Positions 1-64,000 of a stretch of DNA of 64,000 bases are shown one piece after another. A program made the translations under genes and the position numbers. How positions within the stretch are numbered: position 1 is the first letter of the stretch; the number at the start of each line of letters is the position of its first letter. The DNA comes from Candidatus Bathyarchaeota archaeon. Its GTDB lineage: Archaea; Thermoproteota; Bathyarchaeia; 40CM-2-53-6; RBG-13-38-9. Where the stretch lies: the NCBI GenBank assembly GCA_963807605.1, contig CAWECG010000004.1, positions 224,001 to 288,000 on the forward strand, written 5' to 3'. Below the pieces are notes generated by a model that had not been told where the DNA came from, did not search any database, and was given only the letters and a program-made list of their open reading frames with translations.

Positions 1-104
1 GTGATCTTGCTCATGACGCGTTCCTTCACTTGTGGAGAAGTCAACAATGCTTGCTCGTTAATATTGCTAGCAGGTCGAGAAGAGATGGTGTTAAGAGAAT
101 ACAG

Positions 105-246
105 TGGTGGGGTCGGCGGGACTTTCATGACAGCGTCAATTTGAACCCGCGACCGCCAGCGTTCTGGGTAGCTCCCCAGGTTCACCGCGCAGTGCTCTGG
201 TATCCTCTTGGCGGTTTAACCCAAGACCAAGCTAGACGACGACCCC
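105..246 (-). tRNA. tRNA-Pro(GGG) with four putative BHB introns (207-223, 181-196, 162-173, 122-139); CCA encoded
   Basis: Minus strand reads GGGGTCG TC GTCT AGCTTGGTCT[17 nt]A GGAT A CCAG[16 nt]C CT-GGG-G[12 nt]C GCTGG CGGTC GCGGG TTCAAA[18 nt]T CCCGC CGACCCC A CCA. Removing the four inserts gives a 79-nt cloverleaf with perfectly paired acceptor, anticodon and T stems. Confidence 0.92.
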
Positions 247-320
247 ACAACCTTAGCTCTATCTGATTCAGTCTCGCGCTAATAAGATCATTTCTCGTCC
301 ACTAACGGGCATGAGCACGC

Positions 321-1781
321 CTATTCCAGACGGAGATCTTTGAAGGTCTCCTTGAACAATCTCGTCAAGTAATCTTCAGTTCGAAAGCCTCTACCCTTGG
401 CTAACATCTTTATGCTCTTGTCAACACCTGTCGAATACTGCATCGCCTTCTTGGGGGTATCAGCAAGCTTCTCGGGCAGACCAAGATCTCTGCAGGCTTT
501 CCTAAGGATACGTTTTCTCAAACCATCGGTCGGGCTTTCAATCTTCATACTGACAGGTATCGAGAGACCATACATGATGAGTTCCCAGTCAGCGAATGGA
601 TGCAGCATCTTCACTCTCTCAGGCGCGGTGGCTTGTTCACATGCCTGATAACTGTCCTTGTGGGCATCTAGAACCCGATGGAAGATAGCGTCTTCGAGAG
701 CCCGCTCTCCGCCCTGCTTTAACACTTTAAGAAATCCATGGTAACCTGCAAAAAGCTCGTCAGCGCCTTGGCCAGTAAACACAGTCGTGACACCACAGCT
801 CTCGGCCAATTTCGCAGACCAAGAGAGAGGAATTGAGACGCCCAACTTCACTTGGTTCGCCTCCTCTATTCGCCAGAGGCATTTCTTCAGTTGTTCCTCG
901 ATCTGGTCCAACTCGTACTCCTTCGTCTCTGCCTTGATCCCTAGAAGTTCCGCTGACCTCATCGCCAACTCTGTTGCAGGGTGCCCCTTGACTCCAACAA
1001 TAAAGGCGCAGGTTTCAATCTCCAGTTTTGACAAGAGGTACGCCGTTATTGAGCTATCTACACCTCCAGAGAAACTGACGCCAACTCTTTTGAGTCCTCG
1101 TGCCCTTTCAGAAATTGACTTGTGCAGTAGTTTGCCTAGTCGCTCAGAGATCTCCGTCGTTTCTCCACGCAGGGTATTCGATGGTGTGATCTGCTTGATC
1201 GGCCACGGGGGACGATTCGGTTGCAGCTTCCATAGGTGACCAGGAGGAAAGATTAGCGTGTTACGTACTCCAAGCCTCCAGAGGCCTTTACTCTCCGTCG
1301 ACACGGCGGAGAGGTTCTCGTCTGAATAGTAATAGAGTGGTTTTAGACCAACAGGGTCCCTTGCTGCAAAGATCTCTCCGTTTGAGAGAACTGCTAGCGT
1401 GTACTGACCGTCGAATTCCGACACAAATCTTGCCAGAGCCTTCTCCGGGGTCTCTTCGGAAAGATACTCAAGCAACTCATCGAACGTTCCTCCGAAATCA
1501 GTGTAATCACTCTCGACGATGATGGAACGATCCTTAGAGGTTCTGGGTTGAGGGAAATCTCTCGGTTGAAGTCTCATTAGATTGTATGCTATTGCTGATC
1601 TAGTGCTTTGCAGCTCATTGAGGTCGCTGAGGTCTTCAGTGAAGAGCGTTTCTCGTTGTGTAGCAACCCCGAATACGTCGTTACCTCTGTGAAGTTGATT
1701 CTTGATCAGCTGGATGAGGAGTGGAACTGCGTCTGTTCCCTCCTTTGTTCTTATCGCGCTTATTGCTCCCATTCGTGTCAA
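321..1781 (-). CDS. Asparagine synthetase B-like protein (Ntn-like N-domain + ATP pyrophosphatase domain)
   Basis: ARDPVGLKPLYY, SFSGGVDSS PP-loop, GQGADELFAGY and PKKAMQY motifs. No N-terminal Cys. Confidence 0.85.
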   Translation of the reverse strand: MTRMGAISAIRTKEGTDAVPLLIQLIKNQLHRGNDVFGVATQRETLFTEDLSDLNELQSTRSAIAYNLMRLQPRDFPQPRTSKDRSIIVESDYTDFGGTFDELLEYLSEETPEKALARFVSEFDGQYTLAVLSNGEIFAARDPVGLKPLYYYSDENLSAVSTESKGLWRLGVRNTLIFPPGHLWKLQPNRPPWPIKQITPSNTLRGETTEISERLGKLLHKSISERARGLKRVGVSFSGGVDSSITAYLLSKLEIETCAFIVGVKGHPATELAMRSAELLGIKAETKEYELDQIEEQLKKCLWRIEEANQVKLGVSIPLSWSAKLAESCGVTTVFTGQGADELFAGYHGFLKVLKQGGERALEDAIFHRVLDAHKDSYQACEQATAPERVKMLHPFADWELIMYGLSIPVSMKIESPTDGLRKRILRKACRDLGLPEKLADTPKKAMQYSTGVDKSIKMLAKGRGFRTEDYLTRLFKETFKDLRLE

Positions 1782-1999
1782 CCCGCAGACCAGGCCTAAA
1801 GCTAGAACCAGACCTCTGGATGATTTAGGCGCTTCTTACCTATACTTACTGCTGCTCATTGGACTGGCATTAGAGAAGCCTACAAGACCCGTTTAGGTGA
1901 AGACTACCGCGCGCTGGGCCGTCCAAAATCCCACCTTGACGGCGTCACGAGTCTGGCTATAGTTAGCCTTTTTTACGACTACAGGTTCTCTCCTTCATT

Positions 2000-2413
2000 A
2001 TGCAGTCATTCAGCATGAAAGATCTCACTCTGCTTCTTGCGCGGATTCTCCTTTCAGCCATCTTTCTTGAGGCTGGTTATGGCAAGATCATAAACCCTGA
2101 TGCCACAATCAAAACAATTGCCGCTCATGAAGTACCCTTCGCAGGTTTCTTTCTAGTCGTTTCAATTGCATTCGAGATCATCGGCGGGTTATCAATCCTG
2201 CTTGGTTACAAAACTCGTTGGGGAGCTCTGGCGTTATTCTTGTACCTAATTCCCGTTACTCTCATCATTCACACTCGCTTCTCCGAAGCAGGCCAGATGA
2301 CCAATTTCATGAAAAACCTGGCGATAATGGGCGGATTTCTAGCAGTAACGAACTGTGGCGCAGGCAATCTGAGTCTGGATTCGCTATTCGCATCTCGAAA
2401 AAAGGTAGAGTAG
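2000..2413 (+). CDS. DoxX family membrane protein
   Basis: LLARILLSAIF..G..KI, EIIGGL, FMKNLAIMGGFL and GAGNLSLD motifs. Confidence 0.9.
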   Translation: MQSFSMKDLTLLLARILLSAIFLEAGYGKIINPDATIKTIAAHEVPFAGFFLVVSIAFEIIGGLSILLGYKTRWGALALFLYLIPVTLIIHTRFSEAGQMTNFMKNLAIMGGFLAVTNCGAGNLSLDSLFASRKKVE

Positions 2414-2626
2414 AAGGCGCTCAAGCAACTCACATCCAAAACCGGTCTAGAGCGACTTCTCATTCATTTGATGAGTGCAGTATTTCGTGTGCCGCTCAGG
2501 CAATACATACTCGGTTTTGAGAGGAGTCTTTTTCTGGCAAAATCGAGGCTGAAGTTCCTTAAGCATTCTTGGCGTTAGGAAATATCAATAAGTCCTAAAG
2601 CTGGACAATATACCCAGAGATATGTT

Positions 2627-3987
2627 ATGGCTATCCTTCCAATAGACACAGGTCGCTACGGCACCGATAAGATGAGAAGTGTCTTTAACGAAGAAAGCAG
2701 ACTCCAGAAGATCCTAACGTCGAAGCCGCCGTCGCATGTGCTCATTCTCAGGTTGGCAACATCCCAAAGGAAGCTGCTGAGGAGATCGTGCAGAAGGCGA
2801 ATACCCGCTACGTGAAGCTGGAGCGATGCAAAGACATCGACCGACAGATCAATCACGATCTAATGGCAGTCGTGAAGGCTCTCACAGAGGTCTGCTCGCC
2901 ATCAGCCGCCAGATGGGTACATTTTGGTCTCACCAGCGCAGACGTAGAGGATACTGCCTACGCCTTGCAGTTTAAAGAGGCACTTGCACTCGTTGAAGAC
3001 GGCCTAGTCACTCTTGAGAGGCTCTTGATGGGTCTTGTTGAGAAGTATCGATCTACGATTATGACTGGCAGAACTCACGGCCAACATATGGCAGCAATGA
3101 CCCTCGGTCTTAAACTGGCGGTTTGGATGAGGGAGATCTCACGACACCTAAGAAGACTGACTCAAACGAAAGAAAGAGTTCTCGTCGGAAAGGTAATGGG
3201 GGCTATAGGTACAGGGGCTGGCCTCGGTGAGCACGCCATCAAGATTCAGAGTATTGCGGTTGCAAGGCTTGGATTGAAGCCGGCTGATATGGTGACCCAA
3301 GTCATCCAACGGGATCTTCATGCGGAACTTATCTCGACACTAACGTTGATCGGCTCAAGCTTAGACAAGTTCGCTCTTGAGATACGCAATCTCCAGAGAA
3401 CCGAGATAATGGAGGTGATGGAACCCTTCAAAGTCGACAGTCAAGTTGGAAGCTCAGCCATGCCAGCAAAGAGAAACCCGATCAAATCAGAAAGGATATG
3501 CAGCTTAGCAAAACTCATGCGAGGGCTGCTCATTCCTGCCTACGAAAATATCCCACTATGGCATGAACGTGATCTTACGAACTCCGCAAATGAGCGCTTC
3601 ATATTTGCCATGGCCTTCATCCTCCTCGACGAGATGATCTCGTGTATGAATAACATTCTAGCCGGTCTGAGCGTTTATCCTGATAATATGAAGAGAAATC
3701 TCGCCATTACAGGAGGTCTTCTCGTGTCTGAGAATATTGTAAAGACACTCGTCGAGAGAGGCATGGGAAGACAGGAAGCTCACGAGACTGTTAGAAGGTG
3801 TTCCATGGAAGCTATCGCAGAGAGAAAACCATTCTCCGATGTCCTCGCTAAGGAACGCCAAGTAACAGGCCTGATCCCTGCAAGAGAGATCTCGGAGTTG
3901 CTGGACTACTCTAGGTATCTGGGCGTGACCCAGAAACTCATAGACAATGCCCTAGCCTCAACTCAGAGTGAGCTTGCCGTTCACTAG
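2627..3987 (+). CDS. purB: Adenylosuccinate lyase, with a 1-nt frameshift near 2716
   Basis: N-terminus MAILPIDTGRYG...LQKIL continues in the -1 frame as VEAAVACAH. HDLMA, GRTHGQH and GSSAMPAKRNP signatures are present. Confidence 0.9.
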
Positions 3988-4163
3988 GATGACTTACCCT
4001 GGCTGAAACAACGATTGAGAAATGAAGACAAGAGCATCCTCGGGACACAGAAACTCATAGTCAGAGCATGGGATAGACCATAAATGAAGGGCCAAACACA
4101 CACGTGTGAAACGCCCAAGACATTCATACCATTGGAGTTCTGAAGATCAGCCATCCCGCTACT

Positions 4164-6410
4164 CTAGTATTCTGTCATAAACTTCTGTTCGTCAAACGTC
4201 TCGCCCTTCTTTAGGGCCTCCCATTCCTCAGCTTTCAGCTTCCCTCCGACCTGGTCCTTGATCTTTTTGGCCACGATTGTTCCAATGGTCGGCACGGCGA
4301 TTAGCGAGCTAAGACTTGCCTTCTTCAGGTCGGCTAGGGTTTGGAACCCATTATTATAGAGCATTCTGGCTCGAACCCGCCCCACACCTTCAAGTTGGAC
4401 GAGCTCAATCAATTCCTCCTTGATTCCGCCCTGAATTCGCGTCCTGAGCTTGTCAAGTCTCTTCAAGAGATCTTTATGTTGGAAGAGTTTCGCGAGTTCG
4501 TCAGTGGCGTAGAATAGCCAGTCAGCAGTCTGGGTCAACCTTAAGAGATCTCCGGGCTCAACATTATGATTTCTCAGAAGATCTTCTTCACTTGTCTCCT
4601 CAATCCAACTTGCCAAGACCGCGACGCACTTTAACTCGGAGAGAAATTCTTCGTAATCATACTCGTATGAGAGCATTGCACTCCATAGTTCAGGTTGTTT
4701 AAAGATGAGCTCCTCTGAATGCTCCCTGGCGTAAGCGCCTAGTTTTTCAGATTCCTTGCCGCGTGGATGAAGTTTGGGGAAGATATCTGGGGTATGAGAG
4801 ATGAGCTGCAGAAGGCTAAGCTCCGTGAGTCTGGTAGGTCTATTATAAAGGCCATCTCTGATGATGACGGCTGAGAGTGGGTCGATGTAAAGTTCGGAGA
4901 CTCTCCTGCCGAACTTGGTGGCAGATAAGTTTCTCGTCTCGATCTCGATCATCTCTTCTTTTACTAGAAACTCAAGGATCTTTCCAACCTTGGATCTCAG
5001 CATCTTCAAATCGTATTGTTGAGCGTGGAATGTTCGGGAAAAGAAGTTGTAAAGGCTCTCTTCAGTATGTGCAAATCCAGTTGCGATGGTGGAGAGCACG
5101 TGTGGCCTGAGAACTCTCTCAACTGAGAGCTTAGACCATATCTTCTCGGGATCTGCACAGACGTAGCTTTCCATAAGGTGTTCTTGCTCGTCAGTGGTCT
5201 TTGCGATCAGGATTGCTTCTCCAAACTTGTCATACCGTGGCCTGCCCGCTCTGCCGCAGAGCTGCTTGTACTCGAGGACCGATATGGGATAGCTTCCGTA
5301 TCCCGCCTCGTATCTGTGGTAGCTACTTATCAGGACGGCCCGAGCTGGTAGGTTGACTCCTGCTGCAAGCGTTGGTGTAGCGGCTAGTATTTTGATCAGG
5401 CCGGCTTTGAATGAGTCTTCAATCAGTCTTCTGTGGACTCCGGCGAGTCCAGCGTGGTGGAAGGCTGCCCCAGATGAAACCTGATCCGCTAGGAATTCGC
5501 TCAGTCTCGTCTTTTCACCGGAGGCCAGTATCTTCTGAGCCAACAGCTTAAGGCTACGTCTCTGGGTGTTAGACAATTTTCCGGAGAGGGCAGCTGCCGC
5601 TTTCTTGCCGTTTTCTACTGCGGCGCGCCGGGTCTCGGCGAAGATGAGAACTTGTCCTCCACCACCTATCACATCTAGAGCAATGTCAAGTATCGGTTTG
5701 CCAGTGTCTTCGGGGATTCTTCTCGCTGAGCCGTCTTTGAACTGGATCTCGCCGCCGTAGTATACCCCCTCTTTCAGAGGGATTGGTCTCCACTCAGTTG
5801 TTATGGGTGCGCCTCTGATCCATCTCGCGACATCGTCAGCATTTTTGACAGTGGCACTCAACGCCAGTAACTGCGCTTTTGGGTTTAGTTCCATCAGTTT
5901 TGTAAGTGTGACTTCCAGTGTAGGTCCTCTGTCTTGGTCTGTCAGCAGATGTATCTCGTCGGCAACGACTGTCCTGACTTCGCTCATCCACGGCGTCTTA
6001 TGTCTGAGGAGGCTGTCTACCTTTTCATTTGTTGAGATGATTATATCATATCTGCCCAGCCATTCGTCTGAGCTGTCGTAGTCGCCCGTGGAGGTCGCGA
6101 TTCTCAGTCTGCTACCGTCTGGTTTCCTAAGTTCTGTGTATTTCTGGAACTCTTCATATTTCTCTCGAGCCAAGGCGCGCAGTGGAGTGAGATACAGGCC
6201 TTTGCCCATTGACTTTAGTGTGTTGTTTAGAATGCAGAGTTCGGCGACAAGCGTTTTGCCACTGGCAGTCGGACTCGCAAGAACTACATTTTTTCCTTCA
6301 AGCACTCCAGCAGTGATCGCTTCTTCCTGAGGTGGATATAGTGAACCATAACCTGCCTTGAGAAGGATCTCCTTCACTGCTTCAGAGATATCGAGTTCAG
6401 TAACTCTCAA
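4164..6410 (-). CDS. hel308: Ski2-like SF2 DNA helicase Hel308/Hjm
   Basis: PTASGKT, DEIH, LSAT, TPTLAAGVNLPA and GRAGRP motifs, plus C-terminal HhH (GVGRVRAR). Confidence 0.93.
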   Translation of the reverse strand: MRVTELDISEAVKEILLKAGYGSLYPPQEEAITAGVLEGKNVVLASPTASGKTLVAELCILNNTLKSMGKGLYLTPLRALAREKYEEFQKYTELRKPDGSRLRIATSTGDYDSSDEWLGRYDIIISTNEKVDSLLRHKTPWMSEVRTVVADEIHLLTDQDRGPTLEVTLTKLMELNPKAQLLALSATVKNADDVARWIRGAPITTEWRPIPLKEGVYYGGEIQFKDGSARRIPEDTGKPILDIALDVIGGGGQVLIFAETRRAAVENGKKAAAALSGKLSNTQRRSLKLLAQKILASGEKTRLSEFLADQVSSGAAFHHAGLAGVHRRLIEDSFKAGLIKILAATPTLAAGVNLPARAVLISSYHRYEAGYGSYPISVLEYKQLCGRAGRPRYDKFGEAILIAKTTDEQEHLMESYVCADPEKIWSKLSVERVLRPHVLSTIATGFAHTEESLYNFFSRTFHAQQYDLKMLRSKVGKILEFLVKEEMIEIETRNLSATKFGRRVSELYIDPLSAVIIRDGLYNRPTRLTELSLLQLISHTPDIFPKLHPRGKESEKLGAYAREHSEELIFKQPELWSAMLSYEYDYEEFLSELKCVAVLASWIEETSEEDLLRNHNVEPGDLLRLTQTADWLFYATDELAKLFQHKDLLKRLDKLRTRIQGGIKEELIELVQLEGVGRVRARMLYNNGFQTLADLKKASLSSLIAVPTIGTIVAKKIKDQVGGKLKAEEWEALKKGETFDEQKFMTEY

Positions 6411-6473
6411 TTCATTTTCCGCGCAAAAAACGTTGTCAAAAGTCCTCTCAGATTTTCTTGGAGATGTCTCGGC

Positions 6474-8573
6474 CTAGACAGAGGTACCTGCGGTCCTTTT
6501 GACCTTGCCATCCTCTGGTGAATAGATCACTCCGTCTTTTATCAGTCGGCTCACAATCATTTTTGCCTGCTCTTCGCTCATCGACTTCTTCTCCTGAAGA
6601 GCCTCGTATAATTTGGTCTCTTCTACTGTGCCTGTCTCTTTCTCCATCTCAGCAATAAGGTCGAGGATGTCCTTCATCCTATCCACAAGGCTCTTGGGCT
6701 TTCCTGTCATGATGACGTCGATGTCGATCCTTCCAGTACTGGTGTCAATTCCCACATCTTGGAGCGAGACCGTCATCAGTCTGATTATTGCTCTGGAATC
6801 TTCCACAGTCACCTTATCCCTCAAGTAGGCTTTTGATCTGGCCTCGCAAAGTCTGATGAGTGCCTCGAGTTGCCTTGGAGTTATCGCTATAGGTGATTCT
6901 GTGGCGGCGCCTGAGCCTGCCCTCATCTTCAGGTAAAAATCCTTAAGCTCAGCAGCCGCCTCATCTGTAAGAGTTGTCTTAATCTTCTTAGCGTAGCTGA
7001 TGTATTTTCTGAGAAGGTCCGGAGGGAGAGGCGCGGCGTCTGCAGTAGCCCGCATTCTGTGGAGTGTGAGGATATGTTCAGACATCCTGCTGTCGATTTC
7101 AATCTCAGGGATGTCACGCATCACGAAGATCAGGTCAAATCTTGAAAGAATGGTTACTGGAAGGTTGATGTTCTCGTTGATATTCCGGTAGGGGTCATAG
7201 CGTCCTAGGGATGGATTTGCCGCTGCGAGGATCGAGTCTCTAGCGTTAAGTGTTGCAACGATTCCGCCTTTTGCGATGCTTATAGTCTGTTGCTCCATCG
7301 CTTCATGGATTGCCACACGGTCATCTGGTTTCATCTTATCTATCTCGTCTATCGAACAGACTCCACGATCGGCAAGGACTAATGCACCTGCTTCCAAAAC
7401 CATTCCCCCGGTCTTCTCCCTGACAACAGCCGCTGTCAGCCCGGCTGCTGTCGATCCTCTACCACTAGTGTAGAGGCCTCTCGGCGCAACCCTTGAGACA
7501 TACTGCAGCAGTTGACTCTTCGCTGTTCCCGGGTCGCCCACCAAGAGTATGTTTATGTCCCCCCTAATGGTTATGCCATCGGGAAGCCTCTTCGGCACCC
7601 CGCCGAAGAGAAGATAGAGAATAGCTTCCTTCATGTCGTCGTAGCCGTAGATCGAAGGAGCTATCGACATGATGAGTTTACGATGTATCCACGGATCCTT
7701 TGAAAATTCAAGGATCTTCTGTTCTTCCTCAGGGGTTATCTCAACAACCTCAACCTCTTTTCCAGAGACCTCGACGTGATTAGCATCCATATAGAGGTTG
7801 AAGGTTCGAAGTCTTCCCTTCCTGCCTATGTACTCCTGCTCGGCTCTAACAATACCCGTGACTGTTACCCGATCCCCCGGCCTGGCGACATCGGCAAGGT
7901 CTTCCAAGACCCGTACGTCCATAGACCTAGGAAGTTGTCCGGGCGGCAGATCCTCAGGACGCTCCTGTAATCGGATCTCTTGAGAGTTCACATAGCTCGA
8001 TTCTTTCTCTTTGAAATCTAGAAACTTGCCCCTGCATCCAGGTCTAGGGCATGAGGTGGGCCCCTTCATGAAGAGACCTTTCTGGTCAACATGAACAGTA
8101 GCTCTGCATCTTCTACACTCAAACGCTGCTTTGGTAAGGTAAGGTTTTACCTGTGAGGCTCTGACTACAATTCCGTCCACTGAAATGAATCTGCCTAGGT
8201 GTTGGGAACCGACTTCCCTTAGTGATATTCGATTGGGCTCGAGAAGACCACGAAGCCTAGCAATGAAGTTCTTCGTACTCTCAGCATAGTCTGGATCTTC
8301 TATCTTCATCTGTGCCCAGATGGCTCTGTTGCAGTAATCCAAGTACTCCTCTGGGTTGGTGATGAGCTCCTGAGCGAACTGGCGATCGAATGCGATAAGA
8401 TCCTCAAATTCTATAGTCATTGCTTTTGAATTTGAGATCGCCATCTGCGATATGCGTCGCCTGTACTTTTCCTTGGAGTCAACCCTGAAGTCCTTGAGGA
8501 AGCTCTGGAATCTTTGTTCAGGACTTTTCTCGCTCACTTTTGCTCCTCCAGAGATAGAACCTTCTGCCTCCAT
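6474..8573 (-). CDS. mcm: Replicative helicase MCM (no intein)
   Basis: Zn finger CRRC...CPRPGC, GDPGTAKSQ Walker A, IDEIDKM Walker B and SRFD Arg finger. Confidence 0.97.
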   Translation of the reverse strand: MEAEGSISGGAKVSEKSPEQRFQSFLKDFRVDSKEKYRRRISQMAISNSKAMTIEFEDLIAFDRQFAQELITNPEEYLDYCNRAIWAQMKIEDPDYAESTKNFIARLRGLLEPNRISLREVGSQHLGRFISVDGIVVRASQVKPYLTKAAFECRRCRATVHVDQKGLFMKGPTSCPRPGCRGKFLDFKEKESSYVNSQEIRLQERPEDLPPGQLPRSMDVRVLEDLADVARPGDRVTVTGIVRAEQEYIGRKGRLRTFNLYMDANHVEVSGKEVEVVEITPEEEQKILEFSKDPWIHRKLIMSIAPSIYGYDDMKEAILYLLFGGVPKRLPDGITIRGDINILLVGDPGTAKSQLLQYVSRVAPRGLYTSGRGSTAAGLTAAVVREKTGGMVLEAGALVLADRGVCSIDEIDKMKPDDRVAIHEAMEQQTISIAKGGIVATLNARDSILAAANPSLGRYDPYRNINENINLPVTILSRFDLIFVMRDIPEIEIDSRMSEHILTLHRMRATADAAPLPPDLLRKYISYAKKIKTTLTDEAAAELKDFYLKMRAGSGAATESPIAITPRQLEALIRLCEARSKAYLRDKVTVEDSRAIIRLMTVSLQDVGIDTSTGRIDIDVIMTGKPKSLVDRMKDILDLIAEMEKETGTVEETKLYEALQEKKSMSEEQAKMIVSRLIKDGVIYSPEDGKVKRTAGTSV

Positions 8574-9111
8574 TCACTAACTATGGCGCTGAGTTGGTTA
8601 TAGAGTGCTCTCTCCTCCGCTGTCATCTTTTGGAGATTTGTCTCTCTTTGTGGAGGCGCTGCAGCCAGATGCAGTATCTTCTGTACTCGACAATTGACTA
8701 TGTCTTTGAATTGGCTCTGGGCTTTGTCAAGCTCGACTTTTCTTGACGGTTCGCGATTGGACTCTTCTGTTAGGTCGTCAATTAGGCGTCTCAATTTGTA
8801 GTAGAAGTCGTATTCCATTGGGGGGATCTCTTGGAACTGGGGATGGATTCCCTCCAGTGGATCTTGGATAGTGTAGACATTTCAAGTGGTTCACGTTCGA
8901 GGAGCTTGACTATCATTTCCTTGGCCAATTCCTTGGCCATCCAGCTTGGCACCTCGACCTCCTCCCCCTCTTTCAACGGGCCGAATTTTTCACCACCAAG
9001 GAACAATTCGGGCGAGTCGTGGAGAACTCTAACTTTTACGGGCGAGGAATCTAGATCTAGTTCAATGTCGGTTACTGACAAAATCGATTCACGTAGGATC
9101 CGTATGTGCAC
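8534..9111 (-). CDS. GINS complex subunit (Gins23/Psf2-like), frameshifted near 8830
   Basis: Two ORFs join into one protein. The B-domain (GPLKEGEEVEVPSWMAKEL) is followed by the helical A-domain (DFYYKLRR...RVQKI...MTAEERALY). It lies immediately upstream of mcm, as in TACK archaea. Start is uncertain. Confidence 0.8.
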
Positions 9112-9791
9112 CCTAATGGACTTTCACGCAAGAAAATAAACATTGAGAACAATCGTAATAGCTTTCGTGGTAGCGGACGGTGATGAGCGTAACAGACGTG
9201 TTTATTCTCCGTCAGTTGATGCATATTAAAGTAAAGTTCGTCGAAGCGCGTGTATTCCTTCTTTCTTGTTTTCACGAAGCTCTTACATGCCTTCAAGGAG
9301 GTCAAACATTGCGCCGTGCAATTCCATACTTCCATGTGCATGCCTTGTGCGTGCGCCTAGTAAGGACGGATCAAGCGCCAGCCACACAAGAGTCCTAGCG
9401 TGTATCGTGGTAATCGTGTCGTGCGACACACATTCCAACAGTTTGGATAAAAAGGTCAGTGGCATTAATCTCTGCGCTATGATGTCATTAGTAAAGCCCC
9501 AACACAACTAGTTGGATTCCCTGTCATGCCTCCCTACGCGGGCCATCTCTGCGTGTCAATAGCTTGAAGCGTACGTAGGCGTAATGGCATAACCCTGTCC
9601 TTCCGTCCTACTTTTCCTGTAGTTTCTTATCTTCATTGGATTAGGATGAGCCAAGATTTTGATAGAACAAAATGCTTTTTTGGAGGAGAGCGGACTTTTT
9701 TGTCTCACGCGAGAGTGTAATAAGCCTTATTTCGTTAGTAGGCTATTCTGGCGCTATACCTCGGAGCCGAGGTGCCCAACGGTTTTCAATT

Positions 9792-10619
9792 ATGACCTTG
9801 ATCCTCGAAAAGAAAGAGCTGGGGCCTAGCATCAAATCTTACACTTTGCTATCGCCCTTGATCGCTAAGAAGCAGAAACCTGGCCAATTCATAGTCCTAA
9901 GAGTCTCAGAAGAGGGCGAGAGGATTCCCCTAACCATCGCTGACGCCGACCCTGAAAAGGGAACCATAAGAATTGTTTTCCAGGAAGTTGGCCGGACGAC
10001 AAAGCAGCTTGGGAAATTAAATGAAGGGCAGGAAATAGCCGATTTGGTCGGCCCTTTAGGCCACGCCTCCGAAATTCGACCTTTTGGGACAGTAGTTATT
10101 GTTGCGGGGGGCGTGGGAATAGCAGAGGCGTATCCTATAGCTAGGGCTTTGAGAGCTGTGGGGAACAAGGTTGTCACAATACTTGGGGCAAGGCAGAAAG
10201 AGCTGTTGATACTGGTGGAGGAAATAAGCAGAGTCAGTGATGAACTCCTGACTATTACAGATGATGGTTCAAGCGGTCGGAAAGGACTGGTAACCGATCA
10301 ACTCAAAGATATCCTGGAAAGGGGGGCGGTCATTGATCGGGTAATGGCAATCGGACCAACTATCATGATGAAGGCCGTGTCTGAGTTGACCAAGAAGTAT
10401 AGCGTAGCCACGGTTGTAAGTCTGAATCCGATAATGATCGACGCCACTGGGATGTGTGGTGCATGCAGGGTCTCTGTAGGTGGTGAGACAAAATTCACAT
10501 GTGTAGACGGTCCGGAGTTTGATGGACACAAAGTCGACTTCGACCTTCTTCTCTCCCGACTCAGCATGTACAAAGACAAAGAGAAGGTCTCAGACCATAA
10601 ATGCAAATTGGAGAATTGA
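9792..10619 (+). CDS. nfnA: NfnA/SudB: FAD/[2Fe-2S] subunit of NADH-dependent ferredoxin:NADP+ oxidoreductase
   Basis: KPGQF..ERIPLTI, GPLG, GGVG and DATGMCGACRV...CVDGPEFD motifs. Likely start is ATG 9792. Confidence 0.88.
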   Translation: MTLILEKKELGPSIKSYTLLSPLIAKKQKPGQFIVLRVSEEGERIPLTIADADPEKGTIRIVFQEVGRTTKQLGKLNEGQEIADLVGPLGHASEIRPFGTVVIVAGGVGIAEAYPIARALRAVGNKVVTILGARQKELLILVEEISRVSDELLTITDDGSSGRKGLVTDQLKDILERGAVIDRVMAIGPTIMMKAVSELTKKYSVATVVSLNPIMIDATGMCGACRVSVGGETKFTCVDGPEFDGHKVDFDLLLSRLSMYKDKEKVSDHKCKLEN

Positions 10620-10623
10620 TTAA

Positions 10624-12054
10624 ATGACTGGAAAGTCTGAGCAGCGGCCTGTCTCACGCTACGTTCAACGGCAGGAGGTCCGCAAGAGATCTCCATCAGA
10701 CCGGATAAAGGACTTTAAAGAGGTCTCATTTGGACTAAGCCAAGAGCAGGCCATTATCGAGGCCAGTCGTTGCCTCCAATGTCCAACCCCGACGTGTGTT
10801 CGATCATGCCCGGTTGGAATCGACATACCAGCATTCATCAAGCATATCAAGAATAGTGATTGCAAAGCCGCGGTTAGGGTTCTGCGAGACAGAAATAGCC
10901 TTCCTGAAGTCACTGGACGAGTCTGTCCGCAAGAGAGATTATGCGAAGCCGTCTGTGTCCTCGCGAAGAAAGGTGAACCTATCGCTATCGGAGCACTTGA
11001 GAGATTTGCGGCAGACTCCTCTGAAGACCTAGAATACACGGTTCAAAAATCGACTGGGAAGAAGGTTGCTGTTATCGGGTCTGGACCTGCAGGCCTGACA
11101 GTTGCCGCCGATCTTCAGAGACTCGGCCATCAGGTAACTATCTATGAGGCCCTTCATGAAGCTGGCGGAGTACTCACTTACGGCATACCATCATTCCGTC
11201 TGCCGAAAGAAATCACCAAGAAAGCAATCAATTACATCAAACATCTCGGCGTGAAAATAGAGAAGGATATTGTGATAGGAAAATCACTAACGATAGATGA
11301 TCTACTGAACTCTAACTACGATGCCATCTTTATTGGAAGCGGCGCAGGCTCACCAAAATTCCTGGGTATCCCTGGAGAAAATCTCAATGGGGTCTTCACC
11401 GCCAACGAGTTTCTAACCAGATGCAACCTAATGAGAGCCTACAAGTTCCCAGAATACGACACTCCAATCTTCGTTGGAGAAAGAGTTGCGGTGATTGGGG
11501 GCGGAAATGTGGTGATGGATTCAGCAAGAACTGCACTCAGACTTGGAGCAAGAAAAGTTCAGGCGGTCTATCGAAGGACAGAAAAGGAGATGCCAGCGAG
11601 GGTTGAGGAAGTTGAGAACACCAAGATCGAAGGCGTGGAATTCCTGACTCTTACGAGCCCAGTCGAGATCGTAGGCGATGAAGCAGATCGTGTCAAAGGG
11701 CTCGAATGTGTTAGAATGGAGCTCGGTGAGCCTGACAAATCTGGAAGAAGGAGGCCTTTGGAAATGAAGGGGTCAAACTTCACACTAGACTTGGATATGG
11801 TCATCATCGCCATTGGTCAAGGGCCGAATCCTATCATTCGTAATACAACACCCAATCTCAAGGTGGACGAAGATGGATACGTAATCGTCGACGGTCGCGG
11901 AAGAACCTCCCACCCTAAGATCTGGGCTGCTGGAGATATCGTGCCCAATTCTGACACCGTGATTGAGGCTATGGGCGGTGGAAGAAAGGTAGCGAGGGAC
12001 ATCAACTTGTTCTTGACAAGTACAGAAGTCGAGGCTGCGGCGTGGACAGATTAG
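10624..12054 (+). CDS. nfnB: NfnB/SudA (GltD-like) flavo-iron-sulfur subunit
   Basis: RCLQC..PTC...CP, GRVCPQE..CE..C, GSGPAGL and GGGNV.MD motifs. Paired with nfnA. Confidence 0.88.
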   Translation: MTGKSEQRPVSRYVQRQEVRKRSPSDRIKDFKEVSFGLSQEQAIIEASRCLQCPTPTCVRSCPVGIDIPAFIKHIKNSDCKAAVRVLRDRNSLPEVTGRVCPQERLCEAVCVLAKKGEPIAIGALERFAADSSEDLEYTVQKSTGKKVAVIGSGPAGLTVAADLQRLGHQVTIYEALHEAGGVLTYGIPSFRLPKEITKKAINYIKHLGVKIEKDIVIGKSLTIDDLLNSNYDAIFIGSGAGSPKFLGIPGENLNGVFTANEFLTRCNLMRAYKFPEYDTPIFVGERVAVIGGGNVVMDSARTALRLGARKVQAVYRRTEKEMPARVEEVENTKIEGVEFLTLTSPVEIVGDEADRVKGLECVRMELGEPDKSGRRRPLEMKGSNFTLDLDMVIIAIGQGPNPIIRNTTPNLKVDEDGYVIVDGRGRTSHPKIWAAGDIVPNSDTVIEAMGGGRKVARDINLFLTSTEVEAAAWTD

Positions 12055-12148
12055 TCAATGTGCATATTCATCAAGTGAGAACCTACGCGCCCGCGTCATC
12101 ACCTATGGGGAAAGCAGGTATTGCTAGCCCCTTTCTCCGAAATCCTGG

Positions 12149-12162
12149 TTGACAAATGTCAA
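12149..12162. promoter_or_regulatory. Palindrome TTGACA-AA-TGTCAA, possible regulator binding site
   Basis: Perfect 6-bp inverted repeat in the intergenic region upstream of the glutamate-synthase-like gene. Confidence 0.3.
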
Positions 12163-12381
12163 TCTGTTTTGCTGTTGCCATAGAAGTATAAATTGTGCGC
12201 CTAGATCTGTGCAGGAGCGTCACTATTTTAGCTGTTTTGTATCATATGTGCTGAAAGACTAGCGCCTTTAATGTCATTATAATACATATAATTCTTTACT
12301 ATACTTACGTTCAATTTGGAGACCCTGATAGAACGAGTATTCAGATTCGACAAAATGATGAATAGGAAAGGTTGATGTGTA

Positions 12382-13988
12382 TTGGTAGAACGTGTACAAA
12401 GAAATTCGGCATACCTCGACGGTAAGTCGACATCCGGAACCTCAACTAGAGTAAGAGACACAAACTGCACTAGTGGTATGTGTCCTATATGCATTAGAGA
12501 GTGTCAAAGTCTATGCGAAATTAGTCTCGCAGCGTTCAGGGGGAGGGAGGCTCTCTACCCTGATCCCCAGCAGTACGGGAAAAGTACCGCCAGCGCACTC
12601 AAAGATTATGGTCTTGACTGGTCGTATTTCAACATCCAGTCGTCACTTCTTGGAGCTGATGGGATAGAAGCAGACTCAGACCAAGCAGTCTTTCCGAATG
12701 TAGATATCGAGACAAGCGTAGGCGGGATTCCGCTAAAGATCCCCGTGTTGATCGGCGCATACGGATCAACAGATGTTGCAAGAGTCAACTGGCAAGGTCT
12801 TGCCAAAGGCGCAGCCCTAGCAGGGATAGTTATAACAATAGGCGAAAACGTCTGTGGCATGGATCCTGAGACAAGACTCACCAACGGAAAGGTAACCTTC
12901 TCAAAAGAATTATCGTCCAGAATTAAAGCCTTCAGAGAGTTCTGGGACGGCAAAAATGGAGAGGTGGCTGTCCAGACCAATGTTGAAGATCAGAGGCTCG
13001 GTGTAGGCACCTACGCCCTTTCTAAGCTTGAAGTAAACGTGATAGAGACGAAATGGGGACAAGGAGCCAAAGCGATCGGAGGAGAAGTAAGAGTCAACAA
13101 CCTAGAGAAGGCTCTAATGCTCAAGAAGAGAGGATATTTCGTAATCCCTGATCCAGAGGACAAAGCCGTTCAAGAAGCCTTCAAAACGGTGTCTTCACAA
13201 CATTCGAGAGACACAGCAGAGTTGGCATGCCAAGCGAAGAGGGCTTTCTCGAAGACATTGACCAGTTAAGAGAACAAGGTGCAAAATATGTCACACTCAA
13301 AACCGGTGCGTACAGAGCCTCTGCTGTCGCTTTGACGATGAAGCTGGCGTCAGCTGCCAAAATCGATTACGTGACATTCGACGGAGCAGGTGGAGGAACA
13401 GGTATGAGCCCAGTACCCATGATGGATGAGATGAACACCCCCACAGTGTACCTAGAGACTCAAGTCCTAAAATGCGCCGAGATACTGAGAAGTAAAGGGC
13501 GACATGTCCCCGACATTGTGATGGCAGGCGGATTCATAGACGAGAGTCAGACGTTCAAGGCAATCGCGATGAGCAACTTTGGTAACGGGCCGTACGTAAA
13601 AGCAGTCCTTTTCGGTCGCTCACCTTTGACCGCGGTGATGAAGGCCTCATACTTCCTAGAGCTTAACTCGAAAGGCAGTCTTCCCAAGAGTTTTGTCGAT
13701 CGGTACAGCAAGACTCCTGAGAACTTCTTCTACTGTGCGAGCGAGCTTAAGGCAAAGTACGGAGAGAGATTCAAAGACATACCTTGGGAGGCTGTGGGAC
13801 TCTACAGTTACTTGCACGACAGAGTGAGGGTAGGCCTTCAACAACTCATGGCCGGAGCACGCAAATGGAAACTCGGCCTCCTGTCAAGATCCGACCTGAT
13901 TGCCTTAACTGAAAGAGCCTCCAAAGTCACTGGGATACCAACACCTGAACAATCAGAAGTAAACCTGATCGACGAAATACTGTCATGA
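12382..13988 (+). CDS. FMN-binding glutamate synthase family protein, frameshifted at the A4 run 13183-13186
   Basis: N-terminal Cys cluster (GMCPICIRECQSLCEI) and KWGQGAKAIGGE. The second frame carries FERHSRVG, LKTGAY and DGAGGGTGMSP. Confidence 0.8.
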
Positions 13989-14085
13989 TCTCACGCCAAT
14001 AGCGCGGGTTAGAAGCTTCCAACAATATTTTTAGACTCTTCACAGCCTCTTCTCCAACTATCAAGTTTGAAGTGGATGGGGTATT

Positions 14086-15045
14086 TTGGAAGCTGCAATG
14101 TGGGTTGAGAAGTACAGGCCGCGCGTACTCGGTCAAATAAGGAATCAAGAGGAGATAATGGAGCGGCTTAAGAGATTCGTGAAAGCGCAATCCATGCCTC
14201 ACTGCCTCTTCGCCGGGCCACCAGGAACCGGCAAGACCACTGCTTCACTATGTCTGGCTCATGAATTATTCGGCGAGAGGTACATGGATGCTTACATGGA
14301 ATTGAACGCCAGCGATGCACGCGGCATAGATGTGGTAAGGACCACAGTGAAGGATTTCGCCAGAATATCAACCATCACTAGGGTGCCCTTCAAACTTCTA
14401 GTTCTAGATGAAGCAGACAATATGACCTCTGACGCACAGCAGGCATTACGTCGAACAATGGAGAGATACGCAGAAAGCTGTCGCTTCATCTTATCGTGCA
14501 ACTACTCAGGAAAGATAATCGAACCTATTCAATCCAGGTGTGCACTTTTCAGATTCACAAGACTCAAGGAAGAAGATGTCTTAGCGCATCTCCAAGAAAT
14601 CGGGAAGCAGGAACATGTCAACTCCGATCTTTCAGGGTTGAAGGCAATAGTCTCTGCCAGCGAAGGCGATATGAGACGTGCGATAAATGTCTTTCAGGCA
14701 GCAGCATCATACGGTAAGAGTGTTGATGAGGAGTCAGTCTACAAAGTGCTTGGAAGGGCGAAACCTCAGGATGTCGCTGAAATCCTTTCGCTAGCTTTGA
14801 GTAACAAATTCATTGAGGCAAGGGACAAGCTTCGGACTATGTTGATAGAATATGGTATCTCAGGCCAAGACGTTCTGAAACAAATCCATTCGGAGATCTT
14901 CCGGATGGAGCTACCGGAGAAGGAAAGGATTGAAATTGCCGAAGCTTTGGGTGAGGTCGACTTCAGAGTATCTCAGGGGGCAGACGAAGAAGTCCAATTA
15001 AGTGCTTTACTGGCTAAAATCGTATCGACGCACCTAGGAAGATAG
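14086..15045 (+). CDS. rfcS: Replication factor C small subunit
   Basis: WVEKYRP, GPPGTGKT, ELNASDARG, DEAD and IQSRC motifs. Confidence 0.96.
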   Translation: MEAAMWVEKYRPRVLGQIRNQEEIMERLKRFVKAQSMPHCLFAGPPGTGKTTASLCLAHELFGERYMDAYMELNASDARGIDVVRTTVKDFARISTITRVPFKLLVLDEADNMTSDAQQALRRTMERYAESCRFILSCNYSGKIIEPIQSRCALFRFTRLKEEDVLAHLQEIGKQEHVNSDLSGLKAIVSASEGDMRRAINVFQAAASYGKSVDEESVYKVLGRAKPQDVAEILSLALSNKFIEARDKLRTMLIEYGISGQDVLKQIHSEIFRMELPEKERIEIAEALGEVDFRVSQGADEEVQLSALLAKIVSTHLGR

Positions 15046-15054
15046 TGTAGAATT

Positions 15055-16314
15055 TTGCACGTAACTTGGACACAGAAATATAGGCCACGCCATCTTAGCG
15101 AGATTGCGGGGAACAAAGAGGCTATCCTAACACTCAGAGAGTGGCTTGCCTCTTGGAGCAGATCGCCACCAAAGAAGAAGGCAGCACTCCTATGCGGCCC
15201 AGCCGGGACTGGAAAGACCGTGACAGTCGAGGCTGCCTCGAGGGATCTCAACTTCGATTTGGTCGAGATGAATGCAAGTGATCAGCGCACAACCGCTTTA
15301 ATAGAGAAAATCGTTGGAACCGCAGTAGAACAAAGCACACTGACCGCAGGTAAGAGGTTAATACTGCTTGATGAGGTCGACGGAATAGACCCAAGCGCAG
15401 ATCGAGGCGCAGTAGCCGCGATGTCTTCCACAATAGAACGCACGAAATGGCCTGTCATCCTGACGGCTAATGATCCATGGGATCCGAGACTAGCTCCTCT
15501 TCGCATTCTTTGCTTGACGATACAGTTCAAGCGCCTGGGATTAAGAGATACCATACCGTACCTCAAGAGAATCTGTGAAAAAGAAGGAATAGCGGTCGAG
15601 GAGAAGGCGCTGAGATTCATTGTCGAAAGAAATGAGGGAGACATGCGCTCGATCCTGAACGACATGCAGACACTTGCAACCGGAAGGAAGGAGCTTACCT
15701 ATGATGACGTCACATGGCTAGGATGGCGGGATCGAAAAGATAGCATTTTCGACGTGTTAGCTACAATCTTCAACGCAAAAACCTGCCTGTGGGCACGGAA
15801 GGCTATCGATCTTGCAGATGTGGATTACGAGATGCTTTTCGAGTGGATATATGAGAACGCTCCTACCCAGCTCGCAGATCCTAAAGATAGAGCGAAAGCT
15901 CTAGAAGTTCTGGCGCAAGCTGACCTCTACATGGCAAGAATCCGAAAGACCCAAGACTGGAGCCTGCTCGTATACGCCCTCGATCTGATGACCGCAGGGG
16001 TCGCCATGTCTAGGGAACAGACGAAACCAGGATGGATCAAGATGAGGTTCCCAGAGCGGATCAAACTCCTGAGCAGGCTAAGAAGGCACAGGGCATTAAG
16101 AACGTCAATCGGCAGGAAGATCGCATCCAAATGTCACATATCCACTGCCGGAGCTATTCGATACTACGTGCCATACGTCAAGCAGTTACTTGAAGGCGAT
16201 CCAGAATCCGCAGAGGCAATATCTACCTGGCTTGAGCTTGACGAGGATATGAAAGAATACCTTTCAGACGGGCCAACGGCGACTAAGAAATCAGTTACAC
16301 AAACCAATCCGTAA
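15055..16314 (+). CDS. rfcL: Replication factor C large subunit
   Basis: WTQKYRP, GPAGTGKT, EMNASD and DEVDG motifs. Adjacent to rfcS. Confidence 0.95.
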   Translation: MHVTWTQKYRPRHLSEIAGNKEAILTLREWLASWSRSPPKKKAALLCGPAGTGKTVTVEAASRDLNFDLVEMNASDQRTTALIEKIVGTAVEQSTLTAGKRLILLDEVDGIDPSADRGAVAAMSSTIERTKWPVILTANDPWDPRLAPLRILCLTIQFKRLGLRDTIPYLKRICEKEGIAVEEKALRFIVERNEGDMRSILNDMQTLATGRKELTYDDVTWLGWRDRKDSIFDVLATIFNAKTCLWARKAIDLADVDYEMLFEWIYENAPTQLADPKDRAKALEVLAQADLYMARIRKTQDWSLLVYALDLMTAGVAMSREQTKPGWIKMRFPERIKLLSRLRRHRALRTSIGRKIASKCHISTAGAIRYYVPYVKQLLEGDPESAEAISTWLELDEDMKEYLSDGPTATKKSVTQTNP

Positions 16315-16549
16315 CCCTCGCACCCCATTGTTATAAGAATTAACCACCATCGCCATTGTGTAACTCGTTCTTCGATTAAATTCTAAGTCATGTGAGAAAT
16401 GGTAGGCCGGACTATGTTCCTTCTTAGTTCACCGACTAATGATTCTGCGATCTTACGCGTATCGAAGGGCTTCTTTCTGTTATGAAACGTCGGCTCTAAC
16501 AATCTGAAAAGACGACGGATTGATTCTGAGGATACCGAATGCCAAGATC

Positions 16550-17044
16550 TCATCGGGACCATTTGGAAGATTTGCGAAATAGCTCTTCAATGCCAAGGCC
16601 AGGAAGTGATCCTCTGTAGATCTTACGGAAAAGTTTCAGACCATCTTCTTTTGAAATCATGCATGATCTGGACGCCTTGATAATTACTGAAGGAATCCCT
16701 TCTGTGCTTATTTCGAGAAGCCTGGCGAGCGTATCGACTTCTCTATCATTCGTCACAACCGGCTCGGCATCGTATTGGAGGGCGAGGGCAACGCATGATT
16801 CTTCATGTGGCGACAATCTTATTCCGCTTCTTGACTCGATTCTGTCTACGCGCATGAAGGAGTCCGTATCGGCATCAATTAGCGTAAGCCAGCCGTCGGT
16901 TAATGCGTTGTCGAGTGAGTTACTTGGAATTTCTTGTATGATTGATGTAGGCAGAATTACTTCGTTGTAGGCGCCCTTTAGAAGATGAAGGGCATTATGC
17001 TTCAGGAGCGGTATCAGGATAGTTGGGTCTGTTGTTGCCGTCAT
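16550..17044 (-). CDS. PIN-domain (DUF3368-like/VapC) toxin
   Basis: MTATTDPTILI...IIQE...HEES..ALA...VVTND acidic PIN pattern. Likely start is ATG 17044, overlapping the upstream antitoxin. Confidence 0.75.
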   Translation of the reverse strand: MTATTDPTILIPLLKHNALHLLKGAYNEVILPTSIIQEIPSNSLDNALTDGWLTLIDADTDSFMRVDRIESRSGIRLSPHEESCVALALQYDAEPVVTNDREVDTLARLLEISTEGIPSVIIKASRSCMISKEDGLKLFRKIYRGSLPGLGIEELFRKSSKWSR

Positions 17045-17336
17045 TCTCAATCGACTCCTTGACCAAGAGGTCAAGGTTGTAGCGAGGGGTGATCCCTTTC
17101 TTTCGCATCTCTTCAAGAAGTTCGGCCAGACTTACCGCAGCCATCTCAGCGGCGCGTCCCACAGAGATGGATCCTCTTTCATACTGCTCGAGCGCGAAGC
17201 GAATCCTGAGCTCTCTCGCGCCCAGCTTGATCGATTCGACTAGGAGTGCTGACCTATTCACTCTCTTCACGCGTGCCAGTTCGTCTATGCTTCTTAAGAG
17301 TTCGCTGGGAATACTGAAGGAAATACGTGATCTCAA
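16995..17336 (-). CDS. RHH + UPF0175-family antitoxin
   Basis: RISFSIPSELLRSIDELA...NRSALL (RHH) followed by YERGSISVGRAAEMA (UPF0175). Confidence 0.8.
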   Translation of the reverse strand: MRSRISFSIPSELLRSIDELARVKRVNRSALLVESIKLGARELRIRFALEQYERGSISVGRAAEMAAVSLAELLEEMRKKGITPRYNLDLLVKESIENDGNNRPNYPDTAPEA

Positions 17337-17429
17337 ATCGACTACCGCCCGAGGTCATATCTCCTCAATATCTAAGAAGATTCCTGTTAGTAAGTTTTCG
17401 AGAAGGAATTTCTCCTAAATGGCGTTTGC

Positions 17430-18173
17430 TTATTCCTCAAGTCTGAGTGTGGCCACAATTTCCTGAAATCTCTCCTCTGATGGGTCTTTCTTGTATTCCC
17501 TAAGCCTTTCCTTGAAGCATTCCAGGGGAATCGGTTCGTCAGTAAGTCGAGAATTGTTCAGGATCTCTCTCTTCACAAACAGGAATTGGCATATAGCGGT
17601 CAGATTCTTTGCTCGCCTGGTTCTACTTGCAGATTCAAAGTCGATTATGGTGGGACTTCTATCTAACCCTCTGAAGATTACGTGTTCGGATGCATTATGC
17701 AGTTCTCCATGATCGAGGCAGATCTTGTCCATCAAGTGGCATTGTGTCAGCAATGATCTAATCGTTGGCTTGGCTCTCTTCACCTCACCAGTTCCGGCTC
17801 TATCTAGCCAATCTGCAAACAGCGGCCCATCCGCGTACTCCATCACCATCAGGTTCTCTGAATATGCCCGGAGCTTGGGTCCGATCCCAAGACTGTTTGC
17901 TATTATCAGCATCTCTGCTTCATGGAACATGTCTGTTCGGTTCGCATCCGTTCTTCTGATCTTAAGTACGGCTAATCCTGAATCGATCTCAACGAGGACG
18001 ACTACACTAACGCATCCCTTGTTGATGATGGGGTACCCGTTAAGCTTCTTTTCTCCTCTTAACAGAACCTTCTCAATGCCTATGGTTTCTAGCTCTCTCA
18101 GTCTCTTCTGTCTCTGCTCCTCACTCGGTCTTGGGTAACAGATGATCTCATCTGGCATCTCTAGGGTGTTCAA
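17430..18173 (-). CDS. RIO/Bud32-like Ser/Thr protein kinase
   Basis: KGCVSVV, AVLKIRR, VMEYADG, HGELHNASEHV and IIDFESAS motifs. Confidence 0.8.
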   Translation of the reverse strand: MNTLEMPDEIICYPRPSEEQRQKRLRELETIGIEKVLLRGEKKLNGYPIINKGCVSVVVLVEIDSGLAVLKIRRTDANRTDMFHEAEMLIIANSLGIGPKLRAYSENLMVMEYADGPLFADWLDRAGTGEVKRAKPTIRSLLTQCHLMDKICLDHGELHNASEHVIFRGLDRSPTIIDFESASRTRRAKNLTAICQFLFVKREILNNSRLTDEPIPLECFKERLREYKKDPSEERFQEIVATLRLEE

Positions 18174-18211
18174 ATCAGACGCATCCCTGAAATGAGATCT
18201 TAGCCGCCAAT

Positions 18212-19636
18212 CTATCGTAGCCAGTGATTTCTTCCCTTGAGGTACGATCCGATGAACTGTGGAAATCCTCTAATCTCCAGGAATTTCTCAAGTTGACGAT
18301 CGACTAGCAGCTCGCACTTTTCTTTCTTTATTCTATCAGCGATCAAACCTGAGACGCCTATGCTACGACCCCCGTCGGCAAGGGATTTCTTGAGCAGTTG
18401 GATAGAGTCAGTGTATTTCCGGGTCTTGGCGGTTACCCATCTATCTTTCTCGATCCACGGTCCTGAAAGGGTGTCCCTGGATCTCAAATGTGCTGAGACG
18501 AATCTATCGGACTCCATCATCCTCTCCACAGGCGGGCCCGAGTGTTTGATCGTCTTGGGTAGGAATCGGCTCTCCAACTCAACCATTATGATGTTGAAGT
18601 CATTTTCATCACTGAATGAGGATGATCTGATAATCGAGAATCCTTTGCCCCGTAGCAAATTGGTTATGCTCCTCTCCGTCTTGAAGATTTGACTCCATAG
18701 GACATCCACAGGGGCTTCTATTTTCCCGAATTGAAGGCCAATCAAACTCGTTCCTCTTTGAGAGAGGGCTCTGGAAAATTCCTTGCTTTTGATTCCTTTA
18801 GCCTTTTGAGGGTAGAAAAATCGGAGGTCAGGTCGACATAGGAAAAGCCTTGCAACAGATACGAATTCCCATAGTCGCTCATGCCTTACTGCTGCTGCGA
18901 CATTTCGGTTCTCGTCGACGGGATCGATTACTATCAAGGGTTGATCAAAGAGATCATAGACTTCTTCAAGGTCACCGCCAAAGAAGTCCTCAAGATCTAT
19001 GACGATTCTATCCTTCCATTTCGCGGCGGCTTGGAGAGTTCTTTCCATGGTGCCGTAATATAGAGTAAGAGTTTCGCAAAGCATACCGCTGAAACCTCCA
19101 ACTCGAATCTCAGCTCCATAGGTCCCGTTTGCTTTCATCAGTTTCTTAAGGAGCCTGACTTCGTTTTTCAATCCGGAGTCGAGGTGTTCCTTCATATATT
19201 TCGTGTGGTAAGGCGTTCTGTCTGTCGCGCTTTTCCACATCCCTTTTTTCACATTGTAGCATGGGACTATGTTTACTCTCAAACCTTCAATGAAGGTCTC
19301 GATATAAGGGTGTTCGGCAAAGCGTTCGATTATTCTTGTTTTGTGTCCTTTGATGGCATCCTTCGCAACTGTGAGGCAGGTAGTTTCGAGTTCCTTTCAA
19401 TCGAGGGTACTATCTACTTTGAGGAATATGTCGATATCCGCTTCACCTGAGAGCCAGGTATCTTTTGCAACGGAACCCTCTAGGCTGACCTCAGCCTTTA
19501 GTGAACTCTTACGGGCTGCTGAGGTAACTTCTTGAATAATTGTTTCCGAAAGTTCCTGTGCCCTTCTTCTTTCCTTATCTTTGGGCACGATTCCCTTCAG
19601 TACTTCTCTTTGGATTCGAACGGTATCTGGATTCAA
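18212..19636 (-). CDS. cca: Archaeal class I CCA-adding enzyme, with an in-frame TGA at 19397-19399
   Basis: EGSVAKDTWLSGEADIDIF is followed, after the TGA and in the same frame, by FAEHPY, VNIVPCY, SATDRTPYH and GGFSG. Confidence 0.88.
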
Positions 19637-20196
19637 GCCTTTACCTCAAGTATTGTAGAATAGATTGGCCCTTTTGGAGTGAGGACACTTTTCTTAAGTG
19701 TGACAGATTCAGTTCTCATTGAGCCAAAATCCTTCTCGCCTAATTCGCTTAGCAGTCTCGCGATCTGATGCTTATTTCGACTTGTCCTTACTCGCGCAAT
19801 GGTGAGGTGTGCACTAAATCCCTTACTGTCTTTGGGGATGCCGATCTCACTTAAGCGCGGTTCCAATGCTTCTGCGATTGCTTCCAGTTCCTCTGCTCCC
19901 TTTCTTATGGCTATCCATATCACATTCATATGTGTCAAGCTCGGAAATGCTCCAACACCTTTGAACTGAATCTCAAACTGCTGAAAGTTCAATTGTTTCA
20001 TTGATTCAACAACCTTCGGGACCACTTCTTCTTCGTCGACTTCGCCCAAAAAGCGCAAAGTCAAATGTATGTTCTCAGGACTAACAAGTTTGAGATCCGC
20101 TCCTTCATCCAGGAGCCTCCTTTGAAAGCCAACAATCTCCTTCTTCAGTTTCTCTTCGTCAATGTCGACCGCTATGAAGGTCCTGATTTTTCCCAA
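19633..20196 (-). CDS. thpR: RNA 2',3'-cyclic phosphodiesterase (2H family)
   Basis: RTFIAV, two HLT motifs (HLTL, HLTI) and SVLTPKGPIY. Confidence 0.92.
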   Translation of the reverse strand: MGKIRTFIAVDIDEEKLKKEIVGFQRRLLDEGADLKLVSPENIHLTLRFLGEVDEEEVVPKVVESMKQLNFQQFEIQFKGVGAFPSLTHMNVIWIAIRKGAEELEAIAEALEPRLSEIGIPKDSKGFSAHLTIARVRTSRNKHQIARLLSELGEKDFGSMRTESVTLKKSVLTPKGPIYSTILEVKA

Positions 20197-20285
20197 GTCA
20201 TCTCACTAAAGTAAGTAGCACCCAAACAATTTAAGCGTGGGTATCCTATCGACTGGTAATTTAGTCGTAGAGACTGTGATTACCT

Positions 20286-20837
20286 TTGGACAGTACGAAG
20301 ACTGTCATTGCAATAACTGGCATGCCGGGCTCCGGTAAAGCTCTGGCTTCGAGTTTAGCAGAAGAATACAACATTCCAGTCTTCATATGTGGTGATGTAG
20401 TGAGAGAAGAAGCCTCTGCAATGAAGATTCCCGCGACCCCAGAAAATCTGGGAAGCTTAATGCTGAAAATGAGAGCACAATATGGTGCAGATATCATAGC
20501 TAGGAGATTGATTACCAAGATCAACTCTCCTCTATCAAAAACAATCGTAATCGAAGGTCTTAGAAGTCTGGACGAAGTTGAGCTGCTCAGAGAGAAGTTT
20601 GATGTCAAACTTCTAGCCATTTATTCTCCGCCAGTGCAGAGGTTCCAGCGCTTGGTTCGAAGAGGGAGGAGTGATGATCCCAAAACCCTAAAGGAATTCA
20701 ATGAAAGAGATCATCGTGAACTCGTGGTGGGAGTCGGTTCCGTCATAGCGTTGGCGGACAAGCTAATAGTCAACGAGTCGACACTCGAAGCTTTCAAGCT
20801 GAAGTTGACTCGATTCTATGAGGAAACAGCTCTGTGA
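20286..20837 (+). CDS. UPF0200 P-loop nucleotide kinase (dephospho-CoA-kinase-like)
   Basis: ITGMPGSGK, GDVVREE, IEGLRS..E and RGRSDD...RD.RE motifs. Confidence 0.8.
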   Translation: MDSTKTVIAITGMPGSGKALASSLAEEYNIPVFICGDVVREEASAMKIPATPENLGSLMLKMRAQYGADIIARRLITKINSPLSKTIVIEGLRSLDEVELLREKFDVKLLAIYSPPVQRFQRLVRRGRSDDPKTLKEFNERDHRELVVGVGSVIALADKLIVNESTLEAFKLKLTRFYEETAL

Positions 20838-21253
20838 ATAACGTTCATTTTACTATTCAAGCTGAAGTCCATCCGACGGAAGATGAATCTAAAGTCAAGC
20901 ATGCCATCATGACTCTTTTCCCATCTGTTGAATTGAAGCGCATTCCTGATTCTGACGGACGTTTAGCATTGATAGGAGAAGCTGCAGGGCTCGAGGGTTT
21001 GACGGAGTTCCGAAGCCTCCTAAGAAGAGAGAGAATAAGAGCAGCTGCCAAGTCACTGATGTTTTCATCGGCATTAGATCACCGCCTTATCGTATATCTA
21101 AACAAACAGGCTGCGTATGCAGGTCACGTCTCATTTGCGACAAACCATGGAGAATCGCCTTTGGGACCGATAACATTACAGTTAGAGTGCTCCGACCCTC
21201 GATCGGTAATTGAATGGCTTGTTCAATCAGACAGGCTGATTCAAAATCGCTGA
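20834..21253 (+). CDS. UPF0201/DUF54 putative RNA-binding protein
   Basis: VHPTEDESKVK.A..LFP, LNKQAAY.G.VSF and PLGPI motifs. Overlaps the upstream kinase (GTGA). Confidence 0.85.
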   Translation: MNNVHFTIQAEVHPTEDESKVKHAIMTLFPSVELKRIPDSDGRLALIGEAAGLEGLTEFRSLLRRERIRAAAKSLMFSSALDHRLIVYLNKQAAYAGHVSFATNHGESPLGPITLQLECSDPRSVIEWLVQSDRLIQNR

Positions 21254-21520
21254 ACAATTCTTGATTTAGAGATCTTCCGGAGTGCGTAGGTGATACTGTA
21301 ATGTTGCAGTTCACCATATTCTCCATACGCTTATCGGTCAGTCTTTGCGAATACTCATAACAATAGCCTCTTCTGATATCGAGAATTTTGAAGTAGTGGA
21401 TGATTGATAGGTTGAATGGATCTCGCGTCTGAAGCCTGAGGCGACTTGAGGAAAGCTAGACGTTAACGCGCGCCAAGCATCAGTGACACGATCGAGAGCT
21501 ATCTAAGAGCTAGGGTCACA

Positions 21521-22423
21521 TTAGGTACTGACTTCCAGCCTCATCATGTCAGATGCTAAGATCGTATTTTGGAAGATTGTCTTTGCCTCCTTCAGAAGAG
21601 TGCTCGCATCCTCATAAATTGCGCTTATGTGAAGTAACACTAGCTTGTCTGCCCCCGCCGTCTTGGCTACCGTTGCTGCTTCCTCAGCCGAAGAGTGACC
21701 GTACTCCCGTGCTTTCTCTTTCTTTGAATTGTCAAATGTACAATCATGCATTAATAACGTCGCACCCTTGGCTAGTTTGATCCCAGAACTGCAAGGTCGT
21801 GTGTCCGTAATGTATACCACCTTGATTCCTCCTCTCGGCGGACCTAGGACCTGGTCAGGCCTTATCCGGATTCCTCTAGTCGTGATGGTTTCGCCCAGTT
21901 GTAGTTTCTTCCACAGAGGGCCTTCGGGAATCTCGAGGGCTCTGGCTTTGGCAGGGTTGAATCTTCCAGGCTTGTTCTTCTCAGCTAATGCGAAGCCCAA
22001 GCAGGGAACTCCGTGCTCAAGAGCTGCAGTCTCAACAGTGTACTCTTTCTCGTCCAGTATGGTGCCAGGAGTCACTTGATGGATCTCCAATTGAAAACGC
22101 TGGTTGAACCTTACTGTCCTATTGAAGGCATCGATAAAGTCTGCTATGCCTTCGGGACCGTAAATCTCGAGCTTTCTTTCTCGTCCAAGGAATGACATAG
22201 ATTGAAATAACCCGGGCAAGCCCAGAACATGGTCTCCATGCATGTGGCTTATGAACACCTTCATCTTCCTGTTGAACCCAAGCTTCGCGGTTGCCATCTG
22301 CCTTTGTGAACATTCACCGCAATCGAACATGAATAGCTCGGCTCCCCTTCGAAGGACAGTACTAGGCAGACCCCTATCCCTAGTCGGCATGGTGCCGCCA
22401 GTCCCTAAGAATATGAGCTCCAT
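21521..22423 (-). CDS. rnz: Ribonuclease Z
   Basis: FLGTGG..PT..R, FDCGE, SHMHGDH, PEGP exosite, TDTRP and GHSS motifs. Confidence 0.95.
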   Translation of the reverse strand: MELIFLGTGGTMPTRDRGLPSTVLRRGAELFMFDCGECSQRQMATAKLGFNRKMKVFISHMHGDHVLGLPGLFQSMSFLGRERKLEIYGPEGIADFIDAFNRTVRFNQRFQLEIHQVTPGTILDEKEYTVETAALEHGVPCLGFALAEKNKPGRFNPAKARALEIPEGPLWKKLQLGETITTRGIRIRPDQVLGPPRGGIKVVYITDTRPCSSGIKLAKGATLLMHDCTFDNSKKEKAREYGHSSAEEAATVAKTAGADKLVLLHISAIYEDASTLLKEAKTIFQNTILASDMMRLEVST

Positions 22424-23487
22424 GGAAGTCTCCTTCTATGCTCTTGTTTGCTTAGGCTGAAAACAATGATCTCTCGTGTAAGACTTCTGTGTACCCTTAC
22501 GACGTGACTCTCAACAATGTTTAAGCCCGCTCCTAGAACGAGTCTGCGGACGTCTGTTTCAAGTGCACTGGCGAGACAGACGAATCCATCATGTGATAAT
22601 ATCGATGGAACTTCACTCAGGAAGTCCTTGACGAGTCTTTTCGGTTCTGAGCCCATAGTCGAGGCCTCACGGCCGTAAGGAGGATCCGTTGCTATCGAGG
22701 GAGCTTTTAGGTATGGAATTCTTCTGGCGTCTGCAAGGATGAGCCCGTCAGGCTCTAGGTTGAAATGCTTGATGTTTTTGCAAGCGCTGCGAACCATCCT
22801 TAAGTTCAGATCTGAACCAAGAATGCGACAACCCATTATTCCCGCTTCAATCAATATGCCTCCGACCCCGCAAAAAGGGTCTATTAGAACTTCACCCTTC
22901 CTAGCCCTTGCAAGATTCACAAGACACCGTGCAAATCTTGGTTTAACGGTTGAAGGATGAAAAGCAGGTCGCCGTTTTGGTTTACGCTGGTCTTCGCCTA
23001 GGTCTTGTCGTCGACCGACTACCGAACAAAGGGCAAAATACCCTTCACCAATTATTCCGACAAACTCGTGTTCGGGCGTGTTCAGATCTACTTTGGATTC
23101 GGGAACGGACTTTGATACTCTATCACCAATCTTCGACTGTAGTTGAAGCCTACGTAGGTGTCTGGACGAGCCGAGGATCCTTATGACCTTCACAGAGAAG
23201 CTTCTCCCTGGATCTAGAAATTCCGCAAAGGGGGTCCTTGAAGCGGCTTTTAGTATAGCCTTCTGATCATCAGCGCATTGGAAAACGAGATGGCCTGCGG
23301 CTTCACACATTCCTGATCGTTGTACAACCGCACAAATGCATTCTTGGTTCGCGGTAAGAGTGAGGAGACTCGGCGCCAACTTTACGTCATCATAGTCAAA
23401 TTTCTCAGACTCGAGTATTGCCAGCACCTCTGCCGCTGGGAGAGTCTGATGCTCGCCAGAGAGTTGAAAGAAAAGCCTTGAATTCAC
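22405..23487 (-). CDS. tRNA (guanine-N2)-methyltransferase, Trm11/TrmG10 type (THUMP + MTase)
   Basis: LSGEH..LP.AE, DPFCGVGG, TDPPYGR and VHRSLTR motifs. Confidence 0.88.
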   Translation of the reverse strand: MNSRLFFQLSGEHQTLPAAEVLAILESEKFDYDDVKLAPSLLTLTANQECICAVVQRSGMCEAAGHLVFQCADDQKAILKAASRTPFAEFLDPGRSFSVKVIRILGSSRHLRRLQLQSKIGDRVSKSVPESKVDLNTPEHEFVGIIGEGYFALCSVVGRRQDLGEDQRKPKRRPAFHPSTVKPRFARCLVNLARARKGEVLIDPFCGVGGILIEAGIMGCRILGSDLNLRMVRSACKNIKHFNLEPDGLILADARRIPYLKAPSIATDPPYGREASTMGSEPKRLVKDFLSEVPSILSHDGFVCLASALETDVRRLVLGAGLNIVESHVVRVHRSLTREIIVFSLSKQEHRRRLPWSSYS

Positions 23488-24365
23488 AGAATCTGCCTCA
23501 GCGACTCTGCAACTGCCGGAGCTACAGAGATCTTACTGAGGGAGCTGGGCACAGTATCTGTCCCTATTATTTCCATAACACCTTCTTTTCGCATATTCTC
23601 TTCAGCATCTCCGATTAGCAACGCGTGGGTACATGCGGCTATGATCTTTCTTGGTCGCTTCCTCTTTACGATCCTAGCAACATTTGCGATGGTCGACCCA
23701 GTCGAGATCATATCATCGAGAATCACCACATCTCTTCCCTCTAGTTTGAGTTCTCTGTCGGTCGTAACAACCTGCCCAGTAATTCTGTCCCTATGCTTTT
23801 CGAAATACGTGTGGTCTGTTCCCAAAATGGAAGCTACCAGTCGAGCATGAGTAGCGGCGCCGCTGTCTGGCGCCAATATATATGGTCGCGAAAGCTTCAG
23901 GTTCTTCAAGTACTCGGCTAGCAAGGGAATCGCTGACACGTTTATCGTCTTCGTCTTAAAGGACTTTAGTGATTGTTCGTTGTGGACGTCAACTGTCACC
24001 AGAAGATCTGTGCCCACAGACTCGATTAGTTTTCCGACCGCCACGTTACTTATAACCTCGCCAGTCCTGAAACGTTTGTCCTGTCGGGCATAGGCGAGGT
24101 AAGGAACCACCGCAATGGTGCGCTTTGCCCCGAGTTCTTTGGCTGCATTTAGAGTTAAGAGCAATTCGATGAGTCGCTTGTCTTGTTGGGGAAAACAGGA
24201 TTGGACAACGACGAGATCTTCATCATTGAAATTTCCTGCAAATCTCAGATACGATTCTCCGTCTGGGAAGCTCTTCGATTCAATCGCTATTCGGTTCGCC
24301 CGCAATTTCTCAGCTAGCTTGGTACTCAGCATCTCGAATTCAGGTCTGCAAGCAATAATCACCAA
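23484..24365 (-). CDS. prs: Ribose-phosphate pyrophosphokinase
   Basis: FPDGE, PYLAYARQD, APDSGA and DDMISTGSTI motifs. Confidence 0.95.
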   Translation of the reverse strand: MVIIACRPEFEMLSTKLAEKLRANRIAIESKSFPDGESYLRFAGNFNDEDLVVVQSCFPQQDKRLIELLLTLNAAKELGAKRTIAVVPYLAYARQDKRFRTGEVISNVAVGKLIESVGTDLLVTVDVHNEQSLKSFKTKTINVSAIPLLAEYLKNLKLSRPYILAPDSGAATHARLVASILGTDHTYFEKHRDRITGQVVTTDRELKLEGRDVVILDDMISTGSTIANVARIVKRKRPRKIIAACTHALLIGDAEENMRKEGVMEIIGTDTVPSSLSKISVAPAVAESLRQIL

Positions 24366-24414
24366 TTCAAGTACCTCCTCAGATAGGTTCAGTGTAGTGA
24401 AAAGCCTGGGTATG

Positions 24415-24870
24415 TCAATCAGATCTTACGACAACAGTTCTTGCAAGAGTATCTCCAAGACGTTTTCTTCCCTTCGTAGATATTAGCGATATGAGCCCTA
24501 TTATGTAATAAGTTAGCAGGAAGTCGAGAATTCGGAGTATGTTTCTGACCAAGGTTTGGCGCATACTGCATCTTAACCCACCTTCACTGACTACCTTAAT
24601 GTTCATGAATTTCTTTCCGAGTGTTTGCCCGCTAGATCCTTCAAAGTACATCTAATAAACGATCCATACTGCTGATAGCAACCCAAAGAGAACGAGACTC
24701 AAAGGTTGACCCAGCAGCGACCAAGGTGTGGAGAGTGAACGAAAAGATCTGCCGGTGACAAGCAGGAAGAACACAAGTGCGATTGCTAATGTGATGACGA
24801 AATCAATCATACCTGCGATTAGACGACTTCCTATGTTGGCATAAAGTGACATAGGCATACCTGCAAACAA
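24415..24870 (-). pseudogene. RDD family membrane protein interrupted by in-frame TAG (24652-24654)
   Basis: YANIGSRLIAGMID...VY*MYFEG..GQTLGK...RNILRILD...RLGD..ART.VV reads in one frame across the stop. Confidence 0.75.
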
Positions 24871-25100
24871 TGACAGTGTATGTCGCGGTGACGGTATAAA
24901 CCTCTAACTCTGGCTCACCACCAAGAAGGCCACTGGCCAGTTTTTCAACTATGTGTTTAACTATTTGTCATAGCGTGCGCATTTCCCTCTTAACAAAAAC
25001 ATGAGAATGATGACGAATCTGGGGACAATGTCTCATACCGAATTACCATCATCTTAAATAGCAACTAAACTAGTCTGATGGGCTATCCCAATCAGCACAC

Positions 25101-26375
25101 GTGATACCCGCCATGTCCTTTTCACCTGAACAGATTGGTGACTGGAGAAAATACTTCACCCAGCTTCCCCTGAAAGTAGAGCCGATGATAGACGACTCGA
25201 CCCTCAGGGATGGCGTTCAGATGCCCGGAGTAGCCGCGTCACCAGAACATACAGCAGAGATAGCGCAACTACTGGACGAGATAGGCGTGGATAGGATTGA
25301 AGTACACCACTTCCAAGAACCTGACAAGAAAGCTGTCAAGCTGATACATGAGAAGAACCTCCGAGCTAGAATAGCAGGCTGGTGTAGGGCAGTAAAAGAG
25401 GACATCGATAACGCCATAAATCTTGACTTCAAGGAAATCGGGATATCTCATCCGGTATCCTATATACACATAGCCTCGAAGTGGCCGGGCACTTCCTCTC
25501 AAGACATTCTCTCCAGAGTCACTGATGTCGTAGAATATGCGGCGAAGGATCATGGACTTAGGGTGTTCGTCCACGGCGAAGACAGCACGAGAGCTGACTG
25601 GGATTTCGAAAAGAGATTCATCAACACTGTTGCGGAAGCGGGAGCCGAAGTATACAGGATCTGTGACACAGTAGGGGTCGCACTCTCAGACCCCGCAGCA
25701 GCGCTGCCAAACGGAATACCTGCAAAGATAAAGGCCATCCGAAAAGAGACAAAGATAGATTGCATCGAGATTCATGCACATGATGATCTAGGGAACGCGG
25801 TTGAGAACACGCTCGCAGCAGTCAGAGCCGCCTCCGGTCTATATGAGAAGATCTATAGTAGCACAACCTTTCTAGGAATTGGTGAACGTGCCGGAAACGC
25901 AGAGACAGAGAAAGTTATACTGAATCTCTATCTTCACCATGGGGTAAAGAAGTATGAAAAGCAACTCCACAAGTTTAAGCAGGTTGCAGATTTAATCAGC
26001 AAAGCTACAGGGATAACGATCCCCCCAAACAAAGCTATCGTGGGAGATTACGCCTTTGCGCATGAGTCGGGAATCCATGCACACGGCGTTTTGAGCAACC
26101 CGCTTACTTACGAGCTCTATCCCCCAGAACTGGTTGGCAATCGCAGACTAATGACCGTCGGCAAACAATCAGGCAGAGCAGCAATTAAACACAAGATGGA
26201 AGAGATCCTTGGACAGCCGATAGATAAGAATGAACAGGCAGTCGAAGAGGTTGTCGTAAGAGTCAAGAAGATCTATGAAGACGGCAGGAAAGCCTCCCTG
26301 AGTGATGCAGAGTTCGATCAGATCTTGATGGAATTCGGGTACCTAAAAAACCGGGGAAAAGTTAAGCGCCCTTAG
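25101..26375 (+). CDS. DRE-TIM metallolyase, homocitrate/isopropylmalate/Re-citrate synthase family
   Basis: DSTLRDGVQ, HAHDDLG.A, GIGERAGNA and FAHESGIH motifs. No LeuA regulatory domain. Confidence 0.85.
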   Translation: MIPAMSFSPEQIGDWRKYFTQLPLKVEPMIDDSTLRDGVQMPGVAASPEHTAEIAQLLDEIGVDRIEVHHFQEPDKKAVKLIHEKNLRARIAGWCRAVKEDIDNAINLDFKEIGISHPVSYIHIASKWPGTSSQDILSRVTDVVEYAAKDHGLRVFVHGEDSTRADWDFEKRFINTVAEAGAEVYRICDTVGVALSDPAAALPNGIPAKIKAIRKETKIDCIEIHAHDDLGNAVENTLAAVRAASGLYEKIYSSTTFLGIGERAGNAETEKVILNLYLHHGVKKYEKQLHKFKQVADLISKATGITIPPNKAIVGDYAFAHESGIHAHGVLSNPLTYELYPPELVGNRRLMTVGKQSGRAAIKHKMEEILGQPIDKNEQAVEEVVVRVKKIYEDGRKASLSDAEFDQILMEFGYLKNRGKVKRP

Positions 26376-26817
26376 TAATCCTGAGATCTTCTTTTACTGT
26401 TGTAAGCACGACATGCGTTACTGTTCTCTCAACATTAGGCATCGCCAGAAGCGACTTCACAAACTGGCTGAGCTCACTTCTTGTCGTGAACTTGCATATG
26501 ACCATGGCATCCGTCTCTCCAGTAACATCGTAGACCTGATGTACCATAGGATTCTTGGCAATCTCTCTCTCAACCTCTAAAAGTCTGCCTTTAGAGACAA
26601 CAAGCTCAACTATCGCAGTCTCATAACCAAGTCTCTTCGGATCGACAATAGCTGAATAGCCTTTAATGACACCTTTCTCCTCGAGATTCTTCACCCTATT
26701 GATGACCGTCGCAACAGATGTTCCTACCTTAGCAGAGAGTTCTCTGAAAGATCTTCGAGCATTACTCTGCAACTCGAACAATAACTTATAATCCAGCTCA
26801 TCCAGTGCTTCGATCAA
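26362..26817 (-). CDS. Lrp/AsnC family transcriptional regulator
   Basis: LDELDYKLL..LQ.NARRSF HTH and VYDVTGETD RAM domain. Confidence 0.92.
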   Translation of the reverse strand: MIEALDELDYKLLFELQSNARRSFRELSAKVGTSVATVINRVKNLEEKGVIKGYSAIVDPKRLGYETAIVELVVSKGRLLEVEREIAKNPMVHQVYDVTGETDAMVICKFTTRSELSQFVKSLLAMPNVERTVTHVVLTTVKEDLRITKGA

Positions 26818-27020
26818 TTAACATCTGTCCATAATTGAAAATACGTGTGGATAAATGTCTATCCAAGGAATAAGCCATGCAGTCGATTGGTAACGGAAGA
26901 CCGAGAGGGAACTACCAGTTCAAGCTTTACGAAAAACCTATCCATATAGAAAAGGAAGAATGGTGCCGCCTGAACGTTTGGCTGGCACCCTAATAGTACT
27001 ACAAACTGTCGGTCAAGCCT

Positions 27021-28577
27021 ATGATCCACAAAGAAGAACCCGATACAATACTTGTTCTCGACTTCGGAGGGCAGTACGCGCATCTCATAGCTAGAAGAAT
27101 AAGAGAACAGAAAGTCTACTCTGAAGTCGTACCATGCGACATAACAGTCGAAGAGATAGAGTCCAAGAAGCCTCAAATGAACATCAAGGGTCTAATTCTC
27201 TCTGGTGGTCCGTCAAGCGTATACGGGCGGAATGCTCCTAGTTGTGATGCCAGAATACTTCACGTGGATCTTCCGATCCTAGGGATCTGCTACGGGCATC
27301 AACTCATAGCGCAAGAAGCTAAAGGCAAAGTCAGACCCGGAGAAAAGACTGAGTATGGATTGACATACGTCACGATAGATCGTCCAGTCGGCATCCTCAA
27401 AGGCTTGGAAAAGACCGAGAAGGTCTGGATGAGCCACAGTGACACCGTATTTGCTCTTCCGAAAGAATTCGAGGTGCTGGCGCATTCAGACATCAGCCCA
27501 GTGGCAGCCTTCAAACATAAATCGCGACCGCTGTACGGGACACAATGGCACCCAGAGGTTGTCCACACAGAGAAAGGAATTGTGGTGCTCAGGAATTTCA
27601 TCTTCGATGTGTGTGGATGCAAACCTAACTGGATTGTAGACGACTACGTAGAGAACGCCATCAATGAGGTAGGGAAGACAGTCGGTCAATCCAAGGCCGT
27701 TGTGGCTCTAAGCGGGGGTGTAGACTCAAGTGTTACCGCAGCCATCGCATCTCGAGCCATCGGTAAGAACCTAAGCGCGATCATGATCGACCATGGCTTC
27801 CTTAGAGAGGACGAGCCAGAAACTGTCAAATCGATCTTCAGCAAGTTCGAGATGAACCTCATCGTCTTGGATGAGAGAGAGCGTTTCTTGAGTAGACTTC
27901 GAAAAATTACAGATCCTGAAGAAAAACGGAAGGTCATCGGGGAAGAATTCATACGGTCATTCGAGCGCGCCGCTGAGAAACTTGATGCCGACTATCTAAT
28001 CCAGGGGACAATATATCCTGACAGAATAGAATCTGGATTCAAGAAGCACTCCGACAAGATCAAGACGCATCATAACGTGGCTGGCCTACCGGATGCTATC
28101 AGCTTCAAGGCAATAGTCGAGCCGATAAGAGACCTCTACAAAGACGAGGTTAGATTGATAGCAAAGAGGTTGGATCTCCCCAAGGAGATATGGGGAAGGC
28201 AACCTTTCCCAGGACCAGGACTCGCAGTAAGGATAATCGGTGAGGTTACTGAAGAAAAGCTGGCGATACTGAAGCGAGCCGACCGGATCGTGACTGAGGA
28301 GATAGAGAAGGCAGGTCTCGAAAAGGAACTATGGCAATACTTTGCAGTGCTGACCGACTCAAAGAGTACAGGCGTAAAGGGCGACGCTAGAGCTTATGGG
28401 TACACAGTAGCTGTCAGGGCTGTCAAGAGCCTAGACGGGATGACCGCCAGCTTTGCAAGTCTACCATACGAACTGTTGGGGCAAATATCGTCGAGACTGA
28501 CGAACGAGGTCCAGCAAATTGTCCGCGTAGTCTACGACATAACACACAAGCCTCCAGCAACCATAGAGTGGGAATAA
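27021..28577 (+). CDS. guaA: GMP synthase (fused GATase + ATPPase)
   Basis: LDFGGQY, GICYGHQ, QWHPEV, SGGVDSS, IKTHHN and KPPATIEWE motifs. Confidence 0.97.
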
Positions 28578-28728
28578 AAAAGAAAATTCGGATGCATGTC
28601 GAAGCATTCTCTTTAGCGCGCGCGCTCGTTTCCGAGAAAACCCGAAGCCTAAAGGAAGATGATAAATATCAGTTCTGTACCTCACTTGCCTCCATTCCGT
28701 GCGAAGAGAATAACGAGGAATATACGAA

Positions 28729-29070
28729 GTGTGGCCAGAACTTTTCACTTCACTTCCCTTTGTATTCATGGTCTCTCTTGTGACTTCACTTCTGCTCTAT
28801 TGGTATGGCGGCAGAATATCTCCTAAAGTTGCAAAGAGCCCTGGTAAGCTTTCCCAATATGCTTGTGGCGAAGAGATGCCCGCTCAGAAGCTCCAAGTAA
28901 ACGTTGAACGTTTCTTCATCTATGCCGTTTACTTCCTTGTCTTTGATATCCTCGCATTTATGTTGGCAACAAGCCTTGGTAGCCCAGGATTCATGCCTGC
29001 GCTTTATGCCACTATCACGCTTCTTGCCGTAGTTCTTCTCCTCCCAATGCTGAAGAGTCGCATAGGCTGA
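28729..29070 (+). CDS. NuoA-like membrane subunit
   Basis: Three TM helices, YACGE loop and YFLVFD motif. Confidence 0.8.
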   Translation: MWPELFTSLPFVFMVSLVTSLLLYWYGGRISPKVAKSPGKLSQYACGEEMPAQKLQVNVERFFIYAVYFLVFDILAFMLATSLGSPGFMPALYATITLLAVVLLLPMLKSRIG

Positions 29071-29076
29071 ATCCAG

Positions 29077-29499
29077 ATGAATCTCGTAAAATGGTCTAGG
29101 CTAAAGTCTCCGTGGGTATTTCACTTCAATGCTGGCGGATGTAATGGCTGTGACATTGAGATCCTGGCCGCCCTCACCCCAAGATACGACATAGAAAGAT
29201 TTGGAATGATCCTGCGGGGAAGTCCTCGCCACGCAGATGTAATGTTGGTTACCGGAACAGTGACGAGGCAGATCTACAAAAGACTCAAGAGAATATACGA
29301 ACAGATGCCCGATCCAAAGTTCACATTGGCGCTTGGTAACTGCGCTTGCACAGGAGGAGTCTTTCAACAATGCTACAACGTTCACCAGGGAGTAGATAGT
29401 GTGATTCCGGTAGATGTCTACATTCCAGGTTGTCCGCCCAGACCTCAAGCAATCATAGACGGGGCCGTCAAACTACTTCAGAAGATTTCGAATAGCTGA
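29077..29499 (+). CDS. Group 4 [NiFe]-hydrogenase small subunit (NuoB-like)
   Basis: GGCNGCDIE (CxxC hydrogenase type rather than the NuoB CC), SPRHAD, GNCA and PGCPPRP. Confidence 0.9.
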   Translation: MNLVKWSRLKSPWVFHFNAGGCNGCDIEILAALTPRYDIERFGMILRGSPRHADVMLVTGTVTRQIYKRLKRIYEQMPDPKFTLALGNCACTGGVFQQCYNVHQGVDSVIPVDVYIPGCPPRPQAIIDGAVKLLQKISNS

Positions 29500-29506
29500 T
29501 GACAAT

Positions 29507-30001
29507 ATGTCGGAGACATCCAAAGAGCAAGAGATAGTTGAAAACCTCAAGGCTAGACTTGGCCAAAGCCTCCTTGATGTTCGAATTCAGAGACCACGAC
29601 GTATCTTCGCAACAGTGTCACAAGCCGTCCTCCTAGAAACTATCGGTTTCTTGTCAAAAGAATGCGGCCTGCGTCATCTTGCAGCTATTACTGGGATCGA
29701 TTTGGGGAATGATATAGGTGTGTACTACCATCTTCGAGACCAAACGATTACGTTTAACCTTAAGGTCACTACTCCAAAGACCGACCCCAAACTCCCAACA
29801 ATTCTACCCATGATCCCCGGTGCAGTGCTCTATGAAAGAGAGATCCATGACCTATTCGGAGTGGTCTTTGAAGGCCATCCAGACCTATCACCTGTTATCC
29901 TTCCGGAGGGCTGGCCCAAGGCCGTCTATCCTTTGAGGAAGGAATGGAAGACAGCTGCAATAATGGCAGAAGTTGCCAAGGCAGAGCTCGATGGGATATG
30001 A
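29507..30001 (+). CDS. NuoC-like subunit
   Basis: ITGID, YEREIHDLFGV.FEGHP and YPLRK motifs. Confidence 0.9.
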   Translation: MSETSKEQEIVENLKARLGQSLLDVRIQRPRRIFATVSQAVLLETIGFLSKECGLRHLAAITGIDLGNDIGVYYHLRDQTITFNLKVTTPKTDPKLPTILPMIPGAVLYEREIHDLFGVVFEGHPDLSPVILPEGWPKAVYPLRKEWKTAAIMAEVAKAELDGI

Positions 30002-31173
30002 GCGAATCAACATTCTCAATACCTGTTGGCCCCCAGCACCCAGCGCTCAAGGAGCCAGAGAACCTTACATTCACCGTGGACGGTGAACGCGTTGTCGATG
30101 TGAAGATTAGGCTGGGATACGTTCACAGGGGCGGAGAGAAAGCCTTCGAATCCAGAACTTACGTTCAAGGGCTATATCTCGTGGAAAGAATCTGTGGCAT
30201 CTGTGCGATGGCGCACCAACTCTGCTACGTCAACAACATTGAATCACTGATTGGTGCAGATATCCCGAGAAGAGCGGAGTATATTCGAACGATAATTTCC
30301 GAGCTGGAGAGAATTCACAGTCATCTCCTCTGGGTAGGTGTAGCCGGCCATGAGATAGGTTGGGACACGCTCTTCATGTATGCTTGGCGCGACCGTGAAG
30401 TAGTGCTTGACCTCATGGAACTCACGACTGGAAACAGAGTCCTCCACGCCATGAATACAATAGGTGGGGTGAGGCGCGACTTGACATCAGAAATGGTTGA
30501 CAAGATCAAGAAAGGAATGAGACACCTGGAAGAGCGCACGAGATACTACAAAACAATGATCCCTAAGGAAAGGACCCTCATGAAGAGGGCAGTTGGGGTT
30601 GGAGTACTAAGACCCCAAGACGCGGTCGCCTTGTGTGCCGTTGGGCCTACTCTGAGGGCAAGTGGGATAAAGAGAGATGTGAGGCGCGACGACCCGTATT
30701 CTGCTTATGATGAGATTCCATTTGAAGTCATCAGTTACGATGGCTGTGATGTGGCCGCCAGATTCCTTGTAAGGATTGACGAGTTGTTGGAATCTATAAA
30801 GATAGTCGATTATGCCCTAGAACATCTGCCATCTGGCCCTATTGGGATACGCTTGCCTAGGGCTGTTCCCGCTGGAGAAAACGTCAGCATCGTCGAAGCG
30901 CCAAGAGGTGAAGACCTACACTACCTAAAATCCAATGGAACGGATAAGCCAGAACGCTATAAGGTTAGAGCCCCGACCCTTGCCAATTGGCCTTCCGTGG
31001 CAACAATGATCAAAGGAGGCTACGTTGCAGACATACCGATAGTTCTAGCGGCAATAGATCCGTGCATGAGTTGCACTGACAGAATGACGTTTATTGACAT
31101 GAACTCGATGAAGAGCTGGCAGTGGACTCGTGATCAACTTAGAAGGTACTCGTTAAGATGGCGTGGCAAGTAG
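29998..31173 (+). CDS. Group 4 [NiFe]-hydrogenase large subunit (NuoD-like) with a cleavable C-terminal tail
   Basis: GPQHP, L1 ERICGIC and L2 DPCMSCTDR followed by a 29-aa extension. ATG 29998 overlaps the nuoC-like stop. Confidence 0.92.
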   Translation: MSESTFSIPVGPQHPALKEPENLTFTVDGERVVDVKIRLGYVHRGGEKAFESRTYVQGLYLVERICGICAMAHQLCYVNNIESLIGADIPRRAEYIRTIISELERIHSHLLWVGVAGHEIGWDTLFMYAWRDREVVLDLMELTTGNRVLHAMNTIGGVRRDLTSEMVDKIKKGMRHLEERTRYYKTMIPKERTLMKRAVGVGVLRPQDAVALCAVGPTLRASGIKRDVRRDDPYSAYDEIPFEVISYDGCDVAARFLVRIDELLESIKIVDYALEHLPSGPIGIRLPRAVPAGENVSIVEAPRGEDLHYLKSNGTDKPERYKVRAPTLANWPSVATMIKGGYVADIPIVLAAIDPCMSCTDRMTFIDMNSMKSWQWTRDQLRRYSLRWRGK

Positions 31174-32132
31174 CACTATTTGATCTGTTTAGCGTCATTA
31201 TCTATCCAGGTATAGTCTTCCTCATCGCCCTAGCACTACTCTACGAGTGGGTAGACCGAAGATACTTTGCGAAGCTGCAGAACAGGTACGGTCCGATCTA
31301 CACTGGTCCAAGAGGAATCCTTCAACCTTTGGCCGATCTAATAAAACTTCTAGCTAAAGAAGACATAGAACCATCAGCAGTGGACAGACCTATCTTTAGG
31401 GCAGTCCCGATACTGATTTTGACACTGCCACTAACAGCTCTATTCATGATCCCGATTACAGGAACTTCTGCTCTGGTTTCGTTCGAGGGCGATCTCATCT
31501 TCATAATATTCCTCATGACATTGGTCGCAGTCCTAGCCTTTCTCGGAGGATGGGGTTCAACGAATGTGTTCAGCACTCTAGGAGGAATGAGGGTAGCGTT
31601 TCAAACACTCGGATACGAAGTCCCGATGGCCATCTCCTTCATGGGCCCAGCCATTTTGGCAGGTTCACTTTCAATAAGCAAGATCGTCCAGTGGCAATCC
31701 TCGCAGGGTCTCTGGGCCATTTTGTTCAACCCGATTGGTTTCGGAATAGTAATCGCAGCCTCACTGGCGGAGCTTGAACGAATTCCGTTCGACATCCCCG
31801 AAGCCGAGACAGAGATAGTGGCTGGTTGGCAGACAGAATTCAGCGGAAGAAAGCTAGCCTTGATTAGATTAACCCTCGACATTGAGTTGGTACTGGCATC
31901 CGGTTTGATCACAGCGCTCTTCCTCGGAGGGCCGACAGGTCCAATACCCTTTGTACCTGGAATCATCTGGTTCATCATCAAGACTCTGGTAATAGTCTTG
32001 ATACTGGCGAATCTCAGAGCCTTATTCGCCCGATTTAGGATTGACCAGATGGTAAGCGGATCATGGAAGTATCTGGTTCCACTCTCAATATTTCAAATAG
32101 CCATTCTTGAACTTATCTTGGAGTGGATATAA
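31158..32132 (+). CDS. NuoH-like membrane subunit
   Basis: LQNRYGP, LQPLADLIKLLAKE and RIPFDIPEAETEIVAG motifs. Confidence 0.92.
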   Translation: MAWQVALFDLFSVIIYPGIVFLIALALLYEWVDRRYFAKLQNRYGPIYTGPRGILQPLADLIKLLAKEDIEPSAVDRPIFRAVPILILTLPLTALFMIPITGTSALVSFEGDLIFIIFLMTLVAVLAFLGGWGSTNVFSTLGGMRVAFQTLGYEVPMAISFMGPAILAGSLSISKIVQWQSSQGLWAILFNPIGFGIVIAASLAELERIPFDIPEAETEIVAGWQTEFSGRKLALIRLTLDIELVLASGLITALFLGGPTGPIPFVPGIIWFIIKTLVIVLILANLRALFARFRIDQMVSGSWKYLVPLSIFQIAILELILEWI

Positions 32133-32491
32133 AATTGGCCATGCAGAATGAGCTCATGAAGAGTCTCACAAAAAAGCCCGCCACTTTGCTCTACCCCTTT
32201 CAGAAGTATGAGTCAATACCCGGCTCAAGAGGCAAAGTGGTCGTGGACATATCAAAGTGCATCGGATGCAGCCTCTGCATTCGTGACTGCCCAGCCTTCG
32301 CATTGGAGATGGTAGGCAAAGGCGTGGACTGTGACATGAAGTGGTACGCTGACAGATGCGTATTTTGCGGTCAATGCGTAGAATCTTGTCCAAGGTCTGC
32401 AATAGCACAAGAGACGGTCTACGACTTATCGAGCACAGACAGATCTAATCTTGTAATCGACTACAAACGGGTCAGGCAATCTCAGCAGTGA
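32123..32491 (+). CDS. NuoI-like 2x[4Fe-4S] subunit
   Basis: CIGCSLCIRDCP and CVFCGQCVESCP. Confidence 0.92.
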   Translation: MDIKLAMQNELMKSLTKKPATLLYPFQKYESIPGSRGKVVVDISKCIGCSLCIRDCPAFALEMVGKGVDCDMKWYADRCVFCGQCVESCPRSAIAQETVYDLSSTDRSNLVIDYKRVRQSQQ

Positions 32492-32497
32492 TCGCCT

Positions 32498-32737
32498 ATG
32501 TTTGAAGATGTGATTCAACTCGTACTCCTAGTTGCGGCGTGTATCTTCGCAATATTGACTGTTGAACTTAGAGATCTCCTGCACACTGTAGTATCTCTCG
32601 CAGCCATGGCCGTTTCACTCGGAGCGATATTTTGGCTTCTCAATGCGCCGTATGTAGCAGTTTTCCAGATACTCATCTACGCAGGCGCCGTTATAGTGCT
32701 CTTCATAGCAGCTGTCATGCTGACGAGGAGGAAGTGA
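32498..32737 (+). CDS. NuoJ N-terminal half / MbhD-like membrane subunit
   Basis: LNAPYVAVFQILIYAGAVIVLFI motif. Confidence 0.82.
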   Translation: MFEDVIQLVLLVAACIFAILTVELRDLLHTVVSLAAMAVSLGAIFWLLNAPYVAVFQILIYAGAVIVLFIAAVMLTRRK

Positions 32738-32738
32738 A

Positions 32739-33032
32739 TTGGCCTTCAGGGAAGAACATAAGGACAGGATAAGTCTAGTGGGGCTACTCATATCAATTCT
32801 GATTCTGATAACCTTTCTCTATATCAGTTGGAATGGCACATTCGAGCTTACATCTTTTTCAAAATTCAGCCCAGAATTTGTAACGTCAACCTCAGGTGTG
32901 GGCATGGCGACTTCCAAGTATCTCTGGAGCTATAGGACACTTGATGCTGTAGTTCAGGCAATACTCGTGTTTGCAGCAGCAGCCGGTTGTATTGCGATGT
33001 TGCGACCAGATAAGGAGAGTGAGAGAGCTTGA
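32739..33032 (+). CDS. MnhB/MbhE-like small membrane subunit (NuoJ C-terminal equivalent)
   Basis: Two TM helices and LWSYRTLDAVVQ, which resembles the MrpB/MbhE YR.fDT..E motif. Confidence 0.65.
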   Translation: MAFREEHKDRISLVGLLISILILITFLYISWNGTFELTSFSKFSPEFVTSTSGVGMATSKYLWSYRTLDAVVQAILVFAAAAGCIAMLRPDKESERA

Positions 33033-33343
33033 TTTCCTTAGGGTACTACCTCACAACCGCTCTAATCCTCTACATGATCGGGATGTACTGCCTGGCCGTA
33101 AAACGCAACATGATCAAGCTGATAATAGGAATCGAGATTCTGACGAGCGCTGCTAATCTAAATTTCATAGCATTATCGGCCTACGGGAAGCCTGGTGAGG
33201 TTGATCCTCTTGGTCACACATTCGTTATTATGTCAATAGTTGTCGGTGCCTGTGTCGTTGCCGTTGCCTTGACCATAGCGGTAAACGCCTACCGACACTA
33301 CAAGACGCTTGATGTTCGGGAGCTTAGGAAATTGAGGTGGTAG
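33029..33343 (+). CDS. NuoK/MnhC-like subunit
   Basis: KRNMIKLIIGIEIL..AANLNF and C-terminal LRKLRW. Confidence 0.88.
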   Translation: MISLGYYLTTALILYMIGMYCLAVKRNMIKLIIGIEILTSAANLNFIALSAYGKPGEVDPLGHTFVIMSIVVGACVVAVALTIAVNAYRHYKTLDVRELRKLRW

Positions 33344-33348
33344 AGTGA

Positions 33349-35205
33349 ATGATACCGTTTGATGAATATGCGCCTTGGCTAGTGTGGTTGATACCTCTTG
33401 TGGGCGCCATTCTGGTACCTATTGTAGCTTCGATCAACGCAAAGTTGAGAAACTGGTTTGCGGTTGCCGTAGCTTTCCTCGGGGCAGCTTACGCTGTATC
33501 CATGGTTCCCCAAGCACTCAGCCTCCACGGAGAAGGGAAAGACCTTGTCGTATCTTGGATACCTCAAATCGGGTTGAAGGCGGGAGTCCTCCTTGATCCA
33601 TTGAGCGTATTCATGGCGAATGTAGCGTCCTGCATAGGTTCTTTGATAGTGCTGTACTCGATCGCGTACATGGCACATGAGGAAGGACTGACCAGATACT
33701 ACTTCTTCATACTCTTCTTCATAGGCGGAATGAATGGTCTTGTCATGGCCGACAACTTTCTCCAACTATTCATGTTCTGGGAGATAGTCGGACTCTGTTC
33801 GTATGCTTTGATAGGATTCTGGTATAAGAAAGAAAGCGCCTCAAGGGCCGGAATCAAAGCTTTCCTTGTGACCAAGGCTGGTGACATAATGCTGCTCATA
33901 GGAATACTCATACTTTTTATGCAGACAGGATCCTTCGGATTCCTTAGCTCAAAGACCGCCATTGAATCTGGTAGGGTAGCACTATCTCTGTTGACTCCAA
34001 TTTCATTACTAATCTTCGGTGGTGCGATAGGAAAGTCCGCTCAATTCCCCTTCCAGATCTGGCTTCCAGATGCTATGGAAGGTCCAACAACCGTCAGCGC
34101 ACTTATACACGCGGCAACAATGGTCAAGGCAGGAATATACCTTACAGCTAGGACTTTTATGTTGTTTAGTGGAGTAAGCCAGTGGCTGACCACGGTAACC
34201 TACATCGGTATCCTGACCGCCCTTATGACGGCTACCTTGGCGCTGGTCGCTAGCGACATAAAGCGTGTGCTGGCATTTTCTACCATAAGCCAACTTGGTT
34301 TCATGATGACAGTTCTAGGTATTGGGAGTGAGACCGGATGGGTTGCGAGCCAATTTCATGTCATGAGCCACGCGCTATTCAAGGCGTTACTCTTCCTCTG
34401 CGCTGGCTCTGTTATGCACGCGGCCGGCACCACCGACCTTAGAGAGATGGGCGGTTTGAGAAGGTATATGCCAATAACATTTGTTGCAAGCGCAGTTGGT
34501 GTCTGTGCACTCTCAGGGGTTATTCCGTTCAACGGTTTCTGGAGTAAAGATCTGATATACAGAGCGATCTTCGACCAGCAACTCTACATATTGCTTGGTT
34601 TGGTCTTTCTAACTGCTAATATCACGGCGATATATGCTTTCAGATGGCTCCACCTTGTATTCTTAGGCAAAGAGTCGTCAAGCAAAGGTACACACCTTCA
34701 CGAATCACCATATGTTATGATAGTACCATTGGTGATTCTAGCAATATTCGTGACAATCACTGGCTTCTTAGAGGAACCGTTCTCGAGGTATTTGGGATTT
34801 GAAATAGCTGGTCTTGAAACTGTACCCTTGATCCTCTCTCTAGTGACTCCTATTCCGGGGATCCTATTGATTTACTTGATCTATTCTAGGAAAGTGGTCG
34901 CACCAGCTAGATTCAGAGCGGGAGCTCTGTCTTCAATTCATAAGCTGCTGACAGAGGGTTACTACTTTGACCGAATGTACTACGCGGTCTTTTTGAACGG
35001 TTTTCCAAGACTATGCAACTGGATGTACAGGTGGATTGAGACCGGAATCATCGATCGTCTCAATTATGCTATTGCGGGTGGCGCAAAATCGCTCAGCCAG
35101 AGCTTCAGGCCCTCACATACGGGCATCCTCAACTACAACATGTCGGCTATCCTCTTTGGCCTTGCAGGTTTCGTCATACTTGCTCTAATTCTGATTGGAT
35201 GGTGA
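33349..35205 (+). CDS. NuoL-like antiporter subunit
   Basis: WEIVGLCSYALIGFW, GKSAQFP..WLPDAMEGPTTVSALIHAATMV and a C-terminal lateral helix. Confidence 0.92.
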   Translation: MIPFDEYAPWLVWLIPLVGAILVPIVASINAKLRNWFAVAVAFLGAAYAVSMVPQALSLHGEGKDLVVSWIPQIGLKAGVLLDPLSVFMANVASCIGSLIVLYSIAYMAHEEGLTRYYFFILFFIGGMNGLVMADNFLQLFMFWEIVGLCSYALIGFWYKKESASRAGIKAFLVTKAGDIMLLIGILILFMQTGSFGFLSSKTAIESGRVALSLLTPISLLIFGGAIGKSAQFPFQIWLPDAMEGPTTVSALIHAATMVKAGIYLTARTFMLFSGVSQWLTTVTYIGILTALMTATLALVASDIKRVLAFSTISQLGFMMTVLGIGSETGWVASQFHVMSHALFKALLFLCAGSVMHAAGTTDLREMGGLRRYMPITFVASAVGVCALSGVIPFNGFWSKDLIYRAIFDQQLYILLGLVFLTANITAIYAFRWLHLVFLGKESSSKGTHLHESPYVMIVPLVILAIFVTITGFLEEPFSRYLGFEIAGLETVPLILSLVTPIPGILLIYLIYSRKVVAPARFRAGALSSIHKLLTEGYYFDRMYYAVFLNGFPRLCNWMYRWIETGIIDRLNYAIAGGAKSLSQSFRPSHTGILNYNMSAILFGLAGFVILALILIGW

Positions 35206-35210
35206 GGTAA

Positions 35211-36695
35211 TTGACAGGTATTACTGGTTTTGACATGCTCTTAGCGGTCCTAGTCCCACTAGTAGTGGCTCCTGTGTGCTTCGTCGTAGGAAGAAAACTC
35301 GGTAGGGTTGGAACTGGCCTGCTCGCAACCGTCGCCTTGGCTGTCTCCACGATATTGCTTCTGGGCTCTTGGAGTCAGATCTTGACAGGTGGCAAGGTAA
35401 TTGAGAATTACGGTGTTTGGATAGGCCTTTTCAAACTCGACGTGATCTTCCTTCAGGACTATCTAAGTTTAGCCATATCCGTGTTGATAGCGGGCGTTTC
35501 CACTCTGACCGCGATCTATTCCATCGGGTATGTTAGCCATGAACATAACCAGGAAATGTACTTTACAGCACTATTGCTGTTCGTAGCGGGGATGATTGGA
35601 GTAGTTCTCTCCGCAAATCTGATCCTCTTTTACCTTTTCTGGGAGCTTATGCTGATCCCATCGTACTTCCTGATAGCTTACTGGGGAACTGGAAGGCCTA
35701 GAGTGGTGGCTTTCAAGTATTTTATGTTCACACATGCAGGGGCAGCGTCTTTACTATTCGGTATACTGCTGACTTTCTCGGTGACGGGAAGCTTCAACCT
35801 AATAGACTTGCCTCGTCTCCTGACCGGTGTTGCTTCGGGGACTCTGCGAACCATTATGATTCTTATGTTCATTGGCTTCGCGGTCAAGCTTGCTGTTTTC
35901 CCGGTTCACACATGGCTTCCTGACGCTCACGCCGAAGCACCGACGCCAATCAGTGTCTTGCTAAGTGGTGTGATGATCAAGACAGGTGCCTACGCAATCA
36001 TCAGAATGATTCTGACGCTCTTTCCTACAGAGTTGATGAAAGTAGCCTATTCTCTAAGCATATTGGCCGTTGTGACGATGCTGTGGGGTGGCATCATGGC
36101 ATTTGCCCAGACAGATCTGAAGAGGCTACTCGCCTATAGCAGTGTCAGCCAAGTTGGTTACATCCTTTTTGGAATAATGAGTCTAACCACTCTCGGAATC
36201 GGAGGAGGTCTCTTCAACGTGATAACTCATGGGGTGGCGAAGGGGCTGCTCTTCATGTGCGCAGGGGCAATAATGTACAAAACAGGAATACGCGATATCA
36301 ATAAGCTTGGAGGCTTGGCTGGGAAAATGCCTGTTACAGCCATCGGCATGCTAATCGGCGGGCTGTCTATTGCGGGAACACCGCCGTTCGCCGGATTTGC
36401 CAGTGAATGGATGATCTTTGCTGGAGGCTTTGCTGCTGGATACACCCTCTTGGCCTCTCTTGCCATTGCCGCCACCATAGTGACTGCAGCCTATTATCTG
36501 CGAATGATCAAACGAGTCTTCTTTGGAGAGTGCCCAGAAAACTTGAGCGGAACGAAGGAAGCCCCCATTAGTATGCTAATACCAATGTCCGTGCTGATCT
36601 TCCTTACAGTCGCCTTTGGAATATTCGCATTCGCACCACTCCAAGTAGTTTACCCCGCCGCGCAGGCGGTCGCCAAACTCTTTACGGGGGCCTAG
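35211..36695 (+). CDS. NuoM-like antiporter subunit
   Basis: FWELMLIPSYFLI and KLAVFPVHTWLPDAHAEAPTP. Confidence 0.9.
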   Translation: MTGITGFDMLLAVLVPLVVAPVCFVVGRKLGRVGTGLLATVALAVSTILLLGSWSQILTGGKVIENYGVWIGLFKLDVIFLQDYLSLAISVLIAGVSTLTAIYSIGYVSHEHNQEMYFTALLLFVAGMIGVVLSANLILFYLFWELMLIPSYFLIAYWGTGRPRVVAFKYFMFTHAGAASLLFGILLTFSVTGSFNLIDLPRLLTGVASGTLRTIMILMFIGFAVKLAVFPVHTWLPDAHAEAPTPISVLLSGVMIKTGAYAIIRMILTLFPTELMKVAYSLSILAVVTMLWGGIMAFAQTDLKRLLAYSSVSQVGYILFGIMSLTTLGIGGGLFNVITHGVAKGLLFMCAGAIMYKTGIRDINKLGGLAGKMPVTAIGMLIGGLSIAGTPPFAGFASEWMIFAGGFAAGYTLLASLAIAATIVTAAYYLRMIKRVFFGECPENLSGTKEAPISMLIPMSVLIFLTVAFGIFAFAPLQVVYPAAQAVAKLFTGA

Positions 36696-36699
36696 AGAA

Positions 36700-38205
36700 A
36701 TGATTCTAACTTGGCCTATCGATATTCTTGTGCTATTCGCCGTAACCACACCGATAGCCTACTTCGCAGGAAATAGGATTAAGGCAAGAAAACTCGTAGA
36801 TGTCTGGGCGACGGCAGGTTTCCTTCTCTCACTCATCGCCGTCTACATTCTTTACATGAGGGTTTCTGCAGAGAAGATAATCACGTACTACTGGGCTGGC
36901 ACGCAACTCCGAGGCGTGGCGCTTCTTGAGATAGATATGTTGAGCATCTACATGGCCGGCATATTCGTCTTCATAGGTCTACTCATATCTATATACTCAG
37001 CCCGATACATGGAACACGACACGGGCCTAGGCGAATACTACACCCTCCTTCTTCTCATGGTAGCCGGCATGGTGGGCGTGGCCTTTGCAGGGGATTTCTT
37101 CACCTTCTTCCTATTCTGGGAGCTCATGTGCATAGCATCGTACGTCCTAGTCGCCTTTAGGAAGGAGAAGTGGGAACCAATTGAGGCCGGATTCAAATAC
37201 CTTGTTATGAGCTCCGCAGGAAGTGCCACAGTACTCTTTGCTATGTCGATCTTATACGGCATGTCGGGATCACTCAACTTCGCCTATCTTAGCAATGCGC
37301 TTTCTAAGACCGCCACCCCATGGTCAGTCCTAGCACTAGCAATGATCTTTGTAGGTTTAGGGATCAAAGCTGCCATAGTGCCATTCCACACTTGGCTACC
37401 TGATGCACACCCCGCTGCACCAAGCTCAATAAGCGCTATGTTGTCAGGGGTTGTCATCAAGACCGGTGTCTACGGGCTTATTCGCATCATGATACTTGTC
37501 TTTGCCCCTGCAGCATATAATTGGCAAATTCTTCTAGCGGTATTCGCAGTCCTCACAATGACAGTCGGAAATCTCATGGCGCTCCTACAATCCGATCTAA
37601 AACGGCTTCTAGCCTTCAGCAGCATCGGACAAATAGGATACATAATTTTTGGGCTATCAACAGCTACGATCTACGGGTTGACGGGAGGCCTCTTCCATAT
37701 TATGAACCACGCTATAAGCAAGTCACTCCTCTTCCTCTGCTCAGGCGCATTCCTGTTATCTGTTGAGAGTCGAAACCTAGATGATTTAGCAGGCATTGGA
37801 AGGAAGATGAAGATAACGGGGTTAGCCTTTATTGTGGGCTCTCTCGCACTGGCTGGCGTGCCACCCCTTAATGGATTCCAGAGCGAGTTCATGATCTTAC
37901 TCTCGGGGATACAGAAGGGGGCTGCAGACGGTGTTTGGTACTGGCTCTCAGTAATAATGCTTTTGAACGTTCTGTTCTCAGTGGGCTACTATCTGCGTAT
38001 AGTACAGATAATAGTCCTTAAGGAGCCGTCAGCTCTAGCCGCTAAAGCCAGAGAAGCGCCCGCGCCTATACTATTTTCAATAGTGGTGTTGGCGATACTC
38101 TGCGTCGTGATAGGAGTCTACCCGGGACCCTTCGTCGCCTTCGCAAATCAGGCAGCTCAAGCAGCGTTCAACCTTGAAGGATATGTCAAGGCCATAATTG
38201 GCTGA
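36700..38205 (+). CDS. Third antiporter subunit (NuoN/MrpD-like)
   Basis: FWELMCIASYVLV, EAGFKY and KAAIVPFHTWLPDAHPAAPS. Confidence 0.88.
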   Translation: MILTWPIDILVLFAVTTPIAYFAGNRIKARKLVDVWATAGFLLSLIAVYILYMRVSAEKIITYYWAGTQLRGVALLEIDMLSIYMAGIFVFIGLLISIYSARYMEHDTGLGEYYTLLLLMVAGMVGVAFAGDFFTFFLFWELMCIASYVLVAFRKEKWEPIEAGFKYLVMSSAGSATVLFAMSILYGMSGSLNFAYLSNALSKTATPWSVLALAMIFVGLGIKAAIVPFHTWLPDAHPAAPSSISAMLSGVVIKTGVYGLIRIMILVFAPAAYNWQILLAVFAVLTMTVGNLMALLQSDLKRLLAFSSIGQIGYIIFGLSTATIYGLTGGLFHIMNHAISKSLLFLCSGAFLLSVESRNLDDLAGIGRKMKITGLAFIVGSLALAGVPPLNGFQSEFMILLSGIQKGAADGVWYWLSVIMLLNVLFSVGYYLRIVQIIVLKEPSALAAKAREAPAPILFSIVVLAILCVVIGVYPGPFVAFANQAAQAAFNLEGYVKAIIG

Positions 38206-38335
38206 GAAGGAAGCGATCTGGGAGTTCCTGGGTAGGCTGAAATTCTCTCCTTCCGTCAAAGCATAATTTTAATTCTGATCGAATAGAAACTCGGTCGTGA
38301 ATCTTCAATTCTTCTCTTAGAAGGTAGATTCCTGC

Positions 38336-38845
38336 ATGGATCGTAGGGCCTTGGCAGCCGCTATGAGTAAGTGGCTATCTAATTACGATCGCCTCGTTAT
38401 TGCAGGTGTCGGTAACTCGCTAAGAAGTGACGATGGTCTTGGAGTCGAATTTGTCAAAAGATTATGTGGCAAGATCCCTCGGAATGTACTGTCTTTGGAT
38501 TGTGGGACAGTTCCAGAGACCTATGTGGGACCGATCAGGAGGTTCCGCCCCTCCCATATACTCATGGTCGATGCAGCTGACATCGGCTCTGAAGCCGGCT
38601 CAATCAAGCTTGCGACTCCAGAAGAGATCGTTGGCCTAGCCCTATCCACACACACTCTGCCCCTGAACGTCTTCGCAGATTATCTGAAAGCAGAGACCAG
38701 CGCCAACATTGCGCTTCTCGGAATCCAACCCAGGAATACGAATTTCGGGGAAACTCTTTCACCAGAGGTGGACGGGACTTTGAAGTGGGTTTCCAACGTG
38801 GTTCTTACTCTACTCAAGGATGGCAGTCTCGGCATGCGAGCTTAA
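38336..38845 (+). CDS. Hydrogenase maturation endopeptidase (HycI-like)
   Basis: GVGNSLRSDDGLG, CGTVPE, VDAA, STHTLPL and GIQP motifs. Confidence 0.9.
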   Translation: MDRRALAAAMSKWLSNYDRLVIAGVGNSLRSDDGLGVEFVKRLCGKIPRNVLSLDCGTVPETYVGPIRRFRPSHILMVDAADIGSEAGSIKLATPEEIVGLALSTHTLPLNVFADYLKAETSANIALLGIQPRNTNFGETLSPEVDGTLKWVSNVVLTLLKDGSLGMRA

Positions 38846-38862
38846 TTATTCGAAGGAAGGAT

Positions 38863-39474
38863 CTACGAACCCTCTGAATGGTCTACCGTTGCATTCTTGA
38901 GTCGGGCATAGTCTTCCTCTCTATCTACGTCGAATAGAATTTCAGGAGAGTCGATTTCAACAATCTCGACATCATTCCTGTGCCTTTCCAGGATTCCTCT
39001 TGCCCCCACATCCCCTGAAAGTGATAGAAGATCGCTCTGGTACTTCCTAGAAATAATGACTGGATGTCCCCTTGCCGATCTATAAGCTAACGTAACGATT
39101 CCCGTGCTGCCCGAGGCGTACCTTCTAATTAGCAAATCGATAATTTCAGTTCTTATCAGTGGTTGATCGGCTAAAGCGAATAGAAAAGCCTCGGTTTCAG
39201 GATTGCTAGAAGTTATTCCACATTTTATGGAAGTACTGATTCCTTCCCTGTACTGTCTGTTCACGACGTATGTGATCCTTGGGTCGCAAGAAGTCAGTGA
39301 ATTCTTCAGCTTCTCGGCGTCATGTCCTAGCACTATTACGAGCTCGTCGATCTTCGAGGCGAGAAGGTTCTTAACAGTCTCTCCGAAGATTGTCGATTTT
39401 CCAAAGCTGAGGAGCTGCTTTGTTCTCCCCATTCTTGTCGATTCGCCAGCAGCTAGCAAGATTGCCGAGATCAA
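38863..39474 (-). CDS. Molybdenum cofactor cytidylyltransferase (MocA-like)
   Basis: ILLAAGESTRMG..KQLL, LADQP, GHPV, GDVGAR and DVD...DY motifs. Confidence 0.88.
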   Translation of the reverse strand: MISAILLAAGESTRMGRTKQLLSFGKSTIFGETVKNLLASKIDELVIVLGHDAEKLKNSLTSCDPRITYVVNRQYREGISTSIKCGITSSNPETEAFLFALADQPLIRTEIIDLLIRRYASGSTGIVTLAYRSARGHPVIISRKYQSDLLSLSGDVGARGILERHRNDVEIVEIDSPEILFDVDREEDYARLKNATVDHSEGS

Positions 39475-39504
39475 GACGACTCTCCATGACAGCAGCTAGC
39501 AATT

Positions 39505-40326
39505 CTATTGTGTAACTTTGGCTAGTCCTTTTGTACTGAGCGTTCTGATGGCTTCAAGGACACCTTCACCGATAATTGCTGAACGTTCGGCTATTAGGAA
39601 ACAACGTTCTTTCTCATCTCTAGGATCGATGTCTCCAAGCTTGAGATTCATTTTCACTATAGACCCGTCACGCATGATCCCTCTCAAAACACCACCGACA
39701 TTTGCTTTGACGTCCAGACCATCAACCATGGCTACGGCTTGACCTGCCTCCACGTGTTCTCCGATCGGCACGATTAGACGTAATGTGCCGTCTTGTGGTG
39801 CCCTTAGGATCCTTTCATGGCTCTTGCCGTTAATTTTGCACGGGGTGCCATGAAAAGACTGGGCAGTTCCATGGTAGTAGGGTTTTCCCAACTCCGGCCC
39901 TTCACTTGTTTCTATGACCGCATGCACGTCTTTTCCGGCTTGAAAACCTGGGCCGAGTCCGATTGTAACAGGTGCGTCACTCAGTTTGGTTCCCGTGTTT
40001 CTTTTGGCCATTATGGCGTCTATGACTATGTTGGGTTTGAGCTTCTTAATGATCTCTGCCTTTGGATCAACAATGATTGGAATTTTGCCCTGCGCTATCG
40101 TGCGATCAATCTCTTCGGGGTTTACCCTCTTTGCCCTCAGGCCCTCAACTTCCCATTCGTTTTCGTAGACAGCTTCAGAAAATGCGACGGCCCTTCTCTC
40201 TGTTGTTGGAGCAGGAATTTCCGTCATGACAATTCGGAAATCCTTTCTGATTAAGGCGTGGGCTACCCCAGTTGCAACATCTCCTGCACCCTTGACGAGG
40301 ACCGTGGGGGTTTTTCTCTTGTTCAT
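39505..40326 (-). CDS. yqeB: YqeB family selenium-dependent molybdenum hydroxylase system protein
   Basis: VKGAGDVATGVA, RRAVAFSEAVY, DAIMAKRNTGT, IGLGPGF.AG.D.HAVIET and KLGDIDPR motifs. Confidence 0.85.
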   Translation of the reverse strand: MNKRKTPTVLVKGAGDVATGVAHALIRKDFRIVMTEIPAPTTERRAVAFSEAVYENEWEVEGLRAKRVNPEEIDRTIAQGKIPIIVDPKAEIIKKLKPNIVIDAIMAKRNTGTKLSDAPVTIGLGPGFQAGKDVHAVIETSEGPELGKPYYHGTAQSFHGTPCKINGKSHERILRAPQDGTLRLIVPIGEHVEAGQAVAMVDGLDVKANVGGVLRGIMRDGSIVKMNLKLGDIDPRDEKERCFLIAERSAIIGEGVLEAIRTLSTKGLAKVTQ

Positions 40327-40328
40327 TT

Positions 40329-41360
40329 TCAGCCTCTTCCGAAAGGGCATGTGGGGTAGGTACATTCGTTGCACTTCAAGCAGAGTCCACCGTGGCCCAA
40401 GGCAACTATGTCCCTCCGAGTCAAATGTTCCCCCGCTAGAATCCTCGGAAGAACCAAGTCCAGAATGGTTGTGTCATAGTACATCGCGCATGCCGGTATA
40501 CCTAGAAGCGGAGTGCTGTCGAGGTAAGAGATCATGAACATGAATCCGGGTTGAACAGGCGCTCCGTACTTCTCTATTGAGGCATTTGCTTCCAAAGCAC
40601 TGCGTAGGGTTACATCATCAGGATCCACTGCCATGCCTCCTGTGGCGATTATTAGGTCCACGCTTTGCTTTCTCATTTTCGAAATTTCACTTACGATCTT
40701 GTCTGTGTTGTCTGGAACATACACTACCCTCTCTATACTTGAACCAAGTTTTCCGATCTTTCGTTTCATGACGGGGGCAAACTCATCTTTTATGAGGCCG
40801 TTATAGACTTCGTTCCCCGTTATTATCAGGCCTACTCTATTCTTCTTGAGCGGAATAACGTTGACGATGGGACCGGCGTTCTTGCAGATATCCGATACTT
40901 TTCGAATCTTTTCTTCCTGAATTATGAGCGGGAAGATCTTGGCAACCGCTACCCTTTCTCCGGTCTTCACCAGACGGTCTGTGTGTTGTGTGGCGACACC
41001 GAGGCCGTCTATTTCATTTATTTCTTGCAGTCTCTCAACATCTATCTTAAGTATGCCATTCTTCTCTGCCACAATTACGGAACTCCCCTCGTTTGGGCTG
41101 AGTGAGCTCACGTTTTTGCCGGAGATTGCTGCAGCTAGCTTTCGAGCACCGTCTTCTTCGTGAAGTTCCCCTGGTTCGATCTCGAGTATGTATATGTTTT
41201 CTCTACCGATCTTGCGGAGTTCTTTCAAGTCCTTCTTCCGTATTATGTGCCCTTTCTTGAAGAGAGTCCCTTTGAATCTTCCACGTCTGGTTATCCTTGT
41301 AACATCATGACTTAGAACCTTCCCGACAGAATCTCCAAGACTTACTACGATCCTTTTCAA
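40329..41360 (-). CDS. Molybdopterin-binding (MoeA/MoCF_biosynth) protein
   Basis: VGKVLSHDVT, TGNEVY.G.I.D, TGGMAVDPDD.T and a C-terminal GHGGLCLKC..C.YP.C.FG Cys tail. Confidence 0.85.
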   Translation of the reverse strand: MKRIVVSLGDSVGKVLSHDVTRITRRGRFKGTLFKKGHIIRKKDLKELRKIGRENIYILEIEPGELHEEDGARKLAAAISGKNVSSLSPNEGSSVIVAEKNGILKIDVERLQEINEIDGLGVATQHTDRLVKTGERVAVAKIFPLIIQEEKIRKVSDICKNAGPIVNVIPLKKNRVGLIITGNEVYNGLIKDEFAPVMKRKIGKLGSSIERVVYVPDNTDKIVSEISKMRKQSVDLIIATGGMAVDPDDVTLRSALEANASIEKYGAPVQPGFMFMISYLDSTPLLGIPACAMYYDTTILDLVLPRILAGEHLTRRDIVALGHGGLCLKCNECTYPTCPFGRG

Positions 41361-41432
41361 AATCGTTCACACCTCTATGAACTCCAATCATGACTCAGTG
41401 TATCAATTCATGGTGAGCTGGCGTCAATCTCC

Positions 41433-41783
41433 TCAGACAAATTGCTCAACATCCTTCTCCGACGACTGCAAAGCCAGATGTTGAACTATCCTAGTAATCT
41501 TTCTGTTAGTTTCTCCAACAATCCTATAGAGTTGGTACAGTATTCCAAAAAGTATGATGATGGAAAAGCTTGTCACAAATTGTATTGGTGTTGCCATCCC
41601 GAGAGCGGAAGTCACGATAAGATACATTTGCGGGTAAATCCCTGTGAGCATGAGGCCCACCCAGATCGCTGTCCAAACGAGGAATGTCGACAACCCTATG
41701 CTGCCTCTCCTGTATCCTCTGAATGTGTATGCGGCCATTGCGAGGCCCAGTAACACAACGACTAGTCCGTAAGTTTCTAACAT
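41433..41783 (-). CDS. DUF2304 family membrane protein
   Basis: Three TM helices and C-terminal KITRIVQHLAL. Adjacent to a GT2 gene, as is typical. Confidence 0.8.
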   Translation of the reverse strand: MLETYGLVVVLLGLAMAAYTFRGYRRGSIGLSTFLVWTAIWVGLMLTGIYPQMYLIVTSALGMATPIQFVTSFSIIILFGILYQLYRIVGETNRKITRIVQHLALQSSEKDVEQFV

Positions 41784-41808
41784 AGGGAATGATGCCTCCT
41801 GTTTTCGG

Positions 41809-42468
41809 CTACTTAGGGTTTAAGGCGTTATAAAGGATCTTTACTGCGTCGCTAATACCGACTCCCCTCAGGCGTCTCTTGAAGTACAGGGTCTTTATTG
41901 GGACAGCGATTATTCGAAGTTCTTTCTTAGATGAGACAATCAGCATCTCAGAGGCCCAACGGTAGTCTATTGATCCGTGCTTGGCTATCTCGGCAACCTT
42001 ACGGGAAAACGCACGAAACCCCGACTGTGAGTCGTCAATCTTAGTCCCGCAAGCTAGTGAAGTTGCGATTGACAGGGCTTCATTACCGATCCTCTTGTAG
42101 AACGGCATCGCCGAGCTGCCCTTCAACATTCTCGAGCCGATGACTATGTCTGCCTTTTCGTCCAGTAAAGGCGCAATTACCGATGGGATGTCGGTTGGAT
42201 CATGCTGCCCGTCTCCATCAAGGGTCACAATGATGTCGGCGCCGTTGCGTAAAGCCAGAGATAATCCAGTTGAGAGAGCAGCCCCCACACCTAGCCTAGT
42301 TACGTGCCTAGCTACTCTTCCTCCCGCGTCTCTGGCGTTTTTTGCTGTTTTGTCATTACTTCCATCGTCTACAACTAGTACTAGATTACAGTGACTCCTA
42401 GCCTTCTCTACAACTGCTCCTATGGTTGATTCTTCATTGAAGGCTGGGATAACACAGACTACTCGCAC
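41809..42468 (-). CDS. GT2 glycosyltransferase (polyprenol-phosphate glycosyltransferase/DPM-like)
   Basis: IPAFNEE, VDDGS.D.T, LDGDGQHDP, GSR and DSQSGFRAF motifs. Confidence 0.9.
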   Translation of the reverse strand: MRVVCVIPAFNEESTIGAVVEKARSHCNLVLVVDDGSNDKTAKNARDAGGRVARHVTRLGVGAALSTGLSLALRNGADIIVTLDGDGQHDPTDIPSVIAPLLDEKADIVIGSRMLKGSSAMPFYKRIGNEALSIATSLACGTKIDDSQSGFRAFSRKVAEIAKHGSIDYRWASEMLIVSSKKELRIIAVPIKTLYFKRRLRGVGISDAVKILYNALNPK

Positions 42469-42548
42469 TCAGAAGCACCGGTCTCTTATATTATCGAAAT
42501 AGTCGGAGGCAACGAGACCTTCGAAACACTCATTCCAGAAAAAGATTC

Positions 42549-42556
42549 CTATTTCT
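42549..42556 (+). repeat. Target-site duplication copy 1 (CTATTTCT)
   Basis: The identical 8-mer occurs at 46456-46463 and 50483-50490, each time directly abutting a TIR. Confidence 0.9.
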
Positions 42557-42636
42557 GGCTTTGTCAAGTCTCCGTCGGTTCGGTTAGTTCTAGGCGGCTG
42601 TCAAAAGTCGTCGGCTACTGCAAGGTGAACTAGGTT

Positions 42637-42783
42637 TTGAATGACACAGAACTAGAACAGAAAATCGTACTACTTGAGAGAAGAATAAAAAGGCTGGAAA
42701 ACCGTTCCAAAGATGAGTTCATATTCCGAGCGTTTGTTGGACTACTGTTCCTTCTCTTCTTGCTTCTCATTGCGTTTCGCTAG
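42637..42783 (+). CDS. Small coiled-coil + TM protein (48 aa, E1 cargo, absent from ORF track)
   Basis: TTG start; MNDTELEQKIVLLERRIKRLENRSKDEFIFRAFVGLLFLLFLLLIAFR. Confidence 0.5.
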   Translation: MNDTELEQKIVLLERRIKRLENRSKDEFIFRAFVGLLFLLFLLLIAFR

Positions 42784-43623
42784 TTTCTTCTTGATTTGGT
42801 TGTAAAACTCTATATCCGAACCCCAGATCGAAGGAATGACTTGAAACAAAAGAAAGTAAGCCCCTATTCCTATGGCTCCAAGGGCAAACAATGGATTATA
42901 GACAACATCATTGATAATGAGATAAATCGGGTTTTGACTGGTTTCAACTGTGATCGAGACGGTTGTTGTGGCGAGATATCTTGTGACAAAGCTAGGACTT
43001 GTAGGTGTTAGTACATTCGCTGATACGTGGTCGCCCATCCCTATCGAGTCACTGATTGTGGGCTTGAACGCCATGTGATTGGGTATTTGATTCACGTCTT
43101 GTTGGTATATGAATTGGGCTGCATCTTTGGCATTTATAAAGTAGTCACCTGAAATGTCAGCCGTGAGTACAAAGAGAATCAGGGGAACTTCTATTTTTGA
43201 GTTGGCGTAGGTTAAGACGTTCTTTTCCAGTAGGACGTATTTGCCTAGAGTGGCGAATTGGTAGGGGAAGAGGTTGTTGAATGTATCATTGTAATCCATC
43301 ACAACATTTGGTCGGTTTGATTGAATTGTGGCAAATATCAACGCGACATGATCGGAGTTGTACGGCGAAGATTGTAGAACGACTACTTGGAAGGAATGTT
43401 GTACATCGTGGTATAGTGTAAGATTTTCCTTTATACTATCGAAATCTGGTCTGTTGATATAAGTTGAGTTCTTTAAGAGTTCGTTGTAGCTGTCTATTAG
43501 ATTGAGTACATATCCCACAGTTTTGTTGTGTTCTGGCAGCCTGTATTGAGCGAGGACTTTTCCTTGAATGCTAGAGAACATTAATAACACAAGGAATAAA
43601 GTGAGGATGGTTACTTTTCTCAA
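42742..43623 (-). CDS. Secreted/membrane-anchored hypothetical protein (E1 cargo)
   Basis: Signal peptide (MRKVTILTLFLVLLMFSS...VLAQ), Thr-rich linker, C-terminal TM and charged tail. Likely TTG start at 43623. Confidence 0.75.
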   Translation of the reverse strand: MRKVTILTLFLVLLMFSSIQGKVLAQYRLPEHNKTVGYVLNLIDSYNELLKNSTYINRPDFDSIKENLTLYHDVQHSFQVVVLQSSPYNSDHVALIFATIQSNRPNVVMDYNDTFNNLFPYQFATLGKYVLLEKNVLTYANSKIEVPLILFVLTADISGDYFINAKDAAQFIYQQDVNQIPNHMAFKPTISDSIGMGDHVSANVLTPTSPSFVTRYLATTTVSITVETSQNPIYLIINDVVYNPLFALGAIGIGAYFLLFQVIPSIWGSDIEFYNQIKKKLAKRNEKQEEKEQ

Positions 43624-43633
43624 ACATGATTGA

Positions 43634-43783
43634 TCAGTCAACCAGATTCTTTCCCTTGAAATATTCCCCAAGCACAGCACGGACGGTTTCTGGAATAGTT
43701 TCTAGTTTACGTGATTTCCTTTCGATCTCTAGTGCCTTAACCATTTCGTCTGACATACTCACCATTATCTTTTGCATTGGCAT
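43634..43783 (-). CDS. Small ribbon-helix-helix-like protein divergent from the E1 transposase (49 aa, absent from ORF track)
   Basis: MPMQKIMVSMSDEMVKALEIERKSRKLETIPETVRAVLGEYFKGKNLVD aligns with the N-terminus of 48412-48879 in E2. Confidence 0.8.
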   Translation of the reverse strand: MPMQKIMVSMSDEMVKALEIERKSRKLETIPETVRAVLGEYFKGKNLVD

Positions 43784-43793
43784 ATCGATGACA

Positions 43794-43854
43794 CTACCAT
43801 TAGATACCTATAACAACCTTTATAAATCTGTTGCTACTAGATATCTAATGGTAG
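43794..43854. promoter_or_regulatory. Divergent promoter with inverted operator-like repeats (E1)
   Basis: CTACCATTAGATA (43794-43806) and TATCTAATGGTAG (43842-43854) flank TTTATAAA (43819-43826). Confidence 0.65.
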
Positions 43855-43864
43855 CGATTGGAAT

Positions 43865-45016
43865 ATGCGAACCGAGAAGCCTGTTGATGAAGGTCGTTTG
43901 ATGAGAGGACAACAAATAGCGAAGCTAGATCATCAAATCAAACGGCTAGATGACAAAACCTACCAAGTCAACTCACAGTCAGGTCACGGCTTATACACAG
44001 TGGTTAAGGGTTATCGTGATTGGCGTTGCAGTTGCCCCGACCACATGTACCGAGAATTGAAGTGCAAGCATATTTGGGCAATCGAGTTTAGCCTCAAATT
44101 AAGGGATAGGGTAAGAGAAAACGTTGTAATTCAACCTGTCACAATTAACACATGTCTGTACTGTCAATCCAAGGACATAATCAGAGATGGCTTACGACAT
44201 AACAAGTGTGGAGACATTCAGGTTTTCAACTGTAAATCTTGTGGTCGATACTTCACATTAAACCTCGGCTTCGAGCACATGAAACATAATCCGCATGGAA
44301 TCACAACAGCCATGCAACTGTACTTCTCAGGGGAGAGCCTCCGCAACACAGCTAGGTCGCTACGCTTGATGGGAGTTCAGGTTAGCTATCAGACTGTATG
44401 GAATTGGATTCAGAAGTACACGACTCTGATGGAGAAGTATCTGGACAAGATCACGCCTCAAGTTTCTGAGGTTTGGCGAGCAGATGAACTCTACGTGAAG
44501 ATTCGAGGCAATATGAAGTATGTCTTTGCCATGATGGATGATGAGACACGCTTCTGGATAGCTCAGGAAGTTGCGAGTAGCAAGGAAGCGCATGATGCAA
44601 GAAACTTATTCCAGATGGCTAGGGAGAGAGTGGGAAAGAAGCCTCAGATTCTAGTAACAGACGGCTTACGCTCTTATCATGATGCTTGGTTGAAAGAGTA
44701 CCGAACCAATAGGTTAGCTGATAGTACCATTCACATCCACAATATCACACTTGAAGGAACCCACCATAACAACAAGATGGAACGCTTCAACGGCGAAGTC
44801 AGAGACAGAGAGAAAGTTATGCGAGGACTGAAGAAACCTGATACGCCGATTCTGAAGGGTTATCAGATATTCCATAACTACGTAAGACCGCATGAAGGAT
44901 TAGAAGGTAAGACCCCTGCCGATGTGGCGGGAATCAAGGTTGAGGGAGAAAACAAGTGGGTCACACTAATCCAAAACGCAAGTCGTCTCCCGAAGGTTGA
45001 CAGCAGAAGCCCCTAG
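43865..45016 (+). CDS. IS6-family DDE transposase with N-terminal SWIM finger and Zn ribbon
   Basis: CSCPDH...CKH (SWIM), CLYC...CKSC, HTH (GESLRNTAR...VWNWIQKY) and the DDE triad WRADELY / VTDGL / NNKMERFN. Confidence 0.92.
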   Translation: MRTEKPVDEGRLMRGQQIAKLDHQIKRLDDKTYQVNSQSGHGLYTVVKGYRDWRCSCPDHMYRELKCKHIWAIEFSLKLRDRVRENVVIQPVTINTCLYCQSKDIIRDGLRHNKCGDIQVFNCKSCGRYFTLNLGFEHMKHNPHGITTAMQLYFSGESLRNTARSLRLMGVQVSYQTVWNWIQKYTTLMEKYLDKITPQVSEVWRADELYVKIRGNMKYVFAMMDDETRFWIAQEVASSKEAHDARNLFQMARERVGKKPQILVTDGLRSYHDAWLKEYRTNRLADSTIHIHNITLEGTHHNNKMERFNGEVRDREKVMRGLKKPDTPILKGYQIFHNYVRPHEGLEGKTPADVAGIKVEGENKWVTLIQNASRLPKVDSRSP

Positions 45017-45107
45017 ATCATCTAGTTGAAGGAACCAGAATTCCCACTAGATTCTAGAAAGAACATACTGTGAAAACTTAAAATCTTGGGACTTTAATCA
45101 TTTTTGA

Positions 45108-45383
45108 GTGATTTCTTTGGAACTTGCAAGGATGATCTATGATGTCATGAGGATACTAGATGAAGCTACGAAATTTGTTAACAAGAAGATCAGCGACTCA
45201 AGAGACGATCATGAAAGACAATGCTACGAGGATTATAGGAAGCACATAAGGGAACTTGGCACGTCTGTCTATACGTTGATAGGTAAGATGAGAATGGACA
45301 GAATACTAGATCCCAAAGAAGTGGAAATGCTGGAGCAGATGGGAGCAATGGGTCTCCAAATAGCGGAGGAGCCAATTGCATGA
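45108..45383 (+). CDS. Hypothetical helical protein (E1 cargo)
   Basis: 91-aa ORF translationally coupled (ATGA) to the next ORF. Confidence 0.6.
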   Translation: MISLELARMIYDVMRILDEATKFVNKKISDSRDDHERQCYEDYRKHIRELGTSVYTLIGKMRMDRILDPKEVEMLEQMGAMGLQIAEEPIA

Positions 45384-45604
45384 GTTCGACAGATAAATTC
45401 AAGAATGCTGTTGAAAATGCGAAGAATTTTCTTTCCGTGCAGGGAGGGTTCTATTCTACATTTCTCCAACTAAAGGAAGTTGTTGAATCTGACAACAAAT
45501 GGATCATAAAATTCGACTATACTGCGTTTACTGAAACAGCAGTACTTCAAGTAGATGTTGACATGGAAAAGGGAGAAATAGTCGGTTTCAGGCGTGTAGG
45601 ATAA
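45380..45604 (+). CDS. Small hypothetical protein, possible PepSY-like fold (E1 cargo)
   Basis: AVE.AK.FL...W.IKF...VDVDMEKGEIVGF pattern. Confidence 0.6.
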   Translation: MSSTDKFKNAVENAKNFLSVQGGFYSTFLQLKEVVESDNKWIIKFDYTAFTETAVLQVDVDMEKGEIVGFRRVG

Positions 45605-45672
45605 TCATTGAAGAGCGGGAGTAACACTGACTAGCCAGAGGGCGTGTTGAGACAGCTCTATTGTGATGAAGA

Positions 45673-46218
45673 ATGTCCGAGTCGAATGCAGCCATAGCTG
45701 GTGCAGTTGTTGGTGGCATTATCGCCATATGTGGAAGCGTTGTATTCTATTTCGTAACTCATAGAGCCGAGTATAGGGAACTTAAAGACCGTTCGCTAAA
45801 AGACCTGATTGCAGAACTTAAGCAGAACAAACGGTATCAACTCAGAAATCATTACATTGACCTAGAAGACAGTGCGTACAAACGACTTAGAGAAGGCGGA
45901 TTTTTTCATACGTTTTCCAATGATTTGCAAAGCGACTTACAGGAACTCTATGCTTTCATTCACGAAAAAAACGGATTGATTGCTTACTACAATAGTGTTG
46001 GTGCAATTGGCTTGGCAGAGTCAAAAAATCTGAGCGCAAACTTTCTTCCACCGTGGAACGCTGCGCAGAGTAAGGCGCTTGGCGACATTTTAGGCATCAT
46101 CAAAAGTAAAGAAGAAAAAATCGCCTCGTTGATTGATAAAATCCTTCCCGCCCTTAGAAATCTGCTTAGAGACCCAATCACTAGCAAAGAGACCCAATCC
46201 CAATCACTAGCAAACTAA
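45673..46218 (+). CDS. Hypothetical protein with N-terminal TM anchor (E1 cargo)
   Basis: AAIAGAVVGGIIAICGSVVFYFV followed by a helical domain. Confidence 0.7.
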   Translation: MSESNAAIAGAVVGGIIAICGSVVFYFVTHRAEYRELKDRSLKDLIAELKQNKRYQLRNHYIDLEDSAYKRLREGGFFHTFSNDLQSDLQELYAFIHEKNGLIAYYNSVGAIGLAESKNLSANFLPPWNAAQSKALGDILGIIKSKEEKIASLIDKILPALRNLLRDPITSKETQSQSLAN

Positions 46219-46455
46219 CTTCTACAACTCGGCAACTTAACAGAACCCTCATTTGTATTTTTTCGCGTCCCGCCACTTGACACCCTAACTCTCATTCAGA
46301 GCGCAAGTCCCAACACGTAACAGGGAGAAGCATGTCCTATGAACGTAACAGAACCCGTTGCTGAATACCAACTTCTCAAGGCATTAACTGAGCCAAACCG
46401 ATGAAAGTTGACAACAAGGAGAAACTAAGGCAACCGACGCAGACTTGACAGAACC

Positions 46456-46463
46456 CTATTTCT
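46456..46463 (+). repeat. Target-site duplication copy 2 (CTATTTCT) at the E1/E2 junction
   Basis: AGACTTGACAGAACC-CTATTTCT-GGTTCTGTTAAGTT. Confidence 0.92.
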
Positions 46464-46566
46464 GGTTCTGTTAAGTTGAAGGCTCATTCATTGTCTTTGT
46501 TTAGGTTTTCTAGGCTGTTAACCGTCAGCCCTTTTCGTTATCCCAGTTGGAGGTGTCATTCCAGCG

Positions 46567-46785
46567 GTGTCATATATGCGTACTAGGAGACCTCTTACTT
46601 TTCGTCAAATACTTGCCTTGATCGGAGGTAGCTTAATTCTTGGAAGTATTACGGTAGTCCTTTTTGTGTCCAACCACATTGCTGCGACATACTTCATGGC
46701 GTACAATACCACAGCGTACGGTGTGATATTACTAGATCTATTCAAGGAGAAGCCTGAGAATCATAACCGACACAATGAGAGTTAG
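46567..46785 (+). CDS. Small 2-TM hypothetical protein (E2 cargo)
   Basis: Two hydrophobic segments. Confidence 0.45.
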   Translation: MSYMRTRRPLTFRQILALIGGSLILGSITVVLFVSNHIAATYFMAYNTTAYGVILLDLFKEKPENHNRHNES

Positions 46786-47166
46786 AATAATGCCCGCTAC
46801 CCTCACAACTGCGTCAAGAAGTGGCGAGACAGCAAGAGGAGGAAATAGGTATTCACAGACATAATCTAACATAAGGCCAGGGATAATCCCCACTTGGAAT
46901 GCAATTCCGGCAATGAATGCGATTCGCGCCCCGTTAGTACACTCCCTAGCAACTGATGAGGGTATCCAATCATCTGAAACTCCAAGTGCCATCAGCAAGA
47001 CATACGCACTCCAATATGCCATCAAGAAAGCTACCAGAGATCTAAGATGTAGCCCGCCAAATAAAGTAACATCGAAGAGATCCCGGATTGCTAATAGCGT
47101 TCCAAGAACACCGAGTACGAATATGCCTCGAATTTCCTCTCTAACAAGTTGGGAGTTTTCTTTCAT
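46738..47166 (-). CDS. Multi-TM hypothetical membrane protein (E2 cargo)
   Basis: About four hydrophobic segments; lies directly downstream of the E2 transposase. Confidence 0.7.
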   Translation of the reverse strand: MKENSQLVREEIRGIFVLGVLGTLLAIRDLFDVTLFGGLHLRSLVAFLMAYWSAYVLLMALGVSDDWIPSSVARECTNGARIAFIAGIAFQVGIIPGLMLDYVCEYLFPPLAVSPLLDAVVRVAGIILTLIVSVMILRLLLE

Positions 47167-47195
47167 GAATAATTGTTACGCAATCGGAAGGTATT

Positions 47196-48323
47196 TCATT
47201 GTTTGCTTGCGTTCTGGATTATTGTCAGCCACTTGTTCTGTCCTTTGATTTCTATTCCCGCTGCTTCTGCTGGCGTTTTGCCGTCTAACCCTTCATGTGG
47301 ACGAACATAGTTATGGTAGATTTGATAACCTTTGAGAATTGGTGTATCTACGTTCTTCAGGCCCCGCATGACCTTCTCTCTGTCTCTGATTTCACCGTTG
47401 AGCCGTTCCATCTTATTGTTGTGGTGTGTGCCAGCTAACGTAGTGTGGCTAATATGGGTCGTACTAGTCTCTAGCTGGTTAGTTCTGAATTCCTTCATGT
47501 AGGCTTCATGGTAAGATCGTAAACCGTCAGTTATGAGAATCTTGGGCTTCTTCTCCGTCACTTCTTTACCAATCTGGAATAGGTGCCTCACATCATGTGC
47601 ATATTTTGAATCAGCCACTTCCTGAGCAATCAGGAATCTTGTTTGGTCGTCCATCAGCGCGAATAGGTATTTCATGTTGCCCTTGATTTTAATGTACAAC
47701 TCATCAGATCGCCAAGTGCCTGAAACTTGTGGTGTTATCTTGTCTAGGTACTTCTCCATCAGACCCGTGTATTTCTCTATCCACTTGTAGACAGCAACAT
47801 GCGAAACCTGAACACCTTGAAGCCTCAAGAATTTCTGAACATTCCGTAGTGATTCTCCTGTGAAATATAGTTGCATGGCTGAAGTGATCGTTTGTGGAGT
47901 AGCTTTCATTCGTTCAAAGCCCAAATTGATCACAAACCACTTTCCACAGTCCTTGCACATGTACCGTTGAATGTTTCCACTTAGGTTATGGCGTAACCCA
48001 TGTCTCACGATATTCTGAGAGGCACAAGAGATGCAGACTTGTGTGTCGAGAGGTTTGATTACTACTTGGTTGCTGACTTCGGCTCGTAGTGCTTGCGAGA
48101 ATTCGACAGCCCAAATATGCTTACACTTAACCTCACGATAGATATGGTCGGGGCAACTGCAATCCCAACCTCGACCACGCTTAACAACTGAGTAGAATCC
48201 TTGACCTGATTGTGAGGTTACTTGGTAGGTCTTCTCATCTAGACGTTTCACTTGATTCCCAATTTTGACTATTGCTTGAGCCTTCATTACGCGGCTTTCG
48301 GATAGGGGTTGTTCGGTTCTCAT
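47196..48323 (-). CDS. IS6-family DDE transposase with SWIM finger and Zn ribbon (divergent paralog of 43865-45016)
   Basis: CSCPDH..CKH, CISC...CKDC and WRSDELY / ITDGL / NNKMERLN. Roughly two-thirds identical to the E1 enzyme by eye. Confidence 0.92.
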   Translation of the reverse strand: MRTEQPLSESRVMKAQAIVKIGNQVKRLDEKTYQVTSQSGQGFYSVVKRGRGWDCSCPDHIYREVKCKHIWAVEFSQALRAEVSNQVVIKPLDTQVCISCASQNIVRHGLRHNLSGNIQRYMCKDCGKWFVINLGFERMKATPQTITSAMQLYFTGESLRNVQKFLRLQGVQVSHVAVYKWIEKYTGLMEKYLDKITPQVSGTWRSDELYIKIKGNMKYLFALMDDQTRFLIAQEVADSKYAHDVRHLFQIGKEVTEKKPKILITDGLRSYHEAYMKEFRTNQLETSTTHISHTTLAGTHHNNKMERLNGEIRDREKVMRGLKNVDTPILKGYQIYHNYVRPHEGLDGKTPAEAAGIEIKGQNKWLTIIQNASKQ

Positions 48324-48339
48324 GTGAATACATCTGTTG

Positions 48340-48402
48340 CTATTGATATCAATAGATACTACACAAGTTATTTATAAGAGTTGTGGCTATTGATATCAAT
48401 AG
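48340..48402. promoter_or_regulatory. Divergent promoter with two perfect 16-bp palindromes (E2)
   Basis: CTATTGATATCAATAG at 48340-48355 and 48387-48402 flank TTTATAA (48371-48377). Confidence 0.75.
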
Positions 48403-48411
48403 GTATCGAAC

Positions 48412-48879
48412 TTGGGTATGAAGCGATTCATGCTCTCAATAACTGAAGAAATGGAGAACGCACTTGACAGAGAGCGAGAGAAGCGGATGCTTGGATCGAT
48501 ACCAGAGACGGCAAGAGTAATTCTAGGTGAGTATTTGACAAAGGTTGATCCACTAACTCCAATGGTAATCGGTGATTTCTACTTCGAATTTGGAGAAATC
48601 GAGGATGTAATGAGAGTAGCTGCATTCGTAACCCCCAACAAGCCAAACATCCTATCAAAGCCGATTCCAAATGAAACTACGCGTATAAACAGACTGAAGA
48701 AATTGTTCAGTGATCTCGCAAGACTACAACCGTACAAAGTAGAAACTGGGCAAGTGGAGATGATATTGGCTCAAGGAACGCAAGTGGATGTTCCAGCAAT
48801 CAGAGCCAACCTCTCAAAAAAAGACAAAACGGAAATGACAATGAAAGAAGTTGTAGACCTAATTGGAAAACATCTCTAA
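48412..48879 (+). CDS. RHH-like protein fused to an unknown ~110-aa domain, divergent from the E2 transposase
   Basis: MKRFMLSITEEMENALDREREKRMLGSIPETARVILGEYL is homologous to 43634-43783. Confidence 0.78.
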   Translation: MGMKRFMLSITEEMENALDREREKRMLGSIPETARVILGEYLTKVDPLTPMVIGDFYFEFGEIEDVMRVAAFVTPNKPNILSKPIPNETTRINRLKKLFSDLARLQPYKVETGQVEMILAQGTQVDVPAIRANLSKKDKTEMTMKEVVDLIGKHL

Positions 48880-49327
48880 GAGGCAATGCCTTGCCAACAA
48901 AGCGAGAGAACGAAGGCGCTATGCTTAAAGATCATATCCAGAATGTTTACCCATGTCACACAGGATTGTGTGACAAAGTAACAAAGAAGAAATATGACTG
49001 TCAAGAGATGTCCATGCGACGGAAGTCCATTGTCTTTCAAAGTTTACTGCCCGCAGTGTGGACACGACCATTTGCTCTAGCAAATTCCCCTATTCTTCTC
49101 GTGAGTGGTCTGCCCTCCTCACCCAGTCTGATCTGAATGCAGGTGAAGCAGGAATGGTATGAAGTCAGTGGCGGACTTACACCAATTCTGTTGCACAACA
49201 TGATTTAGACGAATGGGGCGTCTACGAACTGATTTCGCCATAACGAGACGATATAGCGCACGCTAGAGCCGAAGACGCAAACGATTAAATATGGATTAGA
49301 AAAAAACAATTCTAACGGCTTTATTCT

Positions 49328-50188
49328 ATGCTACAACGGAGTCACAATGATGTTGTACGGAGTCACAATGATGTTGTACGGAGTCACAATGATGTTGTAC
49401 GGAGTCACAATGATGTTATACGTAATTTGCTTGTGTTATTTCTGATTGTATTGCTCCTCCCAATTATTGTAAATCCTGCTCACCCGGATTCGCAGTATAT
49501 TCTTCATGTTCAGACGCCTATCGGCGAGTTCGTTACCATATCTTATAGTGGAGACTATGTCGGCTCCAACAGCACACCTTTCACTATCGGCCCTAAATCC
49601 GCCCCTTTCACTGTAACATTGACGGCTCCCTCAAAATACGTCGATCAGGTGTTGGAGGGTTGGATTCTTGATGGTGTGAGTATGGGAAATTCAAATACAT
49701 CAACAGTCACGGTAAACGAGAATCATAGCGAGAGGGTAGCTGCAGCTGGCTATGTTACTAATTTCGCGGTCGTTGAATGGGTTAGTTTTAGCAGCACTCC
49801 TATAATCGACGTTCCCATGAATTCGGGCGCGACTTACTATACCCCTTTTTACAGAACGGGCGTCCCCTTGGGGGTACACGCTAGTGTAACTGCTCCTCTC
49901 ACCTACAGAGGTTACACTTTTAATGGCTGGCTCGCTGACGGGCTCTGGATTCCTACCCCATCAATAAGTCTCTATGCGATTGGCGTCAATGAATCTAGAT
50001 CGGCTACAGCGTACTATTCGCTTATCACACCACCAAGCGCCCAAACAAGACCGGTCGGCGGCGTCGTGGAACCCGTCAACAAACTCACACTTTTCACACC
50101 ATACTTGGCCGTCTTTGGAGTGGTCGCGGCTGTTGCAGTCGTCATCGTCACGGATAGGAAACGCAGAGAACTCACAAATAGTCAGTGA
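49328..50188 (+). CDS. Cell-surface protein with two beta-rich repeats and a C-terminal PVGG..PVNK-TM-basic tail (E2 cargo)
   Basis: Signal peptide; two TAP....GW..DG repeats (InlB B-repeat-like); PVGGVVEPVNKLTLFTPYL-TM-RKRR. Confidence 0.75.
   Translation: MLQRSHNDVVRSHNDVVRSHNDVVRSHNDVIRNLLVLFLIVLLLPIIVNPAHPDSQYILHVQTPIGEFVTISYSGDYVGSNSTPFTIGPKSAPFTVTLTAPSKYVDQVLEGWILDGVSMGNSNTSTVTVNENHSERVAAAGYVTNFAVVEWVSFSSTPIIDVPMNSGATYYTPFYRTGVPLGVHASVTAPLTYRGYTFNGWLADGLWIPTPSISLYAIGVNESRSATAYYSLITPPSAQTRPVGGVVEPVNKLTLFTPYLAVFGVVAAVAVVIVTDRKRRELTNSQ
49336..49422 (+). repeat. 21-bp tandem repeat x4 (ACGGAGTCACAATGATGTTGT)
   Basis: Three perfect copies plus one with a single mismatch; encodes (RSHNDVV)n ahead of the signal peptide. 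Confidence 0.95.
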
Positions 50189-50482
50189 GCTGATTTCGGA
50201 ATCCCTGCTGGTTTTGTGTGTACCTTAGCTGGCGAGAGCATCTAGAAATCAAATTCACTTTGCGCCGAGCGTAAATTGGTCATAACTATTCGTATCAATT
50301 ATTGCGTATTTAAGCCCCCCACAAGTAACCCTGCCGAGAAGGGTTCCTAAATTAGCTGTCAAGCTACTGGAAATCCCTATGGGGAATCTCCCGAACTTGA
50401 CAGAACCCTCCGATGAGCCGACGGTTAACAGCCCAAAAAACCCAGTCGATTTCCAAGCATGAGCCGATATCTTAACAGAACC

Positions 50483-50490
50483 CTATTTCT
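50483..50490 (+). repeat. Target-site duplication copy 3 (CTATTTCT) at the E2/E3 junction
   Basis: CTTAACAGAACC-CTATTTCT-GGTTCTGTCAAATT. Confidence 0.92.
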
Positions 50491-50689
50491 GGTTCTGTCA
50501 AATTGACGGGAACATAAGCAGCCGTCAGTTAGGGTGTCACCTGGCGGGACATGAAAAGGTTCTGAGGTTCTGGTAACATCACGTCTTCGACTACCTAATA
50601 GTGTTGTAACAAATCGGGTTGATTCTGATTCAGAACGCAAGTCAAAAGTAGTAAGTGGCTTAAACATATGCCCCGAGAGGTGAGAGAAT

Positions 50690-51007
50690 ATGAGCAGTAA
50701 AGAAGGCTCGATTCATCTAGAATGGAAATACGCTGACGATTTCAAGCGTGTTTACGCCACTAATGCATTTGGGATCGTTGGAGAGTACGACTATAGGCTA
50801 CTGTTTGGTGGGGGCAATGTGCTTTTGCAGCAAGACCCCAATTCCATACCCAAGGCGCAAGGAGAGTACAATGTTGAGTTGGTTTTTTCATTTAGGACTC
50901 TGAAAGAGTTGCGAAACATGGTCGATGAAGCAGTTAAGAATGTGGAAATGCGCTTTGGCGAGATCAAGTTACCGAAGAAGCCAGAGGACTACTTCAAGCA
51001 ACCTTAA
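50690..51007 (+). CDS. DUF3467-like small protein (E3 cargo)
   Basis: FKRVYATNAFG...YDYRLLFG...ELVFS...KEL...E.RFGEI pattern. Confidence 0.65.
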   Translation: MSSKEGSIHLEWKYADDFKRVYATNAFGIVGEYDYRLLFGGGNVLLQQDPNSIPKAQGEYNVELVFSFRTLKELRNMVDEAVKNVEMRFGEIKLPKKPEDYFKQP

Positions 51008-51033
51008 CAAATTATCTATCACTAGGCAAAAGA

Positions 51034-51354
51034 CTACTCGGAAGAACCTGATGATTTCTGACCCGTCATCTTCTTTAGCAATTCCAAAGGCACTTTTGTT
51101 TTGACGATGGGTTGAATCTTGTAGGTATAGATTCGTTCTCCTTTTGAATCATAACATTATGTTCTAGCAGCATTCAGTAATTCCAACTTAACACTGATGG
51201 TTACTTGATCTGTTGTACGATAAACATTCCACTGATCTTGTGTCTTGACCTTGATACTATCATCCAGTTCTTCCTCTGTGAACTGAACAAGTTCATCCGG
51301 AGTATAATGCTTAGTAGATGGTTCACCCCAAAACTTCTCTGGCACCACAACTAC
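51034..51354 (-). pseudogene. 5'-truncated hypothetical gene with internal TAA (51157-51159)
   Basis: The frame continues past the stop: ...DQWNVYRTTDQVTISVKLELLNAART*CYDSKGERIYTYKIQPIVKTKVP... Confidence 0.55.
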
Positions 51355-51398
51355 GCTCTAGCGTGCGCTTGTATCTTGCCTGAGCAGGACTTCAGGGT

Positions 51399-53465
51399 TC
51401 AGGGTGGAATGTAGTTGAGGCATCTTAGGGCATAGTTGAGTGAAACGAAGAGAAAAGTGACCATGAATAGGATCTGACAAAGTCTACCCAGACGCCCACC
51501 CAGCCCGCCAAGTCTTGTCGATACAGTTGCAGCCCCAAAAACAGCGAGGATTTGGTATGGAACCATATAGAGCAGTCTCCACTGCCAAAACGAAGTCTCC
51601 ACCAGTAGTGGTATTGAAGTCACCAAAAGTAATGAGAATAGCAGTCTGCTCAGGTTACTATTGAAGCCTCTCGCCGAAGCTAAGCCTACAATAGAGAGCA
51701 AGATTAGGATCGGATTTGCGAAGAAGCCGCCTACGTAGTATTCGAAGGTGAACGAAAAAATGGTGAGAAAACTCGATAGATTGTTCAGACTTATAGATGC
51801 AAGTCCTTCGCTCGCGAGCCGGATAAACTCCCCCGTTGAGAACAACGAAATGACCAGTAAGAGCAGCGCGAGATTAGCGGCCACGACTATGATGCTCGAT
51901 TTCAGAAACTGACTTTTGGGCAGAGAACGTTTGGTTATCAAGGTCCGAGGAAGACTTAAGACTACAAATACTCCGAGAGCCGTGAGCACAACCGCCCAAG
52001 TCCAAGCATGTATTACAAGAGTGACTACACTGCCAAAGATCACCATCAGCACGTGCGAATTTGAAGGTTGCTGCCACATCAATACCAGAAGGCTGAAGAA
52101 AAGTGCAGTCCACCCGAGCGCAAGCCAATTCGCGAAGGTACCTGCAAAAATTCCGACGGTTGTCGCTATCGAGAACAAACCAATAAACGCCGAGAAGGAG
52201 GCTAAGACATCGTCTCGCGTGATAGTCCTGAATAGTAGTAAAGTTGCTACTCCCACTAACGTTGCTGGAACTGCTGGACCGATTTTGACCACGAGCTCAG
52301 CTGGAAATGAGGTTAGAACTTTGATCGCATACAGTATTAGCAAGTAGGGTACTCTACTTGCACCGCCGTAACTAGAGATTATGTGGTGGAAACCCTCTGA
52401 GGTTGACATTGCAATAAGATTCTGATAGTACCAAGGTGTATCTACGCCGATGAGTCTTTTTGTGTAGAAATAAGGATAGTATACAAGGAACAGGGAGCTG
52501 CATACTATCGCGGGGATGGTTAGATACACAAGATATTTGTGATTCCTGGACGACCGAGTGAGGGCGTCGTTGTTTATGGAGTAGAGAGGTTTATCAGTTG
52601 TTGACATACGACGAGGTATCACGTTTTCTTGATGATGAACCCCAGCCGAGAACCCGAGTTGTTTGACAAGAGATCGTAAGCAGGGAATCCACAACCATGA
52701 GAACATTAGAGCTGCCAGAGCGGGCAGAGCAACAGGATAGAGAACACCGAGAAGTTTCACCTCAAGCGAAGCGAAGAGCCATCTTGGTTCACCATCAAAG
52801 GGAACGTGTGGATTCAGGGTGTTGTATAACCAGCCAGCGGCAGAGCCTATCTCTATTACGAGGGCTGTCGTTAGAAGTGAAGCTACGAATCCCAGCGCGA
52901 GGCCTTTAGGGTTTTCAACTACTTCGGCCCCACGAAGCAATAAGGGAAAGAATGCGGTTACCACTGCCGAAACGATTCCAAAGAATGCTGCAGCCAGGTT
53001 TATGCCCAAGAGATAAAAAGCAATAGAAGAGAATATGAGCAGAATTGGCAGAATTGTGACTCGTCTCCTAAGAAGCACCTTATTTTGGAGTGCTATCCAA
53101 GCCGCCGCCACGGTAAGACTGAAAGCGACCCACAGTAGCCCATCTGTCTGAGGACCGAAGAACTGTACCTGGACTATGTTCGGAGTATAGGCTAAGTAGG
53201 ATTTTATCCCAATTGAACTTGTAAGTATCGGGAGACTGAAGAGGAGAATGAATGAAGTTAGGACCGAGATTAAGACATGCAGGACTTTGCGTCCGAAACG
53301 AAATGCAAGAATGAGTATCGCTACAAGGACAAGTCCATATAGCGGCAGAGCAATGCTTGCTGGCCCAAATTGGCTTGGAGTTCGTGTCAATAGCGATATA
53401 GTACGCGCGCGCGTCAGCACAGCAATGAGCTGAACTGTCTGCATGTATCTGCCAAGCATAACCAA
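51399..53465 (-). CDS. Polytopic membrane protein, probable GT-C fold glycosyltransferase
   Basis: Many TM helices, a GVDTPWY loop, and HAWTW and WRLLYMVP motifs. Confidence 0.6.
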   Translation of the reverse strand: MVMLGRYMQTVQLIAVLTRARTISLLTRTPSQFGPASIALPLYGLVLVAILILAFRFGRKVLHVLISVLTSFILLFSLPILTSSIGIKSYLAYTPNIVQVQFFGPQTDGLLWVAFSLTVAAAWIALQNKVLLRRRVTILPILLIFSSIAFYLLGINLAAAFFGIVSAVVTAFFPLLLRGAEVVENPKGLALGFVASLLTTALVIEIGSAAGWLYNTLNPHVPFDGEPRWLFASLEVKLLGVLYPVALPALAALMFSWLWIPCLRSLVKQLGFSAGVHHQENVIPRRMSTTDKPLYSINNDALTRSSRNHKYLVYLTIPAIVCSSLFLVYYPYFYTKRLIGVDTPWYYQNLIAMSTSEGFHHIISSYGGASRVPYLLILYAIKVLTSFPAELVVKIGPAVPATLVGVATLLLFRTITRDDVLASFSAFIGLFSIATTVGIFAGTFANWLALGWTALFFSLLVLMWQQPSNSHVLMVIFGSVVTLVIHAWTWAVVLTALGVFVVLSLPRTLITKRSLPKSQFLKSSIIVVAANLALLLLVISLFSTGEFIRLASEGLASISLNNLSSFLTIFSFTFEYYVGGFFANPILILLSIVGLASARGFNSNLSRLLFSLLLVTSIPLLVETSFWQWRLLYMVPYQILAVFGAATVSTRLGGLGGRLGRLCQILFMVTFLFVSLNYALRCLNYIPP

Positions 53466-53806
53466 GTATCCAGCCGGTTTTGGGAATGAAGTATCTTAAT
53501 CTTCGTTTAATAAACCAATACTTCACTCATCGCAGCGATTGGGTTTGGACTGAGCCCCCCAATCAAGGGATAGCCGGCTTCGAAGAAGTTGACAGGTTTT
53601 ACCTCTTTTGTGACTGTACGTGGCGAGAGGAAGAGTTCAAGAATTCAAAAGTCCGTGAACCATCGGATTTGGTGACAATGACACAAGCATTCTTGTACTG
53701 CATGGGACGAGCTGAAAAATACAGCTTTGTTATTCGTCTTTCTTTAAAATCAGTCTTGTAACGCCCGAAAACACGGGGCTACATACTATTCTGTCTTCCA
53801 AGCGCA

Positions 53807-56170
53807 TTAGTCATGCTGTTGCCAGTATTTTGCAAGGGTGTTTGAGATTCTCAGTGAAGGGAGTAGTCCAATCAAGATTCCAGTTGAGGATGCTAGACTA
53901 GCGGTAAAGACTGTGAGAAGATAGTGGGAAGGACTAATCGGATCTGTTACGTTCAATTCCTCGAGAACTAGATAGGAGAAGCTGAGTACCCAAACGACAA
54001 TTAATAGTAATGTCACTCGTTTGCTGATCGATCGCTTGGTCACGATCACCGCCAACAACAAGATGATCGAGGCCCAAGGGAAAACATAGAAAAGCCCGAT
54101 AAGAGCTGACCCTGTGATGATTGCGACGACTGGCCCTAAGGGCTTGAAATGGGCCAGAGAGAAGTAAGCAGCGTCTGAGACCCACATGCCAAATGTGAAG
54201 AAGGCTTTTGATGCGTCCGCAACTGGCTTGGGACCATTTAACTCGTCATACAGACTGGAAGAAGTGTCGCCGAATGTCGCCGCCAACTTCCCGAATCTCA
54301 ACATGCTCTGGCTGATAGCTACAACTTGTGGGTCGCTTGTGGCTGCACTGAGAGAGGCATCTCCAGGCATTACTGCTCGTATCTGAACAAGGCCAGTTCT
54401 GTCAGGTTCCCACTCATATCGATACTGCCCTTGCTCGTCTGTTTCAACCCCTGCTAGAATTCTCCATGGCTCTCCACTGACCCTGCACTCAATATTGACC
54501 TTGGCCTGAGCGGGAGGGGTGATTCTTCCCGTTATCATCAGTCGTCCCGTAGATAGAAGACTCGATATTGAGACGCTGCAGAACAATTGGGTGGGCTGTT
54601 TGTGATTGGTGAAGACTGCAACAAGTCTCTCCGGTCCAGTCAGTAGTATTGGCGAGGTGACTTCTGCTTCATATTGATTCCTCCAGTCCTTCAAGAAGAA
54701 GGTTGATTCCGTCTGAGTTCCCGGGAATGTGATGTTGAAGTATAATGTCGAGTTCTCTGGAGCCCATTCTTGCATGTTTTGGGCAGATTGAGAAGATGTC
54801 TCTTGGCCGTTCAATGTATATGTGATTAGTGTCCCCTCTGGTAATCCTTCCGTTGCCAGCACCACTCTGAAGAAAGTTTGCCAGTTTGCGTGAAGAGTTT
54901 TGGGGCTGTCCATCGTCACAGATGTGGAGTTATTTCCCGTATCAACGTCGCCAGACCAACCTTCAAAATAACCTTTCGTATCCTCATTTTCTATGAATCC
55001 TGGCGTAGTAATCGGAACAGTCTGGCCTTCAGGATACCATCCGCTCCCCATGACACCTGAATATGCGGACTGTATTGTCAACAGAAATTCCTTGGAGAAC
55101 TCTGCCGAGACCGTTTCGTTAGATTTTACGTTTAATGTTAGAGGGTTTCCGGTACTACCATCGGACCAATGGTTGAATTTTAGTCGTACGCCGCCATTTC
55201 CGATAGTAATATTCTCCACACCTACGGCATGTAGTCCTTGATTCAAGGCTATGCTGAAAGGGCTGTTATCTCTGCGTTCAAATCTGAAACCGTCGACCCA
55301 GAAGAGTCTAGCATCCTGAGGAGTGTTGACAAAGAGCTGGTAGGTGGGAACTTTGCCACTCCATGTGCCCGTCAACGATCTTTGTTCAAGAACGTAGTAG
55401 TCATTTAACCGGAGAGTGTGGCCAAGAAGAATGTTATTTTTGTCTTTGGCGTTCATATAGATTATGCTGAAGTAGTAATCGCCTGAATTGCCCACCAAGA
55501 GAGCCCAGAGTTCATTCCATCCCGACTTGGGATTTATTGTGTTGCGAAGAGCATAGAGGTTTAGAACTGAAGAATTCTCTTTGAGATACCCATAGTTTCC
55601 CACTATGAATATGTCTGGCCCAGTCGCGTAGATCTTGTTCTCTGTCTGGCTAAGAGGCGCCAGTGATAGTTTTCGAAACGATGTCGGTCTCGGTCCTGAT
55701 TGTGTTTGGAAGACCGTAGCTTTGCCGCTATAAGAAAACATCTGGTACGTTGCCGGGGCGTACTCAAAGATTCCTAGCTCAAAGCTTGTCGATCCGTTTA
55801 CGAAGTAGAGAAAGGCTATGCAAAAGTTGTTCTCGGTCACGTTGGCCAAGAAGAAAGCATCCATATTCTGCTCGGTCCAGAAGAGATGCTTCCAAGGTTT
55901 GAAGTAAACTTTGGTTCCGGAAAGTTCAATGGTTCCACCATCTTGAGTTAACGAGACGCCTTCGCCCCTGTAATTCTGCCCCGTTGCATTGAAACCTGAA
56001 ATCTGATTGTCATAAGTGCTACCTAGTCTGTGAAGTAAGTTCTCAGTCGTGCCATTCTGGGTATCACAGACTGCAAACTCCGATAGCGACAGAGTTCGAA
56101 AAGATGGCGGAACAAGGCAGAGACAGAATAGAACAATTATGCAAAGTCGTACACTTCTGAGTCGGAACAT
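53807..56170 (-). CDS. Large secreted surface protein with InlB-B-like repeats, Ig-like domain and C-terminal TM bundle
   Basis: Signal peptide; FNHWSDG, GSGWYPEG and FEGWSGD repeats; TDEQGQYRYEW Ig-like segment; 3-4 C-terminal TMs. Confidence 0.7.
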   Translation of the reverse strand: MFRLRSVRLCIIVLFCLCLVPPSFRTLSLSEFAVCDTQNGTTENLLHRLGSTYDNQISGFNATGQNYRGEGVSLTQDGGTIELSGTKVYFKPWKHLFWTEQNMDAFFLANVTENNFCIAFLYFVNGSTSFELGIFEYAPATYQMFSYSGKATVFQTQSGPRPTSFRKLSLAPLSQTENKIYATGPDIFIVGNYGYLKENSSVLNLYALRNTINPKSGWNELWALLVGNSGDYYFSIIYMNAKDKNNILLGHTLRLNDYYVLEQRSLTGTWSGKVPTYQLFVNTPQDARLFWVDGFRFERRDNSPFSIALNQGLHAVGVENITIGNGGVRLKFNHWSDGSTGNPLTLNVKSNETVSAEFSKEFLLTIQSAYSGVMGSGWYPEGQTVPITTPGFIENEDTKGYFEGWSGDVDTGNNSTSVTMDSPKTLHANWQTFFRVVLATEGLPEGTLITYTLNGQETSSQSAQNMQEWAPENSTLYFNITFPGTQTESTFFLKDWRNQYEAEVTSPILLTGPERLVAVFTNHKQPTQLFCSVSISSLLSTGRLMITGRITPPAQAKVNIECRVSGEPWRILAGVETDEQGQYRYEWEPDRTGLVQIRAVMPGDASLSAATSDPQVVAISQSMLRFGKLAATFGDTSSSLYDELNGPKPVADASKAFFTFGMWVSDAAYFSLAHFKPLGPVVAIITGSALIGLFYVFPWASIILLLAVIVTKRSISKRVTLLLIVVWVLSFSYLVLEELNVTDPISPSHYLLTVFTASLASSTGILIGLLPSLRISNTLAKYWQQHD

Positions 56171-56680
56171 TCTTCAATTTACCTCGGATTTCTCTTAGAC
56201 TTAGATGCTCTCCTTGTGACTCAGAAGACTCTGATGGCGGATCATTGCTCAGGTCGTGCGGGTTTGCGCGGCTATTATTGCTCTTATCTCAGACGGGCGA
56301 CCACCAGAGATTGACATTGCCATCGCGAGACTCTTTCGTACACCTTTGTGATTAGGCGGGGAAGCTCTTTTGGTTTCTAAGTCTTTTTCGTAGAGGGTAA
56401 TGGAGTTGACAATACAGTTTCGTAGACTTCTGGCATGGTATTCGCCGCATGAAGTAATCTTCTCTTGACCTGTCCAATCTTTAGCAACTTTGCCCAACCC
56501 TTCGTGCAAGGGTGTGTCTTCTCTAGCACTCCATGTCGGAAGGTTACATACGTACAGCCAGTCAGAGCAGTCAGACCGTTTATGAAACGCCACGGCTGGA
56601 GCTGGCTAAGGCTTAACTGTGTGCGTTCTGGAAATCTTAAATTGAGTTCGCTGCAACTAGTTGCATGGTTTGAAAGAGCA

Positions 56681-57427
56681 ATGGAACGTATTCAGACAGG
56701 GGTAAGAGGGCTCGATGAGCTACTTGAGGGCGGGCTTCCCAAAGGTAAGTGTATCCTAGTGGTTGGTTGTCCTGGCGCAGGGAAGACCATTCTCCTTATG
56801 CAGTTCCTACGAAGTGGAGCCTTGGCGGATGAGCGCGGACTCTATGTGGCGATGGATGAGACGCCCGAGGAAGTCAAGGCAAATATGTCCTCTTTCGGCT
56901 GGAACCTCGATGAGCTTGAGGGGAAGGGCCGACTATTGTTCTTGGATGCCACCATGTTGCGGCACAGAGGTCTTCGAAGAAGTTCCGTTCTTGTACCGGG
57001 GATAGAAGAGATCTCGGCGGAGCCGAGGATGACCGTTAAACTCTTGGTTCAGACTATATTGCGAATTGTCAAGGAAGAGGGGATTCAACGAATCACCATC
57101 GACCCTATAACCTCAATAATGTTGCGATATGGTGAGCCTTACAAGAGAAGGCGCGCCATGTTGATGTTCTTTGATGCTATGATAGAGTCAGGTTGCACCT
57201 CACTCATTACGACAGAATTGAGGACGAGCGTACTGAGGAGATCATTCCAACTGGAAGAGTTCCTCTCCCAAGGGGTAATCCTCTTACACATGTTTGTACA
57301 CGCCGGCAATGTTGTAAGAGCGATCCAAGTGGAGAAGATGCGTGGGATTCCTCACGATGCTCAAATTAGACCATACCAGATTACATCAAACGGGATCGAA
57401 GTCTATCCAAAAGATCGTGTCTTCTAA
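56681..57427 (+). CDS. Single-domain KaiC/RAD55-like ATPase
   Basis: TGVRGLDELLEGGLP, GCPGAGKT, ITIDP and VEKMRG motifs. Likely start is ATG 56681. Confidence 0.9.
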   Translation: MERIQTGVRGLDELLEGGLPKGKCILVVGCPGAGKTILLMQFLRSGALADERGLYVAMDETPEEVKANMSSFGWNLDELEGKGRLLFLDATMLRHRGLRRSSVLVPGIEEISAEPRMTVKLLVQTILRIVKEEGIQRITIDPITSIMLRYGEPYKRRRAMLMFFDAMIESGCTSLITTELRTSVLRRSFQLEEFLSQGVILLHMFVHAGNVVRAIQVEKMRGIPHDAQIRPYQITSNGIEVYPKDRVF

Positions 57428-57443
57428 GAGAACTCTTGAGGAT

Positions 57444-59357
57444 TCACACAACTCCCTTGGCCCTGCTTGATCTGAAGACTATTCCCTTATCACTGTCAAC
57501 TCTGAACTCTGTCCACGTCTCGACATGTTTCTTCTTCATTTTCTTTATACGCATTCTTCTGCGATACTCGCCTGACTCCTCGATTGAAGAGGTCTCGATG
57601 ACGCAGTCCGACACCGCCTCTATAGTGTTCAGACCTTCTTTCTCTATCCCGGTTCCCAAGGTGTAGAAGAACCGGCCGTTAATCCCCTTCGTCTTTGCGC
57701 CAACTGAGAGGACGAAATTTGCGATGTAGTCATTCCTTAGCATCGTGAATAGCGGGGTTAGTGAGTCGATAAAGACGTCGGTGTTCTGGCCAAGTTTATC
57801 CAGGCACATGGAGACTTGGACTCCCAGCCCCGTCAGATCTCCGATGGCTGAAACCTTATGATCCTCTAGTGATGCTTGTCCTCCGGAAGCTGAATAACAA
57901 TCTATGAAGATGAGTTTTGAGGATTTCTCATATTCTTCGAGGTTTGGCTCAAAGGTCTTCAGGTCTCTTCTGAGGTTCGACGGATAATCCAAGTTTGTGA
58001 TGAAGATACAAGGGTTACCGCCTCTTAGACTCTTTATGAGGAGTTGGGTAGACAGAATTGTCTTGCCAGAACCTGGCAAACCTGATATCATCACTGAGGA
58101 TGATGGAGGTATCCCTCCTCCTGTCAGAAGGTCAAAGTAGCTGAAATCGTATTCATGAACCGCCCGTTTCCTGTGTCTTAGCAAGGTTGCTGCTGATGTG
58201 GTAGTGACAAACAAGAGAAAGATCGCCACTCCGGAGTTTATTATCCAGGGCTTGAGAACCTGTAGCACAACTTCTCGGCTTACACTCGACGAGAGCTGCA
58301 GTGTAATGTTCTGCGACGTGGATAAGGGGATGATCAGAAATGTGAGATCATACCTAACTTCAACATTGTATTTCGATTCGGGTAGTTGAGCGAAGCGGAT
58401 ACTACCGTCACTCGACGTATTGCCTTCGCCAATTACGGAGCCATTCGTGAGAAGCGTCACAGTTGCTCCCTCAACGGGGGAGCCAACAAGATCCAGTGCG
58501 AACAGCTCTAGGCTGTATACGTTACACTTAAGCTGTATCTCCGAGTCTCCGGAAATGTTATGGAAACTCTCGTTAACAATTTTGTCCCTCCATCTAACGA
58601 TAATCTGAGGAGTCGTTTCTATACCCTTTGGTAATAATGCCCTCACCCACCCTGTATCATTTGATCGGCCTGTCCAAATGCGGGCATCTGCCGTCAGTAT
58701 TGTGACGTTGGCACCAGCTATTGGCGTGTTGCCCGAATCAAGCGTCTGTATACCGAGAGCGTTGAACTCTTCTTCGATAGGTAGTGCAACACATGTGTCC
58801 CACTGCTCTTCATCCCAAAAGATCACTAGTGATGATGCATCCTGACTGGGAATGATGGAGAATACAATTGTCGAGCCGTTACTGAATGTATGGCTCAGCG
58901 GGATTCCAATAATGTATTGACTGGTCTGATCACTAACCGGAAGGGATACCAAGGCGCTTGAGACATGTTTGCTTACTCCTTCAGCATCGACTTCATAGAG
59001 TGAAAGGTTGAGGTGCACCGTTCCCTTCGCAAGTGAGCGTAGGTAGAGTCTATAGTTCACAGAGCCTTGTGTTGCAAGTTTTTTGGTAAGAGACGGATAA
59101 AGGATAAAACTAATCTCTCTATCTAAAATTGCAGATTGAGGTTGGCCGTAGGGTGGGGCAGTACTTAAGATCTTGTTTCCTTTAACGCTGACTCTGTAAT
59201 CGGTGTGAGCGTACAAGATCGTCATCTCCGCTAAGTCTGTTCTCTGCTGAGCCACAACATTCGCGCAAAAGAGAGGGCCCAGAGCAATCAAAAAGAAGAG
59301 ACACATTGTTAGGATTTCTCGGGTCAACAATCTGTCGCCTGCAAAAAATTGGTGCAC
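57444..59357 (-). CDS. Membrane-anchored receptor-like protein: extracellular beta-sandwich domains + TM + cytoplasmic KaiC-like ATPase
   Basis: Signal peptide, two carboxypeptidase-regulatory-like repeats (PIAGANVTI, PVEGATVTL), TM plus RHRKR, then FDLLTGGGIP, GLPGSGKT and FIDSL. Confidence 0.82.
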   Translation of the reverse strand: MHQFFAGDRLLTREILTMCLFFLIALGPLFCANVVAQQRTDLAEMTILYAHTDYRVSVKGNKILSTAPPYGQPQSAILDREISFILYPSLTKKLATQGSVNYRLYLRSLAKGTVHLNLSLYEVDAEGVSKHVSSALVSLPVSDQTSQYIIGIPLSHTFSNGSTIVFSIIPSQDASSLVIFWDEEQWDTCVALPIEEEFNALGIQTLDSGNTPIAGANVTILTADARIWTGRSNDTGWVRALLPKGIETTPQIIVRWRDKIVNESFHNISGDSEIQLKCNVYSLELFALDLVGSPVEGATVTLLTNGSVIGEGNTSSDGSIRFAQLPESKYNVEVRYDLTFLIIPLSTSQNITLQLSSSVSREVVLQVLKPWIINSGVAIFLLFVTTTSAATLLRHRKRAVHEYDFSYFDLLTGGGIPPSSSVMISGLPGSGKTILSTQLLIKSLRGGNPCIFITNLDYPSNLRRDLKTFEPNLEEYEKSSKLIFIDCYSASGGQASLEDHKVSAIGDLTGLGVQVSMCLDKLGQNTDVFIDSLTPLFTMLRNDYIANFVLSVGAKTKGINGRFFYTLGTGIEKEGLNTIEAVSDCVIETSSIEESGEYRRRMRIKKMKKKHVETWTEFRVDSDKGIVFRSSRAKGVV

Positions 59358-59360
59358 TAC

Positions 59361-60116
59361 TCACTTCGAAGGTAATTCTGATTCGAATCTACTCTTCGAG
59401 TCTATCATTTTGATATAGTCGATCATGAAGCATGAGATGACGAGTACCAAAAAGACCAGCTTTGTCGCAAAGACGATATTTATTGGGATCATGTGATGAA
59501 GAGGCCAAGGATTGACTATCATATCAGGATTTTGGAGCCCCTGTACAGAGAGGGCTGCTGTCCATACGACTATGTGGTAAACCAATTCGAAGCCGCTTGC
59601 CAGAACCCCAAGCCACACGATGGAGTAAAGAATTCTTCGAACATCCGGCAGCATCTGTTGGAAACGTCTTATTGATGATGGTGTGTAAAGCCCGAAAACG
59701 AACCACAGGAAGAAAGAGAATATGACGATCGTTATCGGCTTCATGTAGAGTCCTGGCAAAACCTCGACTTCGACTAGTACCAGGTTGTCGCCGACGATGT
59801 AAGGTGGGGTGGCTTTTATAGGGTAGATAATAATCACAAGGGCAGCCGTCATGCCGAATATCCAAGATAAGAGCGAGTACAGATAGCTCGTTACCCGCCT
59901 TATTTTTGGAAGTATGAAGATCGATATCATTATGCTGCCGCCGATAAAGATAAGGTAAGGTGGCGTAGGCGTCAGAGCTAAGATGACTGCACAAACGACT
60001 AGGACGACTGCAACATGCCAGAGATCTGAATACATTTCACTTCTCTCTGCAAGTGATGCCTTGAGACGCTTCACTACTGTCAACTCTTTCAGGCGAGTCT
60101 TCCAAACTTCACCCAC
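59361..60116 (-). CDS. Multi-TM hypothetical membrane protein
   Basis: About six TMs with an NPDMIVNPWP...NIVFATKL segment; 3 bp from the next gene. Confidence 0.7.
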   Translation of the reverse strand: MGEVWKTRLKELTVVKRLKASLAERSEMYSDLWHVAVVLVVCAVILALTPTPPYLIFIGGSIMISIFILPKIRRVTSYLYSLLSWIFGMTAALVIIIYPIKATPPYIVGDNLVLVEVEVLPGLYMKPITIVIFSFFLWFVFGLYTPSSIRRFQQMLPDVRRILYSIVWLGVLASGFELVYHIVVWTAALSVQGLQNPDMIVNPWPLHHMIPINIVFATKLVFLVLVISCFMIDYIKMIDSKSRFESELPSK

Positions 60117-60477
60117 TTAGATCATGGCATGTTATAAAGGCGGATATTCCAGGGCACTTGCAGGCTTCAGACGTTACCGCTCTGCCCCTACCCGCATTTC
60201 TTGGTAGAAACCAGCAAAATTACCGGGCACCATCTTTGTCGCTCCACATATTAAAATGAAAGATAAATCGCTAGGCTCCTTCCAACCTGCCTCCATGTAC
60301 TGCTTGGAAACATCGATCCGAATTTCAGACCAGCGGTTCAGCGCGCACTTCTGAAAACCTTCATAGAAAAGGAACCCTGAGGCGAAAAGGCAAAAGATCC
60401 TCAGGATAAAGTCCTTGTGTCTGACTAGGCGAATAACGCTCAACTCTGAGTTCAGACTTTCCATTTAAGTTGTGCCT

Positions 60478-62610
60478 TTACAATCTTCTTTTACCGATCT
60501 TGGGTGAAAAACAAAGCAATGTCAGTACTATTAGGGCTGTCAGCGAAAGATAGAGGTAGGGATTGTCCGGGTTACTGTGGAGAATTACGATTCTCGTAGG
60601 CGCAGATTCAATTGGAATGAGCATCAGTCTGTCTTGCTTGGTTGCCTGAATACTTGTTCTTTCACCGTCAATGTATGCAGTCCATCCAGAGTGGTAAGCT
60701 TCCCTCACGATCAATTTCGCATTTCTCAATTGACTATCGATGTCAATGATGATCTTGTCAGGTGTGGGTCTATCATACCTGACTCGGATTTCTTCGTGTG
60801 TGTCCAAGAGCTGAATCGGCGAATTCCCAATTGTATTTTCAAGTACTGTTAGGTTGTCTCCGCCATATACTAAAGAAAAGTCCTGTCTAAAAGTTGAATT
60901 GCATAGATGGTTGATAAGGGTCGAGTTTGAGTTGCCAATCAGTACCCATCGAATTCCAAGTTCTTGATTTTTCTCGATAATTCTTTCCCATGTTTGAGTT
61001 CTATTGTTTGTGTTTTCCAAATCGTCTATTCTGTAGTCGTTTATGTTTAGTAGGAAAGGCAGTAACTTCTCTTGGGGATACCAGCCATCTATCAACGGCT
61101 TTCCCGAATAGCTAGGGAGTAGATACACCCAAAACGGGCACCTTACAGGGAGGATTCTTCCAAAGCCCTCTTTTGATTTGAGATAAGACAAGAGTTGTTG
61201 TGGGATTTCCGAATTCTGTGTCGTGTAGGGAAGATTCGGGTTTACATTCTGAGTCAACGAGTACGCAGCCTTCACGCCAGCTCCAACAATAATGAGCGCC
61301 AGAATCATGACCATTGCTATAAGAGATGTCTTCTTGGCTGAGGGTCGGGCTATTCTTACTAATGCCTTTCCAGCGAGGAGCGCGGCAGGAATTGAAAGGT
61401 ATAACCAAAACCTATGAATATCAAGGCTCCTCCATACCAACTGAAACAAAGGAAAATTTGCCAAAGGCACAGCGTAATATCCCAAGCCAAGCCAAAAGAA
61501 GACTGTAAACCAAAGGACTAGGAAGAGCCCCGTGGGGTCGGTGTGCTTGATTTTCTTTGAAACGTATAGTGCCAAACCGAAGATGGAAATGAGCCCCAAA
61601 ATAACAAGGGCTTGTCCAATAACCTGCCAAATTTCACTAATAGCCCCACCGAACTCGAATACTCCCATGCCGAGGAAGATTGAAATGATAGGCAAGATCG
61701 TTGGGGTCGATGTGTGATAGCCCTTCGAGAACCATATGCCAATGGCAACCATGGCCAAGATGAAGTGGATCATCCCTTGCTCAACAGTCAGATAATTGTT
61801 CAACGCATAGCTGAGTCTTATGAATGGAAATTGGACGTCCCTATTGTAGAACGGATTCTCTAAGATTTGGGCGGAAGCCTGGATGAAGTTGAGCAGCCAA
61901 GGACTCGATATTGCAACCGCGCCAACAATTACCGCAAGGAAAAGAGGGAGGGTTTCCTTGAGTTTCTTGAATGAGTTTGTAAACGAGAATAAGGCTAACG
62001 TTATGATGATCAAAGCAAGAAATGCTGAAAGGTGATGGATGAGAATCAATATCGCAAGCAGAACAGTCGAGATAACAAATGTTTGTATCACCTTTTTACC
62101 CTGTAACATCCTTGAAAAGGCCGTTAGGAAAAGACACGCAATTGGCAATGCCACTACATTCGGGAACCTATCGTAGAACAGATAGTTACCTACAACCGTA
62201 GGTGTCAATACGAATAGTAAAGAACCAACTGCGGCCTCCTTAACGCCCAAGTTGAGCTCCCGGCCTAAAAGATAGACTGAGAGAGGAGCCAACACGAAGA
62301 AAGTACTGTCCACGAGTTTGTAAGCTGCCACCGCGTCTATTCCCGCATAGGTGACTGCAAATGTTAGGAAATAGCTCAACGGTGAGTATAACAGAAGAAA
62401 GGGGGATCCGCCGTACCAGTCTGGATACCAAGATGGGATGTAACCCAGTTTGGTGCACCATTGAGACATGAATAAGATCTTACTGAGATGGCTAGTCGAG
62501 TCAACTCCTTCCGGTATCCCTGGGGCCAATCGCGGAATGGATATGACTATGCTTGCTACAATTGCTGTTAGGAGGTAGGCAGAATCACGTCCAAATATTC
62601 TTCTTTCCAT
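60478..62610 (-). CDS. PTPS-related / YfhO-like GT-C membrane protein
   Basis: GVDSTSHLSK, WYPDWYGG.PF...YSPL and C-terminal EAYHSGWTAYIDG. Confidence 0.72.
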   Translation of the reverse strand: MERRIFGRDSAYLLTAIVASIVISIPRLAPGIPEGVDSTSHLSKILFMSQWCTKLGYIPSWYPDWYGGSPFLLLYSPLSYFLTFAVTYAGIDAVAAYKLVDSTFFVLAPLSVYLLGRELNLGVKEAAVGSLLFVLTPTVVGNYLFYDRFPNVVALPIACLFLTAFSRMLQGKKVIQTFVISTVLLAILILIHHLSAFLALIIITLALFSFTNSFKKLKETLPLFLAVIVGAVAISSPWLLNFIQASAQILENPFYNRDVQFPFIRLSYALNNYLTVEQGMIHFILAMVAIGIWFSKGYHTSTPTILPIISIFLGMGVFEFGGAISEIWQVIGQALVILGLISIFGLALYVSKKIKHTDPTGLFLVLWFTVFFWLGLGYYAVPLANFPLFQLVWRSLDIHRFWLYLSIPAALLAGKALVRIARPSAKKTSLIAMVMILALIIVGAGVKAAYSLTQNVNPNLPYTTQNSEIPQQLLSYLKSKEGFGRILPVRCPFWVYLLPSYSGKPLIDGWYPQEKLLPFLLNINDYRIDDLENTNNRTQTWERIIEKNQELGIRWVLIGNSNSTLINHLCNSTFRQDFSLVYGGDNLTVLENTIGNSPIQLLDTHEEIRVRYDRPTPDKIIIDIDSQLRNAKLIVREAYHSGWTAYIDGERTSIQATKQDRLMLIPIESAPTRIVILHSNPDNPYLYLSLTALIVLTLLCFSPKIGKRRL

Positions 62611-62639
62611 CTACCGGTATTCTCCACACTCAAGCCTCT

Positions 62640-63527
62640 CTAAATATCCGAGGCGGAGGGTCGACGCCGAAGAGAAACTCTCCTGAAAATCATGGCAGTT
62701 ATGAGCAAGATTGAAGCGACCAGCGCCGACAACCTACCGTCGAACTCTGGAATGACTAGGTTGCTATCCATATCAGACGCCGATTGAATGGCATAGGGTC
62801 CATATTTGCCCATAGAGTTCTTGTCAAATGCTACTGCTATGACAGCAAGGTTTGCAGTCTCGTTGCCTAGTGGAATTGACCAGTTTCCGGATATGACTTG
62901 ATAAGAGTTAGGTCTTAAGAAGACTCCCTGCCTTATTATTTGGGCCTTATAGATCCAATTCCATTGTACCCCATCAATAGTAATCCCATTCTCCACAACA
63001 TAGGCAACTACCTCGCCGTCGAAGGGGTAACCATTTCGTTCGGCTAGAGCAACCTGTGCATTCAAGACGTTTCCATTAATTGCTTTAGTTACGGTCAGCT
63101 CCACTAAGTGAACACTTCTTGAGGCCACGGACGCTATCTCCGAGCCATTGATTATTGCGCCGCTGGTTCTGGTGTAGCCACCATCATACACATGAGAGGG
63201 CACGAAGTTCAACCCAAGTTCGGTTGCTCTTTCAACCGCGTCTGTCGTAGTCCAATTGTCCTGGAGGTGGAAAACTATGAAATGAGCGATGTAACTGCTA
63301 TTCGTTGACAGCCCCTGAATCATTTGTTGTTCCTGTCTGCAAGGTTCACACCATGTGCTACTGAAGATCTCAACGAACACCGAGTGGGTAAATGCTTGTG
63401 ATTTCACAGAGGGCATCCAGGAAGTCTGAGCTAGCATCACGACAAGTAAAATGAACAGCGCCTCACAGATCCGAAAGTAGGGGGGCTTCTTGGATACCGA
63501 GAGAATTGAGGCTCGCATCGATGTCAT
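62640..63527 (-). CDS. Secreted thioredoxin-like (Omp28-like) protein with a PEF-CTERM-type sorting signal
   Basis: VEIFSSTWCEPC, VPSHVYDG and C-terminal VIPEF-TM-RR. Confidence 0.75.
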   Translation of the reverse strand: MTSMRASILSVSKKPPYFRICEALFILLVVMLAQTSWMPSVKSQAFTHSVFVEIFSSTWCEPCRQEQQMIQGLSTNSSYIAHFIVFHLQDNWTTTDAVERATELGLNFVPSHVYDGGYTRTSGAIINGSEIASVASRSVHLVELTVTKAINGNVLNAQVALAERNGYPFDGEVVAYVVENGITIDGVQWNWIYKAQIIRQGVFLRPNSYQVISGNWSIPLGNETANLAVIAVAFDKNSMGKYGPYAIQSASDMDSNLVIPEFDGRLSALVASILLITAMIFRRVSLRRRPSASDI

Positions 63528-63692
63528 TCCATGATTCTGCGTATTCCGGCATCGAAACGCAATTCGGTCGACAACATTTTCAGGAGCTGTTAGAACGGTC
63601 TCACTATAAAAACATCTCCGGCGACCTCATATCTAAGGTCTAAGCAGCTGTAGTTCAATGGACAATAAGGCGCGGACGTAAGGTCAAGACGA

Positions 63693-64000
63693 ATGATAGA
63701 TGAGAAGACAACGAGCTCTCTTACAGAACTGGTGTCCAGAGTGACTGGGGACCATTTCCTAGTTGCAGCGCTGACCTACGGCTCAAGGGTAGCCGGTTAT
63801 GCAAGAAAGGACAGCCTCTATGACTGCATAGCAGTGTGCGATTATCCCGGTGGCACGAGATACTATAATGAAAAGCTCGAAGATAAGGAACTGGCTATTT
63901 TAGAGATAGATAATGAGCTTTTCCAGCTTGATGTCAAGAAAGGTGCCTTAGGGGAATTTATTGCGGGCAGAATGCTTTTCCCGTATGTCGCTTTGAAGGG
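63693..64000 (+). CDS. Nucleotidyltransferase-domain protein (partial, runs off window)
   Basis: MIDEK...YGSRVAGYARKDSLYDC...GEFIAGRMLFPY. Confidence 0.65.
   Translation, partial: MIDEKTTSSLTELVSRVTGDHFLVAALTYGSRVAGYARKDSLYDCIAVCDYPGGTRYYNEKLEDKELAILEIDNELFQLDVKKGALGEFIAGRMLFPYVALK

What the first reader, a model, noticed from the sequence alone, without database searches (positions are those of the whole stretch)
105..246. tRNA-Pro(GGG) apparently split by four BHB introns
Seen in sequence: four inserts of 17, 16, 12 and 18 nt at tRNA positions 20b/21, 30/31, 37/38 and 59/60. Each fits bulge-helix-bulge geometry, with central 4-bp helices UGGU/GCCA, UACC/GGUG, CUGG/CCAG and UUCA/UGAA and 3-nt bulges at the splice points. 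Removing all four gives a clean 79-nt tRNA, and introns make up 63 of the 142 nt. Established: archaeal EndA cleaves BHB motifs, and multi-intron tRNAs are known from Thermoproteales, to my recollection with up to three introns. Inference: four introns may be a record-level case that standard tRNA finders miss. The 30/31 BHB uses D-stem and anticodon-stem bases, so splicing probably needs ordered refolding.
Basis: partly seen in the sequence, partly recalled or inferred. Interest (0 to 1): 0.85.

Follow-up and report, generated by a model that had tools for sequence, protein, structure and literature searches.

The report
Four-intron proline tRNA gene, Bathyarchaeia
This is a real, conserved and apparently the only tRNA-Pro(GGG) gene of an uncultured soil archaeon (Bathyarchaeia), cut into five pieces by four short enzyme-spliced introns; it is not a record, because four- and five-intron tRNA genes are already tabulated for Asgard archaea and occur in this genome and in this gene's relatives.

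Summary
Observation confirmed. On the minus strand, window 246..105 holds a 142-nt gene. Removing inserts of 17, 16, 12 and 18 nt (positions 20b/21, 30/31, 37/38, 59/60) gives a 79-nt tRNA-Pro(GGG) that ARAGORN accepts. ARAGORN and Rfam both miss the unspliced locus.

A scanner I wrote, given no boundaries, recovers the same four introns and scores above every shuffled control. Relatives settle the boundaries: some lack 37/38 and 59/60, others lack 20b/21 and 30/31, and the exons are then joined exactly as predicted. All 17 distinct spliced sequences are 76 nt and keep all 21 cloverleaf pairs. The intron helices keep 90-97% pairing, with compensatory changes.

The genome encodes a two-subunit EndA of the crenarchaeal type, with the loop lysine tied to broad specificity, and an RtcB ligase. 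I found no second tRNA-Pro(GGG).

The "record" claim fails:
- A 2024 supplement lists four-intron tRNAs in Asgard archaea, and a 2026 preprint reports up to five.
- This genome's tRNA-Tyr has five.
- Two metagenome contigs carry a five-intron Pro(GGG).
- Earlier runs of this scan reported several four- and five-intron Bathyarchaeia tRNAs on other DNA.

Only 59/60 is a strict BHB. Splicing order cannot be deduced. Verdict: new member of a known kind.

The parts
224..246 (-). Exon 1: tRNA positions 1-20b (acceptor 5' strand, 8-9, D-stem 5' strand, most of the D-loop)
   Evidence: Contiguous with exon 2 in relatives that lack the intron (L020, L027, L028).
207..223 (-). Intron 1, 17 nt, at 20b/21. 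H is UGGU/GCCA, bulges are CU^U and AG^A, h' is 2 bp and the outer helix is 2 bp (relaxed BHB).
   Evidence: Across 27 distinct contexts, H plus h' pair at 90% against 29-55% when the register is slid.
197..206 (-). Exon 2: positions 21-30 (D-stem 3' strand, 26, anticodon-stem 27-30)
181..196 (-). Intron 2, 16 nt, at 30/31. H is U25-A26-C27-C28 paired with GGUG, bulges are AG^A and AA^C, h' is 2 bp and there is no outer helix (HBh' type).
   Evidence: The pair 26:intron changes A-U, U-G, U-A, C-G across relatives. Pairing is 96% against 31-47% when slid.
174..180 (-). Exon 3, 7 nt: positions 31-37, including anticodon GGG (34-36) and G37
162..173 (-). Intron 3, 12 nt, at the canonical 37/38 site. 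H is CUGG/CCAG, bulges are GG^A and AA^C, h' is only 1 bp. The outer helix is 1 bp in the primary transcript and 5 bp after intron 2 is removed.
   Evidence: Absent in L019, L021-24 and L043, where the exons are joined exactly here.
140..161 (-). Exon 4: positions 38-59 (anticodon-stem 3' strand, variable loop, T-stem 5' strand, T-loop 54-59)
122..139 (-). Intron 4, 18 nt, at 59/60. Strict hBHBh': the outer helix is the T-stem (5 bp), H is UUCA/UGAA, bulges are AA^U and AG^U, h' is 4 bp.
   Evidence: Absent in L019 and L021-24.
105..121 (-). Exon 5: positions 60-73 (T-stem 3' strand, acceptor 3' strand, discriminator A73) plus the genome-encoded CCA (window 105-107)
   Evidence: Most tRNA genes of this genome encode CCA.
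279..286 (-). AT-rich box CTTATTAG, 33-40 nt upstream of tRNA position 1. It is a probable TATA-like promoter element.
   Evidence: The same or a near-identical box lies at a similar distance upstream (within a few nt) in most family relatives (L002-L005, L008-L011). That it acts as a promoter is inferred, not shown.

Best explanation
This is the functional, and as far as can be seen the only, tRNA-Pro(GGG) gene of a soil Bathyarchaeia archaeon.

Proposed pathway:
- The gene is transcribed as a precursor of about 150 nt.
- The archaeal splicing endonuclease EndA, here a catalytic-plus-structural two-subunit enzyme of the crenarchaeal alpha2-beta2 kind, cuts two nucleotides into each 3-nt bulge on either side of four 4-bp helices. 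This releases introns of 17, 16, 12 and 18 nt at positions 20b/21, 30/31, 37/38 and 59/60.
- RtcB ligates the five exons into a 76-nt tRNA that already carries its CCA.

Shown here: the anatomy, conservation, compensatory changes, presence/absence of each intron in relatives, and the enzyme genes. Inferred: transcription, cleavage and ligation themselves, and any order of intron removal.
For: 1. ARAGORN calls the spliced product tRNA-Pro(ggg). An independent parser finds the same four introns and scores above every shuffled control.
2. Presence/absence in relatives fixes every boundary. L019 has only 20b/21 and 30/31. L027 and L028 have only 37/38 and 59/60. L020 and L021-24 carry other combinations.
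3. Across 62 genome loci there are 34 distinct precursors and 17 distinct mature sequences. All mature sequences are 76 nt and keep all 21 cloverleaf pairs. Double changes occur at 5:68, 6:67, 49:65 and 50:64, which pair across introns.
4. Introns differ in sequence and length, yet H and h' stay 90-97% paired in register against 24-57% when slid. Compensatory changes include 26:intron as A-U, U-G, U-A and C-G.
5. The four-intron layout occurs in 13 of 15 genomes sampled from the same family and in two other families, and in 25 of 29 metagenome contigs.
6. Enzymes:
   - The EndA alpha subunit has the Tyr/His/Lys triad. Its best structural relatives are the crenarchaeal alpha subunits 2cv8, 3p1z_B and 2zyz_B.
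   - Its K41 and K43 align with K44 and R46 of the Aeropyrum loop that confers broad specificity.
   - A second paralogue lacks the catalytic His.
   - RtcB is present.
7. No other GGG-anticodon tRNA turned up by BLAST of the mature sequence, ARAGORN, Rfam or my scanners. Pro(CGG) and Pro(UGG) are separate genes.
8. The gene lies in a 306-nt gap between two co-directional protein genes. A conserved AT-rich box lies upstream.
Against: - There are no RNA data, so splicing is inferred.
- Three of the four motifs are relaxed rather than strict BHB.
- The 30/31 central helix has predicted probability 0.00 in the full precursor of this gene.
- The genome is 94% complete in 5 contigs, so a second copy in the missing part cannot be excluded.
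- My scanner resolves only about 22 of the roughly 46 tRNAs expected from general knowledge of archaea, so the genome census is incomplete.
Confidence: 0.9

Rival explanations
1. It is a decaying tRNA pseudogene that has accumulated insertions. It is not spliced, and CCU/CCC codons are read by another tRNA.
For: Standard finders do not recognise it. Three of the four motifs are relaxed.
Against: Exons are near-invariant and always splice to exactly 76 nt, with compensatory stem changes across families. The inserts vary but keep their helices. No other Pro(GGG) gene was found. The layout persists in many species.
Confidence: 0.03
2. It is a chance parse. With short permissive motifs, some 142-nt stretch can always be cut down to a cloverleaf.
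For: Permissive BHB rules give about 0.2-0.5 candidate introns per nucleotide. Low-scoring false parses exist in both real and shuffled DNA.
Against: The score lies well above every shuffled control. Relatives that lack individual introns have the exons joined at exactly the predicted junctions.
Confidence: 0.01
3. It is a real gene, but with obligatory ordered splicing. The 30/31 motif and the anticodon stem share C27 and C28, so the precursor must refold between cuts, and removing one intron licenses the next.
For: The shared nucleotides can be read directly from the sequence. The outer helix of 37/38 is 1-3 bp before 30/31 is removed and 5 bp after. Across 16 four-intron genes, removing 30/31 raises the mean probability of the 37/38 helix from 0.49 to 0.88 and of the 20b/21 helix from 0.38 to 0.70. 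The tRNAscan-SE 2.0 paper describes the same dependency for close-set introns (PMC8450103).
Against: The four H/h' hairpins do not overlap and can all be drawn at once (-39.5 kcal/mol against an MFE of -59.4). An enzyme that accepts relaxed motifs may need no order. Predicted dependencies differ between orthologues and even reverse.
Confidence: 0.35

Closest known systems
Four-intron tRNA genes of Asgard archaea: Freyarchaeia Arg-TCT, Ile2-CAT and Leu-GAG; Atabeyarchaeia Trp-CCA and Lys-TTT (Valentin-Alvarado et al. 2024, PMC11291895, Supplementary Data 4). A later Asgard census reports up to five per gene (bioRxiv 10.64898/2026.10.13.758758).
   Same: Four or more short protein-spliced introns in one tRNA gene, mostly at non-canonical positions, and partly missed by standard annotation.
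   Different: The phylum differs (Bathyarchaeia, by the record titles of relatives). So does the isoacceptor: the Atabeyarchaeia-2 and Freyarchaeia Pro(GGG) genes I read in that table have 1 and 3 introns. In the library searched, no paper linked Bathyarchaeia with tRNA introns.
Multiple-intron tRNA genes of Thermoproteales (Pyrobaculum, Thermofilum, Caldivirga; Sugahara et al. 2008, as reviewed in PMC4033280, PMC4090602 and PMC8450103)
   Same: Introns lie at non-canonical positions. The motifs are relaxed hBH / HBh' / BHL forms. The EndA is of the alpha2-beta2 type with a specificity loop. Closely spaced introns can each require prior removal of another.
   Different: The published maximum there is three introns per gene; this gene has four. 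The hosts there are hyperthermophiles. Relatives of this one come from soil and sediment samples.
Five-intron tRNA-Tyr(GTA) of this same genome (G000:C2:53336-53546) and five-intron tRNA-Pro(GGG) on metagenome contigs Ga0315306_10002287 and Ga0315307_1000034
   Same: The motif style and the recurrent sites 30/31, 37/38 and 59/60 are shared. The five-intron Pro gene has the same four introns plus 45/46.
   Different: Each has one more intron than the gene examined here.

Membership tests
Archaeal protein-spliced (EndA/BHB) tRNA introns | Removing the inserts restores a canonical cloverleaf tRNA | tested here: met
   ARAGORN calls the product tRNA-Pro(ggg), 79 nt. All 21 stem pairs are present in all 17 distinct orthologous mature sequences.
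Archaeal protein-spliced (EndA/BHB) tRNA introns | Both splice sites lie in 3-nt bulges separated by a 4-bp helix (strict hBHBh', or the relaxed HBh'/hBH/BHL forms) | tested here: met
   H is 4/4 paired and both cuts fall two nucleotides into a 3-nt bulge for all four introns. The motif is strict only at 59/60 and relaxed at the other three. The register is supported by slid controls.
Archaeal protein-spliced (EndA/BHB) tRNA introns | Orthologues without the intron have the exons joined at the predicted junction | tested here: met
   L019 lacks 37/38 and 59/60. L020, L027 and L028 lack 20b/21 and 30/31. L082 lacks 20b/21 and 59/60.
Archaeal protein-spliced (EndA/BHB) tRNA introns | The host encodes a splicing endonuclease able to cut relaxed motifs, and an RtcB ligase | tested here: met
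   There are two EndA paralogues. The alpha subunit has the catalytic triad and lysines aligned to the K44/R46 loop residues; the second lacks the catalytic His. RtcB scores 575 bits. Enzyme activity itself was not tested.
Archaeal protein-spliced (EndA/BHB) tRNA introns | Excision and ligation observed in RNA | not testable with these tools
   No transcript data are at hand. No contig holding the fully spliced exon string was found in the metagenome collection, which also means no intron-free gene copy there.
tRNA-Pro(GGG) | Anticodon GGG in a 7-nt loop with U33 and a purine at position 37, in a class I cloverleaf | tested here: met
   The loop is C-U-G-G-G-G-C on a 5-bp stem, the variable loop is 5 nt and the discriminator is A73. 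Aminoacylation was not tested.

The most novel reading that the evidence does not exclude
The four motifs may form a built-in maturation cascade. The 30/31 intron sequesters C27 and C28, so the anticodon stem, and with it the strict motif for the canonical 37/38 intron, can form only after the 30/31 intron is removed or the RNA refolds. Splicing would then follow an obligatory order, acting as a folding checkpoint. This layout would have been kept across several Bathyarchaeia families whose tRNA sets may be as intron-rich as the Asgard record holders.
Probability: 0.3. Interest if true: 0.55.

Novelty: new member of a known kind. Interest (0 to 1): 0.4.

Why it matters
- It adds a well-documented case outside Thermoproteales and Asgard in which an essential tRNA can be made only by removing four introns. 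Reviews still give three as the archaeal maximum.
- Routine annotation (ARAGORN, Rfam) would leave this genome without a tRNA-Pro(GGG). That would distort tRNA-complement and completeness estimates for Bathyarchaeia genomes assembled from metagenomes.
- This one gene family has six intron sites, in combinations of two to five per gene. That makes it a compact system for studying intron gain and loss, and for testing how a broad-specificity EndA handles neighbouring, mutually exclusive splice motifs.

Tried and rejected
- ARAGORN, with and without its intron option, and Rfam at gathering score and at E<=10 find nothing at the locus.
- My first scanner timed out and was rewritten. A bug in the third version, a misplaced D-stem slice, was found and fixed.
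- A whole-genome run without a T-loop prefilter timed out.
- The relaxed genome scan added no tRNAs beyond the strict one, so about half of the expected tRNA set stays unresolved and I make no claim about introns per gene for the whole genome.
- My parser's four-intron reading of tRNA-Phe(GAA) is probably wrong. Two 10-nt 'introns' are more likely one 20-nt D-loop intron, so I do not count it as a four-intron gene.
- ARAGORN's 'tRNA-Pro(agg)' at C1:490645-490781 is tRNA-Leu(UAG) with two introns. It is not a second proline tRNA.
- I considered whether the 3' end of intron 2 supplies a surrogate outer helix for the 37/38 motif, as the MFE suggested. I rejected this: the bases involved are not conserved, and the covariation fits the 25-28 helix instead.
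- A leader element complementary to the 3' acceptor strand, an idea from earlier notes, is not conserved upstream of this gene.
- Splicing order from thermodynamic folding is inconsistent among orthologues.
- PMC1852824 (Sugahara 2007) is not held.
- A metagenome search for the fully spliced exon string found nothing.

Full report
**What is there.** The feature lies on the minus strand, from window 246 down to 105 (G000:C4:224105-224246). The 142-nt sequence begins GGGGTCG and ends CGACCCC-A-CCA. Split as 23+10+7+22+17 nt of exon and 17+16+12+18 nt of insert, it yields a 79-nt product. ARAGORN calls this tRNA-Pro(ggg) with a normal cloverleaf. The unspliced locus is invisible to ARAGORN and to all 4227 Rfam models, even at E<=10 on a 400-nt slice.

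**Is it more than chance?** I wrote a parser that walks a cloverleaf grammar and may skip any insert having a 4-bp central helix flanked by 3-nt bulges.
- Given only the acceptor ends, it returned exactly these four introns with score 22.6. The best score in 2.49 Mb of locally shuffled genome was 17.7.
- A second version with a free 5' end also returned them, at 29.6 against a shuffled maximum of 23.3.

**Comparative evidence.** A search of 40 related genomes, a pattern scan of 185,579 species genomes and a scan of metagenome contigs gave 62 genome loci and 29 metagenome contigs.

Record titles name the carriers as Candidatus Bathyarchaeota/Bathyarchaeia from soils and sediments. One of them has the same sequence as the same-genus relative.

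Among the genome loci there are 34 distinct precursors in five architectures:

| Intron sites | Distinct precursors |
|---|---|
| 20b/21, 30/31, 37/38, 59/60 | 16 |
| 20b/21, 30/31, 45/46 | 13 |
| 20b/21, 30/31 | 2 |
| 15/16, 37/38, 59/60 | 1 |
| 37/38, 59/60 | 2 |

Wherever an intron is absent, the exons are joined exactly at the junction predicted for this gene.

All 17 distinct spliced sequences are 76 nt long and keep every one of the 21 stem pairs. Double compensatory changes occur at 5:68, 6:67, 49:65 and 50:64, which are pairs whose halves lie in different exons.

The introns differ in length and sequence, but their central helix H and inner helix h' remain paired:

| Intron | Paired in the predicted register | Paired when the partner is slid 1-2 nt |
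|---|---|---|
| 20b/21 | 90% | 29-55% |
| 30/31 | 96% | 31-47% |
| 37/38 | 95% | 30-53% |
| 59/60 | 92% | 24-50% |

The most telling pair is tRNA position 26 with its intron partner in the 30/31 helix. It appears as A-U, U-G, U-A and C-G.

**Motif quality.**
- Only 59/60 is a strict hBHBh': T-stem 5 bp, UUCA/UGAA, h' 4 bp.
- 20b/21 has 2-bp outer and inner helices.
- 30/31 has no outer helix at all (HBh').
- 37/38 is only 12 nt long, so its 5' cut site sits in what is effectively a loop. Its outer helix, the anticodon stem, is broken by the 30/31 intron: 1 bp in the primary transcript and 5 bp once that intron is gone.

**Machinery.**
- The genome has two EndA paralogues.
- The 188-aa paralogue has the Tyr/His/Lys catalytic residues. 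Its closest solved relatives are the crenarchaeal alpha subunits 2cv8, 3p1z_B and 2zyz_B.
- In the alignment to Aeropyrum pernix alpha, its K41 and K43 fall on K44 and R46 of the Crenarchaea-specific loop. That loop was shown experimentally to confer cleavage of non-canonical and loop-type motifs (PMC3241643).
- The 175-aa paralogue has both EndA domains but lacks the catalytic histidine, as a structural beta subunit would.
- RtcB is present.
- This is the enzyme type that reviews associate with non-canonical and multiple introns (PMC4090602, PMC4033280).

**Is it the only Pro(GGG)?** BLAST of the mature sequence finds its exons only at this locus. None of the following shows another GGG anticodon: the ARAGORN calls, the Rfam tRNA hits or my two genome scans. 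ARAGORN's 'Pro(agg)' is really Leu(UAG). Pro(CGG) (C3:909032-909140, two introns) and Pro(UGG) (C3:325841-325936, one intron) complete the family. The assembly is 94% complete, so a copy in the missing part cannot be excluded. No contig anywhere in the metagenome collection holds the fully spliced exon string.

**Context.** The gene sits in a 306-nt gap between an asparagine-synthase-like gene and an AIR-synthase-related gene, all on the minus strand. An AT-rich box CTTATTAG lies 33-40 nt upstream at a similar distance, within a few nt, in most family relatives. It is a plausible archaeal TATA element, though this is an inference.

**Splicing order.** The 30/31 helix uses U25, A26, C27 and C28, so it cannot coexist with the anticodon stem. 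That conflict can be read directly from the sequence.

Thermodynamic folding gives the following:
- For this gene, the 30/31 helix has probability 0.00 in the full precursor and 0.71-0.91 once 20b/21 and 37/38 are removed. The 37/38 helix is always near 1.
- Across 16 four-intron genes, removing 30/31 raises the mean probability of the 37/38 helix from 0.49 to 0.88 and of the 20b/21 helix from 0.38 to 0.70.
- Individual genes disagree, and some reverse the dependency.
- The four H/h' hairpins do not overlap and can be drawn together, at a cost of 20 kcal/mol relative to the MFE.

I conclude that the motifs interfere with one another, but no order can be deduced.

**Novelty.**
- Reviews and the tRNAscan-SE 2.0 paper give three introns as the archaeal maximum (PMC4033280, PMC8450103).
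- Supplementary Data 4 of Valentin-Alvarado et al. 2024 (PMC11291895) already lists four-intron tRNA genes in Freyarchaeia and Atabeyarchaeia.
- An October 2026 preprint reports up to five intervening sequences per gene in Asgard archaea.
- In this very genome tRNA-Tyr(GTA) has five introns, and ARAGORN accepts the spliced product.
- Two metagenome contigs carry a five-intron tRNA-Pro(GGG), with the same four introns plus 45/46.
- Earlier runs of this scan reported several four- and five-intron Bathyarchaeia tRNA genes on other DNA.
- In the paper library I found nothing that links Bathyarchaeia with tRNA introns.

The gene is therefore a new member of a known kind, not a record.

Noticed in passing
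G000:C2:53336-53546 (+), outside the window: tRNA-Tyr(GTA) with five introns (23, 24, 47, 22 and 21 nt, after mature nucleotides 9, 31, 38, 54 and 60). ARAGORN calls the spliced 77-nt product tRNA-Tyr(gta). That is one more intron than the gene examined here.
   Followed up: partly
L078:4819-4988 (Ga0315306_10002287) and L098:5472-5642 (Ga0315307_1000034): Five-intron versions of tRNA-Pro(GGG), with introns at 20b/21, 30/31, 37/38, 45/46 and 59/60. ARAGORN calls the spliced products tRNA-Pro(ggg). L082:283-395 has a further architecture with only 30/31 and 37/38.
   Followed up: partly
whole genome G000: ARAGORN finds 31 tRNA candidates and Rfam finds 24, and several ARAGORN calls are mis-parses. 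Its SeC(tca) at C3:658649-658741 is Arg(TCG) with a 14-nt intron, and its Pro(agg) at C1:490645-490781 is Leu(UAG). My scanner resolves about 22 genes, nearly all interrupted. About half of the expected tRNA set is still unaccounted for.
   Followed up: partly
G000:C2:53336-53546, C3:29942-30076, C4:65453-65595: Introns just before the last anticodon-stem base (30/31-like), and in two of the three genes also at 59/60, recur in tRNA-Tyr, tRNA-Phe and tRNA-Asn. Their 3' ends are similar (...GTGAA, ...CTGAA, ...TGAAA[CT]). This could reflect a site preference set by the motif or past intron spread; I did not test which.
   Followed up: no
G000:C1:283374-283448 (+): tRNA-Thr(TGT), the best Rfam tRNA hit in the genome and uninterrupted, has a T-loop reading ACCGAAG instead of the usual TTCRA.
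   Followed up: no
G000:C4:303386-303622 (-) and C3:661701-661937 (+); C3:1123606-1124913 (+): These are the splicing machinery genes. The 188-aa catalytic EndA subunit has loop lysines K41 and K43. The 175-aa EndA paralogue lacks the catalytic His. RtcB ligase is also present. All three lie outside the window.
   Followed up: partly
window 321-1577 (-) and window 1-14 onward (-): The flanking genes are an asparagine-synthase-like protein upstream and an AIR-synthase-related protein (PurM/ThiL/HypE type) downstream. The longest ORF of the downstream gene, with a GTG start, would overlap the tRNA 3' half; an ATG at window 14 looks like the likelier start.
   Followed up: partly

What the first reader, a model, noticed from the sequence alone, without database searches (positions are those of the whole stretch)
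42549..51357. Site-specific tandem array of cargo-carrying IS6-family transposons: an integron-like gene-accretion locus
Seen: the structure CTATTTCT-[E1 3,899 bp]-CTATTTCT-[E2 4,019 bp]-CTATTTCT-[E3 remnant]. Each complete element has its own matching TIR pair (core GGTTCTGTYAAG), one central transposase, a divergent RHH gene and unrelated cargo on both sides. The two transposases are clearly diverged and oppositely oriented, so these are independent insertions rather than a duplication or a composite transposon. Established: IS6 elements (IS26, IS257, IS1216) are about 0.8 kb, have GG(C/T)(A/T)CTGT ends, make 8-bp TSDs and show little target specificity in copy-in mode. Inference: at least three different elements hit exactly the same 8 bp, recognising either the chromosomal site or the end of a resident element. 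This builds a cassette array of mostly membrane and surface genes. It is the best candidate for an undescribed system in this window.
Basis: partly seen in the sequence, partly recalled or inferred. Interest (0 to 1): 0.92.

Follow-up and report, generated by a model that had tools for sequence, protein, structure and literature searches.

The report
Promoter-anchored stack of archaeal cargo transposons
Three related cargo-carrying transposons in an archaeon sit end to end sharing one 8-base target, most likely because their family keeps landing at one exact spot just upstream of host gene promoters, so each newcomer pushes the older ones outward and a gene-accumulating stack builds up.

Summary
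In detail: CTATTTCT at 42549, 46456 and 50483 separates two complete elements (3,899 and 4,019 bp; transposases 67% identical, opposite orientation) and a relic. Short-read contigs span all three junctions, and relatives show the empty site. The interpretation changes: CTATTTCT is not a recognised site. The elements belong to a large archaeal family (SWIM + Zn ribbon + HTH + IS6-like DDE, about 380 aa). Elsewhere it forms the same junctions with 63 different 8-bp spacers. The family inserts at a fixed register about 5 bp upstream of a TATA box (32/73 flanks, 3% background). In arrays the free flank of the complete element is the promoter side (20/22, against 13/48 for single elements), and intact members are promoter-proximal (13/13). 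Arrays therefore most likely grow by re-hitting one promoter-anchored cut site, re-duplicating the 8-mer. Caveat: this window's own anchor is a non-canonical T-tract in that register, so help from resident ends is not excluded. It is not an integron or a strict IS6/IS26 member. This scan noted the promoter-seeking family before in other genomes; I found no paper on it.

The parts
41809..42468 (-). host glycosyltransferase-2 gene; array lies 80 bp upstream of its start
   Evidence: Pfam PF00535; conserved next to the membrane gene in relatives
42537..42548 (-). candidate anchor: GAATC + TTTTTCT T-tract starting 5 bp beyond the duplication (the family's modal TATA offset); non-canonical
   Evidence: in register and conserved in three relatives but fails the TTTAWA test; could be a weak TATA or a terminator
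42549..42556 (+). target duplication copy 1 (CTATTTCT)
   Evidence: host-derived by alignment to the empty site
42557..46455 (+). element E1, complete unit transposon, 3,899 bp, bipartite ends of about 60 bp
42637..43680 (.). E1 left cargo: 48-aa ORF (+) and 312-aa membrane-anchored ORF (-), no family
43634..43783 (-). small RHH-like regulator, divergent from the transposase
   Evidence: homologous to E2's and to genes beside relatives' transposases; fold inferred
43777..43871 (.). inverted repeat around the shared TATA region of regulator and transposase (likely operator)
   Evidence: (I7); function inferred
43865..45016 (+). E1 transposase, 383 aa: SWIM, C4 Zn ribbon, HTH, IS6-like DDE
45108..46218 (+). 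E1 right cargo: 91, 74 and 181-aa ORFs, no family above cut-off
46222..46247 (-). nested foreign right end A inside E1
46248..46355 (-). nested foreign right end B (108-bp relic with its own second binding motif)
46356..46455 (-). cognate right end of E1; 94% identical to an end on contig C2 up to exactly 46356
46456..46463 (+). target duplication copy 2
   Evidence: spanned by short-read contig
46464..50482 (-). element E2, complete unit transposon, 4,019 bp
46567..47166 (.). E2 cargo: 72-aa ORF (+) and 142-aa four-helix membrane ORF (-)
47196..48323 (-). E2 transposase, 375 aa, 67% identical to E1's
48335..48405 (.). twin palindromes between transposase and regulator (likely operator)
   Evidence: D10, I10
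48412..48879 (+). RHH-like regulator with a C-terminal extension (155 aa)
49328..50188 (+). E2 cargo: surface protein (InlB B-repeat-like lead) with a 21-bp tandem repeat at its 5' end and a C-terminal anchor shared with host loci
50382..50407 (-). nested foreign end inside E2, 75 bp from its tip
50483..50490 (+). target duplication copy 3
   Evidence: spanned by short-read contig
50491..51350 (+). E3 relic: left end at 50491, nested left end at 50566, DUF3467 gene 50690-51007, no transposase; right boundary uncertain
51399..53465 (-). host membrane-protein gene, adjacent to GT2 in relatives

Best explanation
The array is a stack of independent unit transposons of a widespread archaeal family (2-6 kb; one SWIM/Zn-ribbon/HTH/DDE transposase, a divergent small repressor, variable cargo, GGTTCTGTYAAG ends, 8-bp and sometimes 9-bp duplication). 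Shown: the family cuts at a fixed distance upstream of host promoters, with the duplication ending about 5 bp before the TATA box, so BRE and TATA stay intact on one side. Inferred: because that promoter-side half survives each insertion, the next element finds the same anchor, cuts the promoter-side copy of the 8-mer, duplicates it again and lands flush against the resident end. The newest element is next to the promoter and older ones are displaced and decay. Here E1 is newest, E2 older, E3 the relic, anchored on the GT2 side. Inferred and untested: the anchor is read through promoter-bound TBP/TFB by the extra N-terminal SWIM/Zn-ribbon module (about even odds against direct reading of the T/A tract).
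For: 63 distinct 8-bp spacers against 6 of 9 bp in end-to-end junctions from metagenomes. 18 of 76 ends of protein-selected elements abut another end at 8 bp; one more at 7 bp, none at 9. TTTAWA (up to 1 mismatch) at offset 3-7 in 32 of 73 unique flanks, peak at offset 5, genome background 3%, 1-9 of 73 in other windows. Unselected BRE-like A at offsets 1-2 (61-69%) and ORF starts mostly 21-58 bp out (25/31 against 16/36, p 0.003). Free flank of one-sided arrays has the TATA in 20/22 against 13/48 single-element flanks (p 5e-7). Intact transposases are promoter-proximal in 13 of 13 asymmetric arrays. The S17e promoter carries arrays at the same register in six assemblies, with unrelated elements wherever compared. 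Lone, different elements hit one gene's promoter in the same register without any resident end (L054/L065, L044/L046). Targets include TBP, thermosome, L1, Lsm and Fe-S assembly genes.
Against: The window's own GT2-side flank fails the TATA consensus test, and the conserved T-tract could be a terminator. One other array (L133) lacks a TATA in register on either side. Only 12-16 of 24 single elements have a TATA in register. Nested ends cluster 68-124 bp inside resident ends without a TATA in register, which suggests resident ends influence some events.
Confidence: 0.68

Rival explanations
1. Resident-end targeting as in IS30/IS911: the first element lands by a promoter, and later ones are recruited by transposase bound to a resident end and insert 8 bp from its tip, alone or together with the promoter signal.
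For: Base-exact 8-bp spacing. This window and L133 lack a canonical TATA. 18 of 44 nested same-sense ends lie 68-124 bp inside another end. IS30 inserts next to its own inverted repeats (PMC9333248).
Against: It predicts newcomers on either side, but 20/22 free flanks are the promoter side and 13/13 intact members are proximal. Lone elements reach the same register without a resident. IS26 targeted reactions need identical ends and transposases (PMC7986276), whereas neighbours here are only 67% identical.
Confidence: 0.2
2. Arrays are mostly products of in-place replicative (copy-in) events and recombination among residents, such as duplication, inversion and adjacent deletion, rather than fresh arrivals.
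For: L043 holds two identical 2,644-bp copies in inverted orientation. L078 has one junction spacer inverted. Many ends in this genome lack a partner duplication.
Against: E1 and E2 share no cargo and have 67%-identical transposases. Each keeps its own matched pair of outer ends and perfect duplications. This process can explain the relics, not the shared register.
Confidence: 0.08
3. Sequence-specific recognition of CTATTTCT or a unique chromosomal att site.
For: Three identical copies in this array.
Against: 63 different spacers with only a weak symmetric bias. Other junctions in this same genome use TGCCCTGC and a 9-mer.
Confidence: 0.03
4. Misassembly.
For: No raw reads were listed for direct checking.
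Against: Separately assembled short-read contigs span all three junctions. The same architecture occurs in dozens of other assemblies.
Confidence: 0.01

Closest known systems
IS6/IS26 family insertion sequences (Harmer & Hall 2019, PMC6807381; Varani et al. 2021, PMC7986276)
   Same: DDE_Tnp_IS240 catalytic domain with HTH, ends beginning GGTTCTGT, 8-bp duplication
   Different: 380 aa against 213-254 aa; extra SWIM + C4 ribbon; 2-6 kb with cargo on both sides; bipartite ends of about 60 bp; no E-DH---K signature; fixed-register promoter targeting; arrays share a duplicated target rather than an IS copy
TnGBS / ISLre2 / ISKra4 Mutator-like elements (Guerillot et al. 2014, PMC3942029)
   Same: DDE elements that insert at a fixed distance upstream of promoters (15-17 bp before -35)
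   Different: Unrelated transposase group; bacterial sigma-A promoters, oriented insertion; here archaeal BRE/TATA and both orientations (23 against 17)
Ty3 retrotransposon tethered to TFIIIB (10.1101/2021.07.27.453949)
   Same: Precise insertion fixed relative to a TBP-containing promoter complex, harmless to the gene; model for the inferred tether
   Different: Eukaryotic LTR retroelement at Pol III genes; the tether is shown there and only inferred here
Tandem casposons and tyrosine-integrase elements re-using one site (PMC6563490); Tn7 arrays at attTn7 (own knowledge)
   Same: Arrays separated by copies of one target duplication
   Different: Those use one or a few sequence-defined sites; this family re-uses any of many promoters with unrelated 8-mers
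IS30 / IS911 insertion next to resident inverted repeats (PMC9333248)
   Same: End-to-end junctions with a fixed spacer
   Different: 2-bp spacer for IS30 (about 3 bp for IS911, own knowledge), same element, unstable reactive junctions, no promoter polarity described
Integrons (own knowledge)
   Same: Polarised accretion of gene-bearing units at a fixed point, newest first
   Different: No tyrosine integrase or attC; each unit brings its own transposase and promoters; the host promoter faces away from the array

Membership tests
IS6/IS26 (strict, Harmer & Hall) | DDE transposase of the IS240/IS6 type with HTH | tested here: met
   PF13610 59.8 and 57.2 bits over cut-off 27; HTH at 133-199
IS6/IS26 (strict, Harmer & Hall) | NCBIfam IS6 model cut-off | tested here: inconclusive
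   119 bits against cut-off 125; best of all IS models
IS6/IS26 (strict, Harmer & Hall) | 8-bp target duplication | tested here: met
   (a minority 9 bp)
IS6/IS26 (strict, Harmer & Hall) | 14-bp end consensus with G1, G2, G7 and usually G10 | tested here: inconclusive
   first 8 bases match; position 10 is A; ends are bipartite, about 60 bp
IS6/IS26 (strict, Harmer & Hall) | about 0.8 kb, transposase 213-254 aa, no passengers | tested here: not met
   3.9 and 4.0 kb; family 2.0-5.6 kb; 375-383 aa
IS6/IS26 (strict, Harmer & Hall) | E-DH---K signature after the catalytic E | tested here: not met
   N at +3, R at +7 and +9
IS6/IS26 (strict, Harmer & Hall) | cointegrate-forming copy-in transposition | not testable with these tools
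   indirect hints only: inverted identical copies in L043, inverted spacer in L078
TnGBS/ISLre2 promoter-targeting elements | Mutator-like (p-MULT 3) transposase | tested here: not met
   ISLre2 model 14.6 bits against cut-off 200
TnGBS/ISLre2 promoter-targeting elements | insertion at a fixed distance upstream of promoters | tested here: met
   family level; this window's own site is non-canonical
Integron | tyrosine integrase gene at the array | tested here: not met
   no integrase among ORFs in or beside the array
Integron | cassettes without their own recombinase, expressed from a common promoter | tested here: not met
   each complete unit has its own transposase; genes run in both directions
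Composite transposon | two near-identical IS flanking the cargo | tested here: not met
   one central transposase per unit; the two are 67% identical
IS30/IS911-type end targeting | insertion beside a resident end regardless of host context | tested here: inconclusive
   polarity argues against it; nested ends and two arrays without TATA leave it open

The most novel reading that the evidence does not exclude
A widespread archaeal DNA-transposon family docks on the basal transcription machinery (TBP/TFB at BRE-TATA) through a SWIM/Zn-ribbon module. It thereby turns housekeeping promoters into reusable, harmless landing pads that accumulate age-ordered cassette arrays: a prokaryotic counterpart of Ty3-TFIIIB targeting that behaves as an integrase-free integron analogue.
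Probability: 0.4. Interest if true: 0.88.

Novelty: new variant of a known kind. Interest (0 to 1): 0.7.

Why it matters
It gives a rule for where and in what order foreign genes enter genomes of Bathyarchaeia, Nitrososphaeria and Methanoperedens: just upstream of core promoters, leaving them intact, newest nearest the promoter. Such arrays are readable records of gene acquisition. If the anchor is TBP/TFB, this would be a prokaryotic DNA transposase tethered to the eukaryote-like basal transcription machinery, and a candidate safe-site integration tool for archaea. The separate ingredients (promoter targeting, site re-use, passenger genes) each have precedents in other families.

Tried and rejected
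Complex prediction of TBP + TFB core + transposase 1-135: no answer; not evidence either way. Full-length structure model was poor (pLDDT 61). Foldseek found nothing at E<=0.001. VIA-align gave only middling matches (HTH 133-199; ZSWIM8 over 4-83, Z 6.5). No solved-structure relative by sequence. A promoter model learned from this genome's upstream regions drifted to a low-information motif and was uninformative, so textbook TATA consensi were used instead. Sequencing runs: none was listed. An exact junction pattern across 401 class genomes hit only 2; it was too strict and most assemblies are fragmented. No strain-level variant of this array was found. No partner duplication for the nested ends inside the array. 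The idea that nested end B marks an internal promoter was not supported by the C2 copy. Cargo had no convincing Pfam, NCBIfam or PADLOC family except DUF3467. Recalled 'cycloposons' do not exist in the library, and Asgard aloposons are unrelated. Literature searches found no description of this family or of TATA-anchored archaeal insertion; Filee 2007 was not held and subscription papers are not covered.
Full report
Observation. The octamer CTATTTCT lies at 42549, 46456 and 50483 and nowhere else on the + strand of the window. Between copies 1 and 2 is E1 (42557-46455, 3,899 bp) and between 2 and 3 is E2 (46464-50482, 4,019 bp). Each has its own matched pair of bipartite ends of about 60 bp. 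Each carries one transposase (383 and 375 aa, 67% identical, opposite strands, catalytic triad intact), a homologous small divergent gene with palindromes in the shared promoter region, and unrelated cargo. After copy 3 a further left end opens E3, which has a DUF3467 gene but no transposase and no right end with the octamer. Four more ends are nested inside (46247, 46355, 50407, 50566). Short-read contigs from run ERR10755942 match the window across all three junctions. In relatives of the same family the flanking GT2 and membrane-protein genes are about 100-145 bp apart, and the octamer aligns to host sequence there.

Family. The closest named homologues and loci are Bathyarchaeia; over 5,000 homologues were found at E<=1e-40, with loci also in Nitrososphaeria and Methanoperedens. 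The domain order is SWIM, C4 Zn ribbon, HTH, IS240-type DDE. A de novo search found 38 complete elements of 2.0-5.6 kb with perfect 8-bp duplications of varied sequence. Among their ORFs only the transposase and small divergent genes recur widely; 113 of 122 clusters are singletons. The host genome holds 13 transposase matches and two more end-to-end junctions with other spacers.

The 8-mer is not the signal. A metagenome scan for two ends facing outward with a 4-14 bp gap returned 63 distinct 8-bp spacers, 6 of 9 bp and at most 4 of any other length. In a sample chosen by protein alone, 18 of 76 ends abut another end at exactly 8 bp. Arrays reach five or more units with the same spacer at each junction. 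Stacking is therefore a family trait, and the spacer is whatever the first insertion duplicated.

What fixes the register. An earlier scan note on a related family (e1-2956936) suggested promoters, which I tested. Reading outward from the duplication, TTTAWA with up to one mismatch starts at offset 3-7 in 32 of 73 unique flanks, with a peak at 5; background is 3% and other windows give 1-9. On that side the unselected positions show a BRE-like A bias, and ORFs start mostly 21-58 bp out. Downstream genes include TBP, thermosome, L1, Lsm and Fe-S assembly genes and S17e. The S17e promoter carries arrays in six assemblies at the same register, with different octamers and, wherever compared, elements that share little beyond the transposase. 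Lone elements of different sequence also hit one promoter in the same register (L054/L065, L044/L046), so precision does not need a resident end.

Why arrays form. If newcomers sought resident ends they should land on either side. Instead the free flank of the complete element is the TATA side in 20 of 22 one-sided arrays, against 13 of 48 flanks of single elements (p 5e-7). In 13 of 13 arrays with a clear TATA side and unequal members the intact transposases are promoter-proximal; these are not fully independent. The simplest mechanism (inference) is that BRE and TATA survive on one side, the next element cuts the same promoter-side octamer, and older elements are pushed outward and decay. 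L326 and L327 show the same layout as this window: two complete elements, then a relic.

This window. The order E1 intact, E2 intact, E3 relic points to an anchor on the GT2 side. There the flank reads GAATC then TTTTTCT, with the T-run starting at the modal offset and conserved in three relatives, but it fails the TATA consensus. In the empty site the opposite direction shows no candidate. It may be a weak TATA, a decayed one, or a terminator-like tract. This is the main weakness of applying the family rule here, and with the clustering of nested ends 68-124 bp inside other ends (18 of 44) it leaves room for a contribution from resident ends. How the promoter is read is not shown. The N-terminal SWIM/Zn-ribbon module is highly conserved and is the obvious candidate, by analogy with Ty3 on TFIIIB (10.1101/2021.07.27.453949). 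An identical inverted duplicate (L043) and an inverted spacer (L078) hint at IS6-like copy-in chemistry.

Comparison and novelty. The elements work like promoter-seeking TnGBS/ISLre2 elements (PMC3942029) and build arrays like tandem casposons (PMC6563490), using an IS6-related enzyme. They fail the strict IS6/IS26 definition on size and signature (PMC6807381, PMC7986276) and are neither integrons nor composite transposons. I found no paper describing the family, its TATA register or its polarised arrays. This scan has noted the promoter-seeking family in other genomes; the spacer census and the polarity test are the additions here. Verdict: real, a new variant of known kinds, interest 0.7.

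Noticed in passing
window 50046-50247: The C-terminal anchor of E2's surface-protein cargo is 93-96% identical to three other loci in the genome (C3:457273, C3:755593, C4:67858), suggesting a shared, shuffled membrane-anchor module or capture from the host.
   Followed up: partly
window 49336-49419: Four near-perfect copies of a 21-bp tandem repeat at the 5' end of the surface-protein ORF; in frame (7 aa), possibly length-variable.
   Followed up: no
window 50558-50573: The 8 bp before the nested left end at 50566 themselves read like an end tip (GGTTCTGA), giving a tandem near-duplicate; unexplained.
   Followed up: no
L039, L043, L055, L068 (Hsp20-like promoter by my reading), L078, L081: A sub-group with GGTAACG ends forms long arrays, and its duplications (e.g. 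TTACGTAA) resemble the end sequence itself.
   Followed up: partly
L043 3521-6164 and 11185-13828; L078 4452-8770: Identical inverted duplicate within one array, and an inverted junction spacer: possible signatures of intramolecular copy-in inversion.
   Followed up: partly
G000 C4:185249, C1:423136, C1:136756, C3:327773, C2:46901, C3:610966: The host genome has at least six TBP paralogues (one or two truncated); its TFB at C4:320452 reads as C-terminally frameshifted.
   Followed up: no
G000 C1:184871-185712 and C4:158106-160975: An 842-bp transposase-less derivative and a complete single element, both with 9-bp duplications and a TATA 5-6 bp outside.
   Followed up: yes
ESM Atlas clusters: Two look-alike transposase clusters are mostly viral (Uroviricota), so the family may travel on viruses; taxa rest on few members.
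   Followed up: no
G000 C1:5286-6417: A sister element has a transposase 90% identical to E1's but different cargo and no matching duplication.
   Followed up: partly
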